DNA from: an uncultured Planctomycetota bacterium
GTDB taxonomy: Bacteria; Planctomycetota; Planctomycetia; Gemmatales; Gemmataceae
Direction of reading: 5' to 3'
DNA length: 64,000 bases
NCBI GenBank assembly: GCA_963849325.1
Contig: CAWKHF010000005.1
Coordinates: 448,001 to 512,000 of the forward strand
The translations under genes were made by a program, and so were the position numbers. This document shows, piece after piece, positions 1 to 64,000 of the stretch (within the stretch, counting starts at the first letter, position 1; each line of letters starts with the position of its first letter). The notes beneath the pieces were generated by a model. It worked only from the letters and a program-made list of their open reading frames with translations, was not told the DNA's origin and searched no databases.

Positions 1-1710
1 GCCGTCGTTTAGATGCTTGAGTACCGTGAAGGTCACCGTGCCTTCGGAGATCGCCGGGTTGACGGCGGCGGTGAGCGTCACCGTTTGCGTGCTTTTGCTG
101 AACGGAGTGGTGACGTTGCCGGCCGTGGTCGTGACGGGGGCGATGGTCAACGTGCCGCTGGTGTCGCCGCCATCGACGAACGAGCCGCTGGCGTCGCTGT
201 AGGACACCTTGATGGTGTAGACGCCGACCGCCAGGCCGCTCGACACGGTGAAGCTGGCCGAGGCGCTGCCGTTGCTCACGGTCCCTTGCACGGCGTTGCC
301 CACCGGAACGTAGCTGCCGTCGTTTCGATGCTTGAGTACCGTGAAGGTCACCGTACCTTCGGAGACTGCCGGGCTGACGGCGGCGGTGAGCGTTACCGTT
401 TGCGTGCTTTTGCTGAACGGAGTGGCGACGTTGCCGGCCGCGATCGTGACGGAGGCGGTGCCGCTGATGGTCAGTGTGCCGTTGGTGTCGCCGCCATCGA
501 CGAACGGGCCGCCGGCATCGCTGTAGGATACCTTGATGGTGTACGTGCCGACCACCAGGCCGCTCGGCACGGTGAAGCTGGCCGAGGCGCTGCCGTTGCT
601 CACGGTCCCTTGCACGGCGTTGCCCACCTGATGGCCGTTGCCATCGAACACCGTGAAGGTGGCGATGCCGCCGGTGATCGCCGGGCTGACGGCGGCGGTG
701 AGCGTCACCGCCTGGCCGCTGCTGCTGAAATGGACGCCGACGTTGCCGGCCGTGGTCGTGACGGGAGCGGTGCTGATGGTCAGCGTGCCGTAGGTGTCGC
801 CGTTATCGACATACGAGCCGGTGGCGTCGCTGTAGGAGACCGCGATGGTGTAGGCGCCGACCGCCAGGCCGGTCGGCACGGTGAAACTGGCCGAGGCGTG
901 GGCGCCGCTCACGTTCCCTTGCACCGTGTTGCCCACTTGGTTGCCGTTGCCGTCGAGCACCTTGAAGGTGGCGACGCCTTCGCTGATCGCCGGGCTGGTG
1001 GCGGCGGTGAGTGTCACCGTTTGCGTGCCTGGGCTGAACGACGTGCCGGCGTTGCCGGCCGCGATCGTGACGGGGGCGGCGTGATGGTCAGTACGCCGAG
1101 GACCTGGCTGCTTTGGACGGACGAACCGCTGATATCGTTGTAGGAGGGCACGATATAGTAGGTGCCGACCGCCAGCCCCTGGGGCACGGTGAAACTGGCC
1201 GAAGCGCTGCCGTTGCTGACGCCTCCTAGCACCGCATTGCCCACCGGATGATCGTTGATATCGACCACCGTGAAGGTCACGACGCCCTGGCCCGTGATCG
1301 CTGGGCTGACGCTAGCGGTGAGCGTCACCGTTTGCGTGCTTTGATGGAACGACGTGCCGACGCTGCCGCCCACGATCGCGACAGGGACGGGATTGATGGT
1401 CAGCGTGCCGCTCGTGTCACTGCCATCGGCGAACGAGCTGCCGGCATCGCTGTAGGAGACCGCGATGATGTAGGAGCCGACCGCCAGGCCATTCGGCACG
1501 GTGAAACTGGCCGAGGCGCTGCCGTTGCTGACGTTGCCTTGCACGGCGGTGCCGACCTGATAGCCGTTTTGCACCACCTGCTGATACACCGTGAAGGTCA
1601 CGGTGCCCTCGGTGACCGGGCTGGACCCGGAGACGGAGGCGGTGAGCGTCACGTTTTGGCCGTTCGCGCTGAAAGTGGCGCCGGCGTTGCCGGCCGTGGT
1701 CGTGACGGCG
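1..1710 (-). repeat. Tandem intragenic Ig-like repeats, unit about 300-320 bp
   Basis: GATGCTTGAGTACCGTGAAGGTCACCGT occurs at 12 and 327 (period 315); related segments recur near 650, 960, 1270 and 1590. Confidence 0.9.
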
Positions 1711-3587
1711 ACGGGACTGAACTCGACGGCGCCGAGGTCCACGATCGAATGGACGACGCGGGAGAAGCCGGAGCCGCGCTGATCGTTCGGCCCGGTGGCG
1801 CTTTCGGTGCTGTTGTCGCCGCGGTCGATGGCCGGGCTGCCGGGCAGCAGCGCCATCGTCTGCGTCGGCCCGCCGTTGTTCCCGAGCGGCCCCAGCAGCG
1901 GATTGACCGGCGCGTTGGGCGTGCCCACGATGTCGCCGTTTTGCACGGCGCTGAAGCCGGTGGCGTCCTTGTCGTCGCCGATCAGCGTATGGTCGCTGGT
2001 GGTGACGGCGCCGGCGAAGTCGGGTCCGGTGGCGGCGACGTTGGTGGCGATGAGGGTGTTGGTCAGGTTGACGGGATTGCCGCCTTCGTTCCAGATGCCG
2101 CCGCCCTGGGTGGAGCCGATCAGCCCTTGCAGGCCGGCCGTGCCGCCGATGCCGCCGATGCCGGCGGCCCCGCCGCCGCCGGCTCCGACGAAGTTGCCGG
2201 CGATGGTGACGTTGAAGGTGTCGAGGATCTGGGCGTTGCCGATGCCGCCGCCCCAGGCCACGCCGCCGTTGCCGCCATTGCCGCCATAGTTGCCGCCCGC
2301 CAAGCCGTTGCCACCTCCGTTGCCGCCCGCGCCGCCCTTGCCACTATAGGGGTTGTTGTCGGCCACAGTGGTGTCGATCAGCGTCAGGGTACCCGTCTCG
2401 ATGTGGAAGCCGCCGCCGTCCGCTCCGCCCCCCTTGCCGCCGTTGCCGCCTTCGCGATTCGTATTGCTGTTGGCCGTCTCGGTGCTGCCGTTGCCGCCGT
2501 TGCCGCCATCGCCCCCCACGACGAAGTTGCCGGATGTCGTGCTGTCCCGCACCGTGACCTCTCCGGGACCGAGGCACACGCCGCCGCCGGCGGCGGGGCC
2601 GCCGTCGCCGCCGTTGTCCCCGACGAGGTCCCCGGTAAAGCCCTTGCCGCCGTCGCCGCCCCGGGCCGTATTGCCGGAGATCGTCGTGGTATCGATCTGC
2701 ACCGAGCCGCCGTTAACGTAGAGTCCGCCGCCGAGACCGGCGCCGCCGCCGCCGCCCTCACTCTGGCTCACCGTTCCATTGTTGCCGTGGCCACCGTTCG
2801 CTTGGTTGCCCGCGATCAAGCTATTGGCGATGGCCAAAAGACTGCCCTCGTCATCGATCCCCCCGCCTTCGGCAGACACATCGCCATGAGTGACCGAGGC
2901 GATGTTGTTCTGAACAACGGCATTCGTCAGCGTCAAGGTTCCGCCCGCGCTATAGATGCCGCCGCCGTACGCGGACCCAGCACTGGCGTTTGTCACCTGG
3001 TTGTTCTGCACCGCCACGTTGCTCAGCGTCACATTGCCGCCGTTATTGAGGATGCCGCCGCCTCGGCCGACGGAGAAGGTGTTTGTGCCGTCGTCCTGGG
3101 CATTGCCGCCCTGGATGACGAGGTTCTCGAAGAGGACCGTGACGCCGGGGGCGACCTGGAAGACGCGATCGTTCAGCTGGCTGGCGTCGATGACGGTGGC
3201 GTTGGGTCCACTATCGCCCGCGCCCTCGATGACGATGGTGCGCGTCGTGTTCGTGAGGTTCAGATCGCCTTGCGTGGCGCCCGTCGGGCCACTCGTGTTC
3301 TGGATGTTCAGCGTGTACATGCCGCCCTGGAGCTGGATGACGTCGGTGCCGCTACTGGCGGTGTCCTGGTTGGCGGCGATGACGGCGTTGCGCAGGGTGT
3401 TGACCTGGCTGTCGCCGCTGACGCCGTCGCCGAAGGTCGTTGGAGTAAAGGTACTCGGGAGGGTACGCTCCTCCAGGTGCTCCAGGTACGGCCGGAACCT
3501 CGGCCGGATCGGTGCGCGGCTGCGTTTGGGCTGGCGCGAGCCGAACAACCAACGCTGGATTTGACGTGTCCACCAAATGCGATACAT
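1..3587 (-). CDS. Large extracellular protein: planctomycete LExR leader, Gly-rich/beta-helix region, choice-of-anchor-Q-like motif, at least 6 Ig-like repeats; 3' end outside window; frameshift near 1080
   Basis: N-terminus RPRFRPYLEHLEERTLPS; RBS AAGGAG before the ATG at 3587; motif LGPLGNNGGPTQTMALLPGSPAIDRG...DLGAVE. The ~100-aa repeats (VTLTA..GTVTFTV..GSASASFTVP.GL.VG.Y.I.VSYSD) continue in another frame below 1080 to the window edge. Confidence 0.85.
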
Positions 3588-3803
3588 AATGTCTCCTTCT
3601 AGAGACCCCGGCTGAGGGTCGTGCGAGGCTCGATGCCGCCAAGATTCCCCACGGTGGCAAACGTTGCCATCGCGGGGCGAAAAGGGAACGCGGCTCGTTT
3701 CCGCGGTACGCGCGGGAAAAGAGTCTGCATTCCTTTTTCTGTCTCTGTCCTCTTCCGTCCTTGCGGGGAAAGGGTTGCGTCCCTCCTCGCCGCGGAGGGC
3801 CGA

Positions 3804-5975
3804 TCACGACGACTTGTTGCCGCTGATGGCGTTGAAGGCCAGGTCCTCGCCCAGGAAGACCGCCACCTCGCCCAATTGCGTGGGGAACAGGATGTCGCTG
3901 TCAATCGCCGTCTGCAACTGGGCGATCGTCGCATCCAGGGAGGCATGGGGCACGCCCTGCAACGCTTCGATTTCGCTGAAGAGCGTATACAGCGTCAGCT
4001 CGAACTCCTCGATCACCAGGCCGAAGAAACCTGCGTTCGTCGGCGTCGGCGTCGGCGTTGGGGTGGGTGTCGGTGTCGGCGTCGGGATCGAAACCTGGAC
4101 GGAACCCAGGTCGATGGGGCCGCCGGACGGGCGCGATCGTCCGCGCTGATCGAGGCCGGGGCTGACGACGGGGTTGCCCTCGCCGAGGACCGGACTGTTA
4201 GCGGCGGGCAGCAGGGTTTGCGTCAGGCCGCCGTTGTTTTGCAGCGTGCCGAGGTTGGGGTTGAGCGAACTGAGGATGACCCCCGGTGCGATGCCGCCGG
4301 TATTCGTCACCAGCGTGTTCATCACCAGGTTGGAGGTGCCGCGTACCGAGGCCAGGTTCGTCCCCCCGCCGTTGATCGCCTGCGAGGCGAGGTCGCTGCC
4401 GCCGGCGGTGGTGGCCAGGATGCTGTTGTTCAGGAAGAGCTGGGCCGAAACCGGGTTGCCGGTGTCGATGTCGTCGCCGATGGCCAGGTTGTAGACCGCG
4501 CCGCCGTCGGCGCTGGCACCGGTACCGACGTTGGCCTCGACGTTGTTGCGGGCCAGGGTGTCATTGGTCAGGATGGTCTGACCGTCGAGGTTGAAGAGGG
4601 CGCCGCCGAAGGCGCTGCCATCGCCGGCGCTGACGGAGGAGCCGGTAGGCTTGGCGCCGAGGCCGCCCACAGCGCTGTTGTTGGTGAGCGTGCAGTTGAC
4701 GATGGTGACCAGGCCGCTCTCGTTATCCTCGGAGTCGGCCCCCATGCTGAAGATGGCGCCCCCGAAACCGGCACCACCGCCGCCGCCGCTGGCGCCGGCA
4801 TTGCCGCCGATGCCGGAACCGCCGCCGAAGCCGCTGAAGCCACCGGCGCTGGACCCACCGATGCCACCGGCGCCGCCACCGCTGCCGAAGCCCCCGCTGC
4901 CGCCTGCGCCTCCGGTCGTGTTGGCGAGGGAGCCTCCATTTCCACCTGCTCCTCCGCCGCCGCCGAAGCCCCCGTTGCCGCCGTTGCCGCCGTTGTTAAC
5001 GGCGGTGTCACCGCCACCGCCGCCGCCACCGCCGCCGACGCCGCCGCCGCCGCCGCCGACAGGGAAGCCGCCGAAGCCGCCACCCCCGCCGCCGCTGAAG
5101 TTGCCGCCGAAGCCGCCGAAGCCGCCAACGCTGCCATCGCCGCCGATTCCATCCTGCGCGGATAAAGCCGTCACCGCCGAAGCCGCCGGAGTCGCCGGAG
5201 CTGTCGCCGCCCTTATCCTCCTTGTGGAAGCCACCGCCGCCGCCGCCGCCAGGGGAGGCGCTGGTTCCACCCTCGCCGCCCAGGCCGGCGAGACCGGGAC
5301 CGAAGCCGCCGCCATTGCCGCCGCCCGAACTATTCGTTGAGGCATCCGTACCCATGCCGCCGCCACCGCCGCCGTTACCGGAGATGGGGGAGATATCGGC
5401 GGCGCCGCTGCCGCCCTCCGCCTCATTATTGGTCAATGTCACAGCGTTCAGGTTCAGTACGCCCTGGTTGAAGATCGCACCCCCCGCGCCCATGCCGCCG
5501 CCGCCGCCGTCCCGGCCATTGCCGCCCACGGCCAGGCCGCCCTCCAGTGTCACGTTGACCAGCGCCAGGTTGCCCTGGGGCAGCTCCAGGCCGCCCGACA
5601 CGTAGAACAGCCGGAAGGCGGGCGCGAGCGGATCGCGGGCGATGGTGGCGCCGTTGCCTTGGATGACGACGTTGCCCTCGACGGCCGGCAGGCCGGTGGG
5701 GCCGTACCAGGAGTTGTTCACCGCCGTCAGCGTGTAGGTGGTTCCCGCCTGCAAGTTGATGATGGTCGTGATCCCCTGAGTCTGCGCGAAATTCAGGTCG
5801 GTGATCAGGTCCGCCGTGTTGGCCGCATTGAACGTCTGCGTCGTCGGCACCAACCGGCTTTCCAGTTGCTCCAGGACCGGCCGGAACCTCGGCCGACTCG
5901 CGCGCGGCGCCGTTTCGGCCCGCGCGAGCCGAACAACCAACGCTGGATCTGACGCTGCCACCCCATGCGACACAT
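3804..5975 (-). CDS. Paralogous Gly-rich extracellular protein with LExR leader, (PT)n linker and helical C-terminal domain; frameshifts near 5920 and 5160
   Basis: ATG at 5975 with RBS AAGAGG gives MCRMGWQRQIQRWLFGSR; the next frame gives RPRFRPVLEQLESRLVPT; then GG(N/F)GG runs, LGTLQNNGGLTQT..DLGSVQ and PTPTPT. Confidence 0.8.
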
Positions 5976-6232
5976 GATGTCCTCTTTTCCTCGGACGCTC
6001 CCGCAGGAGCGTGCGCCGCTGGCTAAGAGGGAGAGAAAACGAGGTGATCGCTTTCCCTTGGTCTCCTCAAAGCTCAAGCCAACGCCTCAAGAATTCGGCC
6101 ATCTTCTTCACGCTCTCTCCCTAGACCCGGAAAGAGCGCCTATCGCGCCGCGCTCCGATCCATTTTTTTTCGCGGGGAGGAAAAAAGAATGCGACAGCGT
6201 TCGGACGACTTGACGTGAAGTGCTAACTTTTC

Positions 6233-6311
6233 GAGGGTCTTCTTTCCGAGCCTGAAGCGTAAGCGAAGGGATACCCTTCGCTTACGCTTCAGGCTCGGAA
6301 AGAAGACCCTC
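6233..6311. repeat. REP-like palindrome, family A (CCGAGCCTGAAGCGTAAGCGAAG), copy 1
   Basis: Perfect 38-bp arms (6233-6270 and 6274-6311) with a 3-nt loop. Confidence 0.9.
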
Positions 6312-6345
6312 CGAGCCGCCGCTCGGAAACCGTTTCCAAACTACG

Positions 6346-6397
6346 AGCCCGGAGCGCCAGCGACGGACGGAAAAATCCGTCGCTGGCGCTGCGGGCT
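6346..6397. repeat. REP-like palindrome, family B (AGCCCGGAGCGCCAGCGACGG)
   Basis: 22-bp arms with one mismatch; related to the palindromes at 32633 and 16469. Confidence 0.85.
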
Positions 6398-6443
6398 AAT
6401 GGTGTGGAAACCGCTCCGCTCCGAAATCGGGAAGAGAATTCGG

Positions 6444-9400
6444 TCAGGGCGGCGTGGCCGAGTCCACTTGGATCCGCAAGGGCTTGCTGTCCGCGCTCTC
6501 CCCGCGCGACGGATAGGCAGGGAGATGCCAGTCCAGCCCCATCGCGGCCAACTGCCGGCGGATCGCTCGCAGATCCCAAACGCGAATCCAGGCGCCGGGC
6601 CCCGCGCCGGCGGTCAGCAACTGTGTACCGTCCGGGCTGAAACAGATCCAGGCGACGCGAACCTGGTCGGGGTCTTCCAGCCGGGCGTACTCCCGGCCTG
6701 TGTCCGGGTCCACCAGCCGCAGCGCGCCATGGCCGGTCTCCGTCGCCAACAGCTTCTCGACCGGCGAAAAGGCGAAGGCGGCCCCGGGGATGCCGCCGAG
6801 GCGAGGCCCTTCACGCCACGAGCCGACGGCCCATAACCGCAAGCCGTTGCCGCGGGCCGCCAGCCAGCGGCCGTCCGGACTGAAGCCGACGCGCACCCAG
6901 CCTTCCGAAGACAACAGCTCCTTTTCCAGCCGGCCGGTGCGGGCGTCCCACACCTTGGCGCCGGTGCCGTGCTGGCTGCCGGTGGCAACCCAGCTGCCGT
7001 CGGGACTGACGGCGACCGCCCGCGCGTCCTCGTGCGGCTTCAGCCGGATCGGCCGACCGGGGTAGTCGTCGTGCAGCACCCAACCGCCCGCGCCATCCGC
7101 GCTCGCCAGCACCCGGCCATCGAGGCTGCAAGCGATTTGCCCGCCCGCGGTCTCCGGCAGAGGAAGCCGCCGCGGCGGACCGAGCCGCACCGTCCCCACC
7201 AACGCCGGGTCCGACCGGAACGGCCAGCGGAAGGTCCCGGACGGCCCGCTGGTCAACAGCGCGCCCGACGGCTCAAACGAGACGACGTCCAGGGGGGAAG
7301 CTACCGAGGCGGAGGCGAGCCGTTCCCCCGTGCGCGGATCCCAGAGGCCAAACCCGTCGGGCGTGCAGGCGGCCAGGACGAGGCCGTCGGGACGGACCGC
7401 GAATGGACCGTACGGCGCCCGCCCCCAGGCCGGGTTCTGAATCAGCCGACGACACTCCCGGCCCCGGACGATTTCCCAGAAGCGGAGCTTGTTGTCCTTG
7501 ACGTCCGCCGCCAGCAGGCGGTCCTTCGCGCCGAAGCGGAGGGACGCGCCGGTGAAGCGTGCCGGCGTATGAAACACTTCCAGGCCTGTGCGCGGGTCCC
7601 ACAGCCGCAGCATGTGCTCCCAGCCGTAACTGGCCAAGAGATCGCCCGCGCGGTTGAAGGCGATCCGCAGTCCACCGTTCTTCCATCTCCGCAGCTCGGC
7701 GGCTTTCCGCGGCGCCGCCACGTCCCAGACGTGAATGCCCTGGTCGCTGCTCACCACCGCCAACGTCTGGCCGTTGGGGTGCCAGGCCAGGCGCTCGGCG
7801 CCCGCCTGGGGCAGATCGTTGCGGACATCTCCCGTATCGAGGTCGCGGACCTGAACGCCCTCGGCATGGGAAACCGCCAGCCGCCGACTGTCGGGATGGA
7901 AAGCGGCGAACGCGATCGGGTGCGGACCGGCCTTCAACCGCCGGACGCGCTGGCCGGAAGTCAGGTCGTACAGGCTGATCGTACCATCGCCATGGACGAG
8001 GGCGGCCCGCCGGCCGTCCGGGCTGAAGTCATGGGCGACGCAGTCCAGTTCGGAGGCGACGACCACGGGCTTGCGGCCGTCCAGCTTCCACAGCTCGCAC
8101 CGGGGCGAAGTGGCGAGCGTCAGGAACGCGCCGTCCGGGCTCAGCCGGGGCCGCGGGTCCCGCATCCCGGAAGCGAAGTGATGGAGTAGCGTATCGTCGG
8201 CCACGCGGCCGATGCGGACGCCGCCGGCGCGGTCGGTGCGAACGTAGCGCTCCAGGGCGGCGTCGAAATCGACATGCGCGCTGCCGGCCGGCCAGCCGTC
8301 CCATTCCCGGGCGATGCGCACGTCGGGCAAGGCCAGGCAGGCAATGACCTGGTTGCGGAGTTCGAGGACATCGCTCTCGGGCAGGTTCATCTCGCGGGCC
8401 ATCTGCGTCGCTTCCGCCAGGAGGTCCAGGCTGTCGAAGCGCTGCCCCATGCGTCGGCTCAGCCGGCCGGCCCGCGCCTGGGCCACCAGCGCCGCATACA
8501 GCCGTCGCATCGCTTGGCCTTCGGCCCGTTCGGTAAGTTGCAATTGCTGCCGGGTAGCCTGCTGCTCCTCGTGCAGCCAGAACGCGGCCAGCGAGGCGAT
8601 AACGGCGATCGTCGCCAGCAGCAGGGCCGCCGAAAGCAGCGCCGTCCTCGTCACGCCCTTGTGCCGCCGCGACCAGCGGCGTACTTTCTGCGCCAGCGTG
8701 GGACGCCGAGCGCAAATGGCCCGGTCCTCCAGATAGCGCCGCAGGTCGTTCGCCAACTCCTGAGCCGTGGCGTAACGCTCGTCGGGATGCTTGGCCAACG
8801 CCTTGAGCACCACCGTCTCCAGGTCCGCCGGGATGGCCTTGTTCCAGCGCCGCGGCGCGTGCATCTCTTCCAGGGCGATCTGCCGCAACAATTCTTGCCG
8901 GTCCCGGCCATCAAAGACCGGCTCCCCCGTCAACAACTCGTAGAGCACCGCGCCGAGCGAATAAATGTCGGTGCGGTGGTCGATGCCGACGCGCTGCGCC
9001 AGCGCCTGTTCCGGACTCATGTAGCGGAGCGTGCCCATCAGATCACCCGTCATGGTCAGTCCGGCCTGGTTCTGGCAATGGGCCAGGCCGAAGTCGGTGA
9101 TCCACAGGTTGCCGCAGCCGTCCAGCAGCAGATTGGCCGGCTTGATGTCGCGATGCACCACGCCCAGCTGATGGGCGTGCTCCAACGCCTCGGCCACCTG
9201 GATGCCCAGCCGTGCCACCATACGGAAGAACGCCGGGTCTCGCGTGGAATGATCGACGACGACGGCAGGGACCGCCGCGGGGACCGTGGACGCATAAACC
9301 TCCGTGGCTTGCGGATCGAACACCGGGGCCGTCCCGCGCGAAGCGGATCCCTCCCTCGCGTTGGCGCCCACTCCCCGCCGCAGTTCGTGGATGAGGCCGG

Positions 9401-9968
9401 CCAGGGTCTGACCGTCGATGAACTGCATGGCGTAATAATGCACGCCGCGCTCGCAGCCGACGCCGTAGACCGGGACGATGTTCTGATGATGCAGATGAGC
9501 GGCCGACTGGGCTTCGTTCTTGAAGCGCTGCAGTTGCCTGGCGTCGAGGGTGGACGCGAAGGGCAACACCTTGAGGGCGACGCGACGGCCCAGGGACATC
9601 TGCACGGCTTCGTAGACCACGCCCATGCCGCCACGGCCGACCTCGCGGACGAGGCGGTAATCGCCCAGGGGGGCCTCTGGCTCGACGTTTGCTGCCGCGG
9701 ACTGGTCCGCGGGGAGGGGCACGGACGGATGCAGAAGCGGGGCGGCCGCTTGAATGAACTCCAGGCCATCCAGGCAATCGGCCAACGCCGCCGCGATGTC
9801 CGGATAGCGGGCCAGGAACTCGTGTCGCTCTGGCCCGTTCCCCGCCTGGTGCGCGGCCAGATACTCCTCCACGGCTTGCAGCACCCGCGGATCCTCCAGA
9901 GACGGCTCGATCGGTGGGCCGGGTGAGGGAGGAACCGCGACGGGATGGAAGTCTTCCGTGTGCTTCAT
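6444..9968 (-). CDS. Ser/Thr protein kinase with TM helix and WD40 beta-propellers
   Basis: Motifs GRGGMGVVY, VALK, HRDIKPANLL, DFGLA and YMSPEQ; hydrophobic segment ALLSAALLLATIAVIASLAAFW; many FSPDG/WD repeats; ATGA overlap with the sigma stop codon. Confidence 0.93.
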   Translation of the reverse strand: MKHTEDFHPVAVPPSPGPPIEPSLEDPRVLQAVEEYLAAHQAGNGPERHEFLARYPDIAAALADCLDGLEFIQAAAPLLHPSVPLPADQSAAANVEPEAPLGDYRLVREVGRGGMGVVYEAVQMSLGRRVALKVLPFASTLDARQLQRFKNEAQSAAHLHHQNIVPVYGVGCERGVHYYAMQFIDGQTLAGLIHELRRGVGANAREGSASRGTAPVFDPQATEVYASTVPAAVPAVVVDHSTRDPAFFRMVARLGIQVAEALEHAHQLGVVHRDIKPANLLLDGCGNLWITDFGLAHCQNQAGLTMTGDLMGTLRYMSPEQALAQRVGIDHRTDIYSLGAVLYELLTGEPVFDGRDRQELLRQIALEEMHAPRRWNKAIPADLETVVLKALAKHPDERYATAQELANDLRRYLEDRAICARRPTLAQKVRRWSRRHKGVTRTALLSAALLLATIAVIASLAAFWLHEEQQATRQQLQLTERAEGQAMRRLYAALVAQARAGRLSRRMGQRFDSLDLLAEATQMAREMNLPESDVLELRNQVIACLALPDVRIAREWDGWPAGSAHVDFDAALERYVRTDRAGGVRIGRVADDTLLHHFASGMRDPRPRLSPDGAFLTLATSPRCELWKLDGRKPVVVASELDCVAHDFSPDGRRAALVHGDGTISLYDLTSGQRVRRLKAGPHPIAFAAFHPDSRRLAVSHAEGVQVRDLDTGDVRNDLPQAGAERLAWHPNGQTLAVVSSDQGIHVWDVAAPRKAAELRRWKNGGLRIAFNRAGDLLASYGWEHMLRLWDPRTGLEVFHTPARFTGASLRFGAKDRLLAADVKDNKLRFWEIVRGRECRRLIQNPAWGRAPYGPFAVRPDGLVLAACTPDGFGLWDPRTGERLASASVASPLDVVSFEPSGALLTSGPSGTFRWPFRSDPALVGTVRLGPPRRLPLPETAGGQIACSLDGRVLASADGAGGWVLHDDYPGRPIRLKPHEDARAVAVSPDGSWVATGSQHGTGAKVWDARTGRLEKELLSSEGWVRVGFSPDGRWLAARGNGLRLWAVGSWREGPRLGGIPGAAFAFSPVEKLLATETGHGALRLVDPDTGREYARLEDPDQVRVAWICFSPDGTQLLTAGAGPGAWIRVWDLRAIRRQLAAMGLDWHLPAYPSRGESADSKPLRIQVDSATPP

Positions 9969-10581
9969 GAGGAGTCTCCTACCAAATGGCGTAAGCGTGC
10001 CAGGCCGCGCAGCCACACGTTTTTGACGCTATCCAGAGTGCGGCCGAGGCGGCGGGCCACCTCGGGCATGCTCAGCCCTTGCAAGTGATGCAGGATCAGC
10101 ACCTCGCGATAATCGTCGGGCAACTGCCGCAGGGCGTCGGCCAGCAACACGGCCTGCTCGCGTCGCACGGCCCGCTGGCTGGGAGAACTGCCTGGGGCCG
10201 CCAGCCCCTGATCGAGGAGGCGCGACGATTGATCCAACTCCATCGCCAACTGGCGCTCCAGCGCACGTCTCGCCGCTGGACGCCGCAATAGTGGCGGATC
10301 AGCTTCTCCAGCCGGGAGGCGAGAATGTGCCGTAGCCAGCTGACCAGCTCCCCCTCGCTGGTCCCTCGGAACTGGACGAAACAGTCGTGCGCTTGCAAGA
10401 ACGTGTCCTGAACCAAATCGGCGGCATCGACCTTTCCTCGCAAGCGTCGGCCGATTTGCAGGCGGGCCAGTAGTTCCAGATAGCCCTGGTACAACTCAAA
10501 CAGCTGCCCCAGGGCCGAACCGTCGCCGGCACGGGCCAGACGCAACAGCTGTTCCGGGTCCGAATCGGGGAGACGGTTCAT
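9965..10581 (-). CDS. ECF sigma-70 factor, planctomycete kinase-associated type; frameshift near 10262
   Basis: Region 2 LRGKVDAADLVQDTFLQAH..FRGTSEGELVSWLRHILA; SSPSQ linker; region 4 LPDDYREVLILHHLQGLSMPEVARRLGRT. Confidence 0.9.
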
Positions 10582-10660
10582 GGAGATGGTCCTCTTCGCT
10601 ATTAGACCCGGAATGAGTGGCCTTCGCGCCGCAATAATACCGATTTTCTCGCCAACCTGT

Positions 10661-10713
10661 CCGAGCCTGAAGCGTAAGCGAAGGACGTCCCTTCGCTTAC
10701 GCTTCAGGCTCGG
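10661..10713. repeat. REP-like palindrome, family A, copy 2
   Basis: Same arm sequence as the copy at 6246-6298. Confidence 0.9.
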
Positions 10714-10868
10714 TTGAGGATGCGATTCTGCCGGCCTTAGCAGATGTAGCTTCTCGTGAAGATGGAAAATCCGCGAAGGCTGCGGGACGTGCTTCGTTTG
10801 TGCGGCGGCTTGGAATACAGTAGGTCTACTCTCGAATTCCCGAAATCGGAACAGGGAGACCCACTCGC

Positions 10869-11822
10869 ATGTCCGACGCCATCCCACATCGGCGCGTGTT
10901 GCTGGCCGCCGAACCCGGTGAGCGCGCCGCCTTCCGGGAGTTGTTCCAAACCGAGCCGTTACGCCACTGGGACGTCGTCGAGGCCGACAGCCTGGAGCGC
11001 GCGCGATTCGTGCTCCAGCTGGACCCCTGCGACGTTCTGCTGCTGGACGGCGGCCTGTATCGCGGCGGCGGCCGCGACGATTTCGCCTGGTTGGACGGCC
11101 AGCGGCAGGCGCCGGTGCTGTTCCTGGCCGACGGCGAGCCGGAGACGCTCGCCGCCGCCCTGCGGCAAGGGGCGCATTACTGGCTGCCGCGCAACGTGGC
11201 TCGGCGACACGCCTCGGTCCTTGCACTCATGCTCGGGCAGGCGGCGGCGTTCGGCGACGGCCAGAGGCGCGGCCGCGAGACCAGCGCCGCCCTGGAGGAC
11301 ACGCGCCGCCAGGTCAGCCGCCTGGTGAACCTGCTCTGGGAGGCGGTGCCCGGCGAGGGACGGGCACGCTGGTTCACCCAGCGGCACATGCTCGAACGGC
11401 TGGAAGAGGAAGTGACGCGCGCTCAGCGCTATGGCGGCCCGCTGGCGGTGGTCCTGGGCGAAATCGAAGGTCCGTCCTCCGATCGCGCCGCCGAGGAGGA
11501 CGCCGCGACGGAGGCGGCCTGGACCGCCGAGCAGGTCAGCCGAGTCAAGCGCCGTTCCGATGTGGCCGGGCAGTACGGGCTGCAAGGCTTCATGATGCTG
11601 CTGCCGCAGACGAACGAGGCCGGCGCCGTCGGCTGTTGCCGCCGGCTGCGTCCGCTGCTGGAACGGCCGGACCAGGCGGCCGGCCCGTTCGGCCGGCGGC
11701 ACGTCTCGTTCGGCATCGCCTGCTTCGGCCCGGATACGGCTTCGGTCCAAAGCCTGCTCCGCCGGGCCGAAGAGCGCCTGGAACGCATTAAACTCGGCAC
11801 GGCGGACGCGGTCGATTGTTGA
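10869..11822 (+). CDS. Receiver-like domain plus degenerate GGDEF-like domain protein
   Basis: N-terminal REC-like fold (CDVLLLD); C-terminal LEEEVTRAQRYGGPLAVVL..KRRSDVAGQYGLQGFMMLLP..VSFGIA, with GLQGF at the GGDEF position. Confidence 0.75.
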   Translation: MSDAIPHRRVLLAAEPGERAAFRELFQTEPLRHWDVVEADSLERARFVLQLDPCDVLLLDGGLYRGGGRDDFAWLDGQRQAPVLFLADGEPETLAAALRQGAHYWLPRNVARRHASVLALMLGQAAAFGDGQRRGRETSAALEDTRRQVSRLVNLLWEAVPGEGRARWFTQRHMLERLEEEVTRAQRYGGPLAVVLGEIEGPSSDRAAEEDAATEAAWTAEQVSRVKRRSDVAGQYGLQGFMMLLPQTNEAGAVGCCRRLRPLLERPDQAAGPFGRRHVSFGIACFGPDTASVQSLLRRAEERLERIKLGTADAVDC

Positions 11823-11893
11823 CCCGGACGGCTTTGTAGGCCACACTTGCATGGCCGCGCCGTTCCGGCGGGTCCCAAGGGAGTGACTCACCG

Positions 11894-14482
11894 ATGGCCC
11901 TCGAGTCCGTGCTCGCTCGCATTGTCCACGACCCGCACCTGCCCACGCCGGCGCCGTTGGCCCTGCGCGTGCTCGAGAAGGCGAGCCGACCCGACTGCTC
12001 TCTGGCCGACATCAGCGATCTCATCAGCCACGACGCCGGCCTGTGCGCCAAGCTCCTCAAAATCGTCAATTCCGCTTTCTTCGCCCTGCCGCACAAGGTA
12101 ACGGTCATCGGCCGGGCCTTGAATTTGCTGGGCCTGAAGCGCGTCCGCGCCCTGATCCTCGGCCTGTCGCTGCCGTCGATGCAGAAGCGCACCGCCGGCG
12201 ATGCCCGCATGAGCGATCACTGGAAGATCTCGGTCGCCACGGCCATGGCCGCCCGCGAGTGGGCCCTCGCCATCCACGACCCCGATCCCGAAAGCGAGAT
12301 GGTGGCCGCCCTGCTGTGCGACCTGGGCGCCCTCATTCTCCGCGAAGTCTGCCCCAATGAGTACGCTCGCGTGCTGGCCCATCCCGTCGAGGTCTTCGTC
12401 CGCCGCCAGTGCGAGCTGGAAGAGGAATACATCGGCGCCAACCATGCCGAGGTCGGCGCTCATCTGCTGCGCGGCTGGGGGCTGCCCGAAGACATCACCG
12501 AGGCCATCCGCCATCATCACCGCCCCGAGACGCTCAGCGGCCAAAGCCCGGTGGTGATCGGCCGCGCCTTCCGTCTGCATTTCGCCACGCTGATCGGCCA
12601 GCTCCAGATCGCTCCTGGCGAGCCGTCCCTGACCGCCGCCCTGCTGAAGTTGGCCAGCGAGCGCTTCCACCTCGACGATCAGCTGCTGCAGAAGTTTCTG
12701 GAGCCGCTGCACGAGAAGATCGACGAGTTCGCCGGCCTCATCAACGTCGAGATCGGCACCGCCTTGCAATATTCCTCGTTGCTGACGCGCACCACCGAAC
12801 AGCTGGCCCAGCTGGCCTCGGAGACGGCCCTGGAGAACATCCGCGTCCGCGAGGAGAAGGAGCAGACCGACTTGCTGCTCCAGCGCAGCGAGGAGGAGCT
12901 GGCGCGGTTGGCGCGCCAGCACGAACTGATCCTCCATGCGGCCGACGAAGGCATTTTCGGCGTCGATCGGCAGGGAATCATCACCTTCGCCAACCCGGCT
13001 GCGGCGCGCATGGCCGGCTGGTCTCGTGAGGAGCTGATCGGCCAGTTCCAGCACGACGTTCTGCGGCCGGCCGCAGCCGATCAGCCGACGCCCGCCTGGG
13101 AGGAGTCGCTGATTCACGCCGTCCTGCAAGACGGTCAGACGCGCCATCTGGAGGAGGGCCGCTTCACGCGCCAGGACGGCAGCCTGTTCCCGGTTCGCTG
13201 CACCTGCGCTCCGATGCACGAGCAGGACGTCCTCGTCGGCGCCGTCGTCACCTACCGCGACATCAGCGAGGTGAAGCAGGCCCGCGAGGCGCTGCGGCGC
13301 AGCGAGGAGCAGCTGCGACAGGCGCAGAAGATGGAGGCCATCGGCCAGCTGGCCGGCGGCGTCGCCCACGACTTCAACAACTTGCTGACCATCATCACCG
13401 GCTATAGCGATCTCCTCCTGGGCGGCGTGCTGGAACCGTCCCATCCGGCCCGCGAGTCGGTCCAGGAGGTCCTCAAGGCGGCCCACCGCGCCGGCACCCT
13501 GACGCGGCAGCTCTTGGCCTTCAGTCGCCGGCAGGTGATGGCCCCGCAACTGCTCGCGCTCAACAGCGTCGTGCAGGACATGGACAAGATGCTCCGCCGA
13601 CTCATCGGCGAGGACATCCAGCTGAGCAGCACCCTGTCGCCCGATCTCGATCCGGTGCGGGCCGACCCCGGCCAGATCGAGCAGGTCTTGCTCAACCTGG
13701 TCGTCAACGCCCGCGATGCCATGCCGCAGGGCGGCAACCTGACCATCGAGACGGCCAACGTCGTGCTCGACGAGACCTACGTGCGGATGCATCCGGGGAT
13801 TCGGCCGGGGCGTTTCGTGATGCTGGCGGTCACGGACACCGGCTGCGGCATGGATGAGGCCACGCAAGCGCGCATCTTCGAGCCGTTCTTCACGACCAAG
13901 GAAGTCGGCAAGGGCACCGGCCTGGGGTTGGCGACGGTCTATGGCATCGTCAAGCAGTCGCAGGGTTCCATCTACGTCTACAGCGAGCCGGGACGCGGCA
14001 CCTCGTTCAAGATTTACCTGCCGCGCGCCGAGGAAACAGCCGTCGCCGCGCCGCGACCCGCCGTCGCGCCGCCGCTCGCAAGGACGGGCGGCCACGAGAC
14101 GCTTCTCGTCGTCGAGGACGACGACGCCGTCCGCGCTCTGACGCGCACGGTGCTGCGCAACCACTCCTACGACGTCATCGAGGCGATCGATCCCGACGAC
14201 GCCCTGCGCTGGGTTGCCGAGCACGACGACCCCATTCACCTGCTGGTGACGGACGTGGTGATGCCGGGCATGAGCGGCCGGGTGCTGGCCGAGCGCTTGA
14301 CGGCGCTGCGGTCGGACCTGAAGGTGTTGTACGTCTCCGGCTACACCGACGATTCGGTGGTGCGTCACGGCTTGCTGGAAGCGGAGGTCGCGTTCTTGCA
14401 GAAGCCGTTCTCGCCCGACGCGCTGGCCCGCAAGGTCCGCGAAGTGCTCGATCAAGGCTTGTCCGGGAATAACCTCGTTTAG
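11894..14482 (+). CDS. HDOD-PAS hybrid histidine kinase with C-terminal receiver
   Basis: HDOD ([32 protein letters not shown]); PAS (FANPAA); H-box [32 protein letters not shown]. Confidence 0.93.
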
Positions 14483-14532
14483 CCGCGACGCGCAGCGGAG
14501 CGCGCTGCTCGCTGCGCGTCGCGGCTAAACGA
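14475..14532. repeat. REP-like palindrome, family C (GTTTAGCCGCGACGCGCAGCGGAGCG), copy 1
   Basis: Inverted repeat between convergent genes; contains the kinase TAG stop. Confidence 0.9.
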
Positions 14533-14543
14533 AGGAATCGAAA

Positions 14544-16359
14544 CTATTCACGTCCCTGCGATGCCTTGGCCTCCAACTCCTGCCAGCGGGCATAAAGGCG
14601 CTCGACGACACCCTGGGCTTCCTCCAGCGCCCGGCAGGCGTCGGCCAGGGCGACATGACCGGCCGTCGCGGCGCGCTCCACCTCGGCCTGGCGCCCGACG
14701 ACCACCTCCTCGGCGGCGAGGATGGCGTCTTCCATCTGCTCCCACTCCTGCTGCTCGCGGTAGCTGAGCTTGCGCGGTTTCGGCGCCGCGAGAGTCGGGC
14801 GCGGAGTGGGCGACGCCGCCGGCTTGACGGTCTCCGTCGAGACACGCTCGTAAGCCGACAGCCATTGGGCGACGCTGCCGTACAGCGCCGCGCCGCCGCG
14901 ACCGTCGAGTCCGATCACCTCCGTGCATAGCCGATCCGTCAATTCGCGGTCGTGGCTGACCAGCACCAGCGCCCCGGAAAACTCCGCCAGGCTGTCTTCC
15001 AGCACCTCCAGGGCCGGGATGTCGAGGTCGTTGGTCGGCTCGTCGAGCAGCAGCAGGTCGGCCGGCCGCAGCATGAGCTGGGCGATGCGGACGCGGGCCT
15101 GCTCGCCGCCGGAGAGCGAACCGACCGGCACGTCCAGCTGCTCCGGACGAAAGAGAAACTGCTTGGCCCAGGCGGCGACGTGCAGCCGACGGTCGCCGTG
15201 GATCACGGTGTCGCCGTTGGGGCATAGCGCTTGCCGCAGCGTCGCCGACGGATCGAGCGCCGCTCGTCCCTGCTCGAACATCACCGTCCGCAACCCCTCG
15301 GCCCGCGTGATGCTGCCGGCGTCGGCGTCGATCTCGCCGGCCAGGACGCGCAGCAGAGTGCTCTTGCCGCTGCCGTTGGGGCCGAGCAGTCCGAGTTTGG
15401 TACCCGGCGACAGCGTCAGGTCGAGGCCGGCGAACAGCGGCCGACCGCCGAGCGACTTGGCGATGCCGGCGGCGGTGAGCAGTTTGCGCGTCTGCCGGCC
15501 GGTGGCGACGAAGTCGATGCCGGCCGAGCCGGCCGCGGCATTGCGGTACTTCAACTCCTCCAACTCCTCGCGGCGTCGGGCGGCGTCGTCGATGCGAAAG
15601 CCGGCCTTGCGCGTCTGCGCCGCCGCCTTGCGTCCCAGCCACTCCGTCTCGCGGCGAACCTGGTTGGCGACCGATTCCTGCCGGCGCGCCTGGGCGTCGA
15701 GGAACTCCTCGCGGCGCTCGAGCGAACTCATCGTAGGGGCCGGCCGCGCGGAAGGAGCCGCCGGGATAGACGCGGCTGATCTCGAGGATGTCGTCGGCCA
15801 CCGCGCGCAGAAAGGCCCGGTCGTGCGTGGCGACGACGTAGCCGAAAGGAGCGGCGCGCAGCAGCCGTTCCAGCCAGACGATGCCGGGCAGGTCGAGATG
15901 GTTGGTCGGTTCGTCGAGCAGGAGCAGGTCGGGCCGGCGCACCAGCTCGCGGGCCAGCGCCAGCCGCTTGCGCCAGCCGCCGGAGAGAACGTCGGCCGGC
16001 TGCTCGGGGTCAAGAAAGCCCATCTGCGTCAGGGTGATGGCGGCGCGGGTCTCGCGCTCGTGCTCCTCGATCGGTTCGCCGATGAGGGCGGCGAGCAACA
16101 CGTCATGGACGCTCTGCCCGTCGGTGAAAACGTCGTCCTGGGCGAGGTAGCCGAGGCGGACGGTTCGGCGCAGAGAGCGCGTGCCGGCGTCCGGCTCCTC
16201 GCGTCCGGCCAGCAGACGCAACAGCGTCGATTTGCCGGAGCCGTTGGGACCGATCAGGCCGACGCGCTCGCCGGCGCGGAGGTCGAGAGACAGGTCGGTG
16301 AACAGCGGCCGAGGGCCGTAGCCCTTGGTCAGCCCTTGTACGCTCAGCAGCACGGTCAT
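14544..16359 (-). CDS. uup: ABC-F family ATPase, Uup-like; frameshift near 15725
   Basis: Two ABC domains (GPNGSGKSTLL, LSGG, LLLDEPTN twice), no TM segment, C-terminal KLSYREQQE coiled coil. Confidence 0.85.
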
Positions 16360-16468
16360 GTCAGCCCCAACCGCGGGACGGTCTTTCCCCGGCGAGACGG
16401 CCCCGCCGTGTTCCTCTTTTATTGCTCGCAGAACGGGGAGGCCGCGGCAAGGGCGAACATCTCGGGAT

Positions 16469-16524
16469 ACAAGCCGCGAGCGCCAGCGAGCGGCGGCCAC
16501 CGCTCGCTGGCGCTCGCGGCTTGT
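16469..16524. repeat. REP-like palindrome related to family B
   Basis: ACAAGCCGCGAGCGCCAGCGAGCGG and its perfect complement around a short loop. Confidence 0.88.
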
Positions 16525-16579
16525 GCCTGCTTTTCCGCCGTGTTATCGTGACAATAACTTCTGAGGTCTCGCCGCCGCG

Positions 16580-17664
16580 ATGATGCCGCAGTTTGCCAAT
16601 CCTGTTTGTCTCTGGTTGATGCTGATCGTACCACTCCTGCTGGGGTGGTCGCTGCGCCGGCGGCGCAACGCCCTGCGGCATCCGGTCGCCGGTTTCCTGA
16701 TCGGGACTGCCGGCCGGCAAGGCTCGCCTCGCCCGCTGGGGTCCCGGCATCCTGCGCGGGCTGGCCCTGCTGTTGATCGTGATGGCCCTGGCCGGCCCGC
16801 GCTGGCCGGACCTGCGCACGCGCATCGACACCGAGGGCATCGCCCTCGTCATGCTCGTCGATGTCAGCGGCAGCATGGCCGAACGCGATTTCGACTGGCG
16901 CGGCGAACCGATCGGCCGACTCGACGCCGTCAAGAAGGTCTTTCACCTGTTCGTCTCCGGCGGCGCCGGTCCCGAGGACACGGGAGATGGGACCGATCTG
17001 TCCGCTTTCCAGGGCCGGCCGACCGACCTCATTGGCCTGGTGACGTTCGCCACGCGGCCGGAGACCGCCTGTCCGCTGACACTCAGTCATTCCGTCCTGC
17101 TGCGCCTGCTCGATGACGAGCAGCCGCGCCGCATCCCCGGCGAGTCGGAGACGAACCTCAGCGACGCCGTGGCGCTGGGGCTGCATCGTCTCCACGCCGC
17201 CGGGCCGCGCCGCAAGGTGCTGGTGCTGCTCAGCGACGGCGAGCACAACGTCCCGCAGCCGCGCTCCGGCTGGACGCCGCGCCAGGCCGCGCAGGTGGCC
17301 AACGGCCTGCACGTTCCCATCTACGCCATCGACGCGGGCGGTCCCGGCGCCTCGGTGACAAAACTGGCTGCGAAGGAAGCAGAGAGGAGCGAAGGCGTCG
17401 CCAGTCCGGGCGAGGTCCGCGCCCAGGCGGTGCGGACGCTGGAAGAGATGGCCCACATCACGCACGGGCAGTATTTCCAGGCCCGCGATACGAAGGGCCT
17501 GCTGAGCGCCTGCCGCGCCATCGACGCCCTGGAGCGCAGCGACATCCGCAGTTTCCAGTACCGCCGGTATCATGAAGCGTATCCGTGGTTCGGCCTGGCG
17601 GCGTTCGCGCTGTTGGCGGTGCGCCCTGGGGCTGGAACGAACGGTATGGCGGCGAATCCCGTGA
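16580..17664 (+). CDS. BatA-like vWA membrane protein; frameshifts near 16700-16740 and 17625
   Basis: N-terminus FANPVCLWLML; ALAGPRW; MIDAS DVSGSM; VLLSDGE; C-terminal LERTVWRRIP with TGA at 17662-17664. Confidence 0.8.
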
Positions 17665-17695
17665 CGGGGTTGCTTGCGGCGAAAGACATCCGGAT

Positions 17696-18741
17696 ATGTT
17701 GCGTCACGCATTTGCCCATCCCTGGACTGTTGTGGTTCCTGGCGGTGTTGCCGCTGCTGGGGGTGCTGGGGTTGTGGAGTGCGCGGCGGCGACGGTGGGC
17801 GTTGGCGCGGCTGGGCGAACCGGCGGCGGTCGAGATGCAGCTGACGGCGCGACCCGGTTGGCGATGGCTGCGCGGCCTGTGTTTGCTGCTGGGCCTGCTT
17901 GGCCTGGGCCTGGGCATGGCCGGGCCGCAGTGGGGACGCGATTGGGACCAGTCGGCGGCGCCGGGCCGCGATCTCGTCGTCGTCCTCGATTGCAGTCGCA
18001 GCATGCTCGCCGAGACGCCCAGCCGGCTCGAACGGGCGCGGACGGCCCTGCTCGACCTGGCCAACGCGGTCGAGACAGCGCGGCGGCCATCGCCTCGCCC
18101 TGGTCTTCTGCGCCGGCAAGGCGCGGTTGGCCTGCCCCTTGACGCACGATTACGACCACTTCCGCTCTCGATTGGATGACATCGAGTCCGCGGCCCGCGA
18201 GCGCGACCTGGAGCCAGGTCCGGGCCAGCCCTCCGGCACGCGCCTGGGGCAAGCCCTGGCCCTGGCCGTCGTCGCCGATGAGGGACGCTCGCCGGAGACG
18301 CGCGACGTCCTGCTGCTCTCCGACGGCGACGACCCGGCCCGCGACGGCGAATGGCGACAGGGCGCTCGCATCGCCGTCGCTCTCGGCATCCGCATCCACA
18401 CCATCGGTATTGGCGACCCGAACACGGACAGCGTTATCCGTCTCGACAGCGGCCCCCTGCTGCACGACGGTCAACCCGTCCACACGCGCCTCGAAGAAGC
18501 GCCTCTACGCGAGATCGCCGAGTTGACCGGCGGCGTCTACGTCCCGGCCCGCACTCGCGCCTTGCCGCTGGGCGCGCTGTACCTCGATACCATCGCCAAT
18601 CAACCGCAGCGCGAGGACAGCGATGACGCTCTGCCCACGTATCAACAGCGCTATGCGTGGTTTCTCGGGCCGGCACTCGGTTTCCTGGCGCTGGTCCTGT
18701 TCCTCGGCGATGGCTCCATGCGGATGAAAGCGATCCGGTGA
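17696..18741 (+). CDS. BatB-like vWA membrane protein; frameshifts near 17725 and 18075
   Basis: MLRHAFAHPW; MAGPQWG; DCSRSM..PSRLERA; CPLTHDY; LLSDGD; TRLEEAPLREIA; C-terminal TM. Confidence 0.8.
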
Positions 18742-18746
18742 GTCGT

Positions 18747-18840
18747 AATGAAAAATGAAAAATATAAAATGAAAAATGAAAAATGGAAGAGACGAAGAAT
18801 ACCGCGCCTCCTTGTCTCCTTGTCTCCTTGTCTCCTTGTC
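18747..18840 (+). repeat. Degenerate AATGAAA heptamer array (18747-18785) followed by a CTCCTTGT octamer array x4 (18808-18839)
   Basis: Directly visible tandem repeats; AT-rich against the flanking DNA. Confidence 0.9.
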
Positions 18841-19660
18841 TTGTTCCTGCTGGGCGCGTCGTCGCGGGGCGATCCGCGGCAATTGCTGCAACAAGGACAC
18901 GCGGCGTTCGCGCGCGGCGACTACGCCGGAGCGGCGATGTGGTACGAACAGGCCGAGCTTTGCAGTACCGATCCGGCCGAGGTAGCGTTCTATCTCGCCG
19001 CCGCGAAGTATCACCTGGCCGCGAAGACGGAAGGACCGTCGCCGGAATTGCGCGAGGCGGAGCAACTGTATCGCTGCTGCCTCGATCCAGCGGACCCGCG
19101 CCGACCACGCGCCTTGTACGGCCTGGGCAACTGTCTGCTGCGCCAAGCGGCCGACCGGCGACGCCGCCGGCTTGCGCACGGCGATCACTTGTTACGATCA
19201 GTGCTTGCAGAGCGCCGGCGACGACGAAGCGTTGACCGCCGACGCCCGCTACAATCGAGAGAAGGCTCGATTGCTGCTGTCTCAATACCAGCCGCCTCCC
19301 GGCGGCCCACCAGGCGACAAGCCGCCCAGCGATGAGGCGAATCCGCCGCCGCCTCGACCCGATTCGCGTCCGAATGCGCCCGTGACAGGTGGCGAGCAAG
19401 GCACCGACGGCAACGCCGACCCCCGAGCCGTGGACGGCACCGTCAAACCGGAGCCAGGAACAGCCACGACGACCGACGCGCCGCCGCCACCGGGCAAAGG
19501 CAACCTGCCGCCGGTCCCCGATCAGGTGGACGTGCCGCCGCTGTCGGCCCACGACGCCGCCGAACATCTGGAGTCGGCCGCCCAGAAAGTGCGGCAAGAA
19601 CGGCAGGCGCATCACCGCCGCGGCGAACGCGCTTCCGCCACGGGAGTGAAAGATTGGTGA
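18748..19660 (+). CDS. BatC-like TPR protein; frameshift near 19160
   Basis: TPR-like GHAAFARGDYAGA, ALYGLGNC and ARYNREKA; Pro-rich linker; ends KDW, as BatC proteins typically do. Confidence 0.75.
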
Positions 19661-19670
19661 AACAGACCTC

Positions 19671-20696
19671 ATGCGCACGGCTCGCTTCGCTCTAGTCCTG
19701 CTGACGCTGCTCGTCCCGAGGGCCGAGCCGGACGAGAAGGCGCAAGCCGACGACATCCCCGTGGTGGGCCGGCCCAGCGATCTGCCTTTCAGCGAAGCCA
19801 GCGGATGGTTCACGGTACGAGCGCAGGCTGAACCGATCACCGTGGAAGCGGAAACGACCCTCACGTTCACGGTCTCGGTGCGCGCCACGCGCCCGGCGCG
19901 GCGGCCGCCGCAGCGGATCGACCTCCGCCAACTGCCGGCGTTCGCCGAGCGCTTTTACATCGAGGAACCCGGCAGCGACGAACCCGAGCGGCCCGATGAC
20001 CGCACCTGGGAGTTCCGCTACCGTCTCAAGCCGCGCCGCACCGGCGTGACCGAGATCCCCAGCGTGCCCTTCGTCTACTTCAACCCGTACCTGCGAACCG
20101 CCCGCAAGGGCTTCCAGGTCCTCTACACCGACCCCATCCCTCTGCACGTTCTGCCGCACGAAAGTGTACAGGTGCCCGTGCAGGCGCCGGACAACGCCTT
20201 CGTCCTCGCCACGGGGCCGAAACTGCTGGAGCGATGGACGACGTGGACGCCGGGAATCGGGACGAGCCTCGCCCTGTTGCTGGCGCCGCCGATTAGCTGC
20301 GTCCTCTGGTACGTCTGCTGGCGCCGGTTGTATCCGGACGCGGCGCGGCAGGCGAAGCAACGGCGCAGCCGCGCCGCCCGGCAGGCGTTGGCGCTGCTGT
20401 ACGCCGTGCGCCGGCTCGGCTCGGCCGAGCGCGCCACACGGACGGCCGCCATCGTGGCCGACTACCTGCGGCAGCGTCTCGACCTGGCCATCGCCGAACC
20501 GACGCCGGGCGAGGTCGCCGAGTTGTTCGCACAGCGGGGCCGTTCGCCGACGCTGGCCGAGCAGGCCGTCCGCTTCTTCGAGCAGTGCGACCGTCGTCGC
20601 TTCCTGCCGGCGTCCGGGACTACACAATCGGACCTGCCGGACATCGCCTCCCAGTTCATCCTCGCCGTGGAGGAAGGTGACAAGGTGACAAGGTGA
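19671..20696 (+). CDS. BatD-like protein
   Basis: Signal peptide; beta-rich domain (FRYRLKPRRTGVTEIPSVPFVYFNP); TM helix; position within the bat operon. Confidence 0.75.
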   Translation: MRTARFALVLLTLLVPRAEPDEKAQADDIPVVGRPSDLPFSEASGWFTVRAQAEPITVEAETTLTFTVSVRATRPARRPPQRIDLRQLPAFAERFYIEEPGSDEPERPDDRTWEFRYRLKPRRTGVTEIPSVPFVYFNPYLRTARKGFQVLYTDPIPLHVLPHESVQVPVQAPDNAFVLATGPKLLERWTTWTPGIGTSLALLLAPPISCVLWYVCWRRLYPDAARQAKQRRSRAARQALALLYAVRRLGSAERATRTAAIVADYLRQRLDLAIAEPTPGEVAELFAQRGRSPTLAEQAVRFFEQCDRRRFLPASGTTQSDLPDIASQFILAVEEGDKVTR

Positions 20697-20824
20697 CAAG
20701 GTGACAAGGTGAGAATTATGGCGGGAAAAGTAAACAATCAGCTACATCCGGAGTTGGGGAAGACTGGCTTCTGTCTTTGTCTCCTTGTCACCTTGTCACC
20801 TTGTCACCTTGTCACCTTGTCACC
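20674..20824. repeat. Inverted octamer arrays: (AAGGTGAC)x~5, spacer, (CCTTGTCA)x5
   Basis: 20674-20712 and 20783-20824 are reverse-complementary tandem arrays. Confidence 0.93.
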
Positions 20825-21560
20825 ATCAGAGGTGGCCGAGTGCGCCGTAAGTGCCTTTCAGGAGGGCGTGCGTCTGCGCCAGGCCGCGGACCAGGCTCGA
20901 CCGCACTTCCGCGCCGCCGCCGCCTCGTTTGACGAACTGCGTCGTCGCGGCGTCCACAATCCCGCTCTGTATCGCAACCTGGGCAATGCCTCCCTTCTGG
21001 CCGGCGACCTGCCTCGTGCCATCCTGTCCTACCATCGCGGTCTGCGTCTAGCGCCGAACGATCTCGCCCTGCGCGAGGGTCTCGCCGAGGCGCGCGAACG
21101 GGTGGTGTATCCGGCGTCGGGCAGCCTGGGCCGGCCGCTCAGCGATCCGCGCCCGCCGTGGCTACCGCAGCCGCGAACGGAGTGGCTGCTCACGGCGTCG
21201 GCCCTCTGCTACACGTTGGCGTGGACGTGGGCGACGCGCTGGCTGATGGTGCGCCGCGGCCGGCTGCTGGCCGGGGGAATGGTTGCCCTGCTGCTCGCCG
21301 GGCTGCTGTCGGTTTGGCTGCTCACGCTCACACGGGAGGAGAGGGACCGGGACGAGCATCCGCTGGTGGTGATCGCGCGCGACGGCGTTCGCCTGCGCCG
21401 CGGCAACGGCATGGTGTTTCCGGCGCGCTATGACACGCCGATCCCTCGCGGCGTCGAGGCGCGGCTGCGGTTCGAGCGCGGCGGTTGGGTGCGGATCGAG
21501 CTGTCCGGCGGCGAAATCGGCTGGGTGCCGCGCGACGCCGTGCTGGTGGACTCTCCTTGA
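20718..21560 (+). CDS. BatE-like TPR + TM + SH3b protein
   Basis: LYRNLGNASLLAGDLPRAILSYHRGLRLAP; two TM helices; C-terminal GWVRIELSGGEIGWVP. Start uncertain (GTG 20709 or ATG 20718). Confidence 0.8.
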   Translation: MAGKVNNQLHPELGKTGFCLCLLVTLSPCHLVTLSPSEVAECAVSAFQEGVRLRQAADQARPHFRAAAASFDELRRRGVHNPALYRNLGNASLLAGDLPRAILSYHRGLRLAPNDLALREGLAEARERVVYPASGSLGRPLSDPRPPWLPQPRTEWLLTASALCYTLAWTWATRWLMVRRGRLLAGGMVALLLAGLLSVWLLTLTREERDRDEHPLVVIARDGVRLRRGNGMVFPARYDTPIPRGVEARLRFERGGWVRIELSGGEIGWVPRDAVLVDSP

Positions 21561-21734
21561 CCGATACCGCTCACCGGGGTTGAAATCGCATCTCTCCCCT
21601 ATCAGCGACCCACCCCTCGGGATACAATACGAGTTGGAGACGACACCGCGATTTGCTTGCGCGGAGGCCCACGGACGAGCGGCAATGGCGCCATCGGCTC
21701 TCCTCACGCCAGCTGAAGCCGAAGGAAACCCATC

Positions 21735-23302
21735 ATGCCCGAAGTCCATCCGGAACGGCCGGCTCCCCATCTGCGGCACACGAGCGACCGGGAGATCCGC
21801 CGCTTGCTGGAGGTCATGCCGGCGGCGGCGTATACCTGCGACGCCGAAGGACTCATCACCTACTTCAACCGACGCGCGGTCGAGATTTGGGGGCGCGAGC
21901 CGACGGTGAACGATCCCATCGACCGCTACTGAGGCTCGTTCAAGCTCTTGACGATTGGTGGTTCACCAATCTTGCACGACCGCTGCTGGATGGCCCTGGC
22001 GCTCCGCGAGAACCAGGGCTACAACGAACAGGAAATCGTTATCGAGCGCCTCCGACGGCAGCCGCCGCACGGCCCTGGCCCATGCCAACCCCTTCTACGA
22101 CGAGTCCGGCCGGCTCGTCGGGGCCGTCAACATTCTTGTGGACATCACCGAGCGCAAAAAGGCGGAAGACGCCGTGCGCGAAGCCGATCGCCGCAAGAGC
22201 GAATTCCTGGCGCTGTTGGCCCATGAGCTGCGCAACCCCTTGGCTCCCCTCCGCAATGGCTTGCAGATCATGCGGCTGGCGAGCCACGACCGGACGGTTG
22301 CGGATCAGGCGCGGACCATGATGGAGCGCCAACTCGGACACATGGTTCGGCTCATCGACGACCTGCTCGACCTGTCGCGCATTACCAAGGGCAAGATCGA
22401 GCTGCGCAAAGAGCGGATCGATCTGGCGGCGGCGGTGCGCGACGCCGTGGAGACCAGCCGTCCCCTCATCGAGGCGTCCGGCCACCAGCTCACCGTCACG
22501 CTGCCGTCACGGCCGATCTTCGTGGATGCCGACCGCACTCGGCTGTCCCAGGTGTTCGCCAACCTGCTCAACAACAGCGCCAAGTACACCGATCGGGGCG
22601 GTCACATCGCGGCTGCGCGTCGAGCCGGAGGGCAGCGATGTCGTCGTCAAGGTCCGCGATGACGGCCTGGGCATCCCCGCCGACGTCTTGCCTGGTATTT
22701 TCGAGATGTTCACCCAGGTCGATCGCTCGCTGGAACGGTCGCAGGGCGGCCTGGGCATCGGACTGAGCCTGGTGCGTGCGTTGGTCGAGATGCACGGCGG
22801 CCGCGTGGACGCCCACAGCGGCGGTTGCGGAAGAGGAAGCGAGTTCGTTGTGCGCTTGCCCGTCTTGCTCTCGACCGCCCGAAAGACGCGGCCGGAGCAT
22901 GGCGCGGAGGAGGATGGGCATCGCTCCTCGAAATACCGTATCCTGATTGTGGACGACAACAAGGACTCGGCGATCAGCCTGGGTCTGATGCTGAAGATCA
23001 TGGGGCACGATACGCAAATGGCTCACGACGGCCTGGAAGGCGTGGCGATGGCGGCGGCGTTCCGGCCCGACGTGGTGCTGCTGGACATCGGCCTGCCGCG
23101 CTTGAACGGCTATGACGTTTGCCGCCGCATCCGCGAGCAGCCGGGCGGCGAGCGCGTGGTTATCCTCGCCCTGAGCGGCTGGGGCCAGGACGAGGACAAA
23201 CGCCGCTCCAAGGAAGCGGGCTTCAACTTTCACATGGTCAAGCCGGTAGACCCCGCCGAGCTGGAGAAGTTCCTGGCCGGACTGCTGCTGGCGCCGGCCT
23301 GA
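21735..23302 (+). CDS. PAS hybrid histidine kinase with receiver; in-frame TGA at 21930-21932; frameshifts near 22050 and 22612
   Basis: PAS (AAYTCDAEGLITYFNRRA..WGR); H-box LAHELRNPLAP; GGLGIGL; REC LLDIGLP. The ORFs starting at 21735 and 21948 share a frame across the TGA. Confidence 0.8.
21933..21981 (+). promoter_or_regulatory. Candidate bacterial SECIS-like stem-loop
   Basis: GATTGGTG-GTT-CACCAATC perfect hairpin (21953-21971) with its loop 28 nt after the UGA; possible lower stem TCGTTCAAG/CTTGCACGA. Confidence 0.35.
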
Positions 23303-23308
23303 GTCCTA

Positions 23309-23360
23309 TCCGAGCCTGAAGCGTGAGCGAAGATCTCTTCGCTTACGCTTCAGGCTCGGA
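23309..23360. repeat. REP-like palindrome, family A, copy 3
   Basis: Lies between convergent genes; encodes the last codons and stop of the MBL hydrolase. Confidence 0.9.
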
Positions 23361-24284
23361 AAGATGGTTGTCCAGTCCCGGCAGCAATGGCTGGACCGGC
23401 TGTGCGCGGGAGGAGCGGCGTCCCGAGGACCGTCGCGCACGAACGGATCGAGCGGCGGCGCTCAGATGCAGCGTCGCGCCGGCGGCATCTTGCGCGGCGG
23501 TGCGCAGCTCGACGGGGAAGCCCAGCTCATCCAGCAGCGCCTGCGCCGCCGCGCGGGCCAGGGTCGGACGGTTGCAATCGCGGCTCAGGTGCAGCTGCAC
23601 CAGGTAGCGAAGCCGATCAGGCGTTGAGCGCTCCAGCACCGCCCGCACCAGGCCGACGGCCTGGGCGTTGGACAGATGGCCGTCGTCGCCCAGGACGCGC
23701 TCGATCAGCCGCGGCATGCGGCCGCTGGAACGCTGCAAATCCACGTCATGATTGAACTCGACGGCCAGCAAATCGACATCGGCTAGGTGGCCGGCCAATT
23801 CGTCATCCCAGCAACCCAGGTCGGCGACGTAGCCGATCGTCCCGCGTCGGCCGAACAGGTCCGCCGTTCCCTCTAGCCGAAAACCGAAGGTGGCGCCGCT
23901 ATCGTGTCGCACCGGCAGCGCCCGGCAGCGCAGCCCCGGCGATGGCTCGAAGTCCTGGTGCGACTCGAAACAGCGGACCCGGCCGGCGTCGTGCAGGGCG
24001 AGGAAGCCGTCGGAGTAGGTGCGCAGGACGGTGTGATGGGCGGCATGACACCACAGGGGGATCCGGTGGCGATGCAGGTGCAGGATAGAGGCATCCTTCC
24101 AATGGTCGGAGTGCGTGTGCGTCAAGAGGACAGCATGAACGGCGGCCCACGAGAGTCCGGCCGCCGACAGGCGGGCGGCCAGCTGCCGCGGTCCCAGGCC
24201 CACGTCGATGAGTACGCCGAAGCCGCCGGACTCCACCAGGCAGGCATTGCCGCCGCTGCCGCTGGCGAGTGTCGTGAACCGCAA
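23343..24284 (-). CDS. Metallo-beta-lactamase fold hydrolase, YycJ/WalJ-like
   Basis: LASGSGGN, THTHSDH, VRHD, EFNHD, GHLSN, HLSRDCN. Confidence 0.9.
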   Translation of the reverse strand: MRFTTLASGSGGNACLVESGGFGVLIDVGLGPRQLAARLSAAGLSWAAVHAVLLTHTHSDHWKDASILHLHRHRIPLWCHAAHHTVLRTYSDGFLALHDAGRVRCFESHQDFEPSPGLRCRALPVRHDSGATFGFRLEGTADLFGRRGTIGYVADLGCWDDELAGHLADVDLLAVEFNHDVDLQRSSGRMPRLIERVLGDDGHLSNAQAVGLVRAVLERSTPDRLRYLVQLHLSRDCNRPTLARAAAQALLDELGFPVELRTAAQDAAGATLHLSAAARSVRARRSSGRRSSRAQPVQPLLPGLDNHLSEPEA

Positions 24285-24460
24285 GCCGATCCCTCCTTAC
24301 GCAAGGCGTTCCCCGGACGATTCGATTATGGTAAACCAAATCGAGCGCGGGACCAAGCCAAGCCGCCAGCGACGAATTCGACGCCCTCACTCCGCGTTCC
24401 CCCCTCCGGGCGGCTGTGCTACTCTAAGAGAGAGCGGCGCCCTTTCACAAAGGAGGGTTC

Positions 24461-24934
24461 ATGGCGTTCGACTCCCTGGCTCAGCGGCGCATCATGGGAC
24501 ACTTCGCCACCGGCGTCACGGTGGTGACGGCGTACCAAAATGGCGAAATCCAAGGAATGACGGCCAACGCGGTGACCTCGCTGTCGCTGCATCCGCCGCT
24601 GATCCTGGTGGCCGTGGGCAAGACGGCGGCCATGCACGCCACCCTCACGCAGAGCCGCTGTTTCGCCCTCAACATGCTCAGCGAAGAGCAAGAGCACCTG
24701 TCGCGCCGCTTCGCCATGCGCGGGGCCAAGGAAGTGAAAGACCTGACGTGGATTCATGCGGCCAGCGGCGCTCCGATCCTGGCCGACGCCCTGGCCTACG
24801 TCGATTGCCGGCTGACCGACATCCTGCCGGGCGGCGATCACGATATTTTCCTCGGCGAAATCCTGGCCGGCGACAGCCGCGACGGCGCGCCGCTGTTGTA
24901 CTTCGGCGGCAAATATCGACGCCTGGCCGAGTGA
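24461..24934 (+). CDS. Flavin reductase family protein
   Basis: FATGVTVVT, GMTANAVTSLSLHPPL, GGDHDIFLG, PLLYF; RBS AGGAGG. Confidence 0.92.
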   Translation: MAFDSLAQRRIMGHFATGVTVVTAYQNGEIQGMTANAVTSLSLHPPLILVAVGKTAAMHATLTQSRCFALNMLSEEQEHLSRRFAMRGAKEVKDLTWIHAASGAPILADALAYVDCRLTDILPGGDHDIFLGEILAGDSRDGAPLLYFGGKYRRLAE

Positions 24935-24956
24935 ACGGATTACGGAGCGTAGAATC

Positions 24957-25748
24957 GTGGACGATCTCCTCAATCTGGTGCCCCGCTACAAACGTCGCCG
25001 CTCTGCTGGTAAGGCCGTCAACCACGCCCTCGTGGAGCGGCTAAGCAAGGACGTTCTCGACGAAGGGGCAAAGAAACTCGGCATCCTTCAGGGCAAGACC
25101 CTTGTCCTGGATTCGGAAGATGAGCTGGCGATCCTCATGGACTTTTGCATCCATGATGTCCGCCGCAACGGACGCACGGCCGTGGAGTCGTTCTTTCCCC
25201 ACGCGCCCTACCCTCCCGATTCGGAGGAAATGGCCTATCTGACCACCCTGAAACAGGCTCAGTATTCCGTGTTCCTCATCGAGCGTGTGGAACGCGGTTG
25301 CGGTATCGAGGTGCGCGACCTGTGGCGGGACGGCACGAAATTCATCATGGACGTCAGCTTCGGCAACACGGCAAGCCCTCGGATGGTGCTCGCCACGCGC
25401 CTCGTTCCCTTTGAATCGGTGTTCACCACGACCGGCGCGCCCCTTCCGCTGGGCGTACTGCCCAACACCTGGGCCGCATCGCCGTTGCAGGGCTTGCTCG
25501 AAAAGATGAAAGGAGTAGACGGGACCGGCCGGTCGGCGGAACAAATCAGCGAGTCGGTCGCCACCCTCCTTCGGACTTTCCTCAAGGCGGGCGCGGGCGA
25601 GAACGTGAGGTATGCGAACCCGGACGAACTTCCTTCCCCGCGGCGCCGACCGTCTTCTCCCGCTCCGAGCGGGCACGTCGGCCGCAACGATCCCTGCCCT
25701 TGCGGTAGCGGCAAGAAATTCAAGAAATGCTGCGGACTTGGCAAATGA
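24957..25748 (+). CDS. SEC-C motif protein
   Basis: C-terminal VGRNDPCPCGSGKKFKKCC; not SecA, since it is short and has no helicase motifs. Confidence 0.85.
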   Translation: MDDLLNLVPRYKRRRSAGKAVNHALVERLSKDVLDEGAKKLGILQGKTLVLDSEDELAILMDFCIHDVRRNGRTAVESFFPHAPYPPDSEEMAYLTTLKQAQYSVFLIERVERGCGIEVRDLWRDGTKFIMDVSFGNTASPRMVLATRLVPFESVFTTTGAPLPLGVLPNTWAASPLQGLLEKMKGVDGTGRSAEQISESVATLLRTFLKAGAGENVRYANPDELPSPRRRPSSPAPSGHVGRNDPCPCGSGKKFKKCCGLGK

Positions 25749-25847
25749 TGTCTTCCCTCATCCGGTGGATGGCCGGTGCTCATCTCCCTATGAGCTATAG
25801 TTGAAACAAACCTCACGGCCCCAGCGTTCTCGGCAGGCGGAGATGAT

Positions 25848-27003
25848 ATGTCCTCTTGGCTGCGCGTCGCGGTCGTGGCCGTCCTCATCCACCAGGCGGC
25901 GCGGCTGGCCGATCCGGCGGTGCTGGGCACGACGGATTATGTCGAATACTGGTCGGCGGGACGGCTCTGTTGGCGCGGAGAGAATCCCTATTCCGCCGAG
26001 TTGCTCTTTCCGCTCCAGCGGCCGTGCGGCTGCCCCGACGAGTGGCCGGTCATGATGTACAATCCGCCGTGGACCTTGCCGTTCGTCATGCCGCTGGGCC
26101 TGTTCGACTTCGGCGTCAGCCGGCTGCTGTGGCTGCTGCTGAACCTGGCCGTGGTCCTGCTGTGCTGCGGCGCCCTGTGGCGGTTGAACGGAGGCCCGCC
26201 GCGAGGACAGGGGATGGCATTGCTGGTTGGCCTGTGCGCCGTTTCCCACGTTGATCGTGCTGCGCATGGGGCAGATCGGACCGTTGGTCTTGCTGGGACT
26301 GGTCGGATTTCTGTGGGCGATCCGCCGGGGCAGCGACGGCTGGGCCGGGGCGGCGACGGTCCTGGCGGCGATCAAGCCGCACCTGGTCTTTCTCTTCTGG
26401 ATCGCCTTGCTTCTGTGGACGTGGGACCGCCGCCGCTGGGACGTGCTCATCGGCGCGGCTGGTGCTCTTCTGGCGGCGACGACGATCGCCCTGGCCTGTA
26501 ATCCGCAGGTGATCGGCCAATACGCCGACCTCATGACCCACAATCCGCCGTCGCGCTGCCTGTCGCCGAGCCTGGGGGCGGTCCTGCGGATCGTCTTCGG
26601 CCTGGATCGCTTTGAATTGCAGTTCGTGCCTCCGCTGCTGGGACTGGCCTGGTTGCTGCCGTACTGGCTGCGGCACCGCCGGCATTGGAACTGGAATGAG
26701 CGGATGCCGATGCTGCTGCTTGTCTCGGTGCTGACCACGGCGTATGGCGCCTGGGCGTTCGACCTCGTTGTGCTGCTGCCGGTGGTGATCCAGGCAGCGG
26801 TGGGGGTGTGCCGGGCTGGTCGGCCGCGGCTCGCCGTCGTGGCGGCGAGTGCGTATTTCGCCGTCAACGGCCTGGCCCTGGCGATGGACCTCGGCGGCAT
26901 CGACGCCTTCTGGTTCATCTGGATGACGCCTGCCCTGATGCTCGGATACGTGCTGGTCCGCTCCGCGCCGGTGCCTCTGGCCATTGTGGAAGGGCTGGGC
27001 TAA
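25848..27003 (+). CDS. GT87/DUF2029-like membrane glycosyltransferase; frameshift near 26235
   Basis: DYVEYWSAGRL..GENPY, YNPPW, GQ, AIKPHL; many TM segments. Confidence 0.8.
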
Positions 27004-27133
27004 CGAAACAAACCCCACACGCCCAGAATCCACGCACGCCTCCGCCGGGGCATCGCAAACACGTATCGGGGTGCGTGTGCCGTCAAACTTCGTTAAAATG
27101 ACGATCTCACTGAAGTGGGGTGATATACCCGTG

Positions 27134-27999
27134 ATGCAGCGCGCGAACATTCTGGTGCTGATCGTCCTCGCTCCCTTGCTGGGCTGCAGTGCGGAGACGA
27201 AGAACGCGCCGAAGTCCACGGCCAAAAATGCGGCCGGCGCGGCGCAGTGCCTGCCGCTGACAAGGCGACGCCGCGCAAGATCATTTACACCGGCCAGGTG
27301 GATCTCGTCGTCGAGGACTTCGACCGGACCGAGCAGCAGCTACGGCAACTGGTCGAGGAACACGAGGGCTACCTGGCCAACTCCGACATCCACAACCAGC
27401 CCGGCGTGCCGCGCTCCGGGACATGGACGGTGCGCGTGCCGACGGGGCACTTCAACGATTTCCTGCAGGCGGTCGTCAAGTTCGGCGAGGTACGCAATCG
27501 CAACACCAACTCGCAGGACATCACCGACGCCTACCACGACAAGGCCGCCCGTCTCAAGGCCGACGAGACGGAAGAAAAGAGCTTGCTGGCGCTGCTGGAG
27601 AAGACGCAGGGCAAGGTCGAGGACATCCTGCGCATGCGCGAGCAGCTGCGGGTGGTGCGCGGCCAAATCGAGGAGGAAAAGAGCCAGATCCAACGCTGGG
27701 ACAAGGACGTGGACCTGGCGACGGTGACGGTCAAGCTGCTCGACCGCCGCGACTACACGCCGCCGCTGCTGCCGGACTTCGGCAGCACGGTCGGCCGCAC
27801 CTTTCAGAATTCGATTGACGCCCTGGTCCTCTTCGGCAAGACGCTGGTACTGATCGTGGTGGCGTTGGCGCCGTGGCTGGCGGTGCTGGCCGTGCTCGCC
27901 GCGCCGGGCTTCGTGATCTGGCGACGGCGACGCGCCGCCGTCAAGGCCCGGATAGCGGTCCTTGCGAGCGGCGATCGACCGGGAGTCCCAAGGCCATGA
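27134..27999 (+). CDS. DUF4349-like lipoprotein; frameshift near 27250
   Basis: Lipobox LLGC; RKIIYTG..TVRVP..SQDITDAY.D..ARL; C-terminal TM. Confidence 0.8.
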
Positions 28000-29579
28000 G
28001 TCGGCCGTTGACTGTCGCGGCGCCCGCTGCCTTCCTCCTGGGAGCTTGCCTGGTCTACGCCGTCTGGGCGGCGTCCATCGGTTGGCACAACACCGTGCTC
28101 GACTTCCTCGGCTTTCGCCAGGCGCAGACGGCGCTCACCGCCTACTTCATGGTGGGCCGACCCCCGCGTCTGGCCTACGAAACGCCCGTCGTGGGTCCGC
28201 CCTGGTCGATTCCGTTCGAGCTGCCGGTCTACCAGGGGATCGTTGCCGCCATCGTCACCCTCTGCGATACGCCGATGGACGAGACCGGCCGTGCTGTCAG
28301 CCTGTCGTTTTTCCTGCTCACGCTGCTGCCGGCTTATCGTATCCTTGCCTGGCTGGGGTTGGCGCCGGGGCATCGACTCCTCGCCCTGACGCTGTTGACC
28401 GTCAGTCCGTTTTACCTGTTCTGGTCGCGGACGTTTCTCATTGAATCGACGGCCCTGTTCTTCAGCGTCGGTTACCTGGCGGCGGCCCTGCCGGCCGTGG
28501 ACAGACCCCGTCTCGGGCGGATAAGCGCCGCCGTCCTGTTCGGCGTGCTGGCCGCCCTGGTCAAGATCACCACCTGCTTCGTCTTCTCCCTGCTGCTTCT
28601 GCTCTACCTGGTTCACGTCTGGCGAGGCCGGGGAAGCGGCCGATTCAAGCCGGCGGTGCTGGGCCGGCAGGCACTGCTCTCCCTGCTCCTGCTCGGCGTG
28701 CCGTTCGCGGCCGGCTGGATGTGGACGCGCTTTGCCGACGAGCAGAAATCGCGCAACCCCATCGGCCGGCACCTGACGACCTCGGCCGACCTGATGCGCC
28801 AGTGGAACTACGGCACCTTCGAGCAGCGCCGCACGCCGGCCACCTGGAATACGGTCCTGACCTCGGCGCACTATGCGCTGGGACACGGCGCCGTCCTCGC
28901 GTTCGCTCTGATCGCCATGCTCCTCACCCGGCGTCGTTGGCGGCCGTTTCTGGCGTGCCTGCTCGTCTACCCTATCGCTCCCCTCGTTTTCACGAACCTG
29001 TACTGGTTCCACGAATACTATTCGTTCGCCAACAACGTACTGCTGCTGACCGCGGCAGCCCTTGGTCTGACCGCCCTCCTGGAGCACGGCGGCGCTTACC
29101 GCCGTCTGGGTCTGGCGGCCCTGGCCGGCTTCCTCGCACTGGCCGTCTGGCGCCATCAGGAGCATTACCGGCCGATCCAGGCGCATAACCACGAGGAGCT
29201 GAACGCCGTCAGCCGCACGATCCAGCAGGTAACGCGGCCGGAGGACGTGCTCGTGGTCCTCGGCTGCGATTGGTCGTCGGAATTGCCCTACTCCAGCCGG
29301 CGCCGCGCGTTGAGCATTCCGTTCTGGCTGGACCCAAGTCTGGAGAAGCTGCCCGATTATCTGGCCCTGGAGTCGCCGTATCCCGTCGGTGCCGTCGTGA
29401 TTCGCACCAGTTGGCTACCCTTCGACCGGGCGGCGGTGGAGGAGACGATTCGGCAAGCGGGCTTTGAGGTGCGCTATCACCGCGCGGACGAGGAGTTCGA
29501 GGTTTATGCCGTGAAACGAATGCCAGCGGACACGACCGAGCCGCGACCGTCAGGGAGCGGGGAATTCTCCGCTCCCTGA
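27996..29579 (+). CDS. Multi-TM glycosyltransferase-like protein (GT-C/ArnT-PMT-like)
   Basis: FRQAQTA, PWSIPFELPVYQ, WSRTFLIES, HEYY; ATGA overlap with the upstream gene. Confidence 0.7.
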   Translation: MSRPLTVAAPAAFLLGACLVYAVWAASIGWHNTVLDFLGFRQAQTALTAYFMVGRPPRLAYETPVVGPPWSIPFELPVYQGIVAAIVTLCDTPMDETGRAVSLSFFLLTLLPAYRILAWLGLAPGHRLLALTLLTVSPFYLFWSRTFLIESTALFFSVGYLAAALPAVDRPRLGRISAAVLFGVLAALVKITTCFVFSLLLLLYLVHVWRGRGSGRFKPAVLGRQALLSLLLLGVPFAAGWMWTRFADEQKSRNPIGRHLTTSADLMRQWNYGTFEQRRTPATWNTVLTSAHYALGHGAVLAFALIAMLLTRRRWRPFLACLLVYPIAPLVFTNLYWFHEYYSFANNVLLLTAAALGLTALLEHGGAYRRLGLAALAGFLALAVWRHQEHYRPIQAHNHEELNAVSRTIQQVTRPEDVLVVLGCDWSSELPYSSRRRALSIPFWLDPSLEKLPDYLALESPYPVGAVVIRTSWLPFDRAAVEETIRQAGFEVRYHRADEEFEVYAVKRMPADTTEPRPSGSGEFSAP

Positions 29580-29593
29580 CGGTCGCGGCTCGG
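29536..29593. repeat. REP-like palindrome, family D (CCGAGCCGCGACCGTCAGGGAGCGG)
   Basis: Near-perfect 58-nt palindrome centred on GAATTC, inside both convergent CDS ends. Confidence 0.92.
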
Positions 29594-30314
29594 ATCGCAT
29601 CAGGTCGCGCTCGAGCTGTCCCGAGGGGGCCGGCCGGCGTTCCAGGCCGGGGTGGCTGGTAAACAACGCCGTGCGCTCGAAGGGGAAGGCGGCGGTGAAG
29701 TGTTCGAGCAGGCGCTCACGGACCAGGGAGGGCCGCAGCGGCCCGCGCCGCTCGCGCGCGAGAGACGTCATCGGCTCGCGTTCGTCGGGATCGCTGCGGA
29801 GGATGCGGAAGGGCAACAGGTCGGGGTTGACGTTCAGCACGGCGCCGAAGTAGGCCACCCAGTCGCGCACGGCCACGCCCACGCCGGCGAGGAGTCGCGG
29901 CCCGACCCATACGCCGGGACGCCCCGGCCGCGTGACGCCCTCTACGCCGAAGTCGTCGAGTACGTCCACGAGGATGCGCTGCAGGCGCGCCAGGTAAGCC
30001 GCCAGGCCCAGGCCGTGCCAGTCCAGCGGCACGATCGGATAGATGGCGAGCTGGCCCGGCAGATGCAGAAACGAGCCGCCGCCGCGATTGACCCAGCGCA
30101 CCGGCCAGCGTCGTACCCGCAGCTGGTCGAAATCGCAGAGGATGTCCGCCGGCGAGCCATCGCGGCCGATGGTGAGGAGCGGCGGATGTTCGCACAGCAG
30201 CAGCGCGGCCGAGTGCCGCTCGCCCGCCGTCTGGTACGCCAGCATCCGCTGCAAGCTCAACGCCGCCTCGAACTCGATCGAGCCGAGCAGGTAGACGCGC
30301 AGGGCCGAACCCAT
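29550..30314 (-). CDS. LipB-like (lipoate/biotin ligase fold) protein lacking the canonical catalytic residues
   Basis: LLLCEHPPLLTIGR, VNRGG..HLPGQLAIYPI, PGVWV and MTSL are present; the LipB KIxxIG and PCG motifs are absent. Start uncertain. Confidence 0.75.
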   Translation of the reverse strand: MGSALRVYLLGSIEFEAALSLQRMLAYQTAGERHSAALLLCEHPPLLTIGRDGSPADILCDFDQLRVRRWPVRWVNRGGGSFLHLPGQLAIYPIVPLDWHGLGLAAYLARLQRILVDVLDDFGVEGVTRPGRPGVWVGPRLLAGVGVAVRDWVAYFGAVLNVNPDLLPFRILRSDPDEREPMTSLARERRGPLRPSLVRERLLEHFTAAFPFERTALFTSHPGLERRPAPSGQLERDLMRSEPRPSGSGEFPAP

Positions 30315-30456
30315 CGCCGTCGCGCCCCCGCAGCTCGAGTGGTCCAGGTGCATGAGCATCCATCCGTTGCCACGACACCGTCGTATCCGAAACCGAAACG
30401 GATGCTCCACCATAGCAACGCACGCATGGCGCCGGCAAGGGGATTGGCGGGTCGGC

Positions 30457-31887
30457 TCAACGGCAGAACAGCGTGACGGTGGTGAAATCGAACTCGCGCC
30501 GTTCGCAAGGGCGCCAACCGGGCGGGGCCAGGTGGCCCGACAGGCGGACGCGCTCGTCGCCCGGCAGGGCGGCGGTCAGGACCACCCATATTCGCTCGCC
30601 CGGCGGCGACGGGGGCCGAGGCCCTTCCAGCAGATGAAAGGCTGGCCCCAGGTGCCGGAAATAATACTGCTGTGCCACGTCATTGCCGAGCACGAAGTCC
30701 TCGGGGTGCCGCCGCGCCTGCACGTAGGCGGCGGCGGCAGGGACGTCCGCCTCGCGCCAGGTATACACAACCTGCTCCAGCGACGAGATCGCCGGCAGCA
30801 CCAGTACACCGGCCAGGGCCGCACACGCTACTCGACTGCGAACGGCCAGCCAGGCGAACATCGGCGGCACGCCGGCGGCGCCGAGCAGCAGCACCGCCGG
30901 CGTCGCATACGCCATGACTCGCGCGCCGCCGAACGGATAACGGTGGACACACGCCGCGGCCAGGGCCAGGGCGAGCGGCGCCGTCAGACGCAACACGGCC
31001 GTTCGTTCGCCGCGCCGCCACAGGACCAACACCCCCGGCACGGCCAGCAGCGTCAGCACCTGTCCCAGCGGCTTGCAGCAGTAGCGGCCCACCTCGAACG
31101 GCGCCAGTAGCAGCCAGCCGGGCACCGTCCACGGCCGCTCCCAGTTCGGCATGCAGGCGATCCAGCAGGAGTGGATCTCGGCATCGTGCTGACAGCGCAC
31201 GGGACCGGCCACCAGCCACAGCCCGACCGCCCCCGTCGCCGCCGTCAGCGCTCCATAGGCCAGCCAGAGACGCCCTTGTTTGCGTTGGCACACGGCCGGC
31301 AGATAGGCGAGAAGCAGCCCGACGTAGAGAAAACAGGCGGGATAGGATGACAATAAAAGCAGCGGAGCCAGCAGGGCGTAGGCGAGCAGCTGACGCCCGA
31401 GCGCTTCGAGCCGGCCCCAGCAGGGCACGGCCAGCATGACGACGGCGGCCAACACATCGACAGAGTACGCCTTGGCCTCGGACCCATGCCACAGGAGCTG
31501 TTCGGAGACGGCGAACAGAAGCACGGCCCAGGGGACGGCCGACGGCGTCAGCAAGCGACGAGCCAACGGCACGAACAGCAGCAGGGCGGCGCAGCTGGCC
31601 AGAAACGACGGCAGACGCAGGGCACGGCTGCCGTCGCCGAGGACCAGGCTGACCGTTTTCAGCAGACACAGGTACAGCGGTGGAGCGGCCTGGTGATAGT
31701 CGAGGCGGCCCAGGAACAGGTCGCCGAAGCCGCGCGCCGTCACCGTCAGCAGCAGCCCCGCCTCGTCCTGCCAGACGGCCCGGTCGCGCAGGTAGTGGAA
31801 CGACCGCAGCGCCAGTCCCAGCAGCAACAAGCCAAGGAGGAGCCAGGCCCGCCTTCGGGCACCCATTGTCATCTGGATCGGCCTCAT
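30457..31887 (-). CDS. GT39/ArnT-like membrane glycosyltransferase
   Basis: WQDEA, APPLY, ALRLPS, EAKAYS; multiple TM segments. Confidence 0.75.
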   Translation of the reverse strand: MRPIQMTMGARRRAWLLLGLLLLGLALRSFHYLRDRAVWQDEAGLLLTVTARGFGDLFLGRLDYHQAAPPLYLCLLKTVSLVLGDGSRALRLPSFLASCAALLLFVPLARRLLTPSAVPWAVLLFAVSEQLLWHGSEAKAYSVDVLAAVVMLAVPCWGRLEALGRQLLAYALLAPLLLLSSYPACFLYVGLLLAYLPAVCQRKQGRLWLAYGALTAATGAVGLWLVAGPVRCQHDAEIHSCWIACMPNWERPWTVPGWLLLAPFEVGRYCCKPLGQVLTLLAVPGVLVLWRRGERTAVLRLTAPLALALAAACVHRYPFGGARVMAYATPAVLLLGAAGVPPMFAWLAVRSRVACAALAGVLVLPAISSLEQVVYTWREADVPAAAAYVQARRHPEDFVLGNDVAQQYYFRHLGPAFHLLEGPRPPSPPGERIWVVLTAALPGDERVRLSGHLAPPGWRPCERREFDFTTVTLFCR

Positions 31888-32236
31888 TCATCGTCCCCGC
31901 GGCATCATTTTTGCCTTCACAGTAAGTCTCCCGGCTATACTCGCGGGCCACGGGCGCGACAAGGTCGCTCCTCCCTAGGTGTCCGCCGCCCGCACGAAAA
32001 AAAACCGGACGAGGCCGAGAACGGGGATGCCGCGCAGGGCGGCTTTTCGGCTGGAAATATCGTTGTCTCCCTCCCATCCTCCTTCCGGGGAGCGGGGAAT
32101 CGCTCTTCCGCCGCCGACCGCTTTTGCTCGCCGCCCCCGGACAACCTAGAATGAGTAAAGGACGCGGGAACGCCAATCGCCCTGTCCGGACGTTCCGCCG
32201 TCCGGGGCCGACCGAGCACTCCATCTGAGGGGCGCC

Positions 32237-32614
32237 ATGAGCAAAGAACTGATGGACATTGTGTTGCCCCGCCTGGCCCAGCGCTTGAATCGACAGCTTC
32301 GTCGTTACCGGGCCGGCGAGTTGGACGACGCCCAGTTTTCGCGCAAATTCGAGTCGCTGTTGCAGCAGCAATATTCCTGGCTGGCCAAGCAAGGCATCCC
32401 CGAGGTGGAAGCCGCCGTCGCGGTCCACGGGGCCGTGCTGGTTCTCAGCGGTCCCGGTCTGCGGGCCGAGGCCGCCGAGCAATCGCTGCCTCTGGAAGTG
32501 GTCGAGTATCAGGCCATCTGCGCCGCCGCCGGCGACATCGCCGAGCACTACGGCGTCAGCGAGCAACGCGCCACGAAACGTCTGTCCACTATCGTCGCCT
32601 ATTACGCCGAATGA
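32237..32614 (+). CDS. Hypothetical helical protein
   Basis: 125-aa ORF with typical codon usage and a GAGG RBS. Confidence 0.7.
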   Translation: MSKELMDIVLPRLAQRLNRQLRRYRAGELDDAQFSRKFESLLQQQYSWLAKQGIPEVEAAVAVHGAVLVLSGPGLRAEAAEQSLPLEVVEYQAICAAAGDIAEHYGVSEQRATKRLSTIVAYYAE

Positions 32615-32632
32615 GGGATTTGATTCTTACCC

Positions 32633-32692
32633 CACCAGCCCGGAGCGCCCGCGACGGGTCAGCAGAACCCGTCGCGGCGCTCCGGGCTGGTG
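32633..32692. repeat. REP-like palindrome, family B, copy 2
   Basis: CACCAGCCCGGAGCGCCCGCGACGGGT and its near-complement, between convergent genes. Confidence 0.85.
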
Positions 32693-32706
32693 AGGTGAAA
32701 TCTCCT

Positions 32707-33126
32707 TCACTTGTTCATCTCCTTGATCAACTCCTGAATCTTCTTCTCGTTGTGCGGCACGTTGTTGTTGTCCGTGTATTCGACGTTGAGCACCTCCCAG
32801 GCGTCCTTGTTGCTGGAGTCGATCTTGACCAGGATGTTGGCGACGTAGGGCTTGCCGGTGACGGCGCCGTGGTAGTGCATCTTGATGGTCAGTTCGGTGC
32901 GGCCGGCCCGCGGCTTGGTGTACTCGTGCTTGACGAGGTCGATCTTCTTGGCCGTCTTGTGCGCCGCGCGCACGATGGCCGTGCCCACGGCGGCGACGAA
33001 GCGCTTCTCCTCGTCGCCGCGCTTGCGAAACGAGATGGACTCGTCGGCCGCCACCGCCATCGTCCCGCACAGGAACAGTCCGGCCAGTACGGCCCTACTC
33101 GCCGTGCGTGTCCCGATCCGCGTCAT
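32707..33126 (-). CDS. Hypothetical secreted protein
   Basis: Signal peptide ending AVA-A; RBS AAGGAG; strongly biased codon usage. Confidence 0.8.
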   Translation of the reverse strand: MTRIGTRTASRAVLAGLFLCGTMAVAADESISFRKRGDEEKRFVAAVGTAIVRAAHKTAKKIDLVKHEYTKPRAGRTELTIKMHYHGAVTGKPYVANILVKIDSSNKDAWEVLNVEYTDNNNVPHNEKKIQELIKEMNK

Positions 33127-33381
33127 GGTCGCGCACTCCTTCCCGGTTCGAGAGGTTCGGGCTTGTAGCCTGGTTGTCCCGTCGAGAGTTATTTTACCGC
33201 CGGTCTTGAGGAGAGGGAATGTAGCGCGGCCGCCGTTTGTGAGCTAGACTTTCACCGTGTCGGAGCCCCGCCGCCTTCCAGGTGGGCCGACGCCATGCGG
33301 ATCCCGTCCTCCCCCCGCTGTAACCGAGCCGCGCTGCGCACCCCCCGCGCCGCGAAAGGGGCATGTTTGCTGGGCCCGTCC

Positions 33382-34581
33382 ATGCCGATCGACAGCGCCG
33401 AAACCATGCTCACCATCCTGCAGCGCATGCGGGTGTTGACGCCGGAAGAGACGCACCAGGTGGCGCACGAACTGTGTCCGCACTTCGCCGACGCGCTGGA
33501 CCTGGCCCACTACCTGATCGAGATCGAGTGGCTGACCGAGTATCAGGTCGATTTGCTGTTCTCCGATCGCTGGGAGGAATTGGCGATCGGCCCGTATCTG
33601 ATCCTGGACCGGCTGGGCGAGGGCGGCGTCAGCGAGGTCTTCAAGGCCTGGGATACTCTGCGAGGGCGATCCGTCGCCCTCAAGGTGCTGCGCCAGCACC
33701 TGAGCGACCAGAGTGCCGCCATCCGCGAGTTCCAGCGCGAACTGCGGACGGTGACGCGCCTGTCGCACCCCAACATCGTCAAGACCTTTGACGCCAACCA
33801 GGTCGGCGCCCTGCACTACTTCGCCATGGAGTTCGTCGAGGGATTGGACCTCGATCGTCACGTCCGCCGCTGTGGCCCGCTGCCGATCGAACCAGCGTGC
33901 GACTACGTCCGTCAGGTGGCCCAGGCGCTGCAACACGCCCATCAACTTGGCCTGGTCCATCGCGACATCAAGCCGGCCAACCTCTTCCTGATCAATCCTC
34001 CCACCCCCGGCGCAGCGCCGGCCCGGCGCGCCTCTGATACGGTGGTGAAGGTTCTCGACTGGGGCCTGGCGCGGCTGCGGCCCGATGCCGGCGCGTCGGA
34101 ATCGGCCAACCTGGACATGGACGCGGAAAAGGGCATGTTGATCGGCACCGCCGATTACATCGCTCCGGAGCAGGCCCGCGATCCGTGCCTGGTGGACATC
34201 CGCGCCGACGTTTACAGCCTGGGCTGTACGCTCTACTTCTTGCTGACGGGTGGGCCGCCCTTTTCCGGCACGTCGCTGATGCAGAAGCTGTTGCAGCATC
34301 AGCAAGCAGAGCGGCCGAGCGTGCGGGCCGTCCGGCCGGACGTGCCCGAAGACCTCGACGCCGTGGTGCAGCGCATGATGGCGAAGCGGCCGGAGGAGCG
34401 CTACGCGATCCCGCTGCTGGTGGCCGGCGCCCTGCGCCACTTCGTCACCGGCAGCAGCGGCTCGATTCGCCTGAGTGCCAGCCCCAACGGCACGGCTACG
34501 CGGCCGGGCACGTCGCCGACCCTCGCCGCGACGAAGCCTCCCACGCCGCTCAACCTCGGTGTGCCGCCGCCGAGCGTTTAG
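33382..34581 (+). CDS. Cytoplasmic Ser/Thr protein kinase
   Basis: LGEGGVSEVFKA, VALK, HRDIKPANL, DWGLA, GTADYIAPEQ. Confidence 0.92.
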   Translation: MPIDSAETMLTILQRMRVLTPEETHQVAHELCPHFADALDLAHYLIEIEWLTEYQVDLLFSDRWEELAIGPYLILDRLGEGGVSEVFKAWDTLRGRSVALKVLRQHLSDQSAAIREFQRELRTVTRLSHPNIVKTFDANQVGALHYFAMEFVEGLDLDRHVRRCGPLPIEPACDYVRQVAQALQHAHQLGLVHRDIKPANLFLINPPTPGAAPARRASDTVVKVLDWGLARLRPDAGASESANLDMDAEKGMLIGTADYIAPEQARDPCLVDIRADVYSLGCTLYFLLTGGPPFSGTSLMQKLLQHQQAERPSVRAVRPDVPEDLDAVVQRMMAKRPEERYAIPLLVAGALRHFVTGSSGSIRLSASPNGTATRPGTSPTLAATKPPTPLNLGVPPPSV

Positions 34582-34637
34582 CCGCGACGCGCAGCGGAGC
34601 GCGGCCGCCGCGCTCCGCTGCGCGTCGCGGCTAAACG
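34575..34637. repeat. REP-like palindrome, family C, copy 2
   Basis: Same arms as the copy at 14475; contains the kinase TAG stop. Confidence 0.9.
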
Positions 34638-34644
34638 GATGTGT

Positions 34645-35184
34645 CTATTTCTTGGCCTTTTCGCCGCGTTCGTTATCGCGGCCGTGGTGCTCGGCCATGA
34701 CGGCCAACTCGGTCAGCTTGGCCGCCGTCACGCCGATGCGCGCAAAGCAATCGGCGACGATGCTGTTGGGTGCGGTCAGCAGGCTGATGAGCAGATCCAT
34801 CGGCGTGATCTTGCCGCGGTGGTGATCGACGGCGCGGTTGTAGCCGTCGCGCAGCAGGCGGATGACGTTGTCGGACAGGAATTCGCGGTTGAGGATGAGG
34901 ATGGCTTCTTCCTCGCCCTCTTCCTGGTGGAACAGTTCCTGGAAGTTGTCCAGCAGCGTGGACAGGTCGGCTTGCAGGCGTTCGCCCCAGTTGCGGACGC
35001 TGGCATCGGGCACGGCCAGCAGGCCCATGAAGACGTGCGGACTGCGAACGCTGTCCCAGCGCGTCTCGCGGGCCAGCCGCAGCGATTCGCGCAGGGCGCG
35101 GATCGCCTCGTCGGCAAAGCAATCCAGCCGCAGACGACCGCCCGGGAGAAAAATGTCGTCCGCGCATCCGTCCGGCGTCGCCAT
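34645..35184 (-). CDS. Stand-alone Clp N-terminal-domain-like protein
   Basis: Two Clp_N-like helical repeats (FADEAIRAL..VRSPHVFMGLL; LSDNVIRLL..ITPMDLLISLL); no ATPase domain. Confidence 0.7.
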   Translation of the reverse strand: MATPDGCADDIFLPGGRLRLDCFADEAIRALRESLRLARETRWDSVRSPHVFMGLLAVPDASVRNWGERLQADLSTLLDNFQELFHQEEGEEEAILILNREFLSDNVIRLLRDGYNRAVDHHRGKITPMDLLISLLTAPNSIVADCFARIGVTAAKLTELAVMAEHHGRDNERGEKAKK

Positions 35185-35303
35185 GGAAGGCCCTTCCAAC
35201 AGAGACGGGAGCCTATTGTGTGATTATGGCGAAGCCGCCCGCCCAACGCAAGAACCCATTCGCGTCCGCCGAGCCGGTGCGGGCGGACAGGCCCGGACAA
35301 TCG

Positions 35304-35432
35304 CTACTTGATCTTGAGCACCTGATGGCAGGTGCGGCAGCGCCTCTGGTGCAGACGGACTTGCTTGTTGCACTTGGGGCAGCGGCTATAGCGCGACTTG
35401 CGCTTGGCCTTGGTTTGCGGCCGGGATCTCAT
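35304..35432 (-). CDS. 42-aa basic zinc-ribbon protein (absent from the ORF track)
   Basis: MRSRPQTKAKRKSRYSRCPKCNKQVRLHQRRCRTCHQVLKIK; CxxC-x10-CxxC; RBS AAAGGAG; GC-ending codons. Confidence 0.75.
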   Translation of the reverse strand: MRSRPQTKAKRKSRYSRCPKCNKQVRLHQRRCRTCHQVLKIK

Positions 35433-35509
35433 GGTCTCTTCTCCTTTCAGGCGGACGGCAGGGGCGACGCGCGAAGCCGCGCGATCCTTTCGACTCCCTT
35501 CTGGTATAG

Positions 35510-35620
35510 ATAGGGAATAGGGAATAGGGAATAGGGAATAGGGAATAGGGGCAGGGCTCCTTCTCTCTTCTCTATTCCCTATTCCCTATTCCCTATTCCC
35601 TATTCCCTATTCCCTGTTCC
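35510..35620. repeat. Inverted heptamer arrays: (ATAGGGA)x~6, 21-nt spacer, (CTATTCC)x6-7
   Basis: Directly visible, between divergent genes. Confidence 0.95.
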
Positions 35621-35709
35621 GGGGGGCGTTTTCCGCTTGATCTTCGCCGTCGCAAGCCGCACCATGCACAGACGAAGCCGCGATCGATCCCACCGCCAGG
35701 AACCTGCCT

Positions 35710-36615
35710 ATGAACCTTCCTCGAAGCCTTCTCCTCCTGTTCGCTGTCGGCCTGACGGTGTTCGCCGCCGATGCGCCGCCATCGCCCGAGCCGGGCACCC
35801 TCCTCGTCGTTGATGCGGCCGGCAAGAAGCAGAAGCTGAAAGCGTGGAGGTTCACCGAGGGCGTCCGCCGGTTGGGCTGGCTCGCTCCCGCCGAGGCGAA
35901 GGACGACCACGAGAAGAAACCGAAGGCCGGACCCGAAGCCCTGGCCCTGCGCACCGAGACCGAGATCGAATACGCCGAGGGCGTCCTGACGCTAGTCCCG
36001 CTCGACCGCCTGCGTTCGATCGACTTCGACAGCGACAAGGACACCATGACCGTCCAGGCGAGCGGAGGGTCCGAGCCGTTGGTCGGCAGCACGAAGTACA
36101 AACGCATCAACAAGCTGGCGATCGAGGCGGACGTGGACAAGGGCGAGTTGGGCGTCGCCGAGGTCAAGTACCTGGGCGGCTATCCGCGCGGCATCCGCGG
36201 CGTGTACTTCCCGACGCCGAAGGCCGCCGCTCCGCCGACGCCGGGCCGGCGCGTCCGGGTCGTCTCCGCCGACGGCAAGAGCAAAAAGGCGACTCACCAA
36301 GTCGTCGATTTGATGCCGCTGTATCGGCTGCCCAACCGCGCCGAGAAGCTGCTGCCAACGCTGATGTTCAAGAAGACACTGAAGCTGGACGTGGGCAAGA
36401 TCAAAAAAATTGTGGCCGTCGGCGGCGAGGAGGGTGGCTGGCAAGTCACACTCAAGGACGGCGGCGAGGAGACGCTGACGCTGCTGGAGACGATGCCGTT
36501 CGAAGGCAAGTCGGCGCGGCTGCTGGGCTTCGTCGGCCGCGTGCCGGTCGGTTACAAACTCATCCCGGCCAGCGCCGTCGCGGAGATCACTTTCGACGCC
36601 GAGGAGGAAAAATAA
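35710..36615 (+). CDS. Hypothetical secreted protein with an apparent internal duplication
   Basis: Signal peptide; two similar beta-rich halves (LVPLDRLRSIDFD / LIPASAVAEITFD). Confidence 0.8.
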   Translation: MNLPRSLLLLFAVGLTVFAADAPPSPEPGTLLVVDAAGKKQKLKAWRFTEGVRRLGWLAPAEAKDDHEKKPKAGPEALALRTETEIEYAEGVLTLVPLDRLRSIDFDSDKDTMTVQASGGSEPLVGSTKYKRINKLAIEADVDKGELGVAEVKYLGGYPRGIRGVYFPTPKAAAPPTPGRRVRVVSADGKSKKATHQVVDLMPLYRLPNRAEKLLPTLMFKKTLKLDVGKIKKIVAVGGEEGGWQVTLKDGGEETLTLLETMPFEGKSARLLGFVGRVPVGYKLIPASAVAEITFDAEEEK

Positions 36616-36621
36616 GAAGAA

Positions 36622-36713
36622 CCTCACGCAAAGCGCAAAGAACGCAAAGAAGGAGAAGAAGATCAAAGCGATTCGGCCTTTTTTTGTCTTTCTTTGCGTT
36701 CTTTGCGCTGAGG
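36622..36713. repeat. Inverted nonamer-type element (CGCAAAGAA)n
   Basis: AGCGCAAAGAACGCAAAGAA at 36632-36651 pairs perfectly with 36690-36709. Confidence 0.88.
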
Positions 36714-37841
36714 ATTTCTTGAAGAAGCTCTTGCGCAGGAGCATCCGCAATCTCTCCACTCGCTCGCGCACGTCATCGGCCGTGGCCGCGCAGACGGTGA
36801 CGTGGCCGACCTTGCGGCCGGGACGCGGCTTCTTGCCGTACAGGTGCAGATGCGCCTCTGGATGGGCCAGCACCGCGCGGATCGGGTAGCTCGCCGATGA
36901 TGTTGAGCATGGCGCAGGGGCCGCGGGCGTCGGCCGACCCCAGCGGCAGACCGAGGACCGCCCGCAGGTGGTTCTCGAACTGGCTCGTCTGCGCTCCCTC
37001 GATGGTCCAGTGGCCGGAGTTGTGAACGCGCGGCGCCATCTCGTTGGCGATCAGCTGCTCGCCCTGCTGGAAGAACTCGATCGCCAGTACGCCGACATAA
37101 TCGAGCCGTTCGAGGACGCGACGGGCATAATCGCGGGCCAACTCTTGCAGCGCCGGCGCAACGTCCGGCGCCGGGGCCAGCGACAGGCGCAGCAGCCCCT
37201 CGGCGTGATGGTTTTCCACCAACGGGTAGAACGCCAACTCGCCCTCCCGGCCGCGCACGGCAAGTTGCGACAGCTCGCGGTCGAAGCGCACGAAGCCCTC
37301 CAGCAGGAGGCCGGCGTCGGCCGCCGCGACGTCCTTGCGCGACTTCACCAGCGTCTGCCAGGCTTGCTCCGCGCCGGCGGGATCGCGGATCAGGCACTGC
37401 CCCTTGCCGTCGTAGCCCATCCGCCGCGTCTTGAGGACGGCGGGACAGCCGGCCTCGGTCATGGCGCCGTCGAGATCCGCCCGCGTTCGCACCGGCACGA
37501 ACGGGGCCGTCGGGATGCCCAGCTGGCGAAAGAACGTCTTCTCGGTGAGACGGTCCTGGCTGACCTGCAAGGCGACGGGCGGCGGATAGACGGGCAGACG
37601 GCGCGACAGCTTCTCGGCCACCTCGACCGGCACGTTCTCGAACTCGTAGGTGACGACGTCCAAGCCCGTTGGCGAAGCGGTCCAGCGCGTCGGCGTCGTG
37701 GAAGTCGGCGCGGACGAACTCGGCGAGGTCGCGGATGGGCGCTTCGTGGGCGGGGTCGAGGAAGCGGAAGCGCTGGCCGAGCGGATAGCCGGCCAGGGCC
37801 AACATGCGGCCCAGCTGTCCCGCGCCCAGTACACCGATCAT
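36663..37841 (-). CDS. purK: N5-CAIR synthase; frameshifts near 37665 and 36880; true stop uncertain
   Basis: [55 protein letters not shown]. Confidence 0.93.
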
Positions 37842-38335
37842 CCCGCGTCCTCCCTCGGATCGGCGTGGTCGAGGACGTTCTGAGTCTGGTTCGTCCGGTA
37901 GGCGTGCAGGGCGGCGCGGAACGACGGATGTTTGCCGCCGAGGATCGCCGTCGCCAGCAGGGCGGCGTTGACGGCGCCAGCCCGGCCGATGGCCAGCGTC
38001 GCCACCGGCACGCCGGCCGGCATCTGCACGATGGACAGCAGCGAATCGACGCCGTGCAGCGCCTTGGACTCGATGGGCACGCCGAGGACCGGCAGCACGG
38101 TTTTCGCCGCCGTCATGCCGGGCAGATGCGCCGCGCCGCCGGCCCCGGCGATAATCACTTCCAGGCCGCGCGCCTCCGCCGTCGAGGCGTACTCGAACAG
38201 CAGGTCCGGCGTGCGGTGGGCCGACACCACGCGCACCTCATAGGGCACCTGCAAGGCATCGAGCGTATTGATGGCGTGGACGAGCGTTTCCCAGTCCGAG
38301 CGCGATCCCATGATGACGCCGACCAGCGGTTGCAT
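37838..38335 (-). CDS. purE: N5-CAIR mutase
   Basis: [41 protein letters not shown]. Confidence 0.96.
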
Positions 38336-38419
38336 GCGTTGTGTCCTCGCGCGAAGCCGACGCGGTTCGTTGTATCGCCGGACGCCGCGCACGGCTTTCC
38401 GAGTGACATCGAGAAGCAG

Positions 38420-40364
38420 TTAACGGCTTTTGCTGTCCGAAGGGAGGTTGACGCCCAGCTTCAGTTCTCGAACCAGAGCCGGAAAGGCATCGATGAACAC
38501 TTGTCGCTGGACAGTCCCGCCGGGGGTACGCAACGGTCCCAGCGTGCGACTCAGTTGGGGTGCTTGATCCAGTCGGGCCGTGAACTCGCTTGGCCGCAGG
38601 CCGACTTCCGCGGAGGCGGTAACAAGGTCCAGCTCCTTCTCGTACTGGAGGACCAGCGCGGCGATCGGCTCCGTGGCGGTCAAACGCCCGCCGGTCTGTT
38701 CGACGGCCTTACGGTAGCGCTCGTTGTCCTTGGCGAACAAGTCCGCCAGCGCCCCCGACGACGGATAGAGTGCTTGGATGGCGGCCACCTCAGCCGCGGA
38801 GAAAGCGTTCGGGTTGCTCTCCACGTGCGACCGGACCCGATCCTCCTTGGAGATCAGACCCCGCGCGTGGCAACTCATGCAGGAGACGCCGTTTTCGACG
38901 GCCCGATCCGGTCGGCGCAGGATCGCTGACAATGGCCGACGGTGCCTTGTCGAGACGGCGGCCGCGCCCGTCCACCAACAGAAAGGCGTGCAGCCCGTTG
39001 GGCAAATGGAAAATGACTTCGCCGCCGTCGTATTCAAAATCATTGGCGTTCGGTCCCGGCCCCAGCGGATGGGCGAACAGATTGCGTCGATCGCTGTTGT
39101 TGGCGAAGTCATAGCTGCGCCAGTAGCTGCCGTACGGCGAAGCGTGCCGTTCGATCAGGCGATTGTTGCGCGACACGCCGGAGCCGTTGAAGCCGGCTCG
39201 GGCCACGCGCTCCTGGCGCACGTCTTCACGTACATCGAGATGTAGTTGTTCTCCCAACGCCTGTTCGGTTTGGGGGAGCTGGAGCAGCTCATGATAGAGC
39301 GGCGGGCGCGAGGCGGCGGCCACGAACCAATCGGCGCGGACGTAGGACAATTGCTCACCGGCGGCATCGTAACAGGCCCGCGCCTCCGGCGTGTCGAGCA
39401 GTACGCCATGCGGATAGGCCGCCAGGAGTCGGCCCCAAACGCCGTTGTTCCATGAGTAATCGCGGATGTCGATACGGAAGACGGTTCGGGCCGAGTCCAC
39501 GGGGCGGGGGGCAACGATGTCCTTGTTCCACGAAAGGCTGTTGACCAGTTTCGCCAGAGCGAAGCGATAGGTTTGCAATTCATCTTCCGACAGACCGGCG
39601 TTGGCGAGATGCGCGATCGTGAAATAGCGAACGAATCGGCGCTCGCGCTCGGGCCGAGTCCGCAAGTCCCGATGAATCAGGGATGCCAGTTGCCCGTCGC
39701 CGAGGAAATCGGGGCGGCCGGCTGGCGCCTGCTCTGCCGGGGCGCCGGCCTCGATCCACCGTTTCAGCACGGCGATCTCGTTGGGACTGGGCCGCGGAGT
39801 TTCGTCGGCGGGCGGCATCTCGTCTTGTTGGATGCGGCGAAAGAGTTTGGAGCGTTGGGCATCGCCCGGCACCAGCTTCTTCCGGGCTATTAATCGATCA
39901 CGGTCGAGAATGAAGTTGAAACCGCCTTCGGCGGCGCCGTTCTGACCGTGACAGCGGTAGCAGGTGGAACGCAGAATATCGTGTGCCTGGCGGGCGAGGC
40001 CGATTCGATCCGGGTTCTCGGCGCTTGTCGCTACTCTCGCGCTGGGCCGTTCCTCGAGATCCGCCAGGAGGGCGGGAAGATGGCGATACGCCAGCACAAG
40101 GAGAACACAGCCAGCCACGGCGAACACACCACAGCCGGCGGCGAGGATCCAGCGTAGGGGCGAATGCGATTTCCGGGGAGCATCCTTGGCTACCGAAAGG
40201 GGGGAGATGCGGGGGCGGTGGGGAGCGACACTCTTGCAGGGAGACGACGGAACGGGTGGAACTTGAATCCGCTTACCGCACACGTGGCAACCGAACTTGG
40301 TTTCCGCTTCGCGGTCGGGTCGTTCGTACACCGACAAGCAAGCGGGACAGCTAAACCGGATCAT
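38420..40364 (-). CDS. Zinc-ribbon + TM + planctomycete cytochrome c domain protein with two CxxCH motifs; frameshift near 38925
   Basis: MIRFSCPAC..CHVC; TM helix; CYRCHG..LVPGD..S.L..EMPP..LKRWIEAGA; second heme motif CMSCH after the frameshift. Confidence 0.8.
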
Positions 40365-40459
40365 GGAGCAGCCCTCACTTCGCCAGTCTGTCGCGCCGCA
40401 AGGGCACCGGACTCCTTTGCGTGTTCATCAGGCTGCCCGATTTGGCCGGACAGCCATCT

Positions 40460-42014
40460 TTACGGCGCGCGCTCGATTTTGTTGCGAAGGTTTTCCGCGG
40501 TCTTGCGGACGTTCTCCGACTTGTGGAACTTCAAGTCCTTCAGCTGCGGTATCACTTCCTTGGCCAGGGTTTGCTTGGCCTCCGGGCCGCACTTGAGCAG
40601 GGTATCCCCCGCCCGATCGATCGACGCAATGGCGGCGAGGATCTGGTACTCGTTAGGGTCGTTGGTGTGCTGCGCCGCCTCCTTGAGAATCGCCACCACC
40701 GGCGGGATAATCTGCTTGCGGAAGTCGGGATGACTCTCGGCCAATCCTCCCAGGATTTCCAGACCATCATCGCGGAAGGGCGTTGCCGTTACGACGAACC
40801 GCCGCTTCATGCGAATTTGCACAACATTCGGTAACGACAATTGGGTGAGTTCGATGATCGTTTTCAACGCCTGGGGGTCGGCGGCGGCGATCTTGGGTAA
40901 GGTTTCCATGCTGTCGTTGGTGACCTGGATCAAAACATTCAGCCCCCACCGCGCTCTTGGATCGGCGAACAAAGCCTGGCATCGTTGGATCTCATGCAGG
41001 ACGACGGGCGTTGCCGGCTTGCCTTGCTCCCCGAGCGAGGCCAGTTTGGTCAAGGCGGCCTCGTGCTTGGCCGCCTGCTCGTCCACGAGGAGGTCGAAGA
41101 CGGGCTTGTACAGTTCAGGATTCACCTTTTCGAGAGCTTCCAGGGCGGCATGGGATACCTCTTTGGTAGTAGATAACGCCGCCTCGCACAGGGCGCCGGT
41201 CGCGGGTCGAGCCTTTTCGCCCAGATTCGCAAGGTCAGCGGCCGCCCTGACGCGCTCCTCTGTCGTTCCGCTTTGCAACCGATTCATCAGCGGCCGTAAT
41301 CGCGCGGCAGGATGGGACGCTCGGAGCGTGGATTCGGCTCGATTCCTTGAGGTGGGTTCCCCTCATTGGGCGTCAAAGGAGATGAAGAACCCCCTTCTTT
41401 TGGGGATGGTCTCTCTCCGTGGTTCCGGAGGCGCTTCGTCTCTTCGTGGCTGAGGCGGGGCGGCCTCAACAGGCGCCGGATTCCCCTCCTTCGGTGTGTC
41501 TTTTCGAGTTGTTAGGTCTGCGCGGAGATCGGGGCAGGTCTGCCTCGGACTTGGCTGACTTCTGGGCGTACGAGTCATCGCCCCTGCCCTTGCTGGTTTT
41601 CTGCTGTGACTCCATGTAGAAAATGCGCCGAACCCAAAGAATCCGCCCACACCGAACACAAGGAAAACGGCGCATCCGATCATGCCCAATTTGGCCAGCA
41701 ACGAACGCTTGGGTGGCGGATGGGGTTCCTGGCGTGGGACGACGACAGACTTGGCGGCCTTCCGGGGCGGCGAGTCGGGCGGGCCGGGATGCGGAAGCGC
41801 GCCGTGGGTTCACCGTCGTGGGAGTGTGAGAAATGACGCGGCCGAGGGTGGTTTTATCGGGCGGCGGCTTCGCGGGCTGCTGCGGAGGGTGCGCCATCGC
41901 GGCTGGGGGCACGACCATCGGATTGTTGCAACCGCGACATCTCGCACTGCGTCCCGCGCAATCTTCGGGTGCGGAAGCCATCATGCCACAGGATGGACAG
42001 GCGAATCGGATCAT
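40460..42014 (-). CDS. Zinc-ribbon + TM + HEAT-repeat protein; at least three frameshifts between 41290 and 41710 (possibly a pseudogene)
   Basis: MIRFACPSC..CRGC; Pro-rich linker; TM GMIGCAVFLVFGVGGFFGF; HEAT-like RVRAAADLANLGEKARPATGAL. Confidence 0.6.
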
Positions 42015-42183
42015 GGAAATGTCCTGGGAAGGAGCGAAGAGAAATCAGATCATCCATACCTCACGACGGCTGCGTACAGGATGATGGGTTCCATCCATCT
42101 GGAAACGTCATTATTGATTGGTGAAGGAATCAACGCGGACTTCGATGCTACTCTCCGATATGCAGGGGTGTCAAGCAAATACG

Positions 42184-43213
42184 TCAAAACGAGGCAAAGC
42201 CGTCCGCCTCTCGCCGACGCCGGGGCGGCTGGCGTCCGTCTCTCCGTAAGGTCAACTCCACCAGACCGCGGCTCGACGCCCCAGGCCGCCGCGTCGGGGT
42301 CGGACGGTCGCTCTCTCGCAGTCGGCGACGATGGCGGAGCACGCTCGGCATCTCCCCCAGCGCCCGCAATCGGCCGAGCACGAAGGGCATCAATTCGCCT
42401 TCCTGCCAGCGCCGCCACGCCTTGGCGGCGAGGACAGCCGCATGCCAGGGCAGGGCGCGGAGCAGCTCGCGGCCGGGCAGGTTGCGCCAGAACACGCGCT
42501 CCTCGTTGCGCGATTGTTGTTCGAGCAGGCGGCGCGACGGCCGGCCGTGCGACGCCGAGACGCGATGCCACACCCGCGACGCCGGCTCATAAACGACACG
42601 ATACCCCGCCCAGTGCAGCCGAAACGACAGATCGACATCCTCGAAGTAGGCGCCGAATTCTTCCGGGAACGCACCCACTTCCAGCAGCGCCTCGCGTCGA
42701 TAGAAGGCGGCGGAGGCGCTGGCGCCGAAGACTTCGCCGCCTTGCAGGTAGATTCGCGGTGAGAGGCTGCCCGTGGCCGCGTTTGCCGGCCACGCCGCCG
42801 ACGAAGTAACGATCGCCGGCGCTGTCGATGTGCGGCGATTCGTCCGTGGGAGGGCCGCGCAGCACCAGAGGGGCGACAGCGGCCACACGCGGATGGAGGA
42901 AATGATCCAGGGCGGCCTCCGTCCATCCCGCTGTCACCTCGGTGTCATCGTTGAGCAACTCGACGACGGGATGTCGGGCGGCGCGGATGCCGGCGTTGGC
43001 GGCGACACAGAAACCGCGTCGCCGCGGCAGACGCAGCACACGCACACCGGCGAACTCGTAGGCGGTCCGGCTGACGGCCCAGCCTGGCGAAGCATCATCG
43101 ACCACGACGATTTCCGCGTCCGCCGGTGCGTGCCGCCGCACGCTCGCCAGGCACAGGCGCAGCAGGTCGGCCCGGTTATGGCTGGGTATCACGATGGACA
43201 GAGAGGGCCGCAC
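42184..43213 (-). CDS. GT2 glycosyltransferase; frameshift near 42765; 3' end uncertain
   Basis: SIVIPSHNR, VVDDAS, LLNDDT, YFEDVDLSFRL. Confidence 0.85.
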
Positions 43214-44255
43214 GCCATTCCTCCCGGCGCCGCACCACGCGCAGCAGCCGCCGGCCGGCGGCGCCGATCCGGCCGCGCCGAAGTCCTTCACCATGCGGCC
43301 CAGACGTGTCGAACAGCCCGGCGTGCGCCTCGTCGCCTCGTCGCCATGCTCGCCGCTGTCGCAGCCACGCCTCGACGCGGATGATGCCGGCCAGGATGCG
43401 CACCTGCCACGCCGGCCAGTGCTTGCGGGCGTAGGTCAAGAGCGCGTGCCGCGTGATGAGCCGCAAGTGCGCCGGCACCGAACGGGCGTGCAGCGGATGA
43501 TGGTGCGTGGCGCACAGGTCCGGCTCGTGCCACACCGTCCAGCCGCGCTCCCGCGCCCGCCGGCACAGATCGACGTCCTCGTAATAGAGGAAGAAATCGC
43601 CGTCCAGCCCGCCGAGGTTCTCCCAGCACGTTCGCCGCACCAGCAAGCAGCAGCCCGTTACCCAGTCCACCGGCCGGCACGCCGCCGTCGGCCGCAGGTA
43701 ATACTTCCGCCACGGTCGCGGCAGCAGCAGGCGAATCAGCGAGGACACGAGAGTCGGGAATGGCCCGGCCGAGCGCTGTCGGCCGCCGTCGGCATCGCGC
43801 AGACCGAAGCCGAGGATGCCCGTGTGGGCGTCGGTTCGCGCCAGCTCCTCGGCCCGCGCCAGGGCCTTGTCGAGAAAGCCGGGTTCCAGCGTCATGTCGG
43901 GGTTGAGCAAGAGCAGCCAGTCGCCGCGACTGAGGCGAACGCCTTCGTTGACGGCGCGGGCGAAGCCGCGATTGCTGCGCCAGCGCCGCAGCGACACGCC
44001 CGGCATCCGCCGCAGTCGCGGGATGAGGGCGTGCCAGGGTGAATCGTTGTCCACGATGACCACCTCGGCGGCGCCGTGCCGCAGGGCCGGCGCCGCGCGC
44101 AGCTGCCGGACCAGCGTCGCCGTGTCCTGCCATTGCAGGTAGTTGACCACCACCACCGACAGCCGGGGCACGGCGGGAACGAGCCGGGGCCGCAACTGCC
44201 GGCGGCGGGGCTCCGGGAGCAAGACCGAGAGGAGGGATGTAGCGCTGGAGTCCAT
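43176..44255 (-). CDS. GT2 glycosyltransferase, WbbL-like; probable frameshift near 43305
   Basis: SVVVVNY, VDNDS, NRGFARAVN, LLNPD, DWVTGCCLL, FFLYYEDVDLCRR. Confidence 0.88.
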   Translation of the reverse strand: MDSSATSLLSVLLPEPRRRQLRPRLVPAVPRLSVVVVNYLQWQDTATLVRQLRAAPALRHGAAEVVIVDNDSPWHALIPRLRRMPGVSLRRWRSNRGFARAVNEGVRLSRGDWLLLLNPDMTLEPGFLDKALARAEELARTDAHTGILGFGLRDADGGRQRSAGPFPTLVSSLIRLLLPRPWRKYYLRPTAACRPVDWVTGCCLLVRRTCWENLGGLDGDFFLYYEDVDLCRRARERGWTVWHEPDLCATHHHPLHARSVPAHLRLITRHALLTYARKHWPAWQVRILAGIIRVEAWLRQRRAWRRGDEAHAGLFDTSGPHGEGLRRGRIGAAGRRLLRVVRRREEWRAALSVHRDTQP

Positions 44256-44373
44256 CGGGTTCCTTCCCTGGAACGACGATCGATCGCCGGGTAGCTGGTT
44301 AAAGTCGGTGAAGTATAGTCTTTCCGCCGTCTGCGAAGCAATGCCGTCTTGCTACTAGTGGCGGCTTGTCTTT

Positions 44374-44467
44374 CTCCCCTCTCCCCCGCTTCGGGGGAGA
44401 GGGGTAGGGGGTGAGGGGGAGGAGCCGCCCCCTACCCCTCTCCCCCGAAGCGGGGGAGAGGGGGGAG
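44374..44467. repeat. Double-hairpin palindrome, family E (CCCCTCTCCCCCGCTTCGGGGGAGAGGGG), copy 1
   Basis: Two inverted copies of a G/C-run hairpin; nearly the same element at 57052. Confidence 0.9.
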
Positions 44468-44481
44468 AAGGCAGCGGCGAC

Positions 44482-45505
44482 CTACGCGCTGGAAAATCGG
44501 CATGTAGTTCATCGGCACCGACAAGATGATGACGGCGATGGAGGTTTGATACACAGGTCCGACCTCGAAGCGGTCGCGGCCGGACCAGCTGCCATCCGCG
44601 GTTTGCGTCGGCAGGAAGGTGTCGCCGATGCGCTTGTACCAGTCCTCCCACTCCTTGCCGCCGACCTGGTGCATGGCGTGCGAGGCATAGTAATGGCCGT
44701 ACCAGAAGTGCTGACGTTCGCCGGCGCGCTGCTTGAGAAAGGTCGAGGCGCCGGGGATCTCCGCCGCCTTGTATTCGCCGGTCAGTTGCAGGACGCAGAC
44801 GCCGGCGGCGGTGCGAGCGAAACCGGGCGCCGAACCCGGCTGGTAGGCGAAGCCGCCGGCGTGACGGTTGTAGCAGCGCTTGATGTAGGCGATGGCCCGG
44901 CGCAGGGTCTCGTCGGGGACGTGCAGGCCGCTGTTCTTGGCGGCGCGCAGGGCCATCACCTGCATGATGGTGACGGAGATGTCGGCGCCGGTCGGCCGCG
45001 GCTCGTAGCGCCAACCGCCCTCGGGGTTCTGGCAGCCGACGATGAGATTGACGGCCTTGGTCAGCACCGGCTTGATGTCCTTGTCGCCGTTCATGCCCCA
45101 CAACTCGGCCAGCGCCAGCGTCGCCATGGCATGACCGTACATGTTGCCGCCGCGCGTGCCGGCCAGGTAGCCGTCACTGCGCGCCGAGGCGAGCAGGAAC
45201 CGCGCCCCCTTGGCGACCTCCGGTCCGTACAGCCCCTCGTTGGGCAAATGGCCCTGCGACAGAAACGCCAACAGCGCGAACGACGTGATGGCCGTGTTGT
45301 GCGGGTAGCGTCCCTCGCTCCAGGAGCCGTCCGAGTTCTGCCGGCTGGCCAGCCATTCGAGCGCCTTGGCCGTGGCCTTGCGGGCCCGCTCGCTCATCTT
45401 GACCTCGGCGGGGGCGGTCTTGTCGTTTTGGTCCGCCGCGCGGGATGGTTGAGCGGCTACCAGGGCAATGGTGAGAACCAAGTAGATCAGACGAAATGAG
45501 CACAT
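44482..45505 (-). CDS. Secreted prenyltransferase/squalene-oxidase-repeat protein
   Basis: QW-like repeats (WLASRQNSDGSW, CQNPEGGWRY, TQTADGSW); MYGHAMATLALAE; ends YMPIFQR. A probable 1-nt error before the TAG at 44482 makes the ORF track run on to 44432. Confidence 0.88.
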
Positions 45506-45547
45506 GGGAGCAATCCTCAATGCTTCTGGCCCTGATCCCACCATCCT

Positions 45548-45802
45548 TCAGGAATGGTTCGCGGGAGGGGCGGGAGACGCCAACGCCTCCACCTGCATGA
45601 CGTGCAGCAACGAAATCGTCACCAGGCGATCGTACACCGGCTCGGGGTCGTTGGGGCGCGGCAGTCCAACCGCCACCGTGCTCCGGCCTACCATCACCAA
45701 TTCCGGGTGGTGAACCTCGTAGGTTCTTCCGTCGGTCAGGGTCAGACGAAACGGCTGAAACGGCTGCCGTCTCACATACTCGCGAATGTCTTCGGTTCGC
45801 AT
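45548..45802 (-). CDS. Small hypothetical protein (RRQPFQPFRLTLTDGRTYEVHHPE type)
   Basis: 84-aa ORF with RBS GGAGG, inside the operon beside a palindrome. Confidence 0.8.
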   Translation of the reverse strand: MRTEDIREYVRRQPFQPFRLTLTDGRTYEVHHPELVMVGRSTVAVGLPRPNDPEPVYDRLVTISLLHVMQVEALASPAPPANHS

Positions 45803-45836
45803 CGCCGTCCTCCGAGGCAAAGTCCTGGAGTCATCT

Positions 45837-45888
45837 TAGCCGCTTGCGGCTTAGCGGGCCGCGACACGCGCTAAGCCGCAAGCGGCTA
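45837..45888. repeat. REP-like palindrome, family F (TAGCCGCTTGCGGCTTAGCG)
   Basis: 20-bp arms; a single arm also occurs at 60403-60420. Confidence 0.88.
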
Positions 45889-45922
45889 CGGCGGACCAGA
45901 TTTCAACACCTTATGCCCTACC

Positions 45923-48900
45923 TCACGGCTTCGATTTCTCCGGCGCCATCGATGCCGGCTTGCCCCTGGCGATGTTGACGTAATACTGCTGGATGAGGGC
46001 GGCATATTCCGGCGGCAGCTTGTCGCTGAGGGCTTGCTTGATTAGCTCGCGCTGGCGCGGCGGCAGGTGGATGAAGGCGCCGTCGCCGCGCAGATCCCGC
46101 AACTGGGAGGGGCCATTGTTCCGCTGGCCGTCGGCGATGCGGTTGCCGTTGCCGCGACCCTCGTTCTTCTCGCGGCCCTTGCCGGGCTTGGTACTCTTGC
46201 CCTGGCCTTCGTTCTGGCCCGGCTTTTGTCCCGATTTCTGCCCCTGTCCTTCCTTTTGTCCCTGGCCTTCCCCTTCCTTGGGTTGGCCCTGTCCCGGCTT
46301 GTGGCCCTCGCCCTTTTCGCCGGCCTTGGCCATCGCCGAGTGGAGCGTGTCCAGCGCTTGCTTGAGCTGGGCCGCGGCTTCTCCCTGCGCCTTATGGGCG
46401 GGGTGGGCCTCGGTCTGCTGGAGTTTCTGCCCGGCCTTGGCCAGCTGTTCGCCGGCCTTCTGAAGCTGCGGCTTGACCACGCCGGGCGCTTGCGCCTGGG
46501 CCTGGGCCAGCGCCGCCATCGCGGCCCGGTTGGCGGCCTGCGACTTGGCCAGCGCCTTCGTCGCTTCCATCAGAGCCTTCTGCGACTGCGCCAGCTGGCC
46601 GGCGTTCTTGGACTCGGCCGGCATCGGCGCGCCTTTCGGCGATACCTCGGTCGATTGGCCCTTCTGGTGGGCGGCGTCTTGCAGCTGCGCCAGCGCTCGC
46701 TTCTGCTGCGCCATCGCTTCCTTCAGATCGCCTTTTTGCAGCGCCTCCGCCGCTTCGCGGGCCGGCTGCTTGGCCTCGGGCGCCTCGACCTTTTCCGCTT
46801 GCTTGGCGACATCCTTTTGCAGCTTCGCCAGGTCGGGCTTGGCCGCTTGAGGCTTGGGGGCCATTTGCTCGGCCGCCTGCTTGGACTGCTTGGCGGCCTG
46901 CTCGGTCTGCTCCAGCGCCTTGGCGATTTGCTGGGCCGCGTTCGTCGGATCGACCGTGTCCGGCTGCATGGCCGCCTGGTCGGCCGCCTCCATGCCCTTC
47001 TTCTCGTCCAGCGCCTTGGCGACCGCCTTCTGCGCTTCCTTCAGTTTCTCGACGGCCTTGTCCGCGTTCTTGGCGGCCGGCGGCAGCTGCTTCTTGTCGA
47101 GGTCGGTCTTGGCGGCGTCCATGTGCTTGACGCCGTCCGCGACGTGCGGCGCCGCTTCGGGGGCCGACTTTTCGAGTTGCTTGCCCAGCTCCTTCGCCTG
47201 CGGCGTCAGCTCGCCCTGTTTCTTGGCCAGGTCCTTGGCGTCCGCCGATTCGGGCTTCTTGGCCTTGTCGTGTGCCTCCTCGGCGACCTTGCCTTCCTTC
47301 TCGATCATCTCCTGCAACTTGCGGTCGGCGTCCTCCAGCTTGGCGATGTCGTCGCGGCGCTGCTCGATCTCGGCCACCTGCTCGGCCAGCGCCTTTTTCG
47401 CCTCTTCGAGCTTGGCCAGGGCTTGGTCCTGCTTGGCCACCGCCGGCGGCGCCTGCTTGTCCTTCAGCGGTTTCGCCGCTTCCGTCATCGCCTTCGCCGC
47501 GTGGTCGAGGGCTTTCTGCGCCTCCGGCTTGGCGGCGGTCGGCTGCTGATTGATCTGCTCGGTGTGCCGGGCGAGGTCTTCCTGCTTGGGGGCCAGGTAC
47601 GGCAGGCGCTGCGTTTGCTCGGCCTTGCCGGCCTCCTCCGTCTTGTCGCGGACGTCCTTCTGCTCCTTGATGATCTGCTCGACCTGGGCCAACGTGTCCT
47701 TGAGGTTGGCCAGCGGATCATCCTGGGCCTTCTCCGCCTCGGTGATGAGGCGATCCAGTTCCGTCTTCACCGCGCCAGCTCGGCCGCGGCCTTCTCCTGC
47801 GGGCGCAGTGCCTCGGCGATCGGCGGCTTGCGCGTGGCCTGTTCGCGCAGGGCCAGCTGCGCCTGGCGCATGACCTTCTCGATCAGCGGGAACCGGCCAG
47901 CCAGCTCCCGGACGTGCGGCTGCAGCAGAGCGCGAGTGGCCTGCGTCTCGAACTCGAGCGCGGCCTGCCGGCTGCTCAGGCCGCGCGCCCACTGCAAGTT
48001 CAGCTCCGGCATCTCCTCGGGCCGAGCGTCCGGCTTCTCCTTCTCCGGCGGCGTCTGCGCGATCTGCCGCACGATCTCCTGGTCCTCGATGGCGCGTTCG
48101 ACGCGCTGTCGGGCCTCGCGCAGCGCCTCCAGCTTCTCGCGCGGATCGCGCAAGAGGCGGGCCAGTTCGCGGATGTCGCCGGCCGCCTGCCACTGCATCT
48201 CGGATGCCTTCCGCCAGCGCGGCCGACGCGTCTCGACCGGGTAGGTGGTGCGCAGGTGACGACCGATTGTCACCAAATTATCGAGAAGCTGCGCCGACCG
48301 GGCGATGTCCTCCATCCGGCGCACGCGCTCTTGTTGCTCGGGCGGCAGCAATTTCCGCAGCCCGGCCGCCTGCTCGATCAGGGCGGTCAGGTCGCGGTGG
48401 AGGAAGCTCTGTTCGCCGGCCAACCGTTCCGCTCGCAGCCGCGATTCCTCGTGCTTGCGCGGGTCCGACTGGCGTTCGTCCTCCCAGGCCAGCTGGACGT
48501 TCTGCAGATGCTGGTCCAACTCGTCGCGCGCCAGCTTGTCCAGGCGCTCGGCCGCTTGCTCCAGGCTCTTGATCGCCTCGAAGCGAATGAGCAATCCCTT
48601 CAGTCCGAGGACAATTTGTTCGTGCCGCTCCTGTGCTTCTTGCAACTCCTTGGTACGCGACTCGCCGCCGGTCTTGCCGGCTTTCTCCAGGGCGTCGATG
48701 AGGCGGGTCATCTGCTCGCGGCTGAGACCGCTGAGGGTGTCGGCCACCTGATCGAGCAGCTGCTTCTCCGCCGTCCGGTCCAGGCGGTTGTATTGCAGCA
48801 CGCGGACCATGGTTTCGACGCGACGCACTAGGCGGTCGGTCTCGGCCTGAATCTGCTTTTGCCGCTGCTCCTGTGTCGCCAGGTCGGGCGTCGCGGGCGC

Positions 48901-48969
48901 CGCCGGAGACAGTCCCGTCAGTGCCAGCAATACCCACGCCGCCAGACCGATCGTTCGTGTGCGCATCAT
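45923..48969 (-). CDS. Long secreted coiled-coil protein (Ala/Gln/Lys-rich); frameshift near 47770
   Basis: Signal peptide; heptad-rich body; G/Q/K low-complexity tail; C-terminal LPPEYAALIQQYY. Confidence 0.8.
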
Positions 48970-49077
48970 GGATACGTCCTCGGAGGAAGCGGCGAAATGC
49001 CGACTCTCGACATCGCGCCCGGAAACCCCTTCGTAACCCTAATGGTATCGCGCCTCGTTCGTCCGTGCCAAAACTCC

Positions 49078-49133
49078 TCCGAGCCTGAAGCGTAAGCGAA
49101 GAGAAGATCCTTCGCTTACGCTTCAGGCTCGGA
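49078..49133. repeat. REP-like palindrome, family A, copy 4
   Basis: Same arms as the other family A copies; intergenic within the operon. Confidence 0.9.
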
Positions 49134-49157
49134 CAAACACGCGCTGTCCGCTCGCTC

Positions 49158-52100
49158 TTAGCGTTTCTTCTCCGGCGGCGCGGTCCGGTACTCCAGCCCG
49201 GGCAACGGCTCGTCCGTCGCCGGATCGCGTAGCTCCAGGTAAAACTCCCACGCGGCCATCCGGTTATCGATCTTGACCAGCACTTCATTCCAGCCGTCCA
49301 TTAACTCGATGGACACCCGGTCGCTATTGGGTTCGGCTTTGCGCTGCACGTTCTTATCGTGTACGATCCGGCGGTTGAGCCAGACCTTGATGCCGTCGTC
49401 GCTGCCGGTGGCGAGGAGGACGTGGCGTTTCCTGTCGGGCCGGACCCAGCAGACCGCGTAGCCGATGGAGCGGTCGGCGGTCTCGGGGCGGAGCGCGAAG
49501 GCGCCAAGCAGGTCGATCTTGCTGGAGACGCTGTGGTATTCGCGCCAGCGGACCTTGCCGCCCCGGCCGTCGTACTCGCGCTGAAGCTCCACCGGGCCTT
49601 TCTCCGGCGGATAGCTCCGGCCGTGCCCGCGCTGGTCGGGGTCGGCGAACGGCCCGAGCACCAGCCAATCCTTGACGAAGCGTTTGCCGTCGTTGGGCGG
49701 CGTCGTCCGCACGCGCAGCCGCTGATCGCGCAGCGGTTTGCCCGTCGCGGGGTCGAGCAGGTCGAAGTAGAACGCCCACGTCCCGAAGCGGTTATCGACC
49801 TTGACGAGCACTTCCTGCCAGCCGGCGTCGAGGACGACCGGCGTTTTCTCGTCGCCGGGCACGGCCTCGCGGTGGACGGCCTTGTCCAGCACCAACCGGC
49901 GGTCGATCCACACCTTGATACCGTCGTCGCTGCCGGTGGCGAGGATGGCCTTGCCCCTCCAGGCGTGTTTGACCCAGCAGACGGCGTAGGCCACGCCCGC
50001 CTCGCCGTGACCAAAGAACTTTTGCAGGTCCACTTTGTCCGTTGGACTGTGATAGAGCTGCCAGCGAACCTTACCCCCCAGTCCGTCGTACTGGCTGGCG
50101 AGGTCGATCGATTCGATCTTATTCTTTTCGGGCGGATACGCCTGCTCGTGGCCGGCGTCCTTGTCGTTGGCGAATGGGCCGAGCAGCAGCCAGCTGCGGC
50201 CGAGGACGTTCTCGGCGTCGTGTACCACGTTGGGCTGTTCGCGGGCGCCGGCATGTTCCGCGTCGGCGCGACGGAGGGCCGTTCGTCCGGCAAGAGCGAC
50301 GTATTGCCGGCGATGCCGCGCTGCTTCTCCTCCAGCTGGCGGATACGTTCCTTCTGGTCCTCCTTGCGGTCGAGCCAGGCGAGGAAGTCTTTTTGTCCGA
50401 CCACCTCTTTCTCGCGCAGCCCCGAGCGGCCGGGCTGGCCTTCGGGGTCGGCGCGGCCGAACACTTCCACGAAGAATTGAATGCGGTCGCCTTCTTGCAG
50501 CTTGAGCAGACCGCCCTTGCCGTCGGGAATGCCGGCTGAGTCGAAATCGTAGCGGCCACCGCCCTCCGTGCCGCCCAGTTGGTCCGGCTCATCTACCGGC
50601 CAGGTAGAAAACTCCTCGCGGGCCTTGTCGCCGGGATCTTTCGCTCCGGCCGGCGCCCCCAGCGGCAGAGGCAAGAAATCCGTGTCGCGCGGCTCCTCGG
50701 TGTCGTCCTCGCGGCTGGCGCTGTGGGGGATGACACGATAGCGCAGGCGAGCGTGACTGAGTCCGTAGGCGGCACTACAGCGGTAGGCCAGTGGCACACG
50801 CTGACCCAGAAGCAGCGGAATGCCTTCGATCTCGTCATCCTCGCTCGGCGCGCTGCTGGTGCTGGAGAGCGTCTCCGGCAGCAGGGCGACCTCCGGCGGA
50901 TCGACGGGTCCGGTGCGGATGCCGCGTCGCGGCTTGTCGCTGTTTTCCAGGCCGAACTCGTCGCGCACCACGATGCGGTAGGCCGTCTCCGTTTGCAGCG
51001 ACTCGCCGTGCGCGACCAGGACAAGACCGGCCCACGGCAGGCTGACCGGACAGCCGATACCTACGCCGACGGCCAGCGGCGCCAGCAGTTCGGGCCGTAT
51101 CCCCGGCTGGAACGAGAATGTGCCCTCGGCCTTGCGGCCGTCCTCTCCAACCGCGAGATCGACCGAGCGCCGCACCGCCTCGGCACGGGCGCCGGGCTTG
51201 ACCACCTCGGCGAAGGCGTGCGGCGGGCCAAGCACCTCGACGGTAGCTTTGGCAATCGGCTTTTGCGTCTCGATGGCGATGCGCGCCGCCGAGCCGGCCA
51301 GGCGGTAAACGATGTCGGCCCCCTTCTGCGGCTCCTCATAGGGTTGGCCGCTCGATTTCGAGCCGACGTAGGCCGGCAGCTGCACCCATGCCTCTTGCCG
51401 CTGCACGACCGGCCGCGGCTCGAAGTGTATGTCCGCCGGTTGATGCGTCCGGCCGTCCTTGAGCCAGGCGCGATAGTTGAAGTCCCGCGTACCGGGCGGC
51501 ACGCGCGCGGCGAACGTCGCTCCCGATTCGTCCCGCGATTCAAAGATCAACTCGTGCCGTTCGCTGTCGCCGTCCCTGGGTTCGAGGCGCACCTCGCCCT
51601 TGAAATGCTCGGCGAACGCTCCCCGGACGTGGAAGCGCAGCAAGCCTTCCTCGCCCGCCGGCCAAACCTCATGGGTGCGGACGCTCTCGATGGCGAGCGA
51701 ACGCGGGATGGGACGCTCGGCGAGGAATTGCCGGGCGAGCAGCGCCTGCGCCGTCTCCGGCCACAGCAGGAACGCCAGCACGGCAGCCAGTGCCAGCGGC
51801 GCCAGAAGCAGGACCGACCATTTCCAACGCCGGGCGTCGGCGACGCGCGCGAAGTCGAGGGCGGTGGCTTGCTCCTCGGCCTGCCGCGTGACGGCGGCGA
51901 TCATCGCCGGCGACATGCCCTCCGTGTCGGCCCCCGGCCGGTTGAGCTGCACCGCCGAGATGAGCCGATGACCCAGCTCGGGCATCTTCTCCTCGATCCA
52001 CAGTGCCACTTGCGTGTCACTCAGCCGCCGGGCCAGCAGCCGCAGGAGGAACACCACTCCGGCCAGCCACAGCGCAACCTGCACGCCGAGCAGCGTCCCG

Positions 52101-52279
52101 CGCAGCCAGCGCGGCGTATCGCGGTACAGATCGACGACGAAATCGATCAGGCAGGCGGCGGCGAGGACGGCGGCGAAGACGGTCAGGCCGCGCGCCGCGG
52201 CCCAGGTCAGCCGCAGCAGACGCTCGCGCCGGCGCAGGCGGTTCAATTGTCGCTGGATGGAACGGGGCACCATAAACAT
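49158..52279 (-). CDS. DUF4175-like membrane protein with two tandem C-terminal beta-sandwich (PA14-like) domains; frameshift near 50235
   Basis: N-terminal TM segments and PELGHRLISAVQL; duplicated WL.LGPF..YAVCWV..LATGSDDGIKVW..GW.EVLVK.DNR. Confidence 0.75.
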
Positions 52280-54752
52280 CAGCTCAGGTTCGAGAACTTG
52301 CGTAGCAGCCATTCCGCACTAATCAGGCCGACGAATAGCAACAGGGCCAACGGACCCCACAGCAAAATCTCCTGCCGCTGCACGAACGGCAGTGTCCGCG
52401 CCTCGATGTCCGAGGCCAAATGATGCAGGTCTTCCTCGCGGTAGAAGCGCCCCCCGCTGGTCCCAGCGGCGGAGCGCAGCACCTCCTCGGCCATGCCGGC
52501 GACCTCCGTTTCGTGACCGGGCGGCGGCTCGACACGGTACCACAGCGACGCCGACTCCAGACCTTCCGCCTCATCCACTTTCAGCTCGAAACGGCCCGGC
52601 GTGTCGTTGGCCAGCGCGGCGCGGTACTCGCCGGGCATGCCGCGGATGCGCTTCAGCTCGACCGGCCGCTCGCTCGGCCGGCCTTCGCCGGCATCGTGAT
52701 ACACGAGCGTCGCCCGCACCGTCGGCCGAGTCAGCGGCTCGTAGTCCTTGTCGAGCAGGCGGGCCTTGACCGTGCCGGGACGGCCGAGCGTCGCCTCGCC
52801 GCGTTCCAGCTCCAGCTGCACGCGCCGCGAATGGCCGAGCAAGTGCGGCAGACCGAGCTGCGTCACGATCTGCCCCCAGAAACGCGACGTGAGTCGGTCG
52901 CCCGTGCTGTCGCGCCAGCGCCACGTCTCCTCGACGCCGAGGAACAGCACCTCGCCCTTGCCGTAATACTGCGTGGCGATCAGCGGCATCGGCCGATTAT
53001 TGGGCTTCTGCCCCGTCCTCAGCTCCGGGTGGACCAGCAGCGCCGTCGCCCCAGGTCGCAGACCGTTGACGGGATAGAACCAGTAAAAGCCGCGTCCGTC
53101 CTTCCACAAGTCTTCTTTCCATAGCCGCAGGTTGTCCTCCTGACTGTCGGCCAGGGCGATCATGCCGCTCTGCTCGCCGTCGTAGGTCAACATCGGCCGG
53201 AACGGCTGCGTCCGCGCTTCCGGCTGAATGGGAAACGCCTGCCGAGTGAACTCGACGGGCAGCACCTCGGCCAGCGGCGAATCGACGTAGTCGGCCGGGA
53301 CGTGCTGCCGGCCCGCGATGACGACCAGGCCGCCGCCTTCCTTGACGAATTTCTGGATCGCCTTTATCCCTTGCGTGCCCAGCGCCGACGTGGGCACGTC
53401 GCCGAGGATGAGCAGATCATACGGCCGAGCGTCGGGGTCGCGGCTGGACGGGTCGGGGAAGTTCTCGGGAAACTTGTCGAGAAACAGCGACGTGTCCGGG
53501 CCGGGCGGTTTGCCTTCGGCGACGCGCGAGTCGCCCTCGACGAGGAAGAAGCGGGCCAGGACGCGGCGGTCGCGGTCGAGCAGCGGCTGCAAGAACTTGT
53601 ACTCGCGGCGCGGCACGTTCTCGACGTACAGCACCTTGACGCGATTGTTCTTCACTTGCACCGTGCGCTGCCATTGGTCGCGCGTCGTCTCGTCGCCCTT
53701 CAGCTCCAGCGTGGCGGTGAACTCGCGCTTGCCCTCTCTTCCCTTTCTCCGGCACGAAGGTCACAATCTGGCGGACGTCCTCGCCCTCCTTGACGGCAAT
53801 CTCGCGGCGGATGACCTGGCTGCCCAGCGTCATCTTGAGGAGCAGCGTCCCCTGCTGGAAGCCGCGGCAGCGCCAGCGCACGCCAATCTCGATAGGGTCG
53901 TCCTTGACGTCCGGCTTGTCATCGACGAAGACGGTGTTCGGCAACGACACGTCCTTGATTTGCAGGATGCCGCCGTGGGACGAGCCGACGCCGTAGACGT
54001 GGAGCGGCACGCCCTTGTCGCGGCACGCGGCGGCGGCCTCTTCGAGGGTGAGCTTGCTGGCGTTGTCGCGGCCGTCGGTCATAACGACGACGGCCGCCGG
54101 CGGCTCGCCGCCGCCGCGCACCAGCAACTCGCGCAGCGAGTCGGCCAGCGCCGTCTGCGTCGACTCGCGGGCCGAGTCGCCCGGACTGCGCAGCTTGCGG
54201 TCGAACAGGTACTCTTGCAGCGGCCCCTTGGCGGCCAGGGCGTCGCGCAGCTTCAGCTCGTCGTTGGTGAGCACCGCCCGCACTAACTCTTCGCGCGTCG
54301 GGTTCGCCAGCTTCTCGGGTGGCAGTGCTGACAACCGCTTGACATCGGTTAGCGGGATCGTGGCCGGCAGCAGGCCGCGAGCGATGGCCACGCGCAGCCG
54401 GTCCTCGTCCGAAACGCGGCGGTCGCGCTGCTTCATGCTCTCGGTATCGTCCACGAGCAGGACGACGCCGCGCGGCCGTTCGCCGCGAAACTCGGCGATC
54501 AGCACCGGGCGGCACGAGCAGCACGAGGACGAGAGCGACGATAGCGATGCGCAGCCCAGCCAGGAGCGAGCGGCGCAGCACACCCAGGCGCGCGTTCTCG
54601 CGCAAGTAAAGGAAGACGACGCCCGCCGAGGCGGCGAGGAGCAGCAGCGCCGCCAGCCACACCGGCAGCAGTCCGCGCCAGCTTAGCTCCGCCGCGTGCA
54701 GCGACGTGTGTTCGGGAACATCAATCAGGTGCAGTCGTTCCAACCAGTGCAT
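52279..54752 (-). CDS. vWA + glutamine-amidotransferase-like membrane protein; frameshifts near 54515 and 53740
   Basis: DDTESM, VMTDGRDN, KVLYVE, YDLLILGDV, FVKEGGGLVVIAG, ETWRWR; C-terminal EWLLRK. Confidence 0.82.
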
Positions 54753-54761
54753 GAACGCCCC

Positions 54762-57035
54762 TCACCAGGCCCGTCCGCAGAACCACGCCAGCACCGTCTC
54801 TCCCAAGACCAGGACGAACAGCGTGGCCAGAAGCCACATCGTCCATTCGTTCTTGAGCCGTTCGCCGCTGCCGAAGGCGCCGCCATCGTCGCCGGCCGTC
54901 AGGTGTATCGGCCTGAACCCCAGTTGTTTGTCGATGTCCTCGACGCTCATCGGTCCCATCTGCTCGCTGTCGCGCACGTCGGGCGTCACGGCAAACGGTA
55001 CGCCGTCCGGCTCGTCGGCTCGTGAGTCGATCGTGTCCTCCCCCGGCCGCGGTGTGCGATCGGCCGGCACGATGCGATAGACGCCGGCACGCGGCGTATC
55101 GTCGGCGGTCACGAGCGGCCGGCCCGCCACCGTCTCGGGATAGCCGAGGCGGACGTACACGCCGTCGGGCCGTACCAGGTCGTAAGCCCGGACGGTGCCC
55201 GCCTTCGGTGCCTGCCAGTGCAGTCGTTCGCCGGCGATACGGTTGTGTGCCTGCGGCTGACCTTGCAGCAGGTAGTTGAGCGACACCTGCACGAAGGGCA
55301 CGAACACCGGCGTGATGAACCAGTCGGTCCAACGCGGATCGCTGACGGAGGTGGTGAAAAACAGCACCTCGCCCTCGCCCGGCCGCTTGCGAGCGGCGAC
55401 GGCGACCCCGCCGTTGCTGTAGCGCAGCAGGACGCGCGTCTCGTCCAGCGTGCCGGGCGTCTCGGGCTGATTCTCCAGCTCCAGCGCTCGCCGGACCTCG
55501 ACGCGGTCGATGCCGGCGTAACCCTCCTCCTCGCGGAACTTGGCGAATGGATGCGACTCGGCGCTGCGGCGGTCGAACGTCCACGGCCTGTCGGCCGGCG
55601 CATCGACGACATGGGAGACCTTCAAAGGGGTCAATCGATGTTGCTCATACAGCAGCCGGTTGTACGAGTCGGGATCGACACGATCACCGGCGAAGATCAT
55701 CAGGCCGTGACCTTCGCGCACGAAGGAGGCCAGCGTCTTGAGGAACTCCGGCGACAGGTTGCCGCCCTCGTTCTTGCCGCCTGGCTCCAGGCGCACGTTG
55801 ACGAGGATGCACAAGTCCTTGTTGGCCAGCGACCGCGGCGTGGCGCGTTCGGCCGTCGTCGTCTGCGCCGGCAGGTTGAGGGCGTGCCGCAGGTAAAAAC
55901 CGCCGGCGTGGCGCGGCTCGCGCTCATTGGGAGCGCCATCGACGAGGAGGATGCTGACCTCGTTCTGGACGGCGAGCACCTGATCGAAACGGTTGTCGGC
56001 GTCGAGGTCGTCGGGGCGGACGCGGGCAGTGAGGATGCGGCGGCCAGGCCGGTCGAGCAGGCCGGTGAGCACGACGGCGCGCGTCTCGCCCGGTTTCAGC
56101 TCCTCCAGCGGCCGGGTGTCGCGCTCCGTCGATTTGCCATCTACCTCCAGGCTGACGCTGAGGTTGCGGAGCGTCTCGGCGCCGGTGTTGCGCACCAGGA
56201 CGGCGAAGTCGGCCCGTTCGCCGCTGCGCAGACTGCTCTGCGGCGTGATGCCGACGATGGCGGCGTTGGCCGGAGTGCGCGTGGCGCAATGCACCAGATG
56301 GACGTGGGCCAGCTCGTGGATGTCCTTCAACTTCTCGGTGAGGGCGGCGGCCTGGGCGTCCCAGCCGCGCTTCTGCATGTCGCTGAACAGGTACAGTTCC
56401 TTGTTGGGCGATTGGCCACGCCGCAGCACGGCGATGGCCTCGGCGACGCCGGGCAGCAGGTCGCTACCCTGGTCCGTCGCCTCCAGGTCGCTGACGATCC
56501 GCCGGGCCTGGTCGAGGTGCGCCGGCGTCTGCGGTCCTAGCAGCGTCGCGCGATCCGAGACGCCGATCACCTGCGCCGTCGAGTGCGCCGGCAGGCCGGC
56601 GATCACGGCCAGCGCCGCCGCCTTCGCCCGGTCGAGACGTCGGACGCTGCCGTCGTCGTCGGCGAGTTGTTTGAGGGCCGACAGGTACGAATCGCTGCCA
56701 GGGTTGGGCGGGGCCACGCCGTCGCGCGCCGCCATGCTCAGGGACGTGTCGAGGACGAGCACGGCATCGACGGCATCGCCCTGGCCGCCGCCATGCGCCG
56801 TGGTCGAGGGCCGCGCCAACGCCAACGCCAACAGCGCCAGGACTGTCACGCGCAGGACGAGCAGCAACAACTCCTGGAAGCGCAGGCGTCGGCTGGTCTG
56901 CTCGATGCTGGTGAGCAGAAACTTCATGGCCGCCCACGGCACGGTGCGATAGCGGCTGCGGTAGAAGAAGTGCAGCGCGATCGGGATGCCGCAGGCGAGC
57001 AGACCGCCGAGCATGTAGGGTGCGAGGAACGACAT
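54762..57035 (-). CDS. BatA-domain/vWA/CARDB-like membrane protein
   Basis: PIALHFF..VPWAAMKFL..LALARP; DTSLSM; FSDMQ; DDLDADN; C-terminal TM. Confidence 0.88.
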   Translation of the reverse strand: MSFLAPYMLGGLLACGIPIALHFFYRSRYRTVPWAAMKFLLTSIEQTSRRLRFQELLLLVLRVTVLALLALALARPSTTAHGGGQGDAVDAVLVLDTSLSMAARDGVAPPNPGSDSYLSALKQLADDDGSVRRLDRAKAAALAVIAGLPAHSTAQVIGVSDRATLLGPQTPAHLDQARRIVSDLEATDQGSDLLPGVAEAIAVLRRGQSPNKELYLFSDMQKRGWDAQAAALTEKLKDIHELAHVHLVHCATRTPANAAIVGITPQSSLRSGERADFAVLVRNTGAETLRNLSVSLEVDGKSTERDTRPLEELKPGETRAVVLTGLLDRPGRRILTARVRPDDLDADNRFDQVLAVQNEVSILLVDGAPNEREPRHAGGFYLRHALNLPAQTTTAERATPRSLANKDLCILVNVRLEPGGKNEGGNLSPEFLKTLASFVREGHGLMIFAGDRVDPDSYNRLLYEQHRLTPLKVSHVVDAPADRPWTFDRRSAESHPFAKFREEEGYAGIDRVEVRRALELENQPETPGTLDETRVLLRYSNGGVAVAARKRPGEGEVLFFTTSVSDPRWTDWFITPVFVPFVQVSLNYLLQGQPQAHNRIAGERLHWQAPKAGTVRAYDLVRPDGVYVRLGYPETVAGRPLVTADDTPRAGVYRIVPADRTPRPGEDTIDSRADEPDGVPFAVTPDVRDSEQMGPMSVEDIDKQLGFRPIHLTAGDDGGAFGSGERLKNEWTMWLLATLFVLVLGETVLAWFCGRAW

Positions 57036-57051
57036 AGCCTCCTCAATTCCG

Positions 57052-57145
57052 GCTCCCCTCTCCCCCGCTTCGGGGGAGAGGGGTAGGGGGAGACGCCGTC
57101 CCCTCACCCCCAACCCCTCTCCCCCGAAGCGGGGGAGAGGGGAGC
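57052..57145. repeat. Double-hairpin palindrome, family E, copy 2
   Basis: Matches 44374-44467. Confidence 0.9.
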
Positions 57146-57150
57146 AAAAC

Positions 57151-58033
57151 TCACAGACCCTGAAGTCGCCGTGCCAGATACTCCGCCAGCGCCGGCGCCA
57201 GCGGCCGCGACGTGTCCATCAACACGTAATCGCAGCGGTTGGCCTGGCAGCCGGCTTGCAACTCCTTCAAGTACGCCTGCACCGCCCGCAGGTACGCCGG
57301 ACGAATCAGGTGCGGCCGGGCCAGCACATTTTGACGCTCCTCCAGCGCGTCGAACTTCGTCATGCCCTCGAAGGGAAAGCCGATTTCGTCGGGGTGGAGG
57401 ATGTGGAAGATCGTCACCTCATGGCCCTGGAAGCGCAGGTGCTGCAAGGCCGTCAGCAGGCTAGCCACATCGTCGAAGCAGTCGGAGATCAGGAAGACCA
57501 ACCCGCGCCGCCGAGCTTGCTGGGCCAGGTCGTGCAGCAGCGGAGCGATGGCCGTCTTCTCGCGCGGCTCGGCGCTTTCGAGTTGGCGCAAGATCGTCTG
57601 CATGTGGCCGGGCTGGCTGCTGGGCGGCAGACGGAAGCGCCAGCCGGCGTCGAAGATGCCGAGGCTGACGCTGTCGCGCTGATGGATGATGACGTAAGCC
57701 AGCGTCGCCGCCAGCAGCTTGGCGTACTCCAGCTTATTCGTCTCGCCCTCGCCGTAGAGCATCGATCGGCTGGCGTCCACGACGACATGACCGATAAAAT
57801 TTGTCTCTTGTTCGTACTGCTTGATGGTGTAGCGTTCGGAGCGGCCGTAGCCCTTCCAGTCGATGTGGCGAATGTCGTCGCCAGGGACGTACTCGCGGTG
57901 CTGGACGAACTCAACGGAGAAGCCGCGGTAGGGACTTTTGTGGTCACCGATGCGCAGCCCTTCGACGATGCCGCGGGCCTTTAGCCCCAGCGCCTGCGCG
58001 AGCGACGACATCCGCCGGCAAGGTCAGTGTCAT
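57151..58033 (-). CDS. DUF58 family protein; probable frameshift near 58000
   Basis: GDHKSPYRGFSVEFVQHREYVPGDDIRHIDWK, DASRSM, ISDCF; likely start MTLTLPAD at 58033. Confidence 0.92.
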
Positions 58034-58049
58034 GGTAAGACCCCAAAAT

Positions 58050-58178
58050 TAACCACAGAGTCACAGAGAACACAGAGAGAAGACAACACCGAGAAAAAAT
58101 GAATTATTAATAGTTAAAACGTCTCTTGTATTTCTTTTCTCCGTGTTTTTCTCTGTGCTCTCTGTGACTCTGTGGTTA
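58050..58178. repeat. Inverted nonamer-type element (CACAGAGAA-like) with an AT-rich spacer
   Basis: 29-bp arms TAACCACAGAGTCACAGAGA(A/G)CACAGAGA with one mismatch. Confidence 0.92.
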
Positions 58179-58190
58179 GTTATTTTCTCC

Positions 58191-59209
<1,019 letters not shown>

Positions 59210-59391
59210 GGCGGGTATCGCTCAGTCGGGTGGTCGGGCCAACAGCGGGCCGCGTTCGGAGGAAGGCCGAGGCGGGCCGAACAAGGCGGGTGGCCTCACG
59301 GAGGGAGGGCGAGGCAAGGCCAAGAATCACTGTATCCGTGGCCGGCACCGGACGCAAGCAAATGCACGCAAGATTTTTGGCCGACGCGCCC

Positions 59392-60273
59392 TCACTCCTC
59401 GTCGCGCAGGTCGCTCCAATCCTCGACGGGGGCGGCATCGCCCAATGGCGCGATGGTGGGCAGGAACGGGAACAGGCGTGCGCGAGCGGCATCGTCCAGC
59501 GGCGCGCCGTACTCGGACACCTCGAACGCCTCGATGTACTCGACGGCGTGGCCGCGTTCGACGCCGTAAGTCTGCACGACGCGATCGCGGTGGCGATTCG
59601 TCAGGGGGCGGAGGCGGTGTTGCATGCACTCCTTGAGCCACTGTCGCCGGGCGCCGTCGTCGGCCGACACCTGGTCGGCGTAGCCGCCGTTGTAGGGCAG
59701 CCATTCGTAAAACTGCGAGACGTGACAGTGAAGCATATTTATCAGTGCGTCCATCTCCGATCCGATGTCCACGACGACGTCGGCGCTGAACGGCGCCGGC
59801 TTTTTGAAATCGTCGCTCAGGTAGAGGATGACCGGATCGCGCTCCAGGTGCGGCGTGTCGGGGCAAATGGCCGGCACCGTGACCATGTAGGCGGCGTCCT
59901 GCACCAGCACCGACGTGTAGCGATGATCGGGGTGGTAGTCGTTGGGCCGGTGCGTCAGGATCAGGTCGGGCTGGAAGGCGCGGATGAGGCGGATGAGCTG
60001 GTGCCGTGCCTCCAGGGTCGGCAGCAGTCCGCCGTCGGGATGATCGAGCACATCGTAGCTGGCCCCGATGACGGCGCCGGCGGCCTGTGCCTCGGCGCGG
60101 CGGCGGGTGACGAGGGCGGCGCCGCGCAGCGTTTGATGGCCGGCGCCGCCGTCGGTGACGCTGACAAACTTGATCTCGTGGCCGAGCCGTCGCCAGAGGG
60201 CGGACGTGCCGCCGGCCTTGATGTCGGCGTCGTCGGGGTGAGCGCCCAGAACCAGAATGCGGAGTGATGGCAT
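59392..60273 (-). CDS. PIG-L/LmbE family deacetylase
   Basis: GAHPDD, RRAEA, THRPNDYHPDH, HVSQ, EAFE. Confidence 0.92.
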   Translation of the reverse strand: MPSLRILVLGAHPDDADIKAGGTSALWRRLGHEIKFVSVTDGGAGHQTLRGAALVTRRRAEAQAAGAVIGASYDVLDHPDGGLLPTLEARHQLIRLIRAFQPDLILTHRPNDYHPDHRYTSVLVQDAAYMVTVPAICPDTPHLERDPVILYLSDDFKKPAPFSADVVVDIGSEMDALINMLHCHVSQFYEWLPYNGGYADQVSADDGARRQWLKECMQHRLRPLTNRHRDRVVQTYGVERGHAVEYIEAFEVSEYGAPLDDAARARLFPFLPTIAPLGDAAPVEDWSDLRDEE

Positions 60274-60441
60274 GATTCGTCAGGGTGAGAGGAAGGAAAC
60301 CACCGAGCGGCCGGTTCGTCTGGCCCTGTCGCGTCAGTATAGAGGATAAGGCGACTCCCTCGCCAGAGTGCGGCAGCGTGTATACTTGCAGCGTGTCCCG
60401 CACGCTAAGCCGCAAGCGGCCCTGACGACGAGATTTTGTCG

Positions 60442-62043
60442 ATGAGCAACGAGCTGGAACAGCGAGTCGAGTCGATCCGCCGCGAAGAGGAGCCGATTCG
60501 CGCCGGCGGCGGGCAGCGCGCCATCGACCGCCAGCACGCCAAGGGCCGCCTCACCGCCCGCGAACGCATCGACCGCCTGCTCGATCCCGGCACGTCGTTC
60601 TTCGAGCTGGGCCTGTGGGCGGCGTGGGGGATGTACCGCGAGTGGGGCGGCGCGCCGGCGGCCGGCGTCGTCACCGGCATCGGCACGCGTCTGCGGCCGG
60701 CAGCGTCATGCTCATCGCCAACGACGCCACCGTCAAGGCCGGCGCCTTCTTCCCCATGACCTGCAAGAAGGTGCTGCGCGCCCAGCGCATCGCCCTGGAC
60801 AACCGCCTGCCGCTGGTCTACCTCGTGGACAGCGCCGGCGTCTTTCTGCCGCTGCAAGACGAGGTGTTTCCCGACGAGGACGACTTCGGCCGCATCTTCC
60901 GCAACAACGCCGTCATCTCGGCGGCGGGCATGCCGCAGTTCGCGGCCATCCTCGGCAACTGCGTGGCCGGCGGCGGCTATCTGCCGGTGCTGTGCGACAA
61001 GCTGCTGATGACCGAGGGCAGCGGCTTGTACCTGGCCGGGCCGGCGCTGGTGAAGGCGGCCATCGGGCAGAACGTCACCACGAGGAACTGGGCGGCGCCG
61101 CCATGCACGCCGCCATCTCCGGCACCATCGACTTCCGCGAACCAGACGACGCCGCCTGCCTCGACCGCCTGCGCCGCCTCGTCGAGGCTGCTGCCGCCGG
61201 ACGCCGCGCCGCGTCTCGATCGACCGTCGCGCCGGGCCGGCCGCCGGCCGACCTGCTGCAGCTGTTTCCGGCCGAACCCGCGGCAGGAGTACGACGTGCG
61301 CGACCTGCTGCCGTGCCTGCTCGACGCGGGACCGTTCGACGAGTACAAGGCGGAGTACGGCCAGACGCTGGTGTGCGGCTACGGCCGGCTCGGCGGCGTG
61401 GCGGTCGGCGTGGTGGCCAACCAGCACAAGCGCTGCCGGCCGGCGAGCGGGCCGTTGCAGTTCGGCGGCGTCCTCTACGTCGATAGCGCCGACAAGGCGG
61501 CGCGCTTCATCATGGACTGCAACCAGGGCCGGATGCCGATCCTGTTCTTGCAGGACGTGAACGGCTTCATGGTCGGCCGCGATTCGGAGCAGGCCGGCAT
61601 CATCCGCGCCGGCGCCAAGCTGGTCAACGTCATCGCCAACAGCGTCGTGCCGAAGATCACGCTGATCCTCGGCGGCTCGTTCGGGGCCGGCAATTACGCC
61701 CTGTGCGGCAAGGCGTTCGATCCGCGTTTCATCTTCGCCTGGCCGACGGCGCGCTACGCCGTCATGGGCGGCGACCAGGCGGCCAGCACGCTGCTGGACA
61801 TCACCATCAACGCCCTGCGCCGCACCGGCCACGAGCCGGACGCCGAGGAGCTGGAGGAGCTGCGGCGGAAGGTCGAGGCGAGCTATCACGAGCAGACCGA
61901 CGTGCGCTACGCGGCGGCGCGGCTGTGGGTGGACCGGATCATCGATCCGGCCGCAGTCGCGCGACGCGCTGCTGACGGCGCTGGCGGTGGCCACGCGCTA
62001 CGACGACGGCCGGCCGTTCCGCACCGGCGTGTTGCAGGTGTGA
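60442..62043 (+). CDS. Acyl-CoA carboxylase carboxyltransferase (beta) subunit, MCC-like; frameshifts near 60700, 61080, 61190 and 61960
   Basis: GRLTARERI, ANDATVKAGA, LVDSAG, GNCVAGGGY, QDVNGFMVG, GSFGAGNY; ends FRTGVLQV with TGA at 62041-62043. Confidence 0.9.
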
Positions 62044-62052
62044 GAAAAGTTC

Positions 62053-62119
62053 TCCGTTTAGCCGCGACGGGCAGCGGAGCGCGTCTGCCGCGCTCCGCTG
62101 CCCGTCGCGGCTAAACGGA
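62053..62119. repeat. REP-like palindrome, family C, copy 3
   Basis: Same family as 14475 and 34575, with a compensatory C-G to G-C change. Confidence 0.9.
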
Positions 62120-62126
62120 AATGGTG

Positions 62127-62477
62127 TTATAGACCCTTGGGGACCGGCAACGCCTCGTGCGGCATGGGCAGCGGTCCCGGCGGAAGCGCCGCGCCGGGCG
62201 GCGGAGCGATCGCCGGACCTTCGCAGTGTGCGTAGTTCGGCGGGAACGGCCAGGGGTGCCAGCACGTCGGATAGAAGCCGTAGTTCTCCATCTCACAGGC
62301 TGGGCAGATTGGCTTGGGACAGACGTTCTTGTACTTGATCCTTGGCTCCTTGGGCCGGCAGAACACGGTCGTGGGACAGTGGCACTCGCCCGCCCCAGCG
62401 GGGCGGGACACGGCCGTCAACACCAGGCAGGGAGCCAGAAGCAGGGCCAGCGAGCCGGCCACGGATCTCAGCGTCAC
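62127..62477 (-). CDS. Small secreted Cys/Pro-rich protein
   Basis: GTG at 62477 after RBS AAGGAGG; signal peptide; YGFYPTCWHPWP motif. Confidence 0.7.
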   Translation of the reverse strand: MTLRSVAGSLALLLAPCLVLTAVSRPAGAGECHCPTTVFCRPKEPRIKYKNVCPKPICPACEMENYGFYPTCWHPWPFPPNYAHCEGPAIAPPPGAALPPGPLPMPHEALPVPKGL

Positions 62478-62570
62478 GGGAGTTCCTCCTTGAAGTCTCA
62501 CAGGTGCGGCGCCCTTTTTCATCCTTGGTGTTCGTCAGGCGCTGCGTAGCAACAGGGCAAACACAACTAT

Positions 62571-62613
62571 CATTCATTTTTACATTTTTATTTTTTATTT
62601 TTCACTTTTCATT
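62571..62613 (-). repeat. Degenerate AATGAAA heptamer array
   Basis: On the minus strand AATGAAAAGTGAAAAATAAAAAATAAAAATGTAAAAATGAATG, starting at the stop of the upstream gene; same family as 18747. Confidence 0.8.
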
Positions 62614-63088
62614 AACGTTGTCGCACGTAGGGGGGCTGGTTCAGTCCGCCGACGTTCAGGCCGGCGGCGCCCAGACCGCCGATGCTCGTGCCGGCGGTAT
62701 TGGGGCGAGATGCGTTCGGATAGTTGCCGCGTCCGGTCGGCAGGCTGAAGAAATACTGGTTGTACTGCATGAATCGAGCGGCGGAATAGCCGGTGTCCGA
62801 CACGCCGGTGTTGCGCGGCGGCGCCACGCCCGGAAGCGTCTGCCGGGTGATGATCTGGTTTTGTAGCGCCTGGAACGTCGTCTGCGCTTGCATCTGCGGC
62901 TGCACGATGCCCATGTAATTGACCGCCGGGTTGCCGACCCCGTTGCGATTGCGCAACAGATTCACCATCGGCATGTTGATCTGGTCGCCGTAGGGCGAAA
63001 TCTGCGGCTGGAGATACTGCTGCGCGTGTCCCGCCGTCGCCGCCGCACAGCCGAGCAACACGCCGCCGATCAGACCCAGACGATTCAT
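62612..63088 (-). CDS. Hypothetical secreted low-complexity protein
   Basis: RBS AGGAGG; signal peptide ending GHA-Q; NYMGIVQPQ..TGYSAARFMQYNQYF. Confidence 0.75.
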   Translation of the reverse strand: MNRLGLIGGVLLGCAAATAGHAQQYLQPQISPYGDQINMPMVNLLRNRNGVGNPAVNYMGIVQPQMQAQTTFQALQNQIITRQTLPGVAPPRNTGVSDTGYSAARFMQYNQYFFSLPTGRGNYPNASRPNTAGTSIGGLGAAGLNVGGLNQPPYVRQR

Positions 63089-63139
63089 GAACGACCTCCT
63101 CGCTTCTCGGAAGGATTATCGACCGTTCCCGTGTCCATC

Positions 63140-63225
63140 CTGAGTTCTGAGTTCTGAGTTCTGAGTTCTGAGTGGATGGCACTCAGAACTCAGAACTCAG
63201 AACTCAGAACTCAGAACTCAGAACT
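63140..63225. repeat. Inverted heptamer arrays: (CTGAGTT)x~5, 7-nt spacer, (ACTCAGA)x6
   Basis: Directly visible; abuts the stop of the polysaccharide export gene. Confidence 0.95.
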
Positions 63226-64000
63226 TATAGTCCGCCCGTGCCGCCCGTGCGGACGGCGCCGACGGCGCCGGCGCCGAGCAAGCTGCCGCCGAAGCCGTTG
63301 GTGATCGGGTACAGGAACTGCGAGACGCGGTTGTTGAAGAAGAGCAGGCGGTTCGCCTTGACGTAGACGCGGTCGCCGGGGAAGAGCTGGTAGTTCGTGG
63401 CGGTGTCACCGGCCTGCGTGATGACGCTGCCAGTTGACGGGCAAGACCTGGTAGCAGCCGTTGCACGCCGGCGTCGGCCGGGCCACCCAGATGCGCTTGG
63501 TCGAACAGATCGTTGGCAGACCGTTAATCATGCCGATGGCGTCGAGCACGGTCTCGTTGCCGGTGACGGGCAGGCGGAAGACCTGCTCGCCGTAGCCGCC
63601 GCCGTCGATGATGACGTAATAGACCTTGCTGTTGAAGCTGGACACGCTCAGGGAGATTTCCGGGTTGAGCAGCCACTGCGACAGGTATTTCTCGATGACG
63701 CACTTGGCCTGGGCCAACGTCAGGCCGGTCACGGGGACACAGCCGTAACTGCCCAGGGCGATGGTGCCGTCCATCTGCACCAGATGGTCGCCGCGCGTCT
63801 GCTGCACGCCGCGGAACTGGGCCAGGGCCACGGCCACCTGCGGATTGGTCAGCGTGCGTTTGAGATGCTGCTGGATGTTCTGGGCCGCCTGCTCCAGGGT
63901 CTGCCCGGCCACGCGCACCGAACCGTAGGAATAGCCGAGGTTGACCGTGCCGTCGGGCGAGACCGGAAAGGGTCCGCCGATCGGTTGGTTGGGCAGCGTC
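63225..64000 (-). CDS. Polysaccharide biosynthesis/export protein (Wza-like, planctomycete type); 5' partial; frameshift near 63425
   Basis: VSPDGTVNLGYSYGSVRVAGQTL; NSKVYYVIIDGGGYGEQV.RLPVTGNETVLDAI; TNYQLFPGDRVYV. Confidence 0.88.

Follow-up and report, generated by a model that had tools for sequence, protein, structure and literature searches.

The kinase gene and its breaks

The window, a stretch of 64,000 nucleotides from an uncultured member of the Gemmataceae, contains the gene of a hybrid sensor histidine kinase with the domain order PAS-HisKA-HATPase_c-REC. In this assembly, two single-base insertions and an in-frame TGA interrupt the gene. The features of the locus, in coordinates of the window, are:

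21735..23302, + strand: hybrid sensor histidine kinase gene, PAS-HisKA-HATPase_c-REC, delimited from its ORF pieces and an intact orthologue
21807..22160, + strand: PAS domain, approximate limits, transferred from the PAS_4 match of the orthologue (residues 35-151)
21930..21932, + strand: TGA, predicted to be read as selenocysteine; the column is Cys or TGA in 100/100 aligned homologues
21953..21971, + strand: SECIS-type hairpin with stem 21953-21960, GUU loop 21961-21963 and stem 21964-21971; encodes (T)IGGSPI
22051, + strand: first frameshift, one base more than in two orthologues, aligned as T
22195..22389, + strand: HisKA phospho-acceptor domain, Pfam match, residues 49-113 of its ORF piece
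22609, + strand: second frameshift, within the HATPase domain, one base more than in two orthologues, aligned as G
22616..22864, + strand: HATPase_c, C-terminal part, Pfam match, residues 2-84 of its ORF piece
22940..23269, + strand: receiver (REC) domain, Pfam match, residues 110-219 of its ORF piece
23310..23359, no strand: long palindrome right behind the stop codon, a copy of a genome-wide repeat

The kinase domains are detected by Pfam in the ORF pieces of the window, with the N-terminal part of HATPase_c lying upstream of the second frameshift (~22609). The intact orthologue, a protein of 529 aa, exceeds the Pfam cut-offs for all four domains, with 58.7 bits for HisKA, 100 for HATPase_c, 72.1 for Response_reg and 39.3 for PAS_4 (cut-off 23.1). 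With the H-box also present, the gene has the HisKA domain with its phospho-acceptor His, the HATPase_c domain and the receiver that together define a hybrid sensor histidine kinase.

The 23-mer core of the palindrome at 23310..23359 has 282 copies in the genome, and the element possibly acts as a terminator. By Pfam, the neighboring ORFs encode a TPR protein, an MBL-fold hydrolase, a flavin reductase and one product without an assigned family. None of these four ORFs has a tblastn match beside the gene in 18 loci of the selenocysteine (Sec) type, and the gene context therefore yields no functional clue.

The earlier note on this DNA had reported two frameshifts in the gene, and the alignment with two orthologues locates both: near 22051 and near 22609, this gene has one base more than the orthologues. 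We considered whether these could be real, in which case the family would be a true selenoprotein and the window copy its pseudogene. The gene has two +1 insertions in 1.57 kb, neither of them in a long homopolymer, as such a reading would have it. However, frame breaks are equally dense in rpoB and rpoC, both of them essential, and in selA, each of the three being split into 3-4 frame pieces, and the genome is only 84.7% complete in 14 contigs. The stretches around the two sites (~140 nt each) also remain close to the orthologues, with a mean column identity of 87-89% over three sequences once the extra bases are set aside. We therefore regard a pseudogene as unlikely. The two frameshifts are probably assembly errors, since rpoB and rpoC of the same assembly are broken alike.

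A TGA at an invariant cysteine column

The TGA at 21930-21932 is in frame with the ATG at 21735, and the translation across it reads ...DPIDRY-U-GSFKLLTIGGSPILHDRCWMALAL..., as originally claimed. It was also said to occupy the first Cys of a Cys pair, and the homologues bear this out: among 100 aligned sequences, the column holds Cys or Sec in all 100, the following G and S are found in 100 and 99, respectively, and the second Cys is present in 97, with W and M in 98 each. The residue that precedes the Cys/Sec, given as F or W in the note's motif (F/W)CGS...C(P/W)MA, is F in 63 of the homologues and Y in 33, with W in the other 4. Further conserved positions are His65 (in 96 of the 100) and the Cys of AYTCD (in 94). 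The motif of this PAS subfamily can be written as D-R-(F/Y/W)-C-G-S-F ... H-x-x-C-W-M-A, and Sec would replace its one invariant Cys. Members were seen in Planctomycetota, Actinomycetota, Chloroflexota, Gemmatimonadota, Acidobacteriota, Pseudomonadota and other phyla.

A search of 252 genomes, assigned to the Gemmataceae by their record titles, found the gene in 28, and 10 of these, from seven genera, carry TGA at the same column. Six metagenome contigs do so as well, one of which duplicates a genome locus, leaving five further cases. The other 19 gene copies of the family have a Cys codon here (TGC in 15, TGT in 4), as do 76 of the best 80 loci from other phyla. Homologues thus show either Cys at the column or a retained TGA, the latter in nine other genomes and five metagenome contigs. 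It is this comparison with related genomes, rather than the sequence of the window alone, that sets the TGA, its frame and the downstream hairpin apart from chance.

Coding sequence is conserved on both flanks of the TGA, as expected of a selenoprotein gene. In eight of the nine other genomes, and in one metagenome contig, the frame stays open past the TGA for 453 to 539 or more codons. At five of these genome loci, and in the same contig, this post-TGA frame has the H-box and G2 box at conserved offsets; at a sixth locus, L031, both boxes follow 184 codons later. The two long loci L025 and L037 gave no H-box or G2 box match within the locus. Several of these kinase genes terminate with TGA, which indicates that the codon still serves as a normal stop in the genomes concerned, and its genome-wide reassignment was rejected on this ground.

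These data bear on the possibility, raised in the note, of a base-call error. Under such an explanation, the TGA would stem from faulty sequencing or from a nonsense mutation private to this genome, leaving a broken Cys-type kinase gene. The assembly is full of indel errors, and the same gene has two frameshifts, both of which might be cited in its favor. Yet the errors elsewhere in the assembly are indels and not substitutions, and the TGA, wherever it occurs, is accompanied by a hairpin and by rare codons, as detailed below. Because TGA occupies the same column in 10 of the 252 family genomes and in five further metagenome contigs, we do not consider it a base-call error, and the chance that it is either an error or a private mutation appears very small. 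Separately, one sequencing run (0.06 of sampled words) yielded only kinase-domain fragments of other organisms, with no cover at 21905-21965.

With respect to the history of the two forms, a quick tree of 102 rows was poorly resolved and needed 8 changes. An AU test on a subset of 49 rows, comprising 15 Sec forms, all 19 Cys forms of the family and 15 of the 67 other Cys rows of the tree, rejected a single Sec clade (p = 0.0034) after removal of the Sec and hairpin columns. A single origin of the 15 Sec forms was accordingly set aside. Since they do not form one clade, their history needs several switches between Sec and Cys, or transfers.

The downstream hairpin and the Sec machinery

The perfect 8-bp hairpin described in the note is present just as claimed, formed by GATTGGTG (21953-21960), the loop GTT (21961-21963) and CACCAATC (21964-21971), and its loop begins with GU, 28 nt past the A of the TGA. 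A lower stem had been proposed as well (TCGTTCAAG/CTTGCACGA). This can form here with one mismatch, but it is not conserved across 10 orthologues, in which 62.9% of its cells are paired and the three inner pairs are found in 2 to 5 of 10. The codons of the hairpin are indeed unusual for the genome: ATT accounts for 10.5% of Ile, GGT for 7% of Gly, TCA for 0.7% of Ser, CCA for 3.2% of Pro and TTG for 11% of Leu, based on 2,968 codons from seven gene segments of the genome (GC3 0.88).

Taken by itself, the sequence of the window does not fold with significant energy (71-nt fold, z = -1.14; an equal or better fold is reached by 26 of 200 shuffled sequences). An Rfam scan of 21850-22050 at a permissive E-value returned no SECIS family, its only match being a chance snoRNA fragment. 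A genome-wide scan for an open frame with TGA and hairpin gave 468 matches in this genome of 65% G+C and was uninformative; a search by selenoprotein family was used instead.

Across the family, the hairpin is kept in every Sec form and is perfect in no Cys form. All 15 Sec-type genes have a hairpin with a small, G-containing loop 17-25 nt past the TGA, and in 14 of them the loop is a GUU triloop. The 10 genomic Sec genes all combine a stem of 7-9 bp with the GTT triloop, and no perfect hairpin is seen among the 19 Cys genes. Within the aligned helix, pairing holds for 95% of cells, against 25-69% in slid controls, and three of the eight pairs are changed on both sides in a compensatory manner. 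The L031 lineage has a different stem sequence, located 4 nt further downstream, with GTT still in the loop; the same holds for L223, with one mismatch. In bacterial selenoprotein genes, the UGA is followed at once by a stem-loop whose small apical loop contains G (PMC1088965), and the kinase hairpin is of this form.

The Sec machinery, whose presence had been posed as a check, is encoded in the genome, with selA, selB, selD and tRNA-Sec all found; selA is present in all 28 genomes that bear the kinase gene. The search by selenoprotein family identified a canonical Sec gene in the same genome, that of FdhA, which reads ARI-U-HSASVPGLG. As in the kinase gene, its UGA is in frame at a Cys/Sec column, and a hairpin with a small G-containing loop follows directly within the coding region. 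The two differ in dimensions, FdhA having a 7-bp stem and a GGUCU loop 18 nt past the UGA, whereas the kinase has an 8-bp stem and a GUU loop 28 nt past it. Both would depend on one set of selA, selB, selD and tRNA-Sec.

A conserved UGA might in principle serve another purpose than Sec insertion, as a regulated stop or through leaky read-through (for example with Trp or Cys inserted by a near-cognate tRNA), the hairpin then signaling read-through or pausing; alternatively, translation of the downstream part might start separately. The TTG at 21948 could start a downstream ORF, and the hairpin is without an Rfam SECIS match. Against this, a UGA at an invariant Cys column, a small G-loop hairpin and selA in all genomes together make up the accepted signature of a bacterial selenoprotein, as given in PMC1088965. 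Moreover, the canonical Sec gene of the same genome has a similar GGU-containing loop, and, judging from the model described below, splitting the protein here would divide the PAS fold. We therefore find a use other than Sec insertion very improbable.

Taken together, the selenocysteine reading put forward in the note is supported by the Sec machinery, by the Cys/TGA column of the homologues, by a perfect hairpin confined to Sec forms, and by frameshifts that resemble the assembly-wide indels. The gene very probably encodes a soluble hybrid histidine kinase, PAS-HisKA-HATPase-REC, in which the UGA at 21930-21932 is decoded as selenocysteine, and from these sequence comparisons we infer incorporation of selenium into the kinase. 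Following the known bacterial pathway, SelB with Sec-tRNA(Sec) would bind the hairpin that the mRNA carries 21 nt past the UGA and would then deliver Sec to the ribosome, as for other bacterial selenoprotein genes.

The PAS sensor domain and its comparison with known systems

The orthologous PAS domain was modeled with AlphaFold2 (pLDDT 95.3), and the model has PAS topology. Together with the PAS_4 profile score above the cut-off, this places the domain in the PAS family. By sequence, the PDB provided three weak PAS matches only (E 0.003-0.01). A Foldseek search with the model returned 349 PDB matches at E <= 0.001, the top-ranked among those listed being PAS/LOV domains. The best matches were LOV domains, the FAD-PAS of NifL and the cytoplasmic PAS of CitA, with TM-scores of 0.6-0.7 and identities of 14-21%, and LOV and other cofactor-binding PAS domains are thus the nearest solved folds.

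In the model, the Sec position is located in a coil between a short helix (45-47) and a strand (55-58), a region that is the cofactor-pocket side in LOV-type PAS domains. The flavin adduct of LOV domains involves a reactive Cys in the equivalent helical region. The kinase motif DRY-U-GSF appears to differ from the LOV flavin-binding motif. The kinase domain is also set apart from LOV by an extra beta-hairpin, modeled at residues 55-63, which is encoded by the RNA hairpin.

The Sec/Cys residue would most likely provide the sensing chemistry of the PAS domain. As the leading possibility, a reactive selenol or thiol would be reversibly oxidized, probably as a selenenylsulfide with the nearby conserved Cys of CWMA; less likely, the residue would ligate a metal or cofactor. 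Either oxidation or ligation would change autophosphorylation of the kinase. By analogy with known thiol switches, we infer that Sec would act here as a redox switch.

The usual logic of Sec/Cys pairs would mark the invariant PAS Cys as a reactive sensing residue. This leads to a broader proposal, on which we consider the balance even: that this is the first sensor kinase with Sec as its signal-perceiving residue; that the invariant Cys of a large, uncharacterized PAS subfamily is thereby marked as reactive, be it redox-active or ligand-reactive; and that Gemmataceae tuned its reactivity or midpoint potential by exchanging sulfur for selenium, and switched back several times. A histidine kinase with Sec in its sensory PAS domain would, if true, extend the use of Sec to signal perception. 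It would also offer a testable handle on an uncharacterized PAS subfamily of many phyla, as the residue to mutate is known. In practical terms, gene callers will split or truncate the gene at the TGA, and comparison with relatives can bring out a real recoding signal even where a long-read assembly is rich in errors.

The class was not known to the note's author to be described, and the selenoproteome literature searched likewise contains no PAS or sensor-kinase selenoprotein, one unverified candidate aside. Redox enzymes make up the overwhelming majority of known prokaryotic selenoproteins. A 2026 review counts more than 110 families, mostly thiol oxidoreductases; its main text, including the family table, names no sensor, no two-component protein and no kinase except PSTK. 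Table S9 of PMC4807772 has no entry for 'kinase', 'PAS' or 'sensor'. The candidate is 'a histidine kinase' from a SECIS scan of marine Deltaproteobacteria, flagged as unverified by its authors (PMC8318568). Like the kinase described here, it is a putative selenoprotein annotated as a histidine kinase, and the paper mentions it in a single sentence; it belongs to another phylum and comes from a SECIS scan only.

With respect to FdhA, the difference lies in the host of the Sec residue: FdhA is a redox enzyme, whereas the predicted host here is a signal-transduction kinase with Sec in its sensor domain. In FdhA, Sec ligates molybdenum.

A close mechanistic parallel is ArcB of E. coli, in which disulfides at the PAS residues Cys180 and Cys241, brought about by quinones, switch the kinase off (PMC8534201). 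The two proteins share the hybrid-kinase architecture and conserved cysteines in a cytoplasmic PAS domain, and the thiol switch of ArcB serves as a working model for the Sec/Cys pair, as an analogy of mechanism only. The kinase lies outside the ArcB equivalog, with 196.8 bits in the NCBIfam model against a cut-off of 838 and a match that does not include the PAS domain. It is soluble, lacking both transmembrane segments and an HPt domain by Pfam, and in its PAS domain one sulfur is predicted to be replaced by selenium.

The kinase gene, its frame breaks and its surroundings

An earlier note, written by a model, had proposed an in-frame TGA as a candidate selenocysteine (Sec) codon followed by a SECIS-like hairpin. 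The features concerned are:

21735..23302, forward strand: hybrid sensor histidine kinase gene (PAS-HisKA-HATPase_c-REC)
21930-21932, forward strand: in-frame TGA

The frame opened by the ATG at 21735 reads MPEVHPER...DPIDRY, meets the TGA within the PAS domain just as the note had described, and continues as GSFKLLTIGGSPILHDRCWMALAL...; the rest of the kinase protein is carried by two other frames further downstream in the window. PAS, HisKA, HATPase_c and receiver domains were recognized by Pfam across these pieces, and in an intact orthologue of 529 aa each of the four exceeded its cut-off. A scan of the kinase against NCBIfam reached no equivalog (the ArcB model, for example, gave 196.8 bits where its cut-off is 838). 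The Sec-containing PAS module is found both in the short PAS-HK-REC architecture and in longer proteins with several domains.

Alignment with two orthologues placed one extra base near 22051 and another near 22609. The assembly (14 contigs, 84.7% complete) also splits rpoB and rpoC into four frame pieces each and selA into three (C1:334967-343005 and C12:1294197-1295291), about one break per kilobase, and these genes cannot be pseudogenes. At this error rate, two breaks would be expected over the 1.57 kb of the kinase gene, and indels at roughly this frequency in coding sequence call for caution with every frameshift in the window. The single sequencing run listed contained 6% of the sampled words, and its reads left the TGA uncovered.

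Eight nucleotides past the kinase stop codon lies a palindrome (23310-23359) with arms of ~24 bp. Since its 23-letter core occurs 282 times, counting both strands of the 8.16-Mb genome, it is a member of a REP-like repeat family, and it may double as a terminator; a related 15-letter motif has a copy at 49089. An 8-nt tandem unit forms two runs in opposite orientation, (CAAGGTGA)n and (TCACCTTG)n, at 20676-20706 and 20787-20825, which enclose ~80 bp at the start of a TPR gene and result in an odd LVTLSPCHLVTLSP peptide in ORF lists; the genome contains 87 copies of their 14-letter core. The second gene downstream of the kinase is flavin reductase-like (24461-24934; Pfam Flavin_Reduct, E = 1e-42), and the gene between the two, which lies on the other strand, encodes an MBL-fold hydrolase. 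This neighbourhood was not conserved beside orthologues.

Conservation of the TGA and the frame beyond it

When the PAS part was searched in six frames against 41 related genomes, 11 had a match, and in five of these, this genome included, the match held exactly one TGA. Among 252 family genomes, matches at E <= 1e-25 came from 28 and represent 29 gene copies; one TGA was present in ten copies (ten genomes, seven genera) and none in 19. At the codon aligned to residue 66, all ten TGAs fell in the same column, within the motif DRY-TGA-GS(F), and the 19 remaining copies carried a Cys codon (TGC in 15, TGT in 4).

We also scanned one genome per species across bacteria. The best 80 loci came from Gemmataceae, Pirellulaceae, Rubrobacteraceae, Gemmatimonadota, Chloroflexota, Rokubacteria, Acidobacteriota, Burkholderiales and others; 76 had a Cys codon and four, all duplicates of loci already in the set, had TGA, a ratio biased towards Cys as one of the two search patterns demanded a Cys codon. 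Homologues of both sets have either Cys or TGA at this column, in line with the earlier note's placement of the TGA at a conserved Cys. A further 400 genomes sampled across the phylum gave four matches at E <= 1e-22, none with TGA. Metagenomes scanned with a TGA-form-specific pattern yielded 120 loci, for the most part chance matches; six of the loci encode this PAS domain with TGA at the column, and five of the six are new sequences. Conservation of the TGA at one column argues that the codon at 21930-21932 is no error.

Eight of the nine other genomes and one metagenome contig have a frame that runs on past the TGA for 453 to more than 539 codons without a stop. A kinase H-box and G2 box follow in that frame at conserved offsets in the metagenome contig and at five of the eight genome loci, and 184 codons later in locus L031; a simple motif search found neither within two long loci (L025 and L037). 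The exception is genome G231 (10 contigs, 64% complete), where the frame ends 135 codons past the TGA. Judged from the sequences, translation must continue past the TGA in the Sec genes. Genome-wide reassignment of TGA was ruled out: several kinase genes in TGA-form genomes end with TGA, which is therefore an ordinary stop in these genomes.

The hairpin after the TGA

The perfect 8-bp hairpin reported in the earlier note begins 21 nt past the TGA and consists of GATTGGTG (21953-21960), GTT (21961-21963) and CACCAATC (21964-21971); it is present in the RNAfold minimum-energy structure. Folding of the 71-nt segment alone was not unusual (z = -1.14; 26 of 200 shuffles folded equally well or better), and an Rfam scan matched no family to the hairpin segment. 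All ten genomic Sec genes keep a 7-9 bp stem with a GTT triloop, starting 17-25 nt past the TGA, and a perfect hairpin of this kind was found in none of the 19 Cys genes. In the alignment of the ten Sec genes, 95% of cells in the 8-pair helix were paired; when the 3' partner was shifted by 1-3 columns as a control, only 25-69% were. At three pairs both partners have changed, two of them from U-A to C-G and one from G-C to A-U.

The hairpin is nearly identical across 13 of 15 Sec genes. L031 has another stem type, GACGGATC-GTT-GATCCGTC, 4 nt further downstream, and L223, a metagenome relative, shares this type but has one mismatch and an AGTTG loop. In one orthologue, a one-codon deletion brings the loop 3 nt nearer the UGA. 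The lower stem suggested just after the TGA did not survive comparison, being unconserved among orthologues. The hairpin codons are unusual for the genome as had been claimed, being ones of low use in a sample of 2,968 codons with GC3 of 0.88 (TCA, 0.7% of Ser; CCA, 3.2% of Pro; GGT, 7% of Gly; ATT, 10.5% of Ile). The hairpin behaves like a SECIS element, and the kinase gene has the stem-loop immediately 3' of the UGA, with a small G-containing apical loop, that PMC1088965 specifies.

One Cys-type gene (L022 in genome G089, codon at locus position 1620) carries a hairpin of the type found in locus L012 with a single G-to-A change, which breaks one pair and replaces Gly with Asp. It is a likely fossil SECIS element, the remnant of a change from Sec to Cys; fossils of this kind have already been described (PMC1794560).

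The Sec/Cys residue and known selenoproteins

The Sec/Cys column was invariant in 100 aligned homologues, and high conservation was also seen for the second Cys of the PAS motif, in CWMA (97 of 100), for His65 (96) and for the Cys of AYTCD (94). The motif given in the earlier note, (F/W)CGS...C(P/W)MA, holds at both Cys positions; the residue before the first is F in 63 homologues, Y in 33 and W in 4. Tyr precedes Sec in all 14 Sec rows of the alignment and, by subtraction, Cys in 19 of 86 Cys rows.

AlphaFold2 gave a confident PAS fold (pLDDT 95.3). In the predicted model, Sec lies in a coil past a short helix (residues 45-47), residues 55-63, which the RNA hairpin encodes, make up an additional beta-hairpin, and the second Cys stands at the beginning of a long helix (69-76). 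The closest solved folds are LOV domains, the NifL FAD-PAS domain and the CitA cytoplasmic PAS domain (TM-scores 0.6-0.7, identity 14-21%); a profile search of PDB sequences found nothing nearer. Among kinases, PMC8534201 describes a disulfide switch at two PAS cysteines in ArcB, PAS-domain sensing through a [4Fe-4S] cluster in NreB, and Zn binding by the PAS domain of WalK. The residue may act as a reversible selenol oxidation switch, the role we favour because Sec nearly always occupies a redox-active or metal-binding Cys position, as is established in the field (PMC1794560); the alternative would be ligand or metal binding.

The PAS tree was poorly resolved. A single Sec clade was rejected by an AU test (p = 0.0034) on a 49-row subset. 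This subset comprised every Sec row (15), every family Cys row (19) and 15 of the 67 Cys rows that other taxa contributed to the tree; columns for the Sec and the hairpin were left out, only the first 90 residues of the window's row were kept, and L075, which has an extra stop, had been removed earlier. The near-identity of the hairpin among Sec genes and the fossil hairpin in one Cys gene would fit a possible history in which Sec was gained once and later reverted to Cys, or was transferred, several times.

The genome search proposed in the earlier note recovered selA, an adjoining SelB winged-helix domain, selD and tRNA-Sec (anticodon TCA). selA was present in all 28 genomes carrying the kinase gene, so every Sec-form genome has selA, which does not separate Sec-form from Cys-form genomes.

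No sensor kinase or PAS protein appears among the selenoprotein families of the GOS selenoproteome (PMC2398784), PMC1794560, PMC5029168 and PMC12013277, nor in the main text and family table of a 2026 review (PMC13188914). PMC8318568 lists "a histidine kinase" among unverified SECIS-scan candidates from marine Deltaproteobacteria. The genome also encodes a canonical selenoprotein, the formate dehydrogenase alpha subunit FdhA (C10:541153; ARI-U-HSASVPGLG), whose SECIS hairpin, GGUGCCC-GGUCU-GGGCGCC, has a 7-bp stem and a GGUCU loop starting 18 nt past the UGA. With its closing G-C pair open, the kinase hairpin would have the loop GGUUC, sharing the GGU start of the FdhA loop. Sec decoding itself is ordinary; set against the papers searched, its host protein is a new functional class.
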